10,854 nucleotides of DNA from a virus (lineage: Duplodnaviria > Heunggongvirae > Uroviricota > Caudoviricetes), in the IMG/VR virus record IMGVR_UViG_2740892230_000028; one strand, written 5' to 3'. How positions within the stretch are numbered: the stretch's first letter is position 1; the number at the start of each line of letters is the position of its first letter. Positions 1 through 10,854 of this stretch are shown here, piece after piece. The notes beneath the pieces are model-generated. The model did not search any database. It was not told where the DNA came from and was given only the letters and a program-made list of their open reading frames with translations. A program made the translations under genes and the position numbers.

Positions 1-178
1 CAGTTGCACCACTGACGACCACATCACCTTCTGCTGCAATCGCCTGCATCAGGGTATAAGGGGTTATGGCCACCGGACTACCAAACGGCTGCCAGCCCTC
101 TTTCAGTTTGTGTGTCAGCTTTTCCGCAAGGTCTGACGGCGACGCCGCCCTGACAACATCATAATGTTTAAATGTCAT
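1..178 (-). CDS. DUF1737-like small prophage protein, 5' portion only (gene continues beyond the window start)
   Basis: ATG at 178-176 preceded by GGAGG with 4-nt spacing; translation MTFKHYDVVRAASPSDLAEKLTHKLKEGWQPFGSPVAITPYTLMQAIAAEGDVVVSGAT stays open to position 1. Family assignment is from memory of similar small proteins upstream of lysis genes in lambdoid prophages. Confidence 0.6.
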   Translation of the reverse strand, partial: MTFKHYDVVRAASPSDLAEKLTHKLKEGWQPFGSPVAITPYTLMQAIAAEGDVVVSGAT

Positions 179-221
179 TATTCCTCCCGGCCGGGATAGT
201 GTATTAAATCAGATATGGAGT

Positions 222-266
222 GGGCTGTAGTCCGGAAGCCTGAATGACACACGGGGACTACAGCCC
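222..266 (-). other. Perfect 12-bp inverted repeat (GGGCTGTAGTCC / GGACTACAGCCC) with 21-nt loop, in the 5' leader of the DUF1737-like gene
   Basis: Arms at 222-233 and 255-266 are exact reverse complements; no U-run follows on either strand, so it is not a simple terminator. Confidence 0.5.
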
Positions 267-274
267 AAGAAATG

Positions 275-300
275 AAAAAAGGCCACGCAGTTGCGCAGCC
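275..300 (-). terminator. Intrinsic terminator, minus strand
   Basis: On the minus strand GGCUGCGCAACUGCGUGGCC forms an 8-bp stem that includes two G-U pairs, followed by UUUUUU. The G-U pairs become A-C mismatches on the plus strand, so the structure is strand-specific. Confidence 0.55.
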
Positions 301-362
301 TGATAAACCCTGGTTAAAATCCACACGATAACAACACAACAATATCAGTATCTCATGCTATT

Positions 363-388
363 GCCCGAACCCATTCGGGCATTTTTTA
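363..388 (+). terminator. Intrinsic terminator, plus strand
   Basis: GCCCGAA-CCCA-TTCGGGC perfect 7-bp stem (363-380) followed by ATTTTTTA. Confidence 0.6.
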
Positions 389-392
389 CCCA

Positions 393-418
393 TAAAAAAT
401 GCCCCTCCGGAGAGGGGC
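393..418 (-). terminator. Intrinsic terminator, minus strand (convergent with the 363-388 terminator)
   Basis: Palindrome GCCCCTC-CGGA-GAGGGGC at 401-418 with the A-run 394-399 on the plus strand, which is a U-run after the hairpin on the minus strand. The same palindrome recurs at 1513-1530 and 1709-1726. Confidence 0.55.
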
Positions 419-493
419 ATGTTTGCATGCACATTCTTTTTCTTGCATGGTGCCGGGTGCCTCCCGGTGAATTCAGNNNNNNNNNNTGGTCGT

Positions 494-520
494 AAAAAAA
501 AGGCCGCGCCATGCGCAGCC
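494..520 (-). terminator. Intrinsic terminator, minus strand
   Basis: Minus-strand GGCUGCGC-AUG-GCGCGGCC 8-bp stem (one G-U pair) followed by eight U. Confidence 0.6.
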
Positions 521-580
521 GAAAATAAAGGGATAACGATGATAGTTTGAGAAAAACAGAAACAACACTTTTGCGGCAAA

Positions 581-688
581 GCATGGTGCCGGGTGCCTCC
601 CGGTGAATTCAGTATCAGCACCTGAATCCGCGATTATCCCATATACCTGGTTGCTGATCGCCCCTCCGCACAGGGGGATTCACCATGC
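581..688. repeat. Structured repeat element bounded by 8-bp inverted termini GCATGGTG ... CACCATGC (full copy)
   Basis: Contains internal hairpins CCGGG-TGCCT-CCCGG and CCCCT-CCGCAC-AGGGG and an EcoRI palindrome. Related copies or parts at 445-476, 759-810, 1751-1874 and 1957-2028. Confidence 0.6.
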
Positions 689-758
689 AGTAGTATTTTT
701 AATAAACAGCAAATAAAAAAATCAAGCATTATGCAGGCTGTTTCTTTTNNNNNNNNNN

Positions 759-810
759 CCCCATATTCCTTCTTGCTGATTGCCCCACCGCACAGGGGGA
801 TTCACCATGC
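759..810. repeat. Partial copy of the structured repeat (right-hand module ending CACCATGC), truncated by an N-run
   Basis: Near-identical to 636-688 with a few substitutions; the downstream 811-870 also matches 689-748. Confidence 0.55.
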
Positions 811-1139
811 AGAAGTGTTTTTAATAAACAGCAAACAAAAAAATCAAGCATTATGCAGGCTGTTTCTTTTNNNNNNNNNNGTTCTTTCCACCATCTGAAA
901 AATGATTCTTTAAAATACCTGACATGTAATACAGAAAAAACACAAAACCATACCTTAATTAAAAACCTCATCATCAAGCAGATATGCATGGATAAACTAC
1001 AAGACGAGATATAAACCACCCTGCATTTAAATAAACAATAAACAACATCAGAAAAATAATTCTGCTCTATGGTTTACAATCAAAAATATCATTTATACTT
1101 TTCAGAACATCACCAGCAAGGCATAAACAAGGAAACTAA

Positions 1140-1475
1140 ATGAAGTGGATTGTGATTGATACAGTTATCCAGCCATCATGCGGAATATCTTTTTCAGTCA
1201 TATGGAGTAAAATAAAATTAATAATCTGGTATCAATCGGATGCTTTCTTACCTCCTGAAAGTATATTTACACTGACTCACACAGGCATCATGCTCAATAA
1301 CAAAGTGCTGCCTGTAACCATTTACAACGTAGTACCATTCAATAAAACATTCTGGAATTTAATCAAAAACAGCCAGGAATGCCCTACAAATACAGATAAC
1401 GTATTGAATGAATGCTTTAATAACCGTTGCACTCTGCAAATATGTCCTTATGGGCTAAAACAACAAAGTCCATAA
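1140..1475 (+). CDS. Hypothetical orphan ORF in an AT-rich island (111 aa), opposite in orientation to the prophage genes
   Basis: A 111-codon open frame in visibly AT-rich DNA where stops should be frequent; AGGA about 8 nt upstream of the ATG; stop codon sits inside a 9-bp inverted repeat (TCCTTATGG / CCATAAGGA, 1443-1476). No recognisable family. Confidence 0.25.
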
Positions 1476-1576
1476 GGAGTTTACTCACATCTGACAAAAT
1501 CAATATAAACAGCCCCTCCGGAGAGGGGCTGGAGAGTGGCGCTANNNNNNNNNNAGAGACAACAGCCCGCAATACG

Positions 1577-1599
1577 AAAAAGGCCGCGCTATTGCGCAG
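1577..1599 (-). terminator. Intrinsic terminator-like hairpin, minus strand
   Basis: Minus-strand CUGCGC-AAUA-GCGCGG stem followed by CC and UUUUU; third member of the GGCCRCGC...TGCGCAG family. Confidence 0.4.
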
Positions 1600-1667
1600 A
1601 GTGATTACTGTCGGATATTATTCGCCAGCTGAAATATTACTTCACGTTTTATTGTTTATTCCTTGCC

Positions 1668-1696
1668 GCCCGCGTCTCCCAGCGCGGGCTTTTTTT
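1668..1696 (+). terminator. Intrinsic terminator, plus strand
   Basis: GCCCGCG-TCTCCCAG-CGCGGGC 7-bp GC stem followed by TTTTTTT (1690-1696). Confidence 0.65.
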
Positions 1697-1750
1697 GTCC
1701 ATAAGAAAGCCCCTCCGGAGAGGGGCTGGAGAGTGGCGCTATGTGCCATT

Positions 1751-1874
1751 GCATGGTGCCGGGTGCCTCCCGGTGAGTTCAGCCCGGTGCCACTAAACCC
1801 TCGTCATTCTCGTTTTGATAATCAGAGATTATACCGTCACCAGTCGCCCCTCCGCTCAGGGGGATTCACCATGC
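1751..1874. repeat. Structured repeat element, variant copy with the same 8-bp inverted termini and a different central segment
   Basis: Starts GCATGGTGCCGGGTGCCTCCCGGTGAGTTCAG and ends ...CCCCTCCGCTCAGGGGGATTCACCATGC. Confidence 0.55.
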
Positions 1875-1956
1875 AAAACTTTTTTAACAACTCTCCGTCA
1901 ACCAGACAATCATCAACTGCCTGAATTGTGAGGCATTTAACATTTCNNNNNNNNNN

Positions 1957-2028
1957 CCAGCACCTGAATCCGCGATTATCCCATATACCTACTCGCTGAT
2001 TGCCCCTCCGCACAGGGGGATTCACCAT
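1957..2028. repeat. Partial copy of the structured repeat, bounded by N-runs on both sides
   Basis: Matches 615-686 with a few substitutions. Confidence 0.55.
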
Positions 2029-2038
2029 NNNNNNNNNN

Positions 2039-2179
2039 TATCACCGGCCACAGCAATACCACAATGCCGCAGACCAGCACCCCATCCGCCAGCACCGACA
2101 TGATTCTGCTGGTGAAATCCACCATCACCACCAGAAACAGCAGGAGTGCAGCCACAGCCAGGCGCAGTTTTACCGTCAC
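2039..2179 (-). CDS. Small membrane protein, N-terminal fragment (truncated by N-run)
   Basis: GTG start overlaps the upstream stop in a GTGA junction; MTVKLRLAVAALLLFLVVMVDFTSRIMSVLADGVLVCGIVVLLWPVI is strongly hydrophobic. GC content is higher than in the neighbouring morons. Confidence 0.35.
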
Positions 2180-2325
2180 AGGTGATTCTCCAGACGAAGA
2201 CCCAGAACACCGGCAATCTCTTCCAGCACCTTGCGCTCTTCCGGCTCAATTTCGCCGTCTGCCTCCGCAATGGCCACCGCCACATCCAGCACATCTTCCG
2301 CTTCACGCGTATCGTGTTTCACATC
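2176..2325 (-). CDS. TerB-like protein, C-terminal fragment (5' end lost in N-run)
   Basis: Translation ...DVKHDTREAEDVLDVAVAIAEADGEIEPEERKVLEEIAGVLGLRLENHL* has the AxAxADGxIxxxExxxLxEIAxxLG pattern typical of TerB-family C-termini; stop TGA at 2176-2178. Confidence 0.4.
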   Translation of the reverse strand, partial: DVKHDTREAEDVLDVAVAIAEADGEIEPEERKVLEEIAGVLGLRLENHL

Positions 2326-2398
2326 NNNNNNNNNNCAGTTTCTTTTAACAAACTCCCCGCAAAACAGACAACAGTCAACCGTCTGAATTGTGAGACAT

Positions 2399-2426
2399 TT
2401 AAAAAAAAGGCCCGCAAAAGCGAGCC
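2399..2426 (-). terminator. Intrinsic terminator immediately downstream of the tRNA cluster, minus strand
   Basis: Minus-strand GGCUCGC-UUUU-GCGGGCC stem (one G-U pair) followed by a run of about 10 U. Confidence 0.6.
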
Positions 2427-2440
2427 AGGGAAAATAAGTG

Positions 2441-2517
2441 TGGCGCGTTGTACTGGATTCGAACCAGTGACCGATTGCTTAGAAGGCAATTGCTCTGTCC
2501 GGCTGAGCTAACAACGC
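2441..2517 (-). tRNA. tRNA-Arg (anticodon UCU), prophage-encoded
   Basis: Hand-folded cloverleaf: acceptor GCGTTGT/ACAACGC, D stem GCTC/GAGC, anticodon stem ATTGC/GCAAT with loop CTTCTAA, T arm ACTGG-TTCGAAT-CCAGT, discriminator G, CCA present. Confidence 0.85.
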
Positions 2518-2530
2518 TGGATACAGATAA

Positions 2531-2607
2531 TGGACCGCCTTCGGGGACCCGAACTCCGCGCAACCAGCTTCGAAAGCTGGCGCTCTTTCCTGATGAGCTA
2601 ATGGCGG
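2531..2607 (-). tRNA. tRNA-Arg-like (anticodon UCG), possibly degenerate
   Basis: Perfect anticodon stem CCAGC/GCTGG with loop TTTCGAA and CCA end, but an A-A mismatch in the acceptor stem, one mismatch in the T stem, and T-loop TTCGGGT (G where A58 is expected). Confidence 0.5.
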
Positions 2608-2614
2608 TATGTGA

Positions 2615-2690
2615 TGGTGGCCCTTGCTGGATTTGAACCAGCGACCTGGCGATTATGAGTCGCTCGCTCTCACCACTGAGCTAAAGGGCC
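2615..2690 (-). tRNA. tRNA with CAU anticodon, Ile2-like (lysidine type) or Met elongator
   Basis: Acceptor GGCCCTT/AAGGGCC, D stem GCTC/GAGC, anticodon loop CTCATAA, T arm GCTGG-TTCAAAT-CCAGC, CCA. Overall close to the E. coli tRNA-Ile2 sequence as I recall it. Confidence 0.8.
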
Positions 2691-2718
2691 GGGTCAAAAA
2701 ATAATAATCAGATGAAAA

Positions 2719-3432
2719 TCAATAATCAAGCCCTTGCCTGGATACATATCTGTCTGGCGGGAAGCCATAATAGCGGTGAAATACAGAAATAAAGTAGGAC
2801 CAGCTTGAATAACCGCATTTTTCTGCTACAGCCTGTCCATATCCATGCCGGGAACATAACATATTCACAGCAACACGCATCCGCTCTTCCAGCAACAAGC
2901 GACTGAACATGTGCCCTTCATTTTTCAGTTTTATCTTTAACAAACTCTCACTCATATGCAGGCGTAACGCAATCGCACCAAGCGTCCAGCTTGCTGATAT
3001 ATCTGTCTGAATTATCGCCCTGACTTTGGCACTTATACTGGATAAACATCCACTTAAAAATAATAATATCCGTTCATCTGATTCAAACAGCGACAGGCAT
3101 GCCATCATAAGAAACATATCCGTGGTATCTCCGGAAAATCTCTGGCTGGTAATTAAAGCCTCAGCCAACGCAGGGTTGTTGGGTTCCAGTGACAGATAAA
3201 GCGGAACGTCAGTCAGATGAGTTCTTGTCAGCTTATGCTGAATTTCCAGATATTGACTTACTATGGAATGGTTTATATCGAAAATTTTAACTTTGCCATA
3301 ATGCATAAGGAAAAGCGCCCTGATGCATTTGGTGGCCAGAACGACTGAGCCGGGCTTAAGTGACAACGTATCCTTTTCAAGAAAAATATTAATTGGGGAG
3401 CAAACCATGATAACTGAACAGACAACAACCAT
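2719..3432 (-). CDS. AraC/XylS-family transcriptional regulator (prophage moron)
   Basis: C-terminal double HTH signature ...SWTLGAIALRLHMSESLLKIKLKNEGHMFSRLLLEERMRVAVNMLCSRHGYGQAVAEKCGYSSWSYFISVFHRYYGFPP...; AT-rich gene. Start is ambiguous (ATG at 3432 or 3408) and neither has a clear SD; a TATAAT-like hexamer abuts the first ATG. Confidence 0.8.
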   Translation of the reverse strand: MVVVCSVIMVCSPINIFLEKDTLSLKPGSVVLATKCIRALFLMHYGKVKIFDINHSIVSQYLEIQHKLTRTHLTDVPLYLSLEPNNPALAEALITSQRFSGDTTDMFLMMACLSLFESDERILLFLSGCLSSISAKVRAIIQTDISASWTLGAIALRLHMSESLLKIKLKNEGHMFSRLLLEERMRVAVNMLCSRHGYGQAVAEKCGYSSWSYFISVFHRYYGFPPDRYVSRQGLDY

Positions 3433-3570
3433 TATAATTTTACTTTCATTAGCAATTGGTTAGTTCAATTATAGCCCCAAAAGGTAAATTATCATCAACA
3501 CATAAGCAAAGGACTGACAGGTGCCGCTAACACCCACCAGCCGCCCATTTACCACAAATANNNNNNNNNN

Positions 3571-3781
3571 GCACCCGCCAGAACTGCGCCAGACACTGGT
3601 CCAGCCACTTCAGGTAATCATCGTCGCCCTTCCACTGGTTATCCCAGCCCTCAGGCTTCACTTTAAAGTACGGCGGGTCCGTGACTATCAGGTCAACAGA
3701 ATTTTCGGGTAACGACCGGATAAATTCCAGGCAGTCGGCGTTGATTAACTCACAACTGGATATTTTTACAGTATTAAGCAT
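3571..3781 (-). CDS. DNA N6-adenine/N4-cytosine methyltransferase, N-terminal fragment (interrupted by N-run)
   Basis: MLNTVKISSCELINADCLEFIRSLPENSVDLIVTDPPYFKVKPEGWDNQWKGDDDYLKWLDQCLAQFWRV contains the DPPY catalytic motif of amino-methyltransferases. Only about 70 codons lie before the N-run. Confidence 0.7.
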
Positions 3782-3920
3782 GGATCATTAAGCCTGTCTC
3801 TGATAGGCTCATTCTGCTTTTGCGCAAAGCAGTGGGCCTGAGGTTTGCTTGTGAACCCAACGCATGAGCAGATGGCTGGTGGGTGCCCCTAACACCCACC
3901 AGCCGCCCATTTACCACAAA

Positions 3921-3945
3921 TAAAAAAGCCTTCACTGCGGAAGGC
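3921..3945 (-). terminator. Intrinsic terminator after the small ORF, minus strand
   Basis: GCCTTC-ACTGCG-GAAGGC perfect 6-bp stem (3928-3945) with a six-U run on the minus strand (plus-strand A-run 3922-3927); the ORF stop lies within the hairpin. Confidence 0.6.
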
Positions 3946-4129
3946 GTCTGTAACAACCGAACTGATAGTCTGCCAGACCCGCCATAACCAGCTGGGTCAG
4001 TATTAACTGGCAGCGTTCGCGTGAAAGGTAAGTATTCTGCGCTATCTCCCCGACTGTCGCCGGTTCGGTAACGCTTAATTCATTAAACACCACTCTGGCG
4101 GTTTCTGTCATATCCTGCTGTTTTAGCAT
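3932..4129 (-). CDS. Small hypothetical protein (65 aa), possible winged-helix / HTH-like
   Basis: ATG at 4129-4127; MLKQQDMTETARVVFNELSVTEPATVGEIAQNTYLSRERCQLILTQLVMAGLADYQFGCYRRLPQ; terminator upstream (4252-4273) and downstream (3921-3945). The alternative start at 4111 would give 59 aa. Confidence 0.45.
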   Translation of the reverse strand: MLKQQDMTETARVVFNELSVTEPATVGEIAQNTYLSRERCQLILTQLVMAGLADYQFGCYRRLPQ

Positions 4130-4251
4130 GTCTTTTTCCCTTTTCCGGTTAACGTGACACACCAATAACTCTTGTCGAAAAAGCCAGCAAGCTGAAAGAC
4201 AGGTATTCACCGCCACCAGCACGTTTACTGTACTGACGCGATTTCAGTCAT

Positions 4252-4273
4252 AAAAAACCCGCCAGGCGGCGGG
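4252..4273 (-). terminator. Intrinsic terminator, minus strand
   Basis: CCCGCC-AGGC-GGCGGG stem (4258-4273) with a six-U run on the minus strand. Confidence 0.55.
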
Positions 4274-4373
4274 GTGTAAAAAATCTTCTAACGTCAGGCA
4301 TAAAACGCCCANNNNNNNNNNCTGTATTAATAACTACCAGCACATTTAACGCACTGCGCTACTTTGCGGGCAC

Positions 4374-4396
4374 AAAAAACCCGCTCAGAGGCGGGG
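4374..4396 (-). terminator. Intrinsic terminator downstream of the CPBP gene, minus strand
   Basis: CCCGC-TCAGAG-GCGGG stem with a six-U run on the minus strand; homologous to the 4252-4273 terminator. Confidence 0.5.
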
Positions 4397-4536
4397 TCAA
4401 GCTATGCGGCGAAATAACCACTCTTAACAGCATACCTGATTTTTTACGTACGTAAATGCTTTGCCGTGCATATTTTTCATGCAAATGTCACGTCCTGCTA
4501 TTTTTCAGTCTTATAAATTTAAAACCATAGAAAAAA

Positions 4537-5355
4537 TCAATTATGTTTTAAAAATGGATAGGTAAAGAATAACAAGTGACACAGATTCAAACCAAAATGG
4601 AAAAGGGTGGCAACCCACAAACGCCCACTCCACATCCATGACAATCCATACACAACACCAGATAACGTGGCAAATAATACAAGTAAAGCACCACCTGAAT
4701 AGTGATAAAAACCAAACAACAAAGCCGCCACAATTAATGCAACCAATGGAGACGTTACTTCTGATAGCCGTGATTGAATATACCCTCTAAATAATGATTC
4801 CTCTGCCAGAGACACAAAAAACAAATTAGCCAATATAAACTCTGGCAACCACTCAGGAAAATGAATCTCTGGCTTTAATCCACCAAAAAAAACAGCCAAA
4901 AACAGGATAAGAGGAACAGAGAGCGACAGAGCCCCCCACTTCCACAAAGACACTTCTGATTTTACTTCTTTTTTAAACAAAGAAGATGTACACAGGACTA
5001 ACAAAAATGGCACCAGCGCTTTATCAAAATTAAAATACATTGTATAGGGAGTACTTTGAGGGCCAACAGTAACAGAATTTAGCACTACAGGATTGTGAAA
5101 CCCTGGCCATAGATGGAAAGATAATGCTATGGCTGATAAAACTATGCCAACTTCATATATAGATTTAGCCCAGGCGTTATATTTCCAGTTGAACTTCAAA
5201 ATAATAAAAAAAACGATTGTAGCAACAAAAAATAACACCGACCAATCAATAATATCATTAAGCACAGCCAGGACAACAGACACCGTCAACAATGAAAAAG
5301 CCACTACCTTATGCCAACTGAGAGTTGACAGTGACAGTACTAACACAATCCACAT
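4537..5355 (-). CDS. CPBP-family (CAAX protease / Abi-domain) intramembrane metalloprotease-like protein, moron directly downstream of Q
   Basis: ATG at 5355 with AAGGAG 5 nt upstream; multi-TM hydrophobic protein carrying the three CPBP motifs in order: EESLFR (EExxxR), FGFYH (FxxxH), HFGLN (HxxxN). Gene and flanks are visibly AT-rich. Confidence 0.8.
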   Translation of the reverse strand: MWIVLVLSLSTLSWHKVVAFSLLTVSVVLAVLNDIIDWSVLFFVATIVFFIILKFNWKYNAWAKSIYEVGIVLSAIALSFHLWPGFHNPVVLNSVTVGPQSTPYTMYFNFDKALVPFLLVLCTSSLFKKEVKSEVSLWKWGALSLSVPLILFLAVFFGGLKPEIHFPEWLPEFILANLFFVSLAEESLFRGYIQSRLSEVTSPLVALIVAALLFGFYHYSGGALLVLFATLSGVVYGLSWMWSGRLWVATLFHFGLNLCHLLFFTYPFLKHN

Positions 5356-5507
5356 AAGCACTCCTTTTATTTAATGATGAAGATTGATTATCAATATTTT
5401 CAATTCACCAGGCAACATTTTATCTACCTTCCACAATACATGACCATCAAAAAAATAAACATGTTAATTATAAACACAGAAAACATAACCCTCATCACTA
5501 TATATCC
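5356..5507 (-). promoter_or_regulatory. AT-rich Q-to-moron intergenic region, the expected location of the late promoter and Q-utilisation site
   Basis: Positional inference from lambdoid gene order; a TATAAT hexamer lies on the minus strand at 5467-5472 with no convincing -35, and no GC hairpin terminator is present. Confidence 0.3.
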
Positions 5508-5879
5508 CTACCGCATATCCATATCTAACCGGACATTCAGAGCCATAAGCATTCCTTCAATAATACCTTCCGCTTTATAAAGCCTTTTACCAATAAGCCC
5601 ATCAGAACATCTATGCTTACGTGCAAGAGCCATAAATGTCATTCCACCTACGTAATAATCCACCAACAAATCGTGCAAATACTGATTATTCTTGTTTAAT
5701 CGTGCCATACAACCACAAATTATCATGGCGTCATCATCAGAACACTGAGGACGTGATTTCACTTTAGTCGGGATTAATCCTTTAAAACCAGCAGCTATCG
5801 AGGGCCATGTTACATCTTCATGATTATTTGCTGCCCATGCCCCCCATCGCTCAAGAACCATCTGGATATCACGCGCCAT
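5508..5879 (-). CDS. Short Q-family antitermination protein (quuD-like, ~124 aa)
   Basis: [61 protein letters not shown]...; ATG at 5879 with GAGGTGG 5 nt upstream; overlaps the rusA 3' end by 11 nt. Resembles the short antiterminator that follows rusA in E. coli DLP12, from memory. Confidence 0.7.
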
Positions 5880-6240
5880 CGTTACCACCTCTGATTTCGT
5901 AAATCTTCACGCCCAGCCGTCCACCTGGCACAGGCTGACCGCGCACAATATTGATTTCATCAAACTGCTCGTCATCAATGAGCACTTCCGCATGCGTCAG
6001 CGCATCCAGCGGTGCTTTCAGAATGTTGTCCAGGTCACGGCGGCGCTTATCCGGTGGTTCTGCAATAATTTTTATTGCCAGCCGTCCGGACAGGCTTAAT
6101 TTCAGCCGCTGCTGGCGAACAATAAGCGCCACAGCCCGGCGATAACGCTCACCGGCTTTTGATACAAAATATGTGCTGCCACGACGTCGCCAGTAGGTGT
6201 TCACCGTCGGCGGGTAAGGCAAAACAAACTCTATACGCAT
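5869..6240 (-). CDS. rusA: Crossover junction endodeoxyribonuclease RusA (Holliday junction resolvase)
   Basis: [41 protein letters not shown]...[31 protein letters not shown]... matches the conserved RusA core (DKRRRDLDN); AAGAGGT SD upstream of the ATG at 6240. Confidence 0.9.
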
Positions 6241-6252
6241 CAGTAACCTCTT

Positions 6253-6827
6253 TTACCCGAGCACGCCGGTTGCAAAAGCGTGATCAAGAAAACGAAAAAT
6301 TAAATCAACCTGGGAACCATGCTTTTCTTCGAACGCCAGCGGATCCGCATGAAGCTCGTTGTGATGCTCCCGACACAGCGGTAGCGTGAAAATATCGTGG
6401 GATTTTGTTCCCATTCCACCCTGACCATGACCAATCAGATGATGAGGATCGTCCGCTGGCTTACCACAACACGCACACGGCTGTGTCTTTACCCAGCGTG
6501 TGTATTTCTCATTTACCCAGCGGCGACGTTTAGGTCGTTTCATGAAGGATTCCGGAGACTCCGGATCAACGGCAATGCTGACCACCGTCTTTTCCTGTGG
6601 TGGGTTCTGTTGCTGGTGGGTGTGAGGCGGTAGCGCAATATTTTTTGTGCGCTGCTTCAGTATGCTGGTGGCGGTCTGTTCTCCCGGTATGATGTCGCTT
6701 TCACGGTATACGGAGCGGATTTTTTCCGCCGGTAATCCCAGAGAACGACGCGATACTGCCTCAGGTAATGCGTCCACCACCTGATTGCAGACTGCCCACC
6801 AGGATAATTCAGCCAGCGATAATTCCC
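6253..6827 (-). CDS. DUF968 (YdfU-like) prophage protein, C-terminal ~190 codons (5' end lost in N-run)
   Basis: ...ELSLAELSWWAV...TVVSIAVDPESP...WVKTQPCACCGKPADDPHHLIGHGQGGMGTKSHDIFTLPLCREHHNELHADPLAFEEKHGSQ...; stop TAA at 6253-6255 is 12 nt before the rusA start. Confidence 0.75.
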
Positions 6828-6837
6828 NNNNNNNNNN

Positions 6838-7148
6838 CCCACCACAACGCTGGCAGTTTCTGAAAACCGGCACACCCTGTTTTTCCGACTCTTCACGATG
6901 AATGGCAACACCGCGCCCACGACAATCTGTACAGGCGGTGGAAACCTCCCCCTTTCCGCCACACTCCGGACAGGCAACTTTTANNNNNNNNNNACCACCA
7001 CAACGCTGGCAGTCTCTGATAACAGGCATACCACGTTTTACCGACTCTTCACGATGAATGGCAACACCGCGCCCACGACAATCTTTACAGGCGGTGGAAA
7101 CCTCCCCCTTCCCTCCACACTCCGGACAGGCAACTTTTACCACCTCCC
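6838..7148 (-). repeat. Two near-identical ~150-bp coding units, each encoding a paired CxxCxGxG zinc-ribbon module, separated and flanked by N-runs
   Basis: 6838-6983 and 6994-7148 differ by several substitutions; each encodes ...KVACPECGGKGEVSTAC(K/T)DCRGRGVAIHREES.K.G.PV.R.CQRCGG. The same module begins at the end of the Q-like N-terminal piece (7159-7245). Confidence 0.6.
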
Positions 7149-7158
7149 NNNNNNNNNN

Positions 7159-7734
7159 GACACCACGCCCACGGCAATCCTTACAGGCGGTGGAAACCTC
7201 ACCCTTTCCGCCACACTCCGGACAGGCAACTTTTACCACCTCCCTGACTTTTTTCCATTCCTCCCAGTAAGACGGATACACGCCTTTTGTGCACTTTGCC
7301 CACACTGGCGGCTTACCATCCGGATACTGGATCTTGTTTGTAAAAACCTCGCTTTCAATAAATTTTTTTCCGTGACAGCAGGGGCACTGTTTTTTGCTCG
7401 CCGCGCTACGGGCATAATCTTCAAACGCATACGAAGCCATAATGCGCATCACTACCGGTTTTATTTCTGCCGGGAGTTTTCTCAACGCCGCCACACGATC
7501 GCACCGACTGAGTGCATAATCTGCCAGTAATTCTGTTGCCCGCGCCCTGTCATTCATACTGATGCCCATTTTCCCCAGGAACGCAGAAAACCCCATCTCA
7601 GCCCGATTCTGTGTCATGCCCTGCGCGGCCATCACATCAGTGATACTCAGCGCATCTTTTGACGTTGAGGCCGATGCATCAGTCAGGCCGGGGGATTTTG
7701 GGGAGTAGTATTTCGGTAAATCTTCCAGTTTCAT
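7159..7734 (-). CDS. Lambda-Q-family antitermination protein, N-terminal part (3' end lost in N-run)
   Basis: MKLEDLPKYYSPKSPGLTDASASTSKDALSITDVMAAQGMTQNRAEMGFSAFLGKMGISMND...MASYAFEDYARSAASKKQCPCCHGKK... aligns motif for motif with my recollection of the lambda Q N-terminus (SPKSP, TDVMAA.GM.Q, GF..AF.GK, S.ND, FAY.DY.RSAA, C..CHG). The ATG at 7734 overlaps the upstream rusA stop (ATGA). Confidence 0.65.
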
Positions 7735-7968
7735 TTTTTGACCTGCCCTTCAAGCATTATGGGGTAAATCTTCACCCCCATACGTCCACCAGATACTGGC
7801 TGACCACGAACGATATTGATTTCATCAAACTGCTCATCGTCCATTAACACTCCCGCATGCGTCAGCGCATCCAGCGGTGCTTTCAGGATATTGTCCAGGT
7901 CGCGACGACGCTTATCCGGTGGCTCTGCAATCACCTTTATCGCCAGCCTTCCGGACAGGCTTAATTTC
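7731..7968 (-). CDS. rusA: RusA, C-terminal half (5' end lost in N-run); runs directly into the Q-like gene
   Basis: ...[78 protein letters not shown]. Confidence 0.75.
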
Positions 7969-7978
7969 NNNNNNNNNN

Positions 7979-8243
7979 GCAACCCCGCATGCGTCAGCGC
8001 ATCCAGCGGCGCTTTCAGAATATTGTCCAGGTCACGGCGGCGCTTATCCGGTGGCTCGGCAATAATCTTTATCGCCAGCCTTCCGGACAGGCTTAATTTC
8101 AGCCGCTGCTGGCGAACAATAAGCGCCACAGCCCGGCGATAACGCTTTCCCTCCTCCGAGATAAAATATGTGCTGCCACGGCGTCGCCAGTAAGTGTTCA
8201 CCGTCGGCGGGTAAGGTAAAACAAATTCTATGCGCTCGGTCAT
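7979..8243 (-). CDS. rusA: RusA, N-terminal part (3' end lost in N-run); a different copy from 7731-7968
   Basis: [88 protein letters not shown]; the segment before the N-run overlaps in homology with the segment after it, so the two pieces are not contiguous. Confidence 0.75.
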
Positions 8244-8590
8244 TTATGCTTTCCACTTCAGAACACCCGAATTTCTCGCGTGCATTAAAAAACGAATCAG
8301 CAACAACAGCTGGCTGCCGTGTTTTTCTTCAAAATCTTTTACCCCGGCGTGTAGTTCGCTATGGCATTTACGGCACAGCGGAATAACAAACAAATCATCA
8401 GCCTTTGTTCCCATCCCTCCCAGTCCATGACCAATGATGTGATGCGGATCATCTGCCTGATTGCCACACGTCATGCATTTCTGCGTTTTTACCCAGCGCG
8501 TGTATACAGGCATCTCTTCCCGTTGTGATTTCTGGCGCTGGAGATACTGAGCCGGTGACTCCGGATCAACGGCAATGCTGACCACCGTCT
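8244..8590 (-). CDS. Divergent DUF968-type C-terminal Cys/His domain protein (5' end lost in N-run), immediately followed by rusA
   Basis: TVVSIAVDPESPAQYLQRQKSQREEMPVYTRWVKTQKCMTCGNQADDPHHIIGHGLGGMGTKADDLFVIPLCRKCHSELHAGVKDFEEKHGSQLLLLIRFLMHARNSGVLKWKA*; roughly half the residues match the other DUF968 C-termini. Confidence 0.6.
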
Positions 8591-8600
8591 NNNNNNNNNN

Positions 8601-8633
8601 TGGCGGGTAAGGTAAAACCAAATCTATGGGCAT
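8601..8633 (-). CDS. rusA: rusA 5' fragment (first 11 codons, then N-run)
   Basis: ATG at 8633 with AGAGGTGA SD; MPIDLVLPYPP matches the RusA N-terminus (cf. [11 protein letters not shown] at 6240). Confidence 0.6.
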
Positions 8634-8645
8634 CAGTCACCTCTT

Positions 8646-9088
8646 TTACCCAAGCACGCCTGTTGCGAAGGCGTGATCAAGAAAATGAAAAATTAACTCA
8701 ACCTGGGAGCCGTACTTTTTCTCAAACTCCAGCGGGTCAGCATGAAGTTCGTTGTGGTGCTCCCGGCACAACGGTAGTGTGAAAATATCGTGGGCCTTTG
8801 TTCCCATTCCGCCCTGCCCATGGCCAATCAGGTGATGCGGATCATCAGCTGGCTTTCCACAACATGCGCACGGCTGCGTCTTAACCCAGCGTGTGTACTT
8901 TTCATTAACCCAGCGACGACGTTTAGGCCGTTTCATGAAAGATTCCGGAGACTCCGGATCAACGGCGATGCTTACTACCGTCTTTTCCTGTGGCGTGGTT
9001 TGTGGCTGGTGGGCGTGAAGCGGTAGCGCTATGTTTTTTGTGCGCTGCTTCAGGATGCTGGTGGCGGTCTGTTCTCCCGGTATGATGT
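8646..9088 (-). CDS. DUF968 (YdfU-like) protein, C-terminal part (second copy; 5' end lost in N-run)
   Basis: ...IIPGEQTATSILKQRTKNIALPLHAHQPQTTPQEKTVVSIAVDPESPESFMKRPKRRRWVNEKYTRWVKTQPCACCGKPADDPHHLIGHGQGGMGTKAHDIFTLPLCREHHNELHADPLEFEKKYGSQVELIFHFLDHAFATGVLG*. Fragment 9099-9247 is a further paralogous linker piece. Confidence 0.75.
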
Positions 9089-9257
9089 NNNNNNNNNNCG
9101 GGTTTTGCTGGTGGGCGTGAGGCAGCGGCGCAAGATTTTTTGTGCGCTGCTTCAGTATGCTGGTGGCGGTCTGCTCTCCCGGTACGATGTCGCTTTCACG
9201 GTACATTGAGCGGATTTTTTCCGCACGCAACCCCAGCGAACGACGTANNNNNNNNNN

Positions 9258-9635
9258 TGATGTCGCTTTCACTGTACACAGAGCGAATTTTTTCCGCACG
9301 CAACCCCAGCGAACGACGTAATACCGCTTCCGGTAGCGCGTCCGCCACCTGATTGCGGACCGCCCACCAGGATAATTCAGCCAGAGATAATTCACGCTCC
9401 TGCGTACCGCTTATTGCGTGACGGATGATGTCAATCATCCAGGCGGCCAGATTCTGTTGAGCAAGTTGATCCAGTGAATCAGATGTCTGCTCCCGCAGCT
9501 GGTTGTCGCAGTGCCAGCACAACACCATTGCGCCGGTACCATAACGGTGAATGACGGTTTCGCTGTGATGATAATCACCGTGTAGCCACTGGCAGGATTT
9601 CACGTGACGTAATAACCAGTCAGACAGTGCACCAG
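9258..9635 (-). CDS. DUF968 protein, middle section (bounded by N-runs)
   Basis: GALSDWLLRHVKSCQWLHGDYHHSETVIHRYGTGAMVLCWHCDNQLREQTSDSLDQLAQQNLAAWMIDIIRHAISGTQERELSLAELSWWAVRNQVADALPEAVLRRSLGLRAEKIRSVYSESDI; about 90% identical to the overlapping part of 9646-10041. Confidence 0.7.
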
Positions 9636-9645
9636 NNNNNNNNNN

Positions 9646-10041
9646 TATGCCATTCATTGCGTGGCGGATGACGTCAATCATCCATGCTGACAGGTTTTGT
9701 TGAGCAAGTTGCTCAAGTGATTCGGATGTCTGGTCGCGCAGCTGGTTGTCGCAGTGCCAGCACAACACCATTGCGCCGGTACCATAACGATGTATGACAG
9801 TTTCGCTGTGATGATAATCACCATGAGGCCACTGGCAGGATTTAACGTGACGTAATAACCAGTCAGACAGTGCACCAGCGCCACCAGCAGCACGAATCAC
9901 ACGCTCATTGCTGAAAAATGGCAGTAATGATTTATCTTCCGCCAGCGGCTGGCGAACGGCAGGAACGACCCCGGACGGCAGATTACGCATGCTTTTCGGT
10001 TCCGGCTCCACCAGTACCCGGGTATTGTGGAATACCGGCAT
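9646..10041 (-). CDS. DUF968 protein, N-terminal section (3' end lost in N-run); start uncertain
   Basis: MPVFHNTRVLVEPEPKSMRNLPSGVVPAVRQPLAEDKSLLPFFSNERVIRAAGGAGALSDWLLRHVKSCQWPHGDYHHSETVIHRYGTGAMVLCWHCDNQLRDQTSESLEQLAQQNLSAWMIDVIRHAMNGI. ATG at 10041; an in-frame GTG at 10113 with GGAGGT 3 nt upstream is an alternative start. Confidence 0.6.
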
Positions 10042-10064
10042 GGATTCACGGCCCGGCTTAACGA

Positions 10065-10209
10065 TCACCAGCCCGAGTTCCGGTACCAGAACAGGTCGAA
10101 GTAATACCCGCACATTACCTCCAGATCCGTTGCTGGAATGTGCGGGACGGACGCGGTGGCCGTTCGGAGTAAGGGAGCCTGACGGAGATTATCCAGTGAC
10201 GGTAGTCGA
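10065..10209 (-). CDS. C-terminal fragment of an unidentified upstream nin-region gene
   Basis: Open frame ...RLPSLDNLRQAPLLRTATASVPHIPATDLEVMCGYYFDLFWYRNSGW* ending at TGA 10065-10067, 24 nt upstream of the DUF968 ATG; no family recognised. Confidence 0.3.
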
Positions 10210-10243
10210 NNNNNNNNNNGCGAATTGTAAACCAGAATGCCAG

Positions 10244-10271
10244 GAAAAAACAAAACCCGCCGAAGCGGGTT
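10244..10271 (-). terminator. Intrinsic terminator, minus strand
   Basis: AACCCGC-CGAA-GCGGGTT perfect 7-bp stem with a U-run on the minus strand; duplicate of 10811-10840. Confidence 0.55.
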
Positions 10272-10440
10272 AAGTGCNNNNNNNNNNTGACTTAAATGCG
10301 TGAGAATACCGCTCGTGCGTGTGGGCAAGAACGGTCGAATTATCATGTTTGTAATATTTTGCGTTGCGTGCCATCGGTTTTCTCCGGTGGCACGGTGTTA
10401 CTCAGCGGGAGTTCAGCCCCGCGCAAGATTGTAGATGAGT

Positions 10441-10692
10441 TTATTCTTCTGAAAAAGCAGAAAAGCCAGCTTTTATTCCGATCTCTTTCAATACCTGTAA
10501 TGAAGTGACAAACTCACCGTCGCGCAAGATAAATCCGTCCGTCACTCGGGCATCCACAAAATTAATTAACGCAGCCCCATTTTTTTGCAAACACACAATG
10601 CGGTAATGACTAACAATATTTCCATTTTCAACGCACACAGCATAGAGGCCATCTTCACAAAAAATTTTACGCAGTTCTTCGATGTTCATCAT
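10441..10692 (-). CDS. Hypothetical prophage protein (83 aa)
   Basis: ATGATG start with GGAAGGA about 7 nt upstream; MMNIEELRKIFCEDGLYAVCVENGNIVSHYRIVCLQKNGAALINFVDARVTDGFILRDGEFVTSLQVLKEIGIKAGFSAFSEE; compact gene with terminators on both sides. Confidence 0.6.
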   Translation of the reverse strand: MMNIEELRKIFCEDGLYAVCVENGNIVSHYRIVCLQKNGAALINFVDARVTDGFILRDGEFVTSLQVLKEIGIKAGFSAFSEE

Positions 10693-10810
10693 CAGAATCC
10701 TTCCGGATAATTAGCTCTCCCCTTTAAGGGACCATCCCTCTTATCCCTGCGCGCTACTTAAGTATTTTTGATTCTATTCCGGCACCGTCCAGAACTTCAA
10801 ATGCGTTGAA

Positions 10811-10840
10811 AATAAAAACAAAAACCCGCCGAAGCGGGTT
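10811..10840 (-). terminator. Intrinsic terminator, minus strand
   Basis: AACCCGC-CGAA-GCGGGTT stem (10823-10840) preceded on the plus strand by an A-rich run, which is a U-run after the hairpin on the minus strand. Confidence 0.6.
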
Positions 10841-10854
10841 AAGTGCGGGTGCGT

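Follow-up and report, generated by a model that had tools for sequence, protein, structure and literature searches.

Paired-read scaffolding of short-read assemblies is described for Pebble, in Velvet, which joins coverage-unique contigs on paired-read evidence and, where the graph offers no path, writes a buffer of Ns whose length is the estimated distance (Zerbino et al. 2009, PMC2793427). The window that we analysed is the entire GenBank record CCPR01000392.1 (10,854 bp) of the E. coli draft assembly GCA_000752855.1, and it covers a lambdoid late-regulatory block comprising nanS-p, tRNAs, Q, rusA, DUF968/ydfU and rem. False duplications are known from assemblies of genomes that are heterozygous or polyploid, where alleles or haplotigs that failed to collapse are set in tandem: divergent copies form bubbles, both arms are kept side by side, and tandem duplicates and chimeric gene models result. 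We compare the window with these systems below.

Results

The first-pass annotation of the window had counted 19 runs of exactly 10 N, which the letters bear out; the runs divide the record into 20 segments, S00 to S19 (Table 1).

Table 1. Segments of the window, with their content, thread, matches to closed E. coli genomes (L001–L004, L006, L007), the N run that follows, the gap to the next segment implied by reference alignment, and the other location of the terminal 3' word (34 nt unless stated).
Segment	Position	Strand	Content	Thread	Match	N run	Implied gap	3' word also at
S00	1–476	−	nanS-p (SASA esterase) 5' end (1–178), downstream intergenic DNA	C; 1–178 common to B also	99.6% full-length L003 (2013C-3264); 1–178, 97.8% L002	477–486	−126 (6/6 references)	581–612 in S01 (final 32 nt)
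S01	487–748	−	intergenic allele	C (581–748)	query 95–262, 98.8% L003, abutting S06 there; first 94 nt, no match in six references	749–758	−111/−112	S02 3' end (identical, exact)
S02	759–870	−	second allele of S01 intergenic stretch	D, extra prophage	92.8% to S01 638–748; best reference only 95.5% (L004)	871–880	−840	S01 3' end
S03	881–1544	+	iraM (anti-adapter) insertion, intact ORF 1140–1475 (+)	B	99.7% L002 8180–8843, iraM annotated there	1545–1554	−187	1708–1741 in S04
S04	1555–1946	−	intergenic allele, nanS-p to tRNA cluster	D, further prophage	97.4% full-length O111:H- 11128 (L007) and other genomes; 70–86% remaining references	1947–1956	−147	
S05	1957–2028	−	72-nt node	common to A and B	100% L001, L002, L006	2029–2038		
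S06	2039–2325	−	DUF3927 gene, 3' part of TerB-family gene (TerB Pfam match on called gene)	C	99.7% L003; 100% L004	2326–2335		
S07	2336–3560	−	tRNA-Arg, tRNA-Arg, tRNA-Ile/Met(CAU) 2441–2690; intact AraC-type HTH gene 2719–3432 (HTH_18/HTH_AraC match)	A	99.8% L001 8523–9747	3561–3570	−352	3889–3922 in S08
S08	3571–4311	−	DNA methyltransferase 5' end; 65-aa hypothetical gene 3932–4129; region downstream of long Q; terminator-like hairpin 4258–4273	B	99.3% L002; 99.7% L006	4312–4321	−112 (L001) or −682 (other references)	
S09	4322–6827	−	terminator 4380–4395; intact CPBP/Rce1-like gene 4537–5361; intact short Q antiterminator 5508–5888; intact rusA 5869–6240 (Pfam Rce1-like, Phage_antitermQ, RusA); DUF968/ydfU 3' 575 nt, truncated by segment end	A	99.9% L001 10026–12530	6828–6837	about −1600	
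S10	6838–6983	−	long (822-nt type) Q fragment, allele 1 of 3	D	only 90–93% to all references; 93% to S11	6984–6993	−146	7202–7235 in S12
S11	6994–7148	−	long Q, fragment as in S10, allele 2 of 3	C	100% L003, L004	7149–7158		7211–7244 in S12
S12	7159–7968	−	long Q 5' two-thirds (allele 3), rusA 3' part	B	99.0% L002 11233–12042	7969–7978	−122	8067–8100 in S13
S13	7979–8590	−	rusA 5' part, DUF968 3' part, divergent allele	B (55989-like)	98.7%, one piece, E. coli 55989; 75–79% other references	8591–8600	−383	6557–6590 in S09
S14	8601–9088	−	rusA start, DUF968 3' part	C	100% L003 6332–6819; 88% to S09 6209–6695	9089–9098	−92	6662–6695 in S09
S15	9099–9247	−	DUF968 middle fragment	B	100% L002, L006	9248–9257	−63	9287–9320 in S16
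S16	9258–9635	−	DUF968 middle fragment	C	98.4% L003 6814–7191, contiguous with S14 there	9636–9645		9845–9878 in S17
S17	9646–10209	−	DUF968 5' part, start of upstream 279-nt hypothetical gene	nearest A	97.0% L001 12538–13101	10210–10219	+231 (L001, L003) or +597 (L002, L006)	
S18	10220–10277	−	58-nt node, terminator-like hairpin 10254–10271 (copy in S19)	common to A and C	100% L001, L003	10278–10287	−558	
S19	10288–10854 (record end)	−	intact rem 10441–10692 (Rem Pfam family); terminator hairpin 10823–10840	B	100% L006; 99.3% L002, rem annotated there			

Five pairs of duplicated flanks had been noted earlier, and we recovered all five with slightly corrected coordinates. The rusA halves overlap in homology (7852–7968 versus 7984–8100, 109/117, 93%); the repeat given as 3521–3560 and 3881–3920 runs over 3521–3558 and 3883–3920 (37/38), within a wider 86% match of 3496–3560 to 3858–3922; and the two terminator pairs align as hairpins 4249–4275 versus 4371–4397 (24/26 plus indels) and 10246–10271 versus 10814–10840 (26/26 plus one indel). 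For DUF968 the duplication itself is real (9413–9635 versus 9656–9878, 203/223, 91%), but the stretch claimed as duplicated, 9258–9635, is so only in part. The extent of the pattern had been understated: the flanks overlap in homology at 16 of the 19 junctions.

We derived the gap implied at each junction by alignment to six closed E. coli reference genomes. In these six, none of the 19 junctions is compatible with a 10-base gap: 16 are homologous overlaps, with implied gaps of −63 to −1603 bases, and three conceal 62–597 bases of missing sequence. At least 80% of the window at a single place was found in 0 of 5,426 complete E. coli genomes, the best single places holding 63–65% of the query and spanning only 5.4–6 kb of the record. 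In real prophages, every segment is contiguous with a segment that does not neighbour it in the window. S01 leads into S06 with 0 bases between in L003, S05 into S07 with 2 in L001, S00 (at base 178) into S03 with 1 in L002, S09 into S17 with 7 in L001, and S13 into S15 with 10 in E. coli 55989. S06 directly continues both S01 and S02, as the reference sequence upstream of it is the last 79 nt of S01 (L003) or of S02 (L004). The order of segments is non-monotonic on any single reference, S03 being preceded by S01 and S02, and S19 by S18.

The segment ends carry the signature of an assembly graph. In 11 of the 20 segments, the terminal 3' word of exactly 34 nt is also present in another segment, where a different base precedes it (among internal positions, 0.2% give ‘exactly 34’; binomial P ~4e-25 for 11/20 ends), and a recurring word longer than 15 nt at the 5' start was seen in 0 of 20. 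Segments start where a shared word of at least 34 nt has just ended, on a base unlike the partner's next base: the start of S05 directly follows a 34-nt word that also stands in S01, with another base after it there, and S12 begins at the branch point after a word of at least 50 nt shared with S11. Since the shared ends of 34 nt equal k−1, k is 35, and the segments are arms of a de Bruijn graph with this k, each written out minus its first k−1 bases. Exceptions to this simple graph model are a 6-nt overlap of S14 and S16, and a few ends that share 26–32 nt and not 34.

Judged by these matches, three threads are braided through the window, each 97–100% identical to a different closed-genome prophage, together with fragments of a fourth. 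Thread A follows L001 (S05, S07, S09, S17 and S18), thread B follows L002 and L006 (S03, S08, S12, S13, S15 and S19) and thread C follows L003 (S00, S01, S06, S11, S14 and S16); S02, S04 and S10 are extra alleles, assigned to thread D. Four alleles are stacked at the position of S05 (S01, S02, S04 and S05 itself), and S10 and S11 are fully superposed because the gap between them is −146 and they share reference coordinates. Three long-Q alleles (S10, S11 and S12) and one short Q (S09) mean at least four copies.

Gene calls are affected accordingly, since an ORF that crosses an N run joining alternative alleles is a chimera: of the record's 17 called genes, seven are of this kind. The first-pass annotation had rightly called the N-spanning ORFs composites; 6253–7734, 7731–8243, 8646–9395 and 9196–10113 each cross one to three N runs, and the translation of 6253–7734 reads through the Q zinc-finger block three times and then through the C-terminal half of DUF968.

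Discussion

The window is very probably a short-read scaffold in which a block common to four or more similar E. coli prophages is represented by variant pieces strung together with 10-N placeholders. An earlier reading, that short-read contigs of several similar lambdoid prophages had been chained, is upheld by the interleaved prophage matches, the absence of collinear junctions (0/19), the 34-nt graph ends and the survey of the 5,426 closed genomes. The genome or sample would have held at least four lambdoid prophages or remnants sharing nanS-p, the tRNA cluster, Q, rusA, DUF968 (ydfU) and rem at ~75–97% identity. In a de Bruijn graph, such copies would produce bubbles arranged as a ladder; every variant arm would have single-copy coverage and become a small contig of its own, and paired reads would tie all arms to one neighbourhood. 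With no single path to follow, the scaffolder probably set down the arms successively in rough positional order, writing a buffer of the minimum size, 10 N, even where the real distance was negative (alleles of one position) or above 10, so that adjacent segments would mostly be alternatives of one position and not neighbours. With real distances negative or above 10 at 10-N buffers, the N runs stand for nothing; and if the window is made of chained variant pieces, neither the mosaic nor any gene that runs across an N run is biology; both are artefacts.

The assembler was presumably Velvet with Pebble scaffolding. Velvet probably writes a minimum of 10 N, for which a literature search gave no confirmation. 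The three junctions with 62–597 missing reference bases still carry 10 N, which runs against a Pebble buffer equal to the distance estimate; it requires either a source that is not reference-like or read pairs that bridge different copies and so upset the estimates of distance. The prediction that collapsed shared repeats account for the missing stretches was borne out for one of them, 231 nt that are 100% identical between L001 and L003, but not for the 871-nt methyltransferase body of thread B.

All copies probably lay within one genome. It is unlikely that the same scaffolding artefact drew its arms from different cells, as would happen with contamination, a mixed culture or a population of recombinant prophages within one culture. 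The record is number 392 in the CCPR01 accession, and a set of at least 392 records means a fragmented assembly, which a mixture and a strain rich in prophages would explain equally well. However, single closed E. coli genomes routinely hold many copies of the block (median 2, maximum 14–19 places), so several copies in one genome are normal and a mixture is not needed; strains PE164 and E105 each combine a place resembling thread A with one of the TerB/DUF3927 type (L004-like).

Less probable again is a later ordering step, in which a contig-ordering tool arranged the contigs along a reference prophage or genome and joined them by a fixed spacer of 10 N, with no part played by a paired-read scaffolder in the assembler. 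While this would fit the rough backbone order of the segments and spacers that are identical whatever the real distance, including the three positive gaps, such a tool normally yields a single pseudomolecule, the window is instead a 10.8-kb record in a set of at least 392, and no single reference has the segments in strictly monotonic order. Furthermore, separately exported contigs would keep the shared k−1 bases at both ends, whereas here the 34-mers are at 3' ends only and each 5' end has been cut back to the first base that varies, which points to concatenation in the assembler's own node representation.

We consider it extremely improbable that the repeats are real, that is, a tandem array of partial Q, rusA and DUF968 modules with ~10 unresolved bases per N run. 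The literal reading of the record is the only support for such an array; the arrangement is absent from all 5,426 closed genomes, a pattern of two junctions, each with a 10-base gap, had 0 matches in 185,579 species-representative genomes, and the segments are contiguous with non-neighbouring segments in real prophages. The repeat boundaries follow variant bases at a distance of exactly k−1 = 34 nt, which assembly graphs produce and recombination does not, and the repeated pieces would truncate every gene. True tandem repeats are refuted as far as the closed-genome and segment-end data allow. Deliberate masking of real sequence by a database or by our pipeline, an alternative raised earlier, can be dismissed with the same near-certainty: uniform length is typical of masking and one sequence collection used is described as having a few masked stretches, but the identical 190 Ns are already in the deposited record, fetched independently, with genes called across them, and 10 masked bases would leave the flanks collinear, which they are at no junction.

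The scaffold read as chained prophage variants shares with Velvet/Pebble output the 34-nt ends, which agree with de Bruijn assembly at k = 35, and N buffers that are very short and uniform here; unlike the published buffer, which is a distance estimate, those of the window are all 10 N. By analogy, it resembles false duplications in that both arms of a divergent locus seem to be laid side by side, although its ‘alleles’ are prophage paralogues of a haploid bacterium (or of a mixture), and number at least four instead of two. Lambdoid or Stx-type late-regulatory regions contain Q, rusA, ydfU/DUF968, rem, hokD, the Arg-Arg-Ile tRNA cluster and nanS-p, and the gene content and order of the threads are those of annotated prophages in F2_81/EDL933, Z0117EC0051, 55989 and 2013C-3264, at 97–100% identity; matches in the phage collection are mostly to Stx-converting and other lambdoid phages. 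The window as a whole is found in no single real prophage; it is a superposition of several.

Segment structure and content of the record

The window is the entire GenBank WGS record CCPR01000392.1 (assembly GCA_000752855.1), with the same 10,854 bases in the deposited orientation and the same 190 Ns, and the Ns therefore belong to the submission rather than to masking by this pipeline. It was the single contig retrieved when the product of the ORF at 6253-7734, which spans three N runs, was looked up exactly. As implied by the accession number, the assembly holds at least 392 records; a literature search on the record accession returned nothing relevant. Every one of the 19 N runs is exactly 10 long, just as the first-pass annotation had counted them, and together they divide the record into 20 segments (S00 to S19) of 58 to 2,506 bases. 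In an all-against-all comparison the segments form a staircase, in which the tail of nearly every segment shares 86–93% identity with the beginning or an inner part of the one that follows. The five duplicate pairs that had been named in the first-pass annotation are all present, with adjusted extents: the rusA halves overlap at 7852-7968 and 7984-8100 (109/117 identical), 3521-3558 repeats at 3883-3920 (37/38), and the terminator hairpins at 4249-4275 and 10246-10271 match 4371-4397 and 10814-10840, respectively. In the DUF968 pair, 9413-9635 matches 9656-9878 at 203 of 223 positions, but the originally proposed extent, 9258-9635, is longer than the homologous part.

What is annotated at the best-matching places in closed genomes corresponds to the lambdoid late-regulatory block, all of it on the window's minus strand. 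Its order is the 5′ end of nanS-p (SASA esterase), an optional iraM, an Arg-Arg-Ile tRNA cluster, a variable cargo slot (AraC-type HTH gene plus CPBP protease, or DNA methyltransferase, or DUF3927 plus TerB), the Q antiterminator, rusA, DUF968/ydfU, a small hypothetical gene and rem, with hokD just outside the window. References 97–100% identical to the segments carry matching RefSeq annotation, the Phage_antitermQ, Antiterm, RusA and DUF968 Pfam hits and the tRNA scans of intact ORFs agree with this identity, and matches in phage collections are chiefly to Stx-converting and other lambdoid phages. The window is an assembly artefact; the prophage sequence it is built from is ordinary and well known, and its biological interest is low. 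The proposal that contigs of several similar lambdoid prophages were chained into one scaffold is supported by braided threads of segments, by homologous overlaps at the junctions and by the exact word length at segment ends, each of which we take up below.

At least four prophage copies contribute to the record

We mapped every segment onto six loci from closed genomes. The segments fall into three interleaved threads, each running in increasing window order. The first thread follows strain F2_81 (S05 100%, S07 99.8%, S09 99.9%, S17 97.0% and S18 100% identity); the second follows strains Z0117EC0051 and 55989 (bases 1-178 of S00, S03 99.7%, S05, S08 99.3–99.7%, S12 99.0%, S13 98.7%, S15 100% and S19 99.3–100%); and the third follows strain 2013C-3264 (S00 99.6%, bases 95-262 of S01 98.8%, S06 99.7%, S11 100%, S14 100%, S16 98.4% and S18 100%). 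Segments that stand apart in the window are true neighbours in these genomes, separated there by 0 bases (S01 and S06), 1 base (position 178 of S00 and S03), 2 bases (S05 and S07), 7 bases (S09 and S17) or 10 bases (S13 and S15).

S02, S04 and S10 represent further alleles, S04 being 97.4% identical to O111:H- strain 11128. Since four alleles (S01, S02, S04 and S05) are stacked at the S05 position, and Q is present as three long alleles (S10, S11 and the head of S12) and one short allele (S09), at least four prophage copies contribute to the record. We had considered placing S13 in a fourth prophage type and dropped this assignment: in strain 55989 S13 threads with S08, S12, S15 and S19 and thus belongs to the second thread, so that the fourth copy rests on S02, S04, S10 and the allele counts. 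The rusA/DUF968 allele in S13 (7979-8590) reaches only 75–79% identity with four reference prophages and 98.7% with E. coli 55989, which indicates that deeply divergent allelic forms of the block exist within E. coli. For the first 94 nt of S01 (487-580) no alignment was obtained to any of the six loci, the rest of the segment being 98.8% identical to the 2013C-3264 locus; this stretch is probably a diverged allele of a prophage outside the sample. It contains a terminator-like hairpin (502-520, minus strand) similar to those at 280-301 and 1584-1599.

As closed genomes carry up to 14–19 copies of the block, origin of all copies from one chromosome is a simpler reading than a mixture of strains. 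It is very improbable, in our judgement, that some of the stacked alleles are not fixed prophage copies and stem instead from a Q-rusA-ydfU block that was recombining or heterogeneous in the sequenced culture, so that cells with different mosaic prophages were captured by the assembler as extra arms.

Junction distances are unrelated to the length of the N runs

To place each junction, we extrapolated both flanks of every N run onto every reference containing them. The flanks overlap homologously by 63 to 1,603 bases at 16 of the 19 junctions, with values consistent between references, and at the remaining three 62 to 597 bases are missing, each gap still being written as 10 N. The implied distances thus range from -1603 to +597, and not one of the 19 is near 10 or compatible with 10 unresolved bases. 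The gap length in the record is therefore fixed, minimal and unrelated to the real distance, and neighbouring pieces are alternatives of one locus, each contiguous in real genomes with a piece that is not adjacent to it in the window. Both properties are those of a short-read scaffold in which variant arms have been strung together with 10-N placeholders.

A true tandem segmental duplication, in which the segments would follow one another in the chromosome as they do in the record, is rejected, being at odds with these distances and with the closed genomes. Matches to the window occur in 4,739 of 5,426 complete E. coli genomes, none of which has 80% or more of it at a single site; coverage of the query at the best sites is 63–65%, over a span of only 5.4–6 kb of the record. 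A pattern comprising the S17 tail, S18 and the S19 head, joined by two 10-base gaps, was matched by none of 185,579 species-representative genomes, a negative that is weak alone, since the source is evidently absent from that collection or the literal Ns fail to match the pattern. Deliberate masking, offered in the first-pass annotation as the alternative, is rejected, as the flanks are collinear with a mask-length gap at 0 of 19 junctions and the Ns are already in the deposited record.

The stretches absent from the window include the 3′ end of long Q (10943-11163 of the Z0117EC0051 locus) and the 5′ part of the TerB gene (4722-5348 of the 2013C-3264 locus). Another missing stretch, of 231 nt (13102-13332 of the F2_81 locus), is 100% identical between the F2_81 and 2013C-3264 references, which suggests that this stretch was a collapsed multi-copy node omitted from the scaffold. 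Extending this explanation to every missing stretch was only partly borne out. The second thread retains the flanks of its DNA methyltransferase gene, with the 5′ end in S08, and the 871-nt body (9333-10203 of the Z0117EC0051 locus) is absent from the window, where it would fall between S07 and S08 (approximately 2709-3570); since this body is shared with neither the F2_81 nor the 2013C-3264 reference, a collapsed repeat is no obvious cause of its absence.

Composite genes and duplicated hairpins

The record has 17 called genes, of which seven cross N runs and are chimeric (see the table). The 493-aa product, whose gene crosses three N runs, begins with the N-terminus of Q, continues with the zinc-finger block three times over and ends in the C-terminal half of DUF968, with three Antiterm stretches and DUF968 recognised by Pfam; the 305-aa product contains one DUF968 stretch twice. 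These translations bear out the earlier view that ORFs spanning N runs are composites. Four chimeric ORF products were absent from a collection of 15 billion proteins by exact look-up, and pollution of protein databases can therefore not be claimed.

Features of the window: genes lying within one segment, genes crossing N runs, and recurring segment ends
Feature	Position	Strand	Remark
iraM	1140-1475	+	intact within one segment, real gene
three tRNAs	2441-2690	-	within one segment, real
third tRNA	2615-2690	-	
AraC-type HTH gene	2719-3432	-	within one segment, real
65-aa hypothetical gene	3932-4129	-	within one segment, real
CPBP gene	4537-5361	-	within one segment, real
short Q	5508-5888	-	within one segment, real
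rusA	5869-6240	-	within one segment, real
rem	10441-10692	-	within one segment, real
gene crossing N run	1442-1924		
gene crossing N run	1976-2179		
gene crossing N run	3527-3781		
gene crossing N runs	6253-7734		493-aa product
gene crossing N run	7731-8243		
gene crossing N run	8244-8633		
gene crossing N runs	9196-10113		305-aa product
34-nt 3′ ends	715-748, 837-870, 1511-1544, 3527-3560, 6950-6983, 7115-7148, 7935-7968, 8557-8590, 9055-9088, 9214-9247, 9602-9635		

Terminator-like hairpins are in excess (32 observed vs 11.9 expected), because the same hairpins are counted two or three times as alleles. The GC-rich hairpin CCCCTCTCCGGAGGGG occurs three times on the minus strand, at 399-420 (S00), 1510-1531 (S03) and 1708-1727 (S04); all three represent a single terminator, in allelic versions, from the intergenic region that separates nanS-p from the tRNA cluster.

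As for the intact genes, ARAGORN labels the third tRNA as Met (anticodon CAT), and in the references RefSeq labels the identical gene as tRNA-Ile. The latter label is consistent with an isoleucine tRNA whose CAU anticodon is lysidine-modified, and the two calls differ in name only. A Pfam scan at E <= 0.001 gave no family for the iraM and rem products; the families precomputed for the record are PF11183 (PmrD) and PF27490 (Rem), respectively, and iraM and rem are the RefSeq names in the references.

Segment ends point to a de Bruijn graph with k = 35

The 3′ ends of 11 of the 20 segments (S01-S03, S07 and S10-S16) are shared with another segment over exactly 34 nt, the preceding base there being different. 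Recurrence of exactly 34 nt is seen at 0.2% of 9,352 internal positions, giving a binomial P of ~4e-25 for 11 of 20. At the 5′ ends of the 20 segments, no word of more than 15 nt recurs. Immediately 5′ of the starts of S05, S12, S14 and S15, the reference carries a stretch that recurs in another segment for 34–69 nt, and the base after the recurring word differs from the segment's first base; the sequence 5′ of S06 is the tail common to S01 and S02. The contig boundaries are thus at branch points, where a shared k-1 word stands beside a variant base.

The 34-nt ends and divergent first bases identify the segments as bubble arms of a de Bruijn graph with k = 35 (k-1 = 34). The k-1 bases leading into the next shared node are kept in every arm and its own first k-1 bases are lacking, a pattern to be expected when graph nodes are concatenated inside an assembler. 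Some segment ends share 26–32 nt, not 34. S14 and S16, contiguous in the 2013C-3264 locus, overlap by 6 nt (9083-9088 and 9258-9263), and the opening 15 nt of S16 are found again in S09; the simple trimming model does not predict this, and graph simplification by the assembler may be the cause.

What follows is a warning on data quality only: the record has the appearance of an unbroken 10.8 kb of prophage, and what it contains is a block of ~5–6 kb in at least four superposed copies. Inferring new domain fusions, tandem repeats, gene counts or the limits of prophages from such records would mislead. The exact k-1 end signature offers a simple, read-free test for such artefacts from sequence alone, and yields the k of the assembler.

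The Pebble algorithm links, via read pairs, those nodes whose coverage marks them as unique, with a buffer of Ns between unique nodes (Zerbino et al. 2009, PMC2793427). The only papers that a literature search on '10 Ns' and Velvet turned up were ones in which scaffolds are cut at 10 Ns, and 10 N was not confirmed as a floor. The 10-N gaps and the missing first k-1 bases are both seen in the window, and Velvet, whose manual is said to set gaps under 10 bases to 10 N and which would print scaffolded nodes without their first k-1 bases, is a candidate for the program used.

Follow-up and report, generated by a model that had tools for sequence, protein, structure and literature searches.

STnc100 is a gammaproteobacterial sRNA that was first listed in Salmonella Hfq/sRNA screens. 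Its family, in Rfam and the literature since 2008-2014 and described in EHEC and EPEC as EcOnc27, sRNA103 and PasD relatives, is well known from lambda-like prophages of pathogenic E. coli. It ranks with the most abundant prophage RNAs that Hfq binds in EHEC and EPEC and adjoins stx2, and when machine learning was used to predict HUS in O157:H7, variants of it were the strongest predictors (PMC12711010). Hfq-bound relatives occupy the stretch that separates the lysis genes from the Q/tRNA region and pair convergently with AgvB or AsxR: EcOnc27, which crosslinks to Hfq in CRAC, is convergent to AsxR, and EcOnc06 to AgvB, an arrangement described as an sRNA/anti-sRNA dyad (PMC4104026, PMC7873438). 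In EDL933, 11 STnc100 copies are transcribed as seen by RNA-seq, and one by Northern blot. PasD, which has common ancestry with STnc100, depends on Hfq for its stability and forms RIL-seq chimeras that, like its predicted seed, fall within its last ~50 nt, with targets that come from RIL-seq only; overexpression of sRNA103 alters fimZ and espA levels. The function even of these characterised relatives is weakly established.

Identity of the repeated element

The window, by which we mean the whole 10,854-nt stretch of Caudoviricetes DNA analysed here, had been annotated from its letters as carrying, at 445-2028, a recurring structured element with 8-bp inverted termini, taken for either a prophage sRNA family or a MITE-like repeat and left without a place in any known family. 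An Rfam scan supplies that place, since STnc100 (RF02076), a long-documented family, is matched on the minus strand at 1697-1902 (158.3 bits) and 545-714 (102.4 bits) against a gathering score of 47, with E = 7e-37 for copy D and 1e-22 for copy B, as the two complete copies are called here. A fragment at 1925-2028 scores 25.4 bits against RF02076, under the threshold because it is truncated. Our own covariance model (R1) recovers 581-688, 1751-1874, 1923-2030 and 726-810, and the repeat motifs occur in the window far above chance expectation. Searched with E up to 1, the core is matched by no Rfam family besides STnc100. Weak, sub-threshold matches to asX2, Phe_leader, GcvB and OmrA-B were rejected as chance.

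The element is an already known STnc100-family prophage sRNA gene and no new repeat. With a probability of about 0.9, the window contains STnc100-family sRNA genes that recur five-fold within 1.6 kb mainly because the scaffold sets allele pieces of four or more prophage copies in series. An annotation of the region should name STnc100-family sRNA genes, partnered by AgvB, in the late region of a lambdoid prophage, and should treat the apparent repeat cluster as an artefact of scaffolding a multi-prophage genome of STEC/EPEC-like type.

Table 1 STnc100-family genes, gene pieces and contig joins in the window (positions from its first letter; X and X' are the two pseudoknot strands)
Feature	Position	Strand	Evidence or remark
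AgvB anti-sRNA gene	326-387	+	Rfam RF02702, 96.5 bits
Third gene, 3' part, contig-end cut at 476	392-476	-	32-nt exact match to 581-612
Third gene, tail and terminator	392-444	-	terminator at 399-420
Copy B, complete sRNA gene	494-725	-	Rfam 102.4 bits; R1 135 bits; motif coordinates
Copy B, terminator stem-loop	502-520	-	U-run at 494-501
Copy B, A/U-rich tail	521-580	-	
Copy B, core	581-688	-	MFE fold, family covariation
Copy B, helices	P1 688-681/588-581; P2 hairpin 676-661; P3 629-622/612-605; P4 hairpin 603-589	-	
Copy B, pseudoknot	X 658-652 with X' 620-614	-	X' in P3 loop
Fourth gene, 5' half, contig-end cut at 759	759-847	-	R1 match 726-810
Orphan STnc100 tail and terminator	1510-1544	-	ends iraM-bearing contig piece
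Copy D, complete sRNA gene	1700-1909	-	Rfam 158.3 bits, full length
Copy D, terminator	1708-1727	-	U-tract at 1700-1707
Copy D, tail	1728-1750	-	
Copy D, core	1751-1874	-	
Copy D, helices	P1 1874-1867/1758-1751; P2 1862-1847; P3 1800-1793/1782-1775; P4 1773-1759	-	
Copy D, pseudoknot	X 1843-1838 with X' 1789-1784	-	CUGGUG with CACCGG
Further allele, middle (core nt 3-74)	1957-2028	-	72-nt contig piece between N runs
Orphan promoter	2336-2402	-	-35 TTGTCT 2366-2371, -10 TAAAAG 2342-2347
10-N contig joins within the finding	477-486, 749-758, 871-880, 1545-1554, 1947-1956, 2029-2038, 2326-2335		

Copies, fragments and assembly

The five stretches listed in the initial annotation (445-476, 581-688, 759-810, 1751-1874 and 1957-2028) are all present with the modules ascribed to them, namely the termini GCATGGTG and CACCATGC and the hairpin motifs CCGGG-N5-CCCGG and CCCCT-N6-AGGGG. 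The EcoRI palindrome also listed there lies within helix P3 in some alleles but reads GAGTTC in 1751-1874, and of the copies called full or partial two are complete (581-688 and 1751-1874) and the rest cut at runs of 10 N. Three more pieces of these genes had been missed (1510-1544, 2336-2402 and 392-444).

Loci in O111/O45 STEC genomes match copy D at 100% identity and sit between tRNA-Ile/Arg/Arg and a SASA esterase gene. Positions 445-476 hold the end of the P3 3' strand, P4 and the P1 3' strand of the third gene, which is convergent with AgvB, the two terminators standing back-to-back (Table 1); the same order of core, tail and AgvB is found in viral contigs u4/u25/u35. For the fourth gene a -35 at 842-847 and a -10 at 818-823 precede a +1 near 810, and core nt 1-52 occupy 759-810; the region is a 93% repeat of 638-758 at an offset of 122 and corresponds to viral-contig allele u8. 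The piece at 1957-2028 is u0, the commonest E. coli allele, and is 100% identical to the single locus of L001/L204. The last 34 nt of the orphan tail (1511-1544) duplicate 1708-1741 exactly, and in L001/L002/L170 the 1510-1544 sequence runs directly into a single u0-type core. The orphan promoter, a 78% repeat of 1881-1940 that corresponds to the class I upstream region of viral contigs, lies directly downstream of a tRNA-Arg terminator (2409-2426) on a contig piece that ends 6 nt past the -10, just short of where the core would start.

The window contains 19 runs of exactly 10 N, and for 11 contig pieces the terminal 34-mer has an exact duplicate at another place in the window, which is the signature of chained assembly-graph contigs. 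The five copies lie on five such pieces joined by 10-N spacers, three of them (445-476, 759-810 and 1957-2028) being cut exactly at the N runs, at pieces that terminate in 27-34-nt exact repeats. These joins leave it unproven that the five copies are physically clustered within 1.6 kb. Among 5,426 complete E. coli genomes, none has at least 80% of window 1-2700 at a single site, and from the absence of this layout in finished genomes we conclude that the cluster arose largely by the scaffolding of four or more prophage alleles. Window 1-178 continues into AgvB, and its other natural continuation, iraM (881 onward), comes later, an order with which no finished genome is collinear. Alleles of Q, RusA and DUF968 are also serially repeated further along the window.

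Each of these points tells against a true tandem array of STnc100 genes in one prophage, as does EDL933, whose 11 copies are spaced at least 27.7 kb apart. Such arrays do exist in N-free sequence: three copies lie within 600 nt between iraM and the tRNAs in E. albertii L170, two complete genes 275 nt apart in viral contig L053, three copies at 257-nt spacing in Superficieibacter L144 and several in Leclercia L201. Even so, we consider an array in this window unlikely. The initial annotation had named, among the findings that would refute it, copies that are only assembly duplicates of one locus with no promoter activity; in part this is the case, since the multiplicity comes largely from the assembly of several alleles of one locus type.

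RNA structure and covariation

The STnc100 alignment sets GCAUGGUG/CACCAUGC as closing helix P1, and the 8-bp inverted termini reported for the element are this closing helix of an RNA, the two reported hairpins being P2 and P4. P1 is followed by hairpin P2 (CCCC/GGGG), P3 and hairpin P4 (CCGGG AGGCA CCCGG) to give a compact 108-124-nt core, in which the loop of P3 pairs with the strand that follows P2 and so forms a pseudoknot. Across the family, core lengths run from 91 to 136 nt. Minimum free energy folding recovers all four helices in the cores of copy B (z = -3.10) and copy D (z = -3.02). The whole 195-nt copy B RNA is not unusually stable (z = -1.19), as expected if its tail is single-stranded.

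The stems covary, as the initial annotation had proposed to check. In an alignment of 116 distinct family members fitted to this structure, double-sided changes are seen in 22 of the 26 pairs, a count reached by 0 of 500 shuffles, and the covariation score is 0.302 compared with at most 0.063 for slid partners; paired cells amount to 92.5% in these members and 81.4% in shuffles. All eight P3 pairs covary, with G-U the commonest pair at one position. The covariance-model alignment gives no column-wise count for the pseudoknot because its loops are insert columns; the pseudoknot was tested by comparing matched with mismatched-partner helices. Members form a helix of at least 6 bp with their own loop in 66% of cases; the share falls to 23% when the loop comes from another member and to 15% when it is shuffled. 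Our own parse yields 76 distinct complementary versions. The conserved core thus carries a covarying pseudoknot that is missing from the Rfam structure. The RNAalifold consensus of a 2026 preprint could not have predicted it.

A CsrA-type GGA loop motif in P2 was considered and rejected, its last A being variable (GCGGA 66, GCGGU 25, GCGGC 26).

Transcription unit, genomic slot and proposed mode of action

Copy B has a -35 TTGATT (720-725), an 18-nt spacer and a -10 TAAAAA (696-701) in front of a predicted +1 at G688, and copy D a -35 TTGTCT (1904-1909), a 17-nt spacer and a TG-extended -10 TAAAAA (1881-1886) in front of a predicted +1 near G1874, giving predicted RNAs of ~195 nt and ~175 nt, respectively. 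The promoter - RNA - terminator layout first seen around 581-688 holds up, its +1 and its terminator fitting the mapped ends of PasD1 (NC_011601 1060260-1060432), which has its 5' end at the G of GCAUGGUG behind TTGACT-18-TAAAAA and its 3' end at GGCUGCGCAUGGCGCGGCC-U8. Copy B shares both the promoter class and the terminator sequence of PasD1, and the layout also fits Rfam STnc100, in favour of the sRNA-gene side of the original proposal. A generic sigma-70 scan requires a T as the sixth base of the -10 and for that reason flagged none of these promoters; they were located by comparison with PasD1 and by a spacing conserved across genera, and the +1 assignment therefore rests on PasD1 and motif spacing, from which we infer the exact positions in the window. 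The Rfam model starts 29 nt farther upstream, so a longer primary transcript is possible.

Of 120 viral contigs, 119 have one copy of the element, always in the same slot, and every one of the 200 tRNAs found no more than 5 kb away is upstream of the element and on its strand. Q-like genes, tRNAs and element are all on the minus strand in the window, which also has both the slot and the AgvB partner by which the convergent sRNA dyad of lambdoid prophages is recognised (Tree et al. 2014).

Each unit would then be an independent minus-strand transcription unit running in the direction of the late operon (Q, tRNAs, lysis genes). A sigma-70 promoter (-35 TTGATT/TTGTCT, 17-18 nt, -10 TAAAAA) would start the RNA at or beside the first base of GCAUGGUG, and the core would be followed by a 20-60-nt allele-specific A/U-rich tail and an intrinsic terminator, for a total of ~175-195 nt. 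By analogy with PasD and EcOnc27, Hfq would bind through the 3' tail and terminator, and the RNA would act by trans base pairing with its seed in the variable tail. A simple seed-pairing model leaves the extreme conservation of the core unexplained, and the conserved 5' core may have some common role, putatively as a 5'-end protective or scaffold domain.

The core outside prophage sRNAs and other readings

In other genera the core heads KdgM-porin mRNA leaders. A literature search for a kdgM leader RNA returned nothing relevant.

The loops and junctions of the core are near-invariant (UGGUGAAUCCCCCU..GCGG.GGGG ... ACCGGGAGGCACCCGGCACCA), with P1, P3 and the P3-loop pseudoknot covarying, and the core may be used both by stand-alone sRNAs, sometimes in tandem, and by mRNA leaders, the clearest case being the orthologous KdgM-family porin gene. 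It is possible, if doubtful, that it is a widespread pseudoknotted 5'-terminal RNA domain of Enterobacteriaceae with a cis-acting role such as the sensing of a ligand or protein or 5'-end protection. A separate reading, that the core is primarily a cis-acting leader (a riboswitch-like sensor or 5' stabiliser) for downstream genes and the short RNA a terminated by-product, seems improbable to us. Junction and loop nucleotides that stay near-invariant in more than 15 genera while the stems covary, the pseudoknot with a variable insert, and the position of the core at the transcript +1 in many genera would all suit a leader; in the fetched loci all 20 KdgM-porin genes are preceded, at a distance of 79-221 nt, by a core on their own strand, some with a terminator-like hairpin in between, and MarR-like, NlpC/P60 and lipoprotein ORFs directly follow other copies. 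However, prophage cores precede a strong terminator and then varied genes or none, and the lack of sequence conservation from P1 to the terminator leaves no shared expression platform in view. Relatives are bound by Hfq and, via the 3' tail, make chimeras with many mRNAs, the KdgM association may be a single vertically inherited locus, and no ligand or protein partner of the core is known. The covarying pseudoknot and the porin-leader siblings are handles for mutational tests of the core's role and, if true, the domain reading points to a cis-acting role so far undescribed.

A mobile or recombinogenic DNA repeat, with the 8-bp inverted termini acting as DNA, is by contrast highly improbable. 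Like MITE, REP and ERIC elements, the unit is short and multi-copy with inverted ends, and it has inverted 8-mers at its ends, recurs many times in a genome and has flanks that are shuffled as modules; unlike them it keeps its locus and its orientation relative to the tRNAs and late operon (200/200), has in every unit its own promoter, starting at the first base of the inverted repeat, and its own terminator, and strongly matches an RNA family with documented transcripts. The termini themselves covary in the manner of RNA: one terminal-helix pair is A-U in 45 and G-C in 67 members and the next C-G in 38 and U-A in 39, and G-U pairs, which would be mismatches in DNA or on the other strand, are used. 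Inverted repeats conserved as DNA were rejected on account of these compensatory substitutions and G-U pairs, and the MITE half of the initial annotation falls with them. Inspection of the element flanks found no target-site duplications beside the GCATGGTG...CACCATGC ends.

A small protein, for example from the 23-codon frame that opens at an AUG inside GCAUGGUG, is equally remote: several EDL933 STnc100 copies do have sizeable ribosome footprints (ribosomal coverage values, RCV, up to 3.2) and RefSeq puts a pseudo or hypothetical CDS over the element, but 5'-module variation falls at codon positions 1 and 2, coinciding with hairpin-loop positions (P2 variants), core length varies without 3-nt periodicity, the AUG becomes GUG or UGU in most genera, and the annotated CDSs are on the opposite strand and mutually inconsistent. 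The variation at non-wobble positions and the length changes not in threes led us to reject the small-ORF reading.

Comparison with known systems

As STnc100-family sRNA genes, the window copies agree with the Rfam model over full-length sequence and secondary structure (P1/P2/P3/P4), prophage setting and terminator module. They differ in that copy B has a PasD-type 3' tail and terminator in place of the model's, and the Rfam consensus is without the pseudoknot and takes in ~29 nt of probable promoter. EcOnc27 (= sRNA103, downstream of stx2B) and EcOnc06 of O157:H7 share with the window the slot between Q/PR'/tRNAs and the lysis genes, the convergent anti-sRNA dyad and a reported overlap with STnc100, a likeness by slot and not by allele alignment; the window contains no stx genes.

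PasD1/PasD2 of EPEC E2348/69 are Hfq-dependent RIL-seq hubs with the same promoter class and a +1 at the same G; with copy B they have in common the GGCUGCGCAUGGCGCGGCC terminator and a similar tail, and P1, P2, P3 and the pseudoknot are kept. The PasD core, however, is degenerate, with P2 shortened and P4 largely lost, and at 37.7 bits falls below the Rfam cut-off, whereas the core of copy B is of canonical STnc100 type. The PasD seed UGUGAG is not in the copy B tail, so its targets should differ from those of PasD. Copy B is a sibling of PasD, not PasD itself.

Identity and transcript of the repeated element

The search for a known family identified the element of the window as STnc100 (RF02076), called twice by Rfam at the gathering threshold (cut-off 47): 158.3 bits for 1697-1902(-) and 102.4 bits for 545-714(-). 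The element is thus a member of an already known sRNA family, which bears out one half of the initial proposal of a prophage sRNA family or MITE-like repeat. The stretches originally named (445-476, 581-688, 759-810, 1751-1874 and 1957-2028) are present and have the described modules in common, and the Rfam alignment pairs GCAUGGUG with CACCAUGC as the closing helix, with both hairpins as internal helices. The RNA has the sequence of the minus strand and runs the same way as the Q-like genes, the tRNAs and the lysis-proximal DUF1737 gene.

The EPEC sRNA PasD1 is mapped to NC_011601 1060260-1060432 (173 nt). Read in the genome sequence, the RNA starts at the G of GCAUGGUG, 7 nt past the TAAAAA of a promoter with TTGACT and an 18-nt spacer, and its 3' end is GGCUGCGCAUGGCGCGGCC followed by U8. 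Copy B (gene at 494-725(-), core 581-688) has the promoter arrangement, G start and terminator in common with PasD1, so the promoter-RNA-terminator model of ~195 nt first drawn for it is right. In other genera recurring promoters, judged by eye, would place the +1 on the first base of P1, the closing helix. Since the PasD seed and RIL-seq chimeras lie within the last ~50 nt of the RNA, we infer that the variable tail is the trans-acting part.

Positions 1-29 of the RF02076 model align to the apparent -10 region and promoter spacer (window 1875-1902; 331-360 in the fetched locus L215), and the mapped PasD1 5' end falls at model position ~30; the family model is probably over-extended at its 5' end. 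RefSeq pseudo or hypothetical CDS opposite the STnc100/PasD1 strand (L001 2345-2470, L215 401-799) are probably spurious calls over sRNA genes.

Features of the window
Feature	Position	Strand	Basis or remark
AgvB anti-GcvB sRNA gene	326-387	+	Rfam RF02702, 96.5 bits; matches the model consensus at all aligned positions
Copy B -35 TTGATT	720-725	-	sequence motif
Copy B -10 TAAAAA	696-701	-	18-nt spacer from -35; 7 nt, then G688
Copy B terminator	502-520	-	same as PasD1 terminator
Copy D -35 TTGTCT	1904-1909	-	sequence motif
Copy D TG-extended -10 TAAAAA	1881-1886	-	17-nt spacer from -35
Copy D +1	near 1874	-	predicted
Copy D terminator	1708-1727	-	sequence motif
Three tRNAs	2441-2690	-	Rfam
Pieces, each with its own "copy"	1-476; 487-748; 759-870; 1555-1946; 1957-2028		five pieces
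Q-like antiterminators	5508-5888; in 6253-7734		serial allelic duplicates across 10-N joins
RusA	5869-6240; 7731-8243		serial allelic duplicates across 10-N joins
DUF968/HNH	C-terminal end of 6253-7734; 8244-8633; 8646-9395		serial allelic duplicates across 10-N joins

Multiplicity of the element

The window is discontinuous, being interrupted 19 times by exactly 10 N; seven of these interruptions fall within 445-2340. Eleven pieces have at their end an exact 34-mer with further occurrences in the window, other pieces end in 26-32-nt repeats, and these ends have the look of assembly-graph contigs broken where paths branch. Two copies, 581-688 and 1751-1874, are complete; the other three are cut at piece ends. 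The shared modules first noted are real, but the multiplicity of the copies is largely an assembly product. All five map in finished genomes to one locus, flanked by an iraM-like gene and tRNA-Arg, with which the window order is not collinear: in the fetched loci L001 and L170, 1-178 joins 881-1544 directly, where the window puts the AgvB path between. Taken singly, the pieces match loci in O111, O26 and O145 STEC genomes at 99-100% identity, each genome having 2-10 such places. Downstream, serial repeats of alleles also occur for Q, RusA and DUF968, and ORFs in 2700-10854 read through N runs. Overall, the window resembles a chain of several prophage alleles, and our conclusion is that it joins at least four prophage alleles of a single locus type. 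This is not certain, because real two- or three-copy tandems exist in E. albertii (in this very slot), a viral contig, Superficieibacter and Leclercia. Genuine arrays, with two to four genes of the STnc100 type (L144 6323-7018, L201 5406-6576, L170 4878-5452, L053 1380-1850), lie on contigs without N, and every gene in them has a separate promoter-like region and terminator. In the window, by contrast, each copy stands on a separate piece, and none of 5,426 complete E. coli genomes has at least 80% of 1-2700 in one place, which makes a real tandem array in one prophage less likely than chained alleles.

The MITE-like reading was rejected, a mobile repeat being ruled out by single copies (one per contig in 119/120 viral contigs), a fixed slot and orientation to the tRNAs (200/200 of those within 5 kb upstream, on the same strand) and the lack of target-site duplications at the element. 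The flanks recombine as modules, with two promoter classes and several tails.

Structure and wider family

Two sets of loci were collected, 120 viral contigs (search anchor, 3' module) and 91 loci of species-representative genomes (5' module). All loci sampled score as STnc100 in Rfam, with matches in Kosakonia, Enterobacter, Klebsiella, Raoultella, Citrobacter, Leclercia, Superficieibacter, Trabulsiella, Erwinia and others. With a covariance model built on ten 108-nt cores, 123 copies were detected. Among the 116 distinct rows, in an alignment whose fit to that model tilts the figures towards the structure, paired cells reach 92.5% against 81.4% shuffled, double-sided changes occur in 22/26 pairs (reached by 0/500 shuffles), the covariation score of 0.302 compares with 0.126 after shuffling and no more than 0.063 for slid partners, and 8/8 pairs of P3 covary. 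One P3 position is G-U in most members and makes sense only for RNA of the minus strand, the element's own. P1 is solid in its six inner pairs; the third pair of this helix alternates between G-C and A-U, its outer two are kept in only ~63% of members, and P4 is near-invariant.

Outside Rfam's structure, the strand directly 3' of P2 and the loop of P3 have complementary sequences (strand/loop AUCAGCA/UGCUGAU for copy B, CUGGUG/CACCGG for copy D, the gene at 1700-1909(-), and AAUGAUC/GAUCAUU for PasD1); our own parse of 117 cores gives 76 different complementary versions. With P3 boundaries set by the covariance model, this helix is at least 6 bp long in 66% of members, compared with 23% for other members' loops and 15% for shuffled loops. 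Because P3 covaries as well as the loop pairing, the arrangement is a predicted H-type pseudoknot.

All 20 KdgM-family porin ORFs among the loci fetched (Pfam PF06178, E = 8.5e-74) have a same-strand core 79-221 nt upstream. The porin gene of L129, L137-L140, L145, L147, L153, L163, L167, L171, L179, L183-L185, L192, L205 and L212 is orthologous (233 aa; Kosakonia, Klebsiella, Enterobacter, Citrobacter, Raoultella), and the Klebsiella loci have a terminator-like hairpin between core and ORF. MarR-like, NlpC/P60, TolA-C-like and small lipoprotein ORFs immediately follow other cores. Across genera, the bases of loops and junctions hardly vary, which suggests that the core may have a function of its own, a subject on which we found no paper. 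isrI (RF01392) adjoins STnc100 copies in L125, L156, L188 and L201.

Convergent partners and comparison with known systems

A plus-strand terminator at 1668-1689 is preceded by CACGUUUUAUUGUUUAUUCCUUGCCG (window 1643-1696). This stretch matches no Rfam family and is very similar to the EPEC RIL-seq sRNA candidate 'E2348C_1409.E2348C_1408.IGR', which has the seed CUUGCG (PMC8550237 suppl. Fig. S5). Being convergent with the complete copy at 1700-1909, it is probably another dyad partner. The 111-aa ORF at 1140-1475(+), named anti-adapter protein IraM by RefSeq in the matching genomes L001 and L002 and without a Pfam match, is a moron gene that runs against the direction of the late operon and adjoins the STnc100 slot.

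The STnc100 sRNAs form an established prophage family. EDL933 has 11 copies spaced at least 27.7 kb apart, all transcribed and one Northern-positive (PMC5331693), and the copy downstream of stx2B overlaps EcOnc27 (sRNA103), which is Hfq-crosslinked and whose overexpression increases the fimZ and espA transcripts (PMC12711010, PMC7873438). STnc100 has been found in outer membrane vesicles by qPCR (PMC12370729), with published primers that copy B matches exactly, and a 2026 preprint derives PasD1/PasD2 and STnc100 from a common ancestor. Tree et al. described Hfq-bound sRNAs in convergent pairs, AsxR/EcOnc27 and AgvB/EcOnc06, between PR'/Q and the lysis genes in at least 8 Sakai prophages (PMC4104026, PMC7873438). 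AgvB of the window is convergent with the cut STnc100 copy at 392-476, their terminators back-to-back at 362-381(+) and 399-420(-), and the two have the layout of these pairs.

Follow-up and report, generated by a model that had tools for sequence, protein, structure and literature searches.

What is the AraC-type regulator gene that adjoins a tRNA cluster in the Caudoviricetes record IMGVR_UViG_2740892230_000028, and how are its mRNA and protein started? An initial annotation of this DNA had taken it for a candidate host-modulating regulator with a leaderless or otherwise unusually initiated mRNA. In the window, by which we mean the whole stretch of 10,854 nucleotides that was analysed, the gene occupies a single open reading frame:

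2719-3432, minus strand: psrA coding sequence, 237 aa plus stop (ORF and translation)

Judged by sequence identity, this ORF is psrA. The gene encodes an AraC-type regulator that is carried on prophages of pathogenic E. coli and has been characterised before. We consider it very probable that the locus as a whole is a known moron regulator with its own promoter, a leadered mRNA, translation from a first AUG lacking a Shine-Dalgarno (SD) sequence, and a role in acid resistance and secretion.

The ORF product is identical to WP_000261909.1 (strain E2865) and to the protein of EDL933_RS06220, and the contigs with exactly this protein number at least 1000. Positions 2400-3561 of the window differ from ECs1087 and ileZ1-argN1-argO1 of the Sakai prophage Sp4 by 3 substitutions in about 1150 positions (99.9% DNA identity), and they match 503 records at ≥99% identity, with hundreds of complete E. 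coli genomes. When ECs1087 is read from the first ATG the sole difference in the coding sequence is synonymous, and its promoter region equals that of the window over the 129 nt that can be read before a run of N. There is no gene-level difference between ECs1087 and the PsrA of the window, apart from the original annotated start of the former (M43, 195 aa). The gene ecs1087 (Sp4) is called psrA in a PLoS Pathogens article of 2026, written by the laboratory from which the description of the Psr regulators came (PMC13502914), and this naming, together with the identity to ECs1087, leads us to assign the ORF to psrA. The comparison with characterised prophage AraC-like regulators, proposed in the initial annotation, has thus ended in an identical protein, and its candidate host-modulating regulator is the psrA allele of Sakai Sp4, with a function that is already published.

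The locus tags conflict between sources, as PsrA is given as z1789 of OI-50 in extracts from reviews versus ecs1087 of Sp4 (PMC13502914). In the resequenced EDL933 genome, the protein identical to ECs1087 sits in the prophage adjacent to yccA, and an AraC gene was not found in the potC-adjacent prophage, which carries nleL, espN and espK. From these effector genes, we take the potC-adjacent prophage to be CP-933N/OI-50.

According to extracts from reviews of Tree 2011, Bender 2012 and Yang 2015, PsrA and PsrB raise GadE and YhiF and in this way repress type III secretion of the LEE; PsrA therefore lowers type III secretion through GadE. The review extracts also state that the hdeA promoter is bound by both PsrB and PatE, with PsrB binding the gadE promoter as well, leading to more acid resistance, and that psrA helps the bacteria to persist in a ruminant model of colonisation. 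HnrS, a prophage sRNA that represses hha, elicits a response of both psrA and gadE (PMC13502914).

The proposed AraC double helix-turn-helix (HTH) C-terminus is borne out by matches to two Pfam models and to a solved structure.

2734-3033, minus strand: C-terminal DNA-binding domain with two HTH motifs, residues 134-233 (Pfam, PDB)

Pfam HTH_18 covers residues 155-230 at 36.6 bits (cut-off 33.6), HTH_AraC scores 35.3 bits (cut-off 26.6), and the solved DNA-binding domain of GadX (PDB 3mkl) aligns to residues 134-233 with E=1.5e-18; further PDB matches to PsrA were Rns, CsvR and ToxT. PsrA has the C-terminal domain of about 100 aa with two HTH motifs by which the AraC/XylS family is recognised. 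A single-sequence AlphaFold2 model of the protein reached a mean pLDDT of 38.4 and a pTM of 0.29, and is unusable for the N-terminal domain.

The best NCBIfam models for PsrA are those of YdeO (E=9e-30, full length) and GadX (E=4e-25), and the scores, 104.1 bits against a cut-off of 348 for the YdeO equivalog NF007407 and 88.5 bits against 500 for the GadX model, lie so far below the equivalog cut-offs that PsrA is an orthologue of neither. The K-12 proteins YdeO and AppY, the latter carried on prophage DLP12, are each 29% identical to PsrA, and have the N-terminus and the DNA-binding domain in common with it. PatE, which we took as Sakai ECs0287 by its position in Sp1 (z0321/OI-8 in EDL933), is like PsrA a prophage-borne AraC-like activator of acid resistance, and shares with it an N-terminal M-x-x-x-C-S-V motif and the order of domains, but differs in length (247 aa), in sequence (37% identity) and in having no adjoining tRNA cluster. 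With only 37% identity to ECs0287, PatE was ruled out as the identity of the ORF. From these alignments, PsrA is placed in the YdeO/GadX/AppY/PatE group of AraC/XylS-family regulators.

A second copy in O157:H7 genomes, the PsrB-type protein WP_000301797.1, has the same length as PsrA and is 91% identical to it, which fits the identity of 90% between PsrA and PsrB given in extracts from reviews; the differences, about 9% of the amino acids, are spread over both domains. This copy has leader and TATAAT elements as in psrA, and lies ahead of ileZ in a different lambdoid prophage, one with a PerC/Pch gene.

The initial annotation had also described the gene as a moron next to the phage tRNA cluster. 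This description holds: psrA is an extra gene between phage genes, with tRNA genes directly downstream (2690-2441), and its position is the one that morons classically occupy in lambdoid late regions.

2441-2690, minus strand: tRNA cluster ileZ (CAT), argN (TCG), argO (TCT) (ARAGORN, Rfam, Sakai/RefSeq annotation)
2401-2426, minus strand: strong intrinsic terminator, GGCTCGC-TTTT-GCGGGCC followed by T8, closing the psrA-tRNA block (scan: 7 pairs, 6 of them GC)
3562-3571, unstranded: run of 10 N, a scaffold gap, 130 nt upstream of the ATG (sequence)

In six complete genomes, the order is a Q antiterminator, a CPBP protease (or another gene), a 198-nt ORF with a terminator, psr, tRNA-Ile/Arg/Arg and a NanS-p-type esterase; in one strain stx2d takes the place of the esterase after the psr-tRNA block. 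At the position of the gap the complete genomes read CCTTCAGTCCTGAAGG CTTTTTTATTTGTGG. Owing to the gap, the window lacks both the terminator stem and the 198-nt ORF found ahead of psrA in these genomes, and only 129 nt of upstream sequence are contiguous with the gene. The features expected of a moron are found as follows: a transcription start of its own, active in the lysogen under all conditions (EDL933), a terminator upstream in the complete genomes, a strong terminator downstream, but only after the three tRNAs, and a GC content of 42.3% for the ORF against 47.6% for the window. The psr gene is absent from the corresponding slot in another EDL933 prophage. Among deposited phage genomes, a full-length psr allele was found only in phiSTEC1575-Stx2k (92% DNA identity). 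A PerC-family (Pch) gene, which along with effector loci is expected to accompany psrA on a lambdoid prophage, lies a few kb downstream of the identical psrA in E2865, in Sakai Sp4 (pchA) and in EDL933; the window ends or breaks at runs of N before any such position. In the Stx2d prophage of NZ_CP063153.1 (1628-3841; hereafter L007), which carries a psr allele with 89% protein identity, only the three tRNAs stand before stx2dA.

The genome of E. coli has about 51% GC, and relative to this value psrA is AT-rich as initially claimed; within the window its bias is only modest, since 23% of all 714-nt segments of the sequence have a GC content as low as psrA or lower, and the neighbouring CPBP gene has 37.9%.

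The first tRNA begins 28 nt past the psrA stop, and a scan found no convincing terminator between the two, which makes co-transcription of psrA and the tRNAs possible. A promoter-like site, TTGATT-17 nt-TATTAT (2729-2701), overlaps the 3' end of psrA. The tRNA at 2615-2690 is called tRNA-Met (CAT) by ARAGORN, whereas the Sakai and RefSeq records annotate the identical gene as tRNA-Ile (ileZ), whose CAT anticodon reads AUA after lysidine modification. Among the codons of psrA, 7 of the 17 for Ile are ATA and 6 of the 13 for Arg are AGA or AGG, rare codons that the adjacent tRNA-Ile(CAT) and tRNA-Arg(TCT) decode.

The start of transcription is known from a published Cappable-seq study of EDL933, in which LB, minimal medium, acid and salt were each sampled in both growth phases, exponential and stationary, eight conditions in all (PMC10469882). 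It lists a start at 1265979 for gene RS06220 in 8/8 conditions (gTSS, Table S5), and gives it as the main start in 8/8 (Table S7), the mean relative read scores being 24-36 for exponential-phase and 36-95 for stationary-phase samples (PMC10469882). The psrA ATG of EDL933 is at 1266008, that is, 29 nt downstream. Since the window and EDL933 1265870-1266060 agree at all 181 nt that can be compared, we transferred this start to A3461; it was mapped in EDL933 and not in the source strain of the window, and the transfer rests on the 181-nt identity. The second psr copy of EDL933 has a near-identical leader, so that reads may be shared between the copies; the geometry is the same in both, and the conclusion on the leader is unchanged if they are.

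3461, minus strand: main transcription start (A), transferred from EDL933 1265979
3433-3461, minus strand: 5' untranslated leader of 29 nt, AU-rich, AACCAAUUGCUAAUGAAAGUAAAAUUAUA, without SD (start mapping)
3468-3473, minus strand: functional -10 hexamer TATAAT, 7 nt ahead of A3461 (promoter scan)
3490-3495, minus strand: weak -35-like hexamer ATGATA, 16-nt spacer, putative (promoter scan)
3512-3542, minus strand: imperfect hairpin upstream of the promoter (terminator-like scan; better copy at 3858-3922)

The promoter scan returned ATGATA-16 nt-TATAAT (-10 at 3473-3468; 10/12 matches), which predicts a start near 3461, and this was the only promoter-like site on the minus strand upstream of psrA. 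The same -10 is retained as TATACT, within a small conserved block, in a psr homologue of 59% protein identity (hereafter L008), which is 78% identical in DNA over the part that matches and has otherwise diverged upstream. As shown on the identical EDL933 sequence, psrA is transcribed from its own sigma-70-type promoter with a 29-nt leader.

Further upstream, the 65 nt just before the promoter (3496-3560) recur as a direct repeat at 3858-3922, with 86% identity. The latter copy is a perfect hairpin, GGCTGGTGGGTG-TTAGGGG-CACCCACCAGCC, and is followed by the N-terminal part of a DNA methylase (3781-3572) that runs into the N gap; the 59%-identical psr homologue (strain 2014C-3338) likewise comes after a methylase remnant.

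A minor second sense start was recorded inside the gene:

3400, minus strand: minor internal sense start, salt conditions only (2) (EDL933 1266040, Table S5, PMC10469882)

The hexamer TATCAT (3412-3407) sits 7 nt upstream of it. Start 3400 lies past M1 and M9, and its transcript could encode only the form beginning at M43. An antisense start lies inside psrA at window position 3116 on the plus strand (EDL933 1266324, minus), is seen in 8/8 conditions and points towards the psrA promoter; a second one, EDL933 1266169 (window ~3271), is seen in two conditions (PMC10469882). One could imagine that psrA output is shaped by antisense RNA from 3116 and by the salt-specific start 3400, through the 195-aa form, acting as a brake or switch on the PsrA-GadE route, and in addition by co-transcription with the tRNAs that serve its rare codons (13 in psrA itself), a proposal that we regard as doubtful.

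As regards the start of translation, the N-terminal conservation across the family points to the first ATG:

3430-3432, minus strand: true start codon, first ATG (N-terminal conservation)

M1, C5, S6 and V7 are invariant in 6 aligned family members, an alignment that besides PsrA took in the 91% O157 copy, the 59% homologue, PatE (37%), YdeO (29%) and AppY (29%), and the conservation of M-x-x-x-C-S-V across the family argues for a true start at the first ATG. Non-synonymous changes occur at codon 2 (V, A, N, D) with the frame kept, M9 is replaced by Leu in the 59% homologue, and the Psr variants and PatE all have G28, S29, L32, R38 and F41. On this protein conservation, the first ATG is the psrA start codon.

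The rival reading is that the real product is a 195-aa protein beginning at M43 (ATG 3306-3304), the first 42 codons being an untranslated leader. It has in its favour the original annotation of Sakai ECs1087 (588 nt, 195 aa), the start at 1266134 in the annotation used by the Cappable-seq study (PMC10469882), a weak SD-like pairing of -3.1 kcal/mol ahead of M43, and the salt-only start 3400, which lies downstream of M1 and M9 and could express only the 195-aa form. Against it, residues 1-42 are conserved as protein (M1, C5, S6 and V7 through YdeO and AppY), position 43 is not conserved (homologues have Ala or Thr there), the alignment with the YdeO model begins at PsrA residue 1, the main transcription start is upstream of M1 in all conditions, and the current PGAP annotation uses M1 everywhere, giving psrA 714 nt in every complete genome examined. 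We therefore hold an M43 product to be improbable, and the 195-aa annotation in the Sakai reference record is probably too short.

With the first ATG as start, translation has to begin without an SD, and in this the initial annotation was correct: the best duplex with the anti-SD in the 20 nt upstream of the first ATG has -0.4 kcal/mol, 71% of random 20-mers of the window bind the anti-SD as well or better, and the neighbouring phage genes form duplexes of -1.7 to -8.2 kcal/mol. The leader with the first 51 nt of coding sequence is less structured than its shuffles (z=+1.33; 188/200 shuffles fold at least as well), and its centroid fold is fully unpaired. SD-independent initiation on A/U-rich leaders, assisted by ribosomal protein S1, is common in E. 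coli, and so a start of this kind is not unusual. An unstructured A/U-rich leader without an SD fits such initiation, and translation of psrA probably relies on it, in a leadered, SD-independent and S1-assisted manner, where the dependence on S1 is what we infer from these properties.

A mini-ORF in the leader (3432-3449, minus strand; ATG 3449, MKVKL, with its TAA overlapping the psrA ATG as TAATG) was considered as a means of translational coupling and rejected, because it is not conserved: its ATG is ATT in the 92% allele L007, it is absent in L008, and it lacks an SD of its own. It is probably due to chance.

The initial annotation had drawn attention to a TATAAT-like hexamer at the first ATG, and such a hexamer does exist, as a perfect TATAAT that overlaps the ATG by two bases:

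3431-3436, minus strand: TATAAT overlapping the ATG, part of the leader and not a leaderless-promoter element (no transcription start at the ATG, not conserved)

Could the psrA mRNA then be leaderless, with its start at or within 1-2 bases of the A of the first ATG, set by this TATAAT or by TAAAAT at 3442-3437, and initiated by 70S ribosomes? The missing SD and the hexamer overlapping the ATG are what this reading would lead one to expect, and TAAAAT would set +1 near 3432-3430. As transcription begins some 7 nt past a -10, a hexamer overlapping the ATG is too close to it to set +1 there. The only sense starts recorded for the gene are 1265979 (-29) and 1266040 (+32), with none at 1266008 in eight conditions (PMC10469882), so a start at or within a few nucleotides of the start-codon A is not what the EDL933 data show. 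Neither hexamer has an acceptable -35, which is why the promoter scan did not report TATAAT 3436-3431, and both are absent from the 59%-identical homologue (L008), in which the hexamer at the ATG reads TTCAAAATG. In the window, TATAAT occurs 5 times against 5.0 expected. TAAAAT as a leaderless -10 is ruled out in the same way, by the lack of a recorded start, of a -35 and of conservation. The leaderless hypothesis is refuted by the published start map (PMC10469882), and we give it hardly any weight. The wider suggestion of an unusually initiated mRNA is not supported either, as the mapped mRNA carries an ordinary 29-nt leader. A conventional leader with a downstream start codon had been named in advance as telling against a leaderless mRNA; the EDL933 map shows such a leader, although the first ATG remains the start codon.

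The mRNA of lambda cI made from PRM is leaderless. Its likeness to psrA is that of a phage regulator gene without an SD before the AUG; unlike in the leaderless cI mRNA, the psrA start is mapped 29 nt upstream of the AUG.

That psrA has no role of its own and only persists, silent or decaying, as a remnant within a cryptic prophage is hardly credible, even though it sits in defective prophages, is AT-rich and likely silenced by H-NS/Hha, and adjoins a scaffold gap and a repeat mosaic in the window, since the ORF is intact and on record many times over (503 records at ≥99% identity, 1000 or more contigs, as given above), substitutions between alleles keep the frame, the promoter is active in 8/8 conditions in EDL933, and phenotypes are published for psrA and psrB mutants, according to extracts from the literature.

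With psrA read as a functional, leadered regulator gene, the course of events is the following: psrA is carried as a moron in the late region of EHEC/STEC lambdoid prophages and, as shown on the identical EDL933 sequence, is transcribed in the lysogen from its own sigma-70-type promoter (-10 at 3473-3468) from A3461 with the 29-nt leader. Translation would begin at the first AUG (3432) without an SD. From the literature, the 237-aa PsrA would then bind AT-rich promoter DNA via its C-terminal double HTH and raise the expression of gadE, yhiF and hdeA, giving more acid resistance and, through GadE, less LEE type III secretion. The correct label for the ORF is psrA, 237 aa, with the first-ATG start, which matters little beyond annotation. 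The presence of psrA helps to describe the regulatory make-up of the source strain, as this gene is documented to tie prophage content in EHEC to acid resistance and to type III secretion.

As to the remainder of the window, it contains at least three runs of N (749-758, 3562-3571 and ~6984-6992), and late-region genes (DUF968, RusA, Q-like) occur in tandem copies that are 85-93% identical (5899-6508 versus 7764-8901, and others). In no complete E. coli genome is 80% of the window covered at a single place. It resembles a scaffold put together from short contigs of several similar prophages, and with its N-runs and repeats the gene neighbours beyond 3561 should not be trusted; ORFs that span a run of N, such as 6253-7734 (DUF968, Antiterm and DnaJ-finger domains), may be artefacts.

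On the other side of psrA, Rfam matches above the gathering thresholds were obtained for AgvB (phage anti-GcvB sRNA; 96.5 bits) and twice for STnc100 (102 and 158 bits), the matches lying at 326-387 (plus strand), 545-714 (minus) and 1697-1902 (minus). An sRNA called EvrS is reported from EDL933, where it lies between z1789 and z1793, the gene of the esterase. The segment ~750-1500 is AT-rich (31-35% GC), and regions matched elsewhere include an annotated anti-adapter protein IraM and DUF1737 (window 1140-1475, plus strand). Downstream of the tRNAs lies a DUF3927 ORF (1976-2179, minus strand), as in the prophage that carries the PsrB-type copy.

Follow-up and report, generated by a model that had tools for sequence, protein, structure and literature searches.

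An intact CPBP-family intramembrane protease gene as prophage cargo between the antiterminator gene Q and a probable late promoter module in Escherichia coli

The CPBP gene and its distribution

The window, by which the whole 10,854-nt stretch of DNA analysed here is meant, carries on its minus strand (4537–5355) a gene for a 272-aa CPBP (Rce1-like) intramembrane glutamic endopeptidase, an assignment based on Pfam and on identity to a RefSeq protein. The product is identical to WP_000265267.1 of strain 2013C-3264, and its counterpart in the Sakai prophage Sp4 is ECs_1085. A preliminary description of this DNA had recognised the three CPBP motifs EExxxR, FxxxH and HxxxN in the predicted protein, and both the profile search and the structure prediction bore this out. 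In fact, PF02517 was matched with 70.6 bits against a curated cut-off of 22.4 (E=1.4e-19, profile positions 3–92 of 93) and PHROG 13291 was matched across the full length of the protein, and the NCBIfam CPBP/Mrt models gave domain-only matches, all under their equivalog cut-offs. Each motif occurs a single time in the protein, as EESLFR at 185, FGFYH at 214 and HFGLN at 253, and the full catalytic set is present (Glu185-Glu186-Arg190, His218 and His253-Asn257), its residues being invariant or nearly so in a 45-sequence alignment of the subfamily. The AlphaFold model derived from this alignment was confident (pLDDT 95.2, pTM 0.92) and depicts the product as a stand-alone inner-membrane protein of about 9–10 helices with the CPBP/Rce1 fold, a multi-helix membrane architecture that resembles the solved members of the family. 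When PDB sequences were searched with the family-alignment profile, chance hits only were returned, so that fold comparison is needed to recognise such a resemblance.

The strong Shine-Dalgarno sequence that had been attributed to the gene can be read directly as AAGGAG at 5361–5366 (minus strand), 5 nt before the ATG. Its characterisation as an AT-rich moron right after Q also proved accurate, since the gene has a GC content of 37.9%, against 53.5% for the nearby RusA gene and 28% for the gap that separates it from Q, and it fills a slot whose content varies among prophages. With a dN/dS of 0.13–0.24 between its alleles, the gene is kept under purifying selection. The window carries, in short, a real and intact CPBP membrane-protease gene as cargo of a lambda-like prophage of EHEC-type E. 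coli.

The 1571-bp locus was found in 613 of 5426 complete E. coli genomes (~11%), with at least 99% identity in 548 of them, and its carriers include strains of O157:H7, O26:H11, O111 and O145. The gene belongs to a known family and has been annotated before, the RefSeq product name of WP_000265267.1 being 'CPBP family intramembrane glutamic endopeptidase' and the annotation of ECs_1085 in O157:H7 Sakai being 'phage CAAX amino terminal protease family protein', and a literature search found no paper on this particular gene. Among 50,697 deposited phage genomes, no match to the locus was obtained by megablast, and tblastn of the protein against deposited phages retrieved two weak Listeria matches only. 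The gene, seen in prophages and lacking a match in deposited phages, is therefore known from prophages only.

The cargo slot and the conserved module

Upstream of the CPBP gene, and on the same strand, lies the gene for a 123-aa antiterminator Q of the Q21/Q933W family (5508–5879; PF06530, E=4.9e-52), whose product is related to the solved Q21 protein (structure 6p18, E=6.9e-8). The start of Q is overlapped by the end of the gene for the RusA Holliday-junction resolvase (5869–6240, minus strand), which provides the upstream context. Between Q and the CPBP gene extends an AT-rich gap of 152 nt (5356–5507), which is a candidate promoter site of the latter. This gap contains sigma-70-like hexamers such as TTGCCT-17-GATAAT at 5415–5387 (minus strand), a pair that recurs as TTGTCA-17-GATAAT in an 83%-identical allele from E. 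albertii, and promoter-like hexamers in the region number 9 versus 5.1±2.5 in shuffled sequences, which is not clearly above chance. No terminator was found in the gap between Q and the CPBP gene, and its sequence is unconserved both in the alleles of 59–62% identity and among prophages whose Q proteins are 81–94% identical. The gap also holds a 23-codon hydrophobic ORF (MRVMFSVFIINMFIFLMVMYCGR) at 5424–5495 (minus strand), whose first half is partly retained in the E. albertii allele and which is missing from the 59–62% alleles; it probably arose by chance from the AT-rich composition.

On the downstream side, the neighbourhood is cut by an N-run, as had been pointed out from the start, and complete EHEC genomes fill it in. 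The order found there is RusA, Q, CPBP, a hairpin terminator, a 65–79-aa protein (PHROG 331), an AraC-family regulator (ECs_1087), the tRNAs ileZ, argN and argO, a 616-aa SASA-family carbohydrate esterase and then the lysis genes. The window itself contains, on the minus strand, a Psr-family AraC-like regulator homologous to ECs_1087 (2719–3432) and the tRNA trio ileZ-argN-argO (2441–2690), in which ARAGORN names ileZ tRNA-Met (CAT). The gene psrA is ecs1087 of Sp4 in one study (PMC13502914), in disagreement with a review that gives it as z1789 of OI-50 (PMC10877973).

CPBP alleles of 83%, 62% and 58–59% protein identity reside in prophages that differ in their replication and lysis modules, and in each case the CPBP gene starts ~120–145 nt past a PF06530 Q gene. 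Across the four diverged prophage types, its only constant neighbours are Q and a conserved late-leader module. The 65-aa phrog_331 protein and the Psr-family AraC regulator were considered as partners of CPBP and rejected because the gene after CPBP in the E. albertii prophages is the holin; both lie beyond the module, are absent from those prophages and also follow the ORF6N alternative described below. The complete EHEC genomes and the three other prophage types revealed no bacteriocin, toxin, export or small-peptide partner, and the earlier remark that no partner gene is visible still stands once the N-run has been bridged.

The conserved module occupies 4374–4456 on the minus strand, downstream of the CPBP gene. 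It opens with an invariant 14-bp palindrome, TTTACGTACGTAAA, of the form TTTACG(TA/AT)CGTAAA (4443–4456), the first hexamer of which, TTTACG, is –35-like. The alignment then shows a –10-like TATGCT at 4429–4434, kept as TATnnT about 8 nt past the palindrome and separated from TTTACG by 16 nt; next comes the conserved start-of-transcript block GTTAAGAGTGGTTA, and the two together span 4414–4434. The intrinsic-terminator hairpin CCCGCCTCTGAGCGGG, with a run of six T (4374–4395), closes the module and is probably the tR' of the late leader. This order of palindrome, TATnnT, leader block and hairpin with T-run is kept even where coding sequences are saturated with changes. The CPBP gene had been credited with a terminator of its own; however, the hairpin belongs to the shared module, which was found in 3610 of the 5426 E. 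coli genomes, six times as many as carry CPBP, and in 82 phage records, free phages included. It is also present at comparison loci (L018, 4527–4600; L101, 2501–2578; L100, 1501–1582) and occurs once per locus with this Q type, in the same orientation and always between Q and the lysis or late genes.

What stands between Q and the module varies. Where an ORF6N-domain gene replaces CPBP after Q, the same module comes next. In the free phage ev207, an antisense porin gene comes after Q and the module lies beyond it, ~200 nt before the holin, and in PA-2 an antisense porin gene likewise precedes the module, which lies just ahead of the lysis genes. In the Stx2a phage WGPS2, the slot is filled by two antisense genes, after which come the module, a small protein, a methylase, tRNAs and stx2A. 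It was largely shown, then, that CPBP sits in a cargo slot of variable content, bounded by a Q21-family Q gene and by the conserved module. The other cargo, namely the lc/nmpC porin (PA-2, DLP12, ev207), the ORF6N gene and the two antisense genes of WGPS2, shares the position of CPBP but consists of unrelated proteins, several of them encoded on the opposite strand.

The Q protein of the Stx2a phage is ~45% identical to that of the window, and in its module the palindrome half differs, while the leader and the terminator are the same. The upstream half therefore co-varies with Q, which is the behaviour expected of a Q-binding element. Judging from the sequence, the 14-bp palindrome is a candidate for such an element, and the module as a whole is probably the Q-responsive late promoter, Q-loading site and terminator (pR'/qut/tR'). 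As a caution, the binding element published for Q21 consists of two 8-bp subsites in direct repeat (bioRxiv 10.1101/651190) and is not obviously palindromic. The predicted leader fold was no better than that of shuffled sequence (z=–1.0), the best Rfam scores in a scan of 3800–5600 had E values of 0.027 and 0.39, both under the gathering score, and no paper carrying the module sequence was found in the literature. The possibility that the module, or a second terminator at 4258–4273, corresponds to the sRNA HnrS was dropped; HnrS is a 66-nt prophage sRNA placed in Sp9, Sp10 and Sp12 (PMC13502914). One of the CRP sites in the 1986 record of PA-2 overlaps the module; it is an early prediction made for the divergent lc gene, and it was not counted as evidence.

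Relatives, expression and possible function

Full-length relatives of the CPBP protein, with 45–55% identity, are found across Enterobacterales. A profile search of 1.84 billion representatives gave 580 clusters at E<=1e-30, and among the clusters listed the proteins have ~270–300 aa or are shorter fragments, with no fusions. The 45-sequence alignment revealed an N-terminal loop conserved in the subfamily, HLxPGFHN ... GPxSxPFxMYYNFDKALVPF. On the chromosomes of Providencia, Hafnia, Photorhabdus, Xenorhabdus, Serratia and Yersinia, the gene order is modA, modB, modE, modF, CPBP and then gpmA or the gal genes, and in other genera the chromosomal CPBP has different housekeeping neighbours; the modF–galE junction of K-12 is empty and lacks CPBP. 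In many Morganellaceae and Yersiniaceae (e.g. L005–L009 and L027), CPBP lies directly downstream of modF, which encodes an ABC-type ATPase, and in the same orientation. The modF-linked chromosomal CPBP is of the same subfamily as the prophage protein, with the same length, N-terminal loop and catalytic residues, but it is a single-copy gene in core synteny, whereas the prophage gene sits in a cargo slot. No recurrent toxin, bacteriocin, export or peptide gene was found beside CPBP at 80 chromosomal loci, and the survey of genomic context for a conserved partner, which had been suggested at the outset, came out negative in prophages and chromosomes alike. The preliminary description had also held that a consistent location of the homologues in housekeeping contexts would speak against a defence role; this objection applies in part, the ~50%-identical relatives being stand-alone genes in the conserved modE–modF–CPBP–gpmA/gal order.

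Three characterised members of the family offer points of comparison. Rce1, a type II CAAX prenyl endopeptidase (Methanococcus maripaludis, 4CAD), shares 17% identity with the CPBP protein; the prophage subfamily differs from it in having an extra N-terminal half with a conserved loop of its own, and bacteria are not known to have prenylated CAAX substrates (PMC3578759). SpdC/LyrA of Staphylococcus aureus (6U0O), solved in complex with the SagB enzyme, is 14% identical, and in contrast to SpdC the prophage CPBP retains every catalytic residue. McsI is, like the prophage protein, a CAAX/CPBP-family protein of E. coli, and its single gene suffices for protection (PMC3316575). However, McsI, which is compared here by description, has 216 aa and is encoded on plasmid pSYM1 next to the microcin gene mcsS and the export genes mcsA and mcsB, whereas the prophage CPBP has 272 aa, is prophage-borne and stands without a partner. 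The sole E. coli match obtained by tblastn against 72,556 plasmids at E<=1e-3 was an O157:H7 EDL933 record with the same gene (99.6% identity), and because no further E. coli plasmid homologue was found at this threshold, any relation to McsI would be at the level of the domain family only.

With regard to expression, the gene had been described as sitting where late transcription starts; the module lies beyond CPBP, and the gene is instead probably located upstream of the late promoter. Since the module is the probable late promoter region, CPBP would belong to the slot and not to the Q-dependent late transcript. In the lysogen, transcription would begin in the AT-rich region upstream of the gene itself, where the TTGCCT-17-GATAAT pair, with its TTGTCA-17-GATAAT equivalent in E. 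albertii, is the best candidate promoter. During induction, early-operon transcription running on through Q would reach the gene as well, because the gap contains no terminator, and both transcripts would end at the shared tR' hairpin. Q and its target site presumably must be co-inherited, with any genes lodged between them travelling along, which may explain why the linkage of Q and CPBP persists across alleles of 58–62% identity.

We propose that the prophage CPBP descends from the single-copy, partner-less core-synteny family (modF–CPBP–gpmA/gal) of Morganellaceae and Yersiniaceae, and that it works as an active intramembrane protease whose substrate, a membrane or envelope protein or peptide, is shared by Enterobacterales. 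In that case it would serve lysogenic conversion by altering the envelope physiology of the host, and would not be one half of a toxin/immunity pair or part of a multi-gene defence system. To this explanation taken as a whole, which comprises a Sp4-type cargo gene, a slot before the late module, expression of its own or by read-through, and an envelope-protease conversion function, about an even chance may be given. Its functional part, an active stand-alone protease with a membrane or envelope substrate serving as conversion cargo, is put well under even odds. Intact motifs do not prove catalysis, because some CPBP proteins, such as Abx1, work without protease activity (PMC3578759).

The main rival, though a rather unlikely one, is that the protein is an orphan immunity or superinfection-exclusion factor, the protease cleaving or sequestering a class II microcin, a bacteriocin or a phage entry component. 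Standing alone does not keep a gene from being an orphan immunity gene, and this reading stays alive because McsI, the CAAX-family protein of E. coli G3/10, alone protects EPEC from microcin S (PMC3316575). It also gains from the envelope-altering genes, such as the lc/nmpC porin, that occupy the same slot elsewhere, from the purifying selection on CPBP across several prophage types and from its frequency in O157, O26, O111 and O145 strains. On the other hand, it is weakened because none of the PADLOC-DB defence-system models matched the protein at E<=0.01 and because 'Abi' came to be associated with abortive infection through a historical mis-annotation, less than 1% of Abi-domain proteins being found in bacteriocin loci (PMC3578759). 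Of the initial suggestion that CPBP/Abi proteins act as immunity or abortive-infection factors, the immunity precedent of McsI stands and the 'Abi' connection does not. Nothing relevant was found in the literature on CPBP or PF02517 together with phage defence. The lack of a bacteriocin, toxin, export or small-peptide partner in the prophages and at the 80 chromosomal loci, the lack of an E. coli plasmid homologue other than the EDL933 record and the core-synteny position of the orthologues argue against this alternative as well.

The protein could also act independently of proteolysis, binding a host membrane enzyme or a sensor kinase and thereby retuning envelope or virulence signalling in the lysogen, as in the SpdC–SagB and Abx1–CovS pairs, but this is decidedly unlikely, the near-invariance of the catalytic residues in the subfamily alignment favouring retained catalysis; nor did a candidate partner come to light. 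A different objection concerns the architecture itself: the late promoter might lie in the 152-nt gap, in which case CPBP would be part of a constitutive pR'-to-tR' leader ending at the 4374–4395 hairpin. The canonical cassette has pR' right after Q (bioRxiv 10.1101/651190), the gap does contain promoter-like hexamers and the first terminator past CPBP is indeed the shared hairpin. However, the gap is unconserved among prophages with closely similar Q proteins (81–94% identical), and in ev207, PA-2 and the Stx2a phage opposite-strand genes follow Q, with the module beyond them and before the late genes, which makes this arrangement very unlikely. Least of all is a lytic-cycle function to be expected, in which delayed-early read-through from Q would supply a protease that processes a phage or host membrane protein, e.g. 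a lysis or entry component. The co-orientation of CPBP with Q, the terminator-free gap between them and the closeness of CPBP to the lysis cassette in E. albertii prophages are compatible with it, but CPBP is dispensable, unrelated genes filling the slot in functional phages, its orthologues are chromosomal and lie outside prophages, and the deposited phage genomes yielded no DNA match and, at the protein level, the two weak Listeria matches. We consider such a function extremely unlikely.

For now, the gene counts as an unexceptional, previously annotated representative of a large protease family most of which is uncharacterised. It is found in the main EHEC serogroups O157:H7, O26, O111 and O145, beside virulence regulators of the Psr and Pch families, and if it were protective against microcins or phages, it would bear on the competition of EHEC with commensal and probiotic E. 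coli. In its most far-reaching form, this idea would have an orphan immunity or exclusion protease protect EHEC-type lysogens from a class II microcin (e.g. microcin S of commensal or probiotic E. coli) or from the entry of competing phages, and would make the slot between Q and its site a general hiding place for protective genes, locked by the co-inheritance of Q and site; this is unlikely. The more useful by-product of the analysis is that, for this type of Q within the Q21 family, the probable late promoter module comes after a variable slot and not directly after Q, and the position of the module beyond the slot affects predictions of when the cargo genes of the slot are expressed.

Assembly of the window and neighbouring contigs

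The window is a draft scaffold interrupted by 19 runs of ten N, and near-duplicate fragments of lambdoid prophage genes are abundant in it. The contig that holds the CPBP gene (4322–6827) matches E. coli 2013C-3264 with 100% identity. Directly below the N-run, the stretch 3571–4311 has only 90.7% similarity to the same genome; it comes from a paralogous prophage and was put here by the scaffolder. The region 6828–10287 is made up of short contigs between N-runs in which the same DUF968/HNH and RusA genes recur as alternative alleles; it represents collapsed repeats of several prophages, and for this reason the long X-containing ORFs in it are assembly artefacts. Towards the other end of the window, the segment 750–1500 is very AT-rich (31–35% GC) and contains an ORF of 111 aa on the plus strand (1140–1475), for which neither a Pfam match nor an equivalent in the reference prophage L001 was found and which may be a further cargo gene or non-coding sequence. 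The paralogous contig 3571–4311 includes the second copy of the terminator (4258–4273) and a PHROG 331 small protein at 3932–4222 with a weak winged-helix signal. It also carries the start of a DNA methyltransferase gene (3527–3781), and the same layout occurs ahead of stx2 in phage Stx2a_WGPS2.

Follow-up and report, generated by a model that had tools for sequence, protein, structure and literature searches.

A Tandem Zinc-Ribbon Array in a Qλ-Family Antiterminator Gene as the Very Probable Product of Draft Assembly from Three Prophage Alleles

Introduction

The antiterminator Q of phage lambda (Qλ, 207 aa; family PF03589; PDB 4MO1 and 7UBJ-7UBN) has a helical body with a helix-turn-helix motif, and a zinc-ribbon arm, formed by residues 114-152, which makes contacts with the Q-binding element, the σ region 4 and the zinc-binding domain of the RNA polymerase; its residues 1-44, together with NusA, fold into a torus that narrows the RNA-exit channel (PMC9388147). 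The cryptic prophage Qin of E. coli K-12 encodes a putative antitermination protein Q, YdfT (QuuQ, b1559), with four cysteine motifs (CEHCSGTG, CQHCHGKG, CRGCKGKG and CGRCNGNR), in a neighbourhood where hokD is followed by a DUF968 gene (ydfU) and then by Q.

In the window, that is, the whole stretch of 10,854 bases of DNA that was analysed here, a preliminary description made from the letters had detected a lambda-Q-like N-terminus followed by two further units of about 150 bp repeating its paired zinc ribbon, and had proposed either an expanded tandem array within Q or the Q zinc-finger region of several prophages collapsed by the assembler. The data presented below make it very probable that this array arose in draft assembly and scaffolding and is not a gene, alleles of three prophages having been set next to one another. 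The gene behind it, an antiterminator of the Qλ family, is already known and commonly annotated.

Results

The Intact Gene and Its Described Relatives

The Q part at 7159-7734 (minus strand) corresponds to a gene whose intact form at the O104:H4 locus L001 (3501-4322, protein P0002) has 822 bp and codes for 273 aa. The lambda-like character that had been claimed for its N-terminus was confirmed, as residues 1-113, encoded by the window at 7396-7734, align to Qλ 1-113 (PDB 7UBM; E = 2.3e-38 for the whole protein of the intact homologue, E = 2.4e-22 for the domain) and comprise the torus-forming N-terminus, equivalent to Qλ 1-60, and the first half of the body. The search with Q-family profiles that had been recommended in the preliminary description gave 166.1 bits for PF03589 against a cut-off of 26.7 (E = 2e-49) with the L001 gene, which is 99.1% identical in DNA to the piece of the window. 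The 273-aa Q also matches PHROG 127, "anti-termination protein Q-like", over its full length, and precomputed annotations list for it the newer Pfam family PF27659 (CHP02642). In NCBIfam no specific model was found for it, only weak matches to DnaJ, anti-TRAP and zinc-ribbon models.

The 273-aa Q resembles Qλ in that it aligns to Qλ 1-113 and 116-207, the aligned parts being the RNA-exit-channel torus segment, the helical body and the zinc-ribbon arm, and in that its gene follows RusA and precedes the late region. It differs in being longer (273 versus 207 aa), and the identity is around 31% in the structural alignment. An AlphaFold model of the intact protein (mean pLDDT 77) matches chain Q of 7UBN, which is Qλ in its loading complex with NusA, with E = 2e-14 and a TM score of 0.70 normalised to the target. 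Four cysteine motifs are present once each, CPCCHGKK at residue 117, CPECGGKG at 171, CKDCRGRG at 184 and CQRCGGRG at 210. An arm equivalent to Qλ 114-152 is recognised by sequence, with C184/C187 and C210/C213 aligning to CRDC...CGRC at the same 22-residue spacing, and these cysteines are invariant in 25 homologues. By homology to Qλ, the 273-aa Q would act at its own late promoter, binding a Q-binding element there and loading, with NusA, on the σ-paused RNA polymerase, which it would make terminator-resistant.

YdfT shares the four-motif architecture, with 39% identity over the full length (E = 6e-58), and also the gene neighbourhood, but it has only 250 aa, its motifs 1 and 2 are joined by a shorter linker, and Qin has no RusA between ydfU and ydfT. 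The cysteine-rich domain of DnaJ (PF00684) also has four CxxCxGxG-type motifs like those of the 273-aa Q, the first of which ends here in K and not in G. A DnaJ-like domain was nevertheless rejected, as PF00684 scored 28.0 bits, below its gathering threshold of 32.7, and the pairing of the motifs is probably different; the further DnaJ matches, to the TIGR02349 model and to DnaJA2 with Foldseek (E = 0.36), were weak. The alignment of motifs 3 and 4 as the Qλ ribbon implies a 1+2 and 3+4 pairing, versus 1+4 and 2+3 in DnaJ. The spacing between the motifs (46, 5 and 18 residues) also differs from what we take to be that of E. coli DnaJ.

The Q segment is found in about 2,430-2,500 of 5,426 finished E. 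coli genomes (around 46%), with up to four copies per genome, and the subfamily is also present in Salmonella, Klebsiella, Enterobacter and Serratia, apart from YdfT of K-12.

The Window Consists of Fragments Joined by Spacers

A scan of the whole window detected 19 runs of N, each exactly 10 long, in such a way that the window is made of 20 fragments of 58-2506 bp joined by 10-N spacers. The region around the Q pieces contains the following features:

7735-7968, minus strand: remainder of fragment A, 3' portion of a RusA-family resolvase gene
7159-7734, minus strand: Q part of fragment A, 5' 576 bp (aa 1-192) of a Qλ-family gene, allele A
7149-7158: spacer of 10 N between fragments A and B
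6994-7148, minus strand: fragment B, second Q allele, gene positions 491-645, with CPECGGKG, CKDCRGRG and CQRCGG
6984-6993: spacer of 10 N between fragments B and C
6838-6983, minus strand: fragment C, third Q allele, gene positions 500-645, with CPECGGKG, CTDCRGRG and CQRCGG
6828-6837: spacer of 10 N between fragment C and the 2.5-kb fragment
6253-6827, minus strand: C-terminal 190 codons of a DUF968 gene of another prophage (PF06147 DUF968, E = 4.8e-78)
5869-6240, minus strand: intact RusA gene on the 2.5-kb fragment (PF05866, E = 1.1e-15; RusA annotated in locus L006)
5508-5888, minus strand: intact gene of a Q21-family antiterminator of 126 aa (PF06530, E = 4.9e-52; "antiterminator Q family protein" in L006)

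The two units described as extra, 6994-7148 and 6838-6983, are thus each exactly one N-delimited fragment (B and C). They do not follow the Q gene contiguously, as had been stated, since each has 10 N on both sides, which went unmentioned, and the pieces are parallel. The motifs CPCCHG, CPECGGKG and CKDCRGRG reported for the Q fragment are indeed there: fragment A carries CPCCHGKK, CPECGGKG and CKDCRGRG, and breaks off at position 576 of the gene. At its other side the RusA stop overlaps the Q start (listed ORF 7731-8243), and annotated finished genomes also have RusA under this match. The Q pieces and the DUF968 segment at 6253-6827 are in one frame only through the arithmetic of the spacers.

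Residues 215-273 of Q, the last 59 codons at its 3' end, gave no match in the window by tblastn. [quoted passage not shown] Compared with Qλ, it holds just residues 1-192 of one allele and two allelic scraps, with the halves of the zinc-ribbon arm on different fragments. The Q21-type gene at 5508-5888 is the sole intact Q gene of the window, and it belongs to a third prophage and to a family unrelated to the Qλ-type pieces.

Fragments A, B and C Are Parallel Alleles of One Gene

When aligned to the intact 822-bp gene, the fragments are stacked, with A covering positions 1-576, B 491-645 and C 500-645; therefore B and C repeat the end of A and also extend A, running 69 bp past its end and adding the fourth motif (CQRCGG) that A does not have. 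The overlap between A and B in gene coordinates is of 86 bp, with 7 mismatches. The last 85 bp of 7159-7968 are 92.9% identical to B, and the last 76 bp 93.4% identical to C, far above chance, and B and C are 93.1% identical to each other over 145 bp (11 mismatches in 146). The near-identity attributed to the units (92.9-93.4%) was therefore real, but not the repetition of the same pair of motifs, given the CQRCGG added in both B and C.

In NZ_CP027544.1 (strain 2013C-3264), the Q gene of locus L002 at 4.974 Mb has 0 mismatches in 155 positions to B, and that of locus L003 at 5.230 Mb has 0 in 146 to C, in such a way that the B-type and C-type loci lie 256 kb apart on one finished chromosome. 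Both genes have 822 bp and code for 273 aa, with the four motifs once each, in a DUF968-RusA-Q block. For the 576-bp Q part of A, the best identity was 99.1%, to genes annotated as "antitermination protein", with no 100% match among the finished genomes checked. It has 5 mismatches in 576 to the L001 allele of O104:H4, none of them in the last 86 bp, and 21-23 mismatches to the Q genes of NZ_CP027544.1, from which allele A is absent. The fragment 4322-6827 is 100% identical to positions 948912-951417 of NZ_CP027544.1, which correspond to a third prophage at 0.95 Mb, and it starts mid-way in what is there an ordinary DUF968 gene of 1050 bp, followed by RusA, by the 126-aa Q21-family Q and by a CPBP protease.

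As these pieces match separate loci, the listed ORF of 493 aa at 6253-7734, which runs through Q residues 1-192, allele B, allele C and the DUF968 C-terminus, is a chimera of four unrelated pieces. The second proposal of the preliminary description, the Q region of several prophages brought together by the assembler, was essentially correct, B and C being the genes of two prophages, except that they were not collapsed: they were kept separate and then concatenated.

The three alleles could also have been supplied by a mixed or contaminated sample, with at least two E. coli strains, the concatenation artefact being otherwise the same. The absence of allele A from NZ_CP027544.1, a sequence that has B, C and the 2.5-kb block, goes in that direction, as does the 100% identity of some fragments of the window to an O104:H4 prophage instead. 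However, each finished E. coli genome has up to 4 copies of the Q segment and up to 8 DUF968-RusA places, so that three Qλ-type alleles (the source has at least three) in one genome are unremarkable, and lambdoid prophages are mosaic, so short 100% matches to different strains are expected. We therefore consider a mixed sample very unlikely.

Relatives of the Gene in Finished Genomes and Protein Collections

A real tandemly expanded zinc-ribbon segment in Q would require that the assembler had left the repeat junctions unclosed as 10-N gaps. The units are certainly adjacent, on one strand and in frame, and there are ten unread bases at each junction, but this explanation is extremely improbable, and the expanded array first put forward for Q was not upheld. 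Instead of contiguous sequence across the unit junctions there are 10-N runs at 3 of the 3, and instead of succeeding each other head to tail the units map in parallel to 491-645, with B and C as single-copy alleles at separate loci. The units diverge by 7-8%, yet for both B and C a finished genome has a stand-alone allele, each at its own locus, that matches at 100%, and the array would end fused to the middle of the DUF968 gene of a third prophage. That the N runs mask real sequence was likewise rejected, as the fragments on their two sides share gene positions, diverge by 7-8% and have their 100% matches at different loci.

A real array would be expected to span around 400 bp in finished genomes. 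The stretch formed by the 3' part of A, B and C (423 nt) gave three stacked pieces on a span of 171 bp in 40 of the 40 best finished E. coli genomes, and this span was never exceeded in them. The expanded form was found neither in these 40 genomes nor among the listed matches from a collection of 5.8 billion proteins, in which the listed full-length relatives have 260-277 aa, with each motif in single copy, except for one rearranged metagenomic singleton of another structure. A set of 25 relatives with 56-92% identity, drawn from E. coli, Salmonella, Klebsiella, Enterobacter, Citrobacter, Serratia and others, showed each motif once and all eight motif cysteines invariant, only the linker between motifs 1 and 2 varying in length. 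The junction of A, any 10 nt and B had 0 matches in 185,579 species-representative genomes, a weak test that covers exact matches in one genome per species.

The exception, P0001, was the top protein match (337 aa) and was discarded as a true expansion, as a duplicate of residues around 96-178 stands before residues of around 19-273 and no zinc-ribbon units are gained. It is a singleton, encoded at 704-1717 of a contig of 1814 bp (L004; GCA_029782595.1, contig JARCCX010207601.1) from a highly fragmented assembly, with a separate Q fragment of 67 aa upstream, and it, too, probably arose by misassembly of paralogous Q genes. There is no genuinely expanded form among the relatives examined, and the real gene is ordinary, single-copy and widespread.

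Origin of the Apparent Array

The ends of the fragments carry a defined signature. At nine "right" ends, exactly 34 identical nt precede the first mismatch to the paralogous fragment, and in eleven comparisons of "left" ends (eight different ends) this run is 0, the terminal base itself being mismatched. From this signature we infer unitigs of a de Bruijn graph with k = 35, the overlap of k-1 being kept at one end. The fragments are arranged in descending coordinates of one reference prophage locus, and these coordinates suggest a reference-guided ordering and then concatenation with 10-N spacers.

The source would be a prophage-rich E. coli close to the STEC strain 2013C-3264, with several lambdoid prophages and with paralogous DUF968-RusA-Q late-regulation blocks that are 87-97% identical. 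A k-mer graph assembler (k = 35, judging by the ends) would break these paralogues into short unitigs at allele-specific SNPs, and the unitigs would be ordered by their map position on one reference prophage and joined by 10-N spacers. The alleles map to the same reference coordinates, and therefore they are neighbours in the record and look like tandem repeats. The discriminating SNPs are at wobble positions, and therefore the last base of a fragment completes a codon (gene positions 576 and 645). A fragment start 34 nt upstream of a wobble SNP would be at codon position 2 (491 and 500), with 2 nt of the codon leading. The 10 N plus these 2 nt make 12 nt, that is, 4 codons, so the frame stays open through the spacers and gives the fictitious ORF of 493 aa. 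The break of A at 576 is not fully explained by such a simple graph model, as the L001-type allele departs from B only at 627.

The same pattern was detected beyond the Q pieces. All eight successive gaps in 6828-9645 (minus strand) are crossed in frame by listed ORFs, which are chimeras of Q, RusA and DUF968, and chance is insufficient for this. The RusA "ORF" at 7731-8243 (minus strand) has 170 aa, versus 123-125 aa in real RusA genes, and a stretch of 11 residues ending in ...DALTHAG is repeated on both sides of the gap at 7969-7978, by the same pseudo-duplication artefact. At 8244-10113 (minus strand), at least four overlapping allelic DUF968 fragments are concatenated, with gaps at 8591, 9089, 9248 and 9636, and the concatenation repeats the segments GALSDWLLRHVKSCQW... 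and ...GEQTATSILKQRTKN... That RusA and DUF968 show identical pseudo-duplications at gaps elsewhere, where the fragment ends also carry the k = 35 signature, is a further argument against a true array in Q.

Pseudochromosomes in which unitigs are ordered along a reference with N spacers of fixed length are a known class of assembly artefact. The window has their fixed 10-N spacers, fragments (58-2506 bp) with overlapping reference coordinates, and termini of k-1 = 34, and differs from them only in a coincidence of numbers (34 ≡ 1 mod 3, plus 10 N), which leaves the reading frames open. In such records, paralogous prophage genes systematically yield in-frame pseudo-tandem repeats and chimeric ORFs, which gene callers, or readers of the sequence alone, may take for repeat expansions or gene fusions. 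The window gives no ground for copy-number-variable zinc ribbons in Q.

A Putative Second Zinc Site in the 273-aa Q

Compared with Qλ, the 273-aa Q has an insertion of 68 aa (residues 114-181) at the base of the arm, with two extra CxxCxGxG-type motifs (C117/C120 and C171/C174). The structural model predicts a long β-hairpin (strands 125-136 and 159-170) with motifs 1 and 2 on either side of it, and these two motifs therefore probably make up a second zinc site, which lengthens the Q arm; the length of the hairpin tip varies across Enterobacteriaceae (proteins of 260-277 aa). Whether the insertion doubles the arm that contacts DNA and σR4 in this subfamily, with a second zinc likely bound by C117/C120/C171/C174, seems to us evenly balanced. 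If true, a doubled arm could change the geometry of Q-binding-element recognition or the contacts with the zinc-binding domain of the RNA polymerase with respect to Qλ. A limited literature search found no structural or functional study of a second zinc module, and nothing relevant on four-motif Q proteins. This putative second zinc module of a Qλ subfamily is the residual biological point, and it is independent of the window.

Other Features of the Window

The Q21-type gene at 5508-5888 shares 20 nt with the RusA gene upstream of it (5869-6240), and no NCBIfam model matches its 126-aa protein. Directly downstream of it, in the position of prophage cargo ("moron"), lies a gene at 4537-5361 (minus strand) for a CPBP/Rce1-like intramembrane protease of 274 aa, which is AT-rich (34-37% GC). 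The stretch 2441-3432 (minus strand) has a gene for an AraC-family HTH regulator of 237 aa (39% GC), with three tRNA genes after it. The first of these was called tRNA-Met (CAT) by ARAGORN, versus tRNA-Ile in RefSeq for the homologue in L006, a disagreement that is consistent with a lysidine-type tRNA-Ile2.

The fragment 881-1544 has a very AT-rich ORF (34% GC) at 1140-1475 (plus strand), and 489 bases of the fragment are 100% identical to the O104:H4 locus, with the anti-adapter protein IraM annotated there. The segment 2039-2325 (minus strand) and the fragments at 1-870 are 98.8-99.7% identical to the TerB-family pseudogene, the DUF3927 region and the start region of the SASA-family esterase in the L002 prophage, and the overlapping allelic scraps 487-748 and 759-870 are 92.8% identical to each other.
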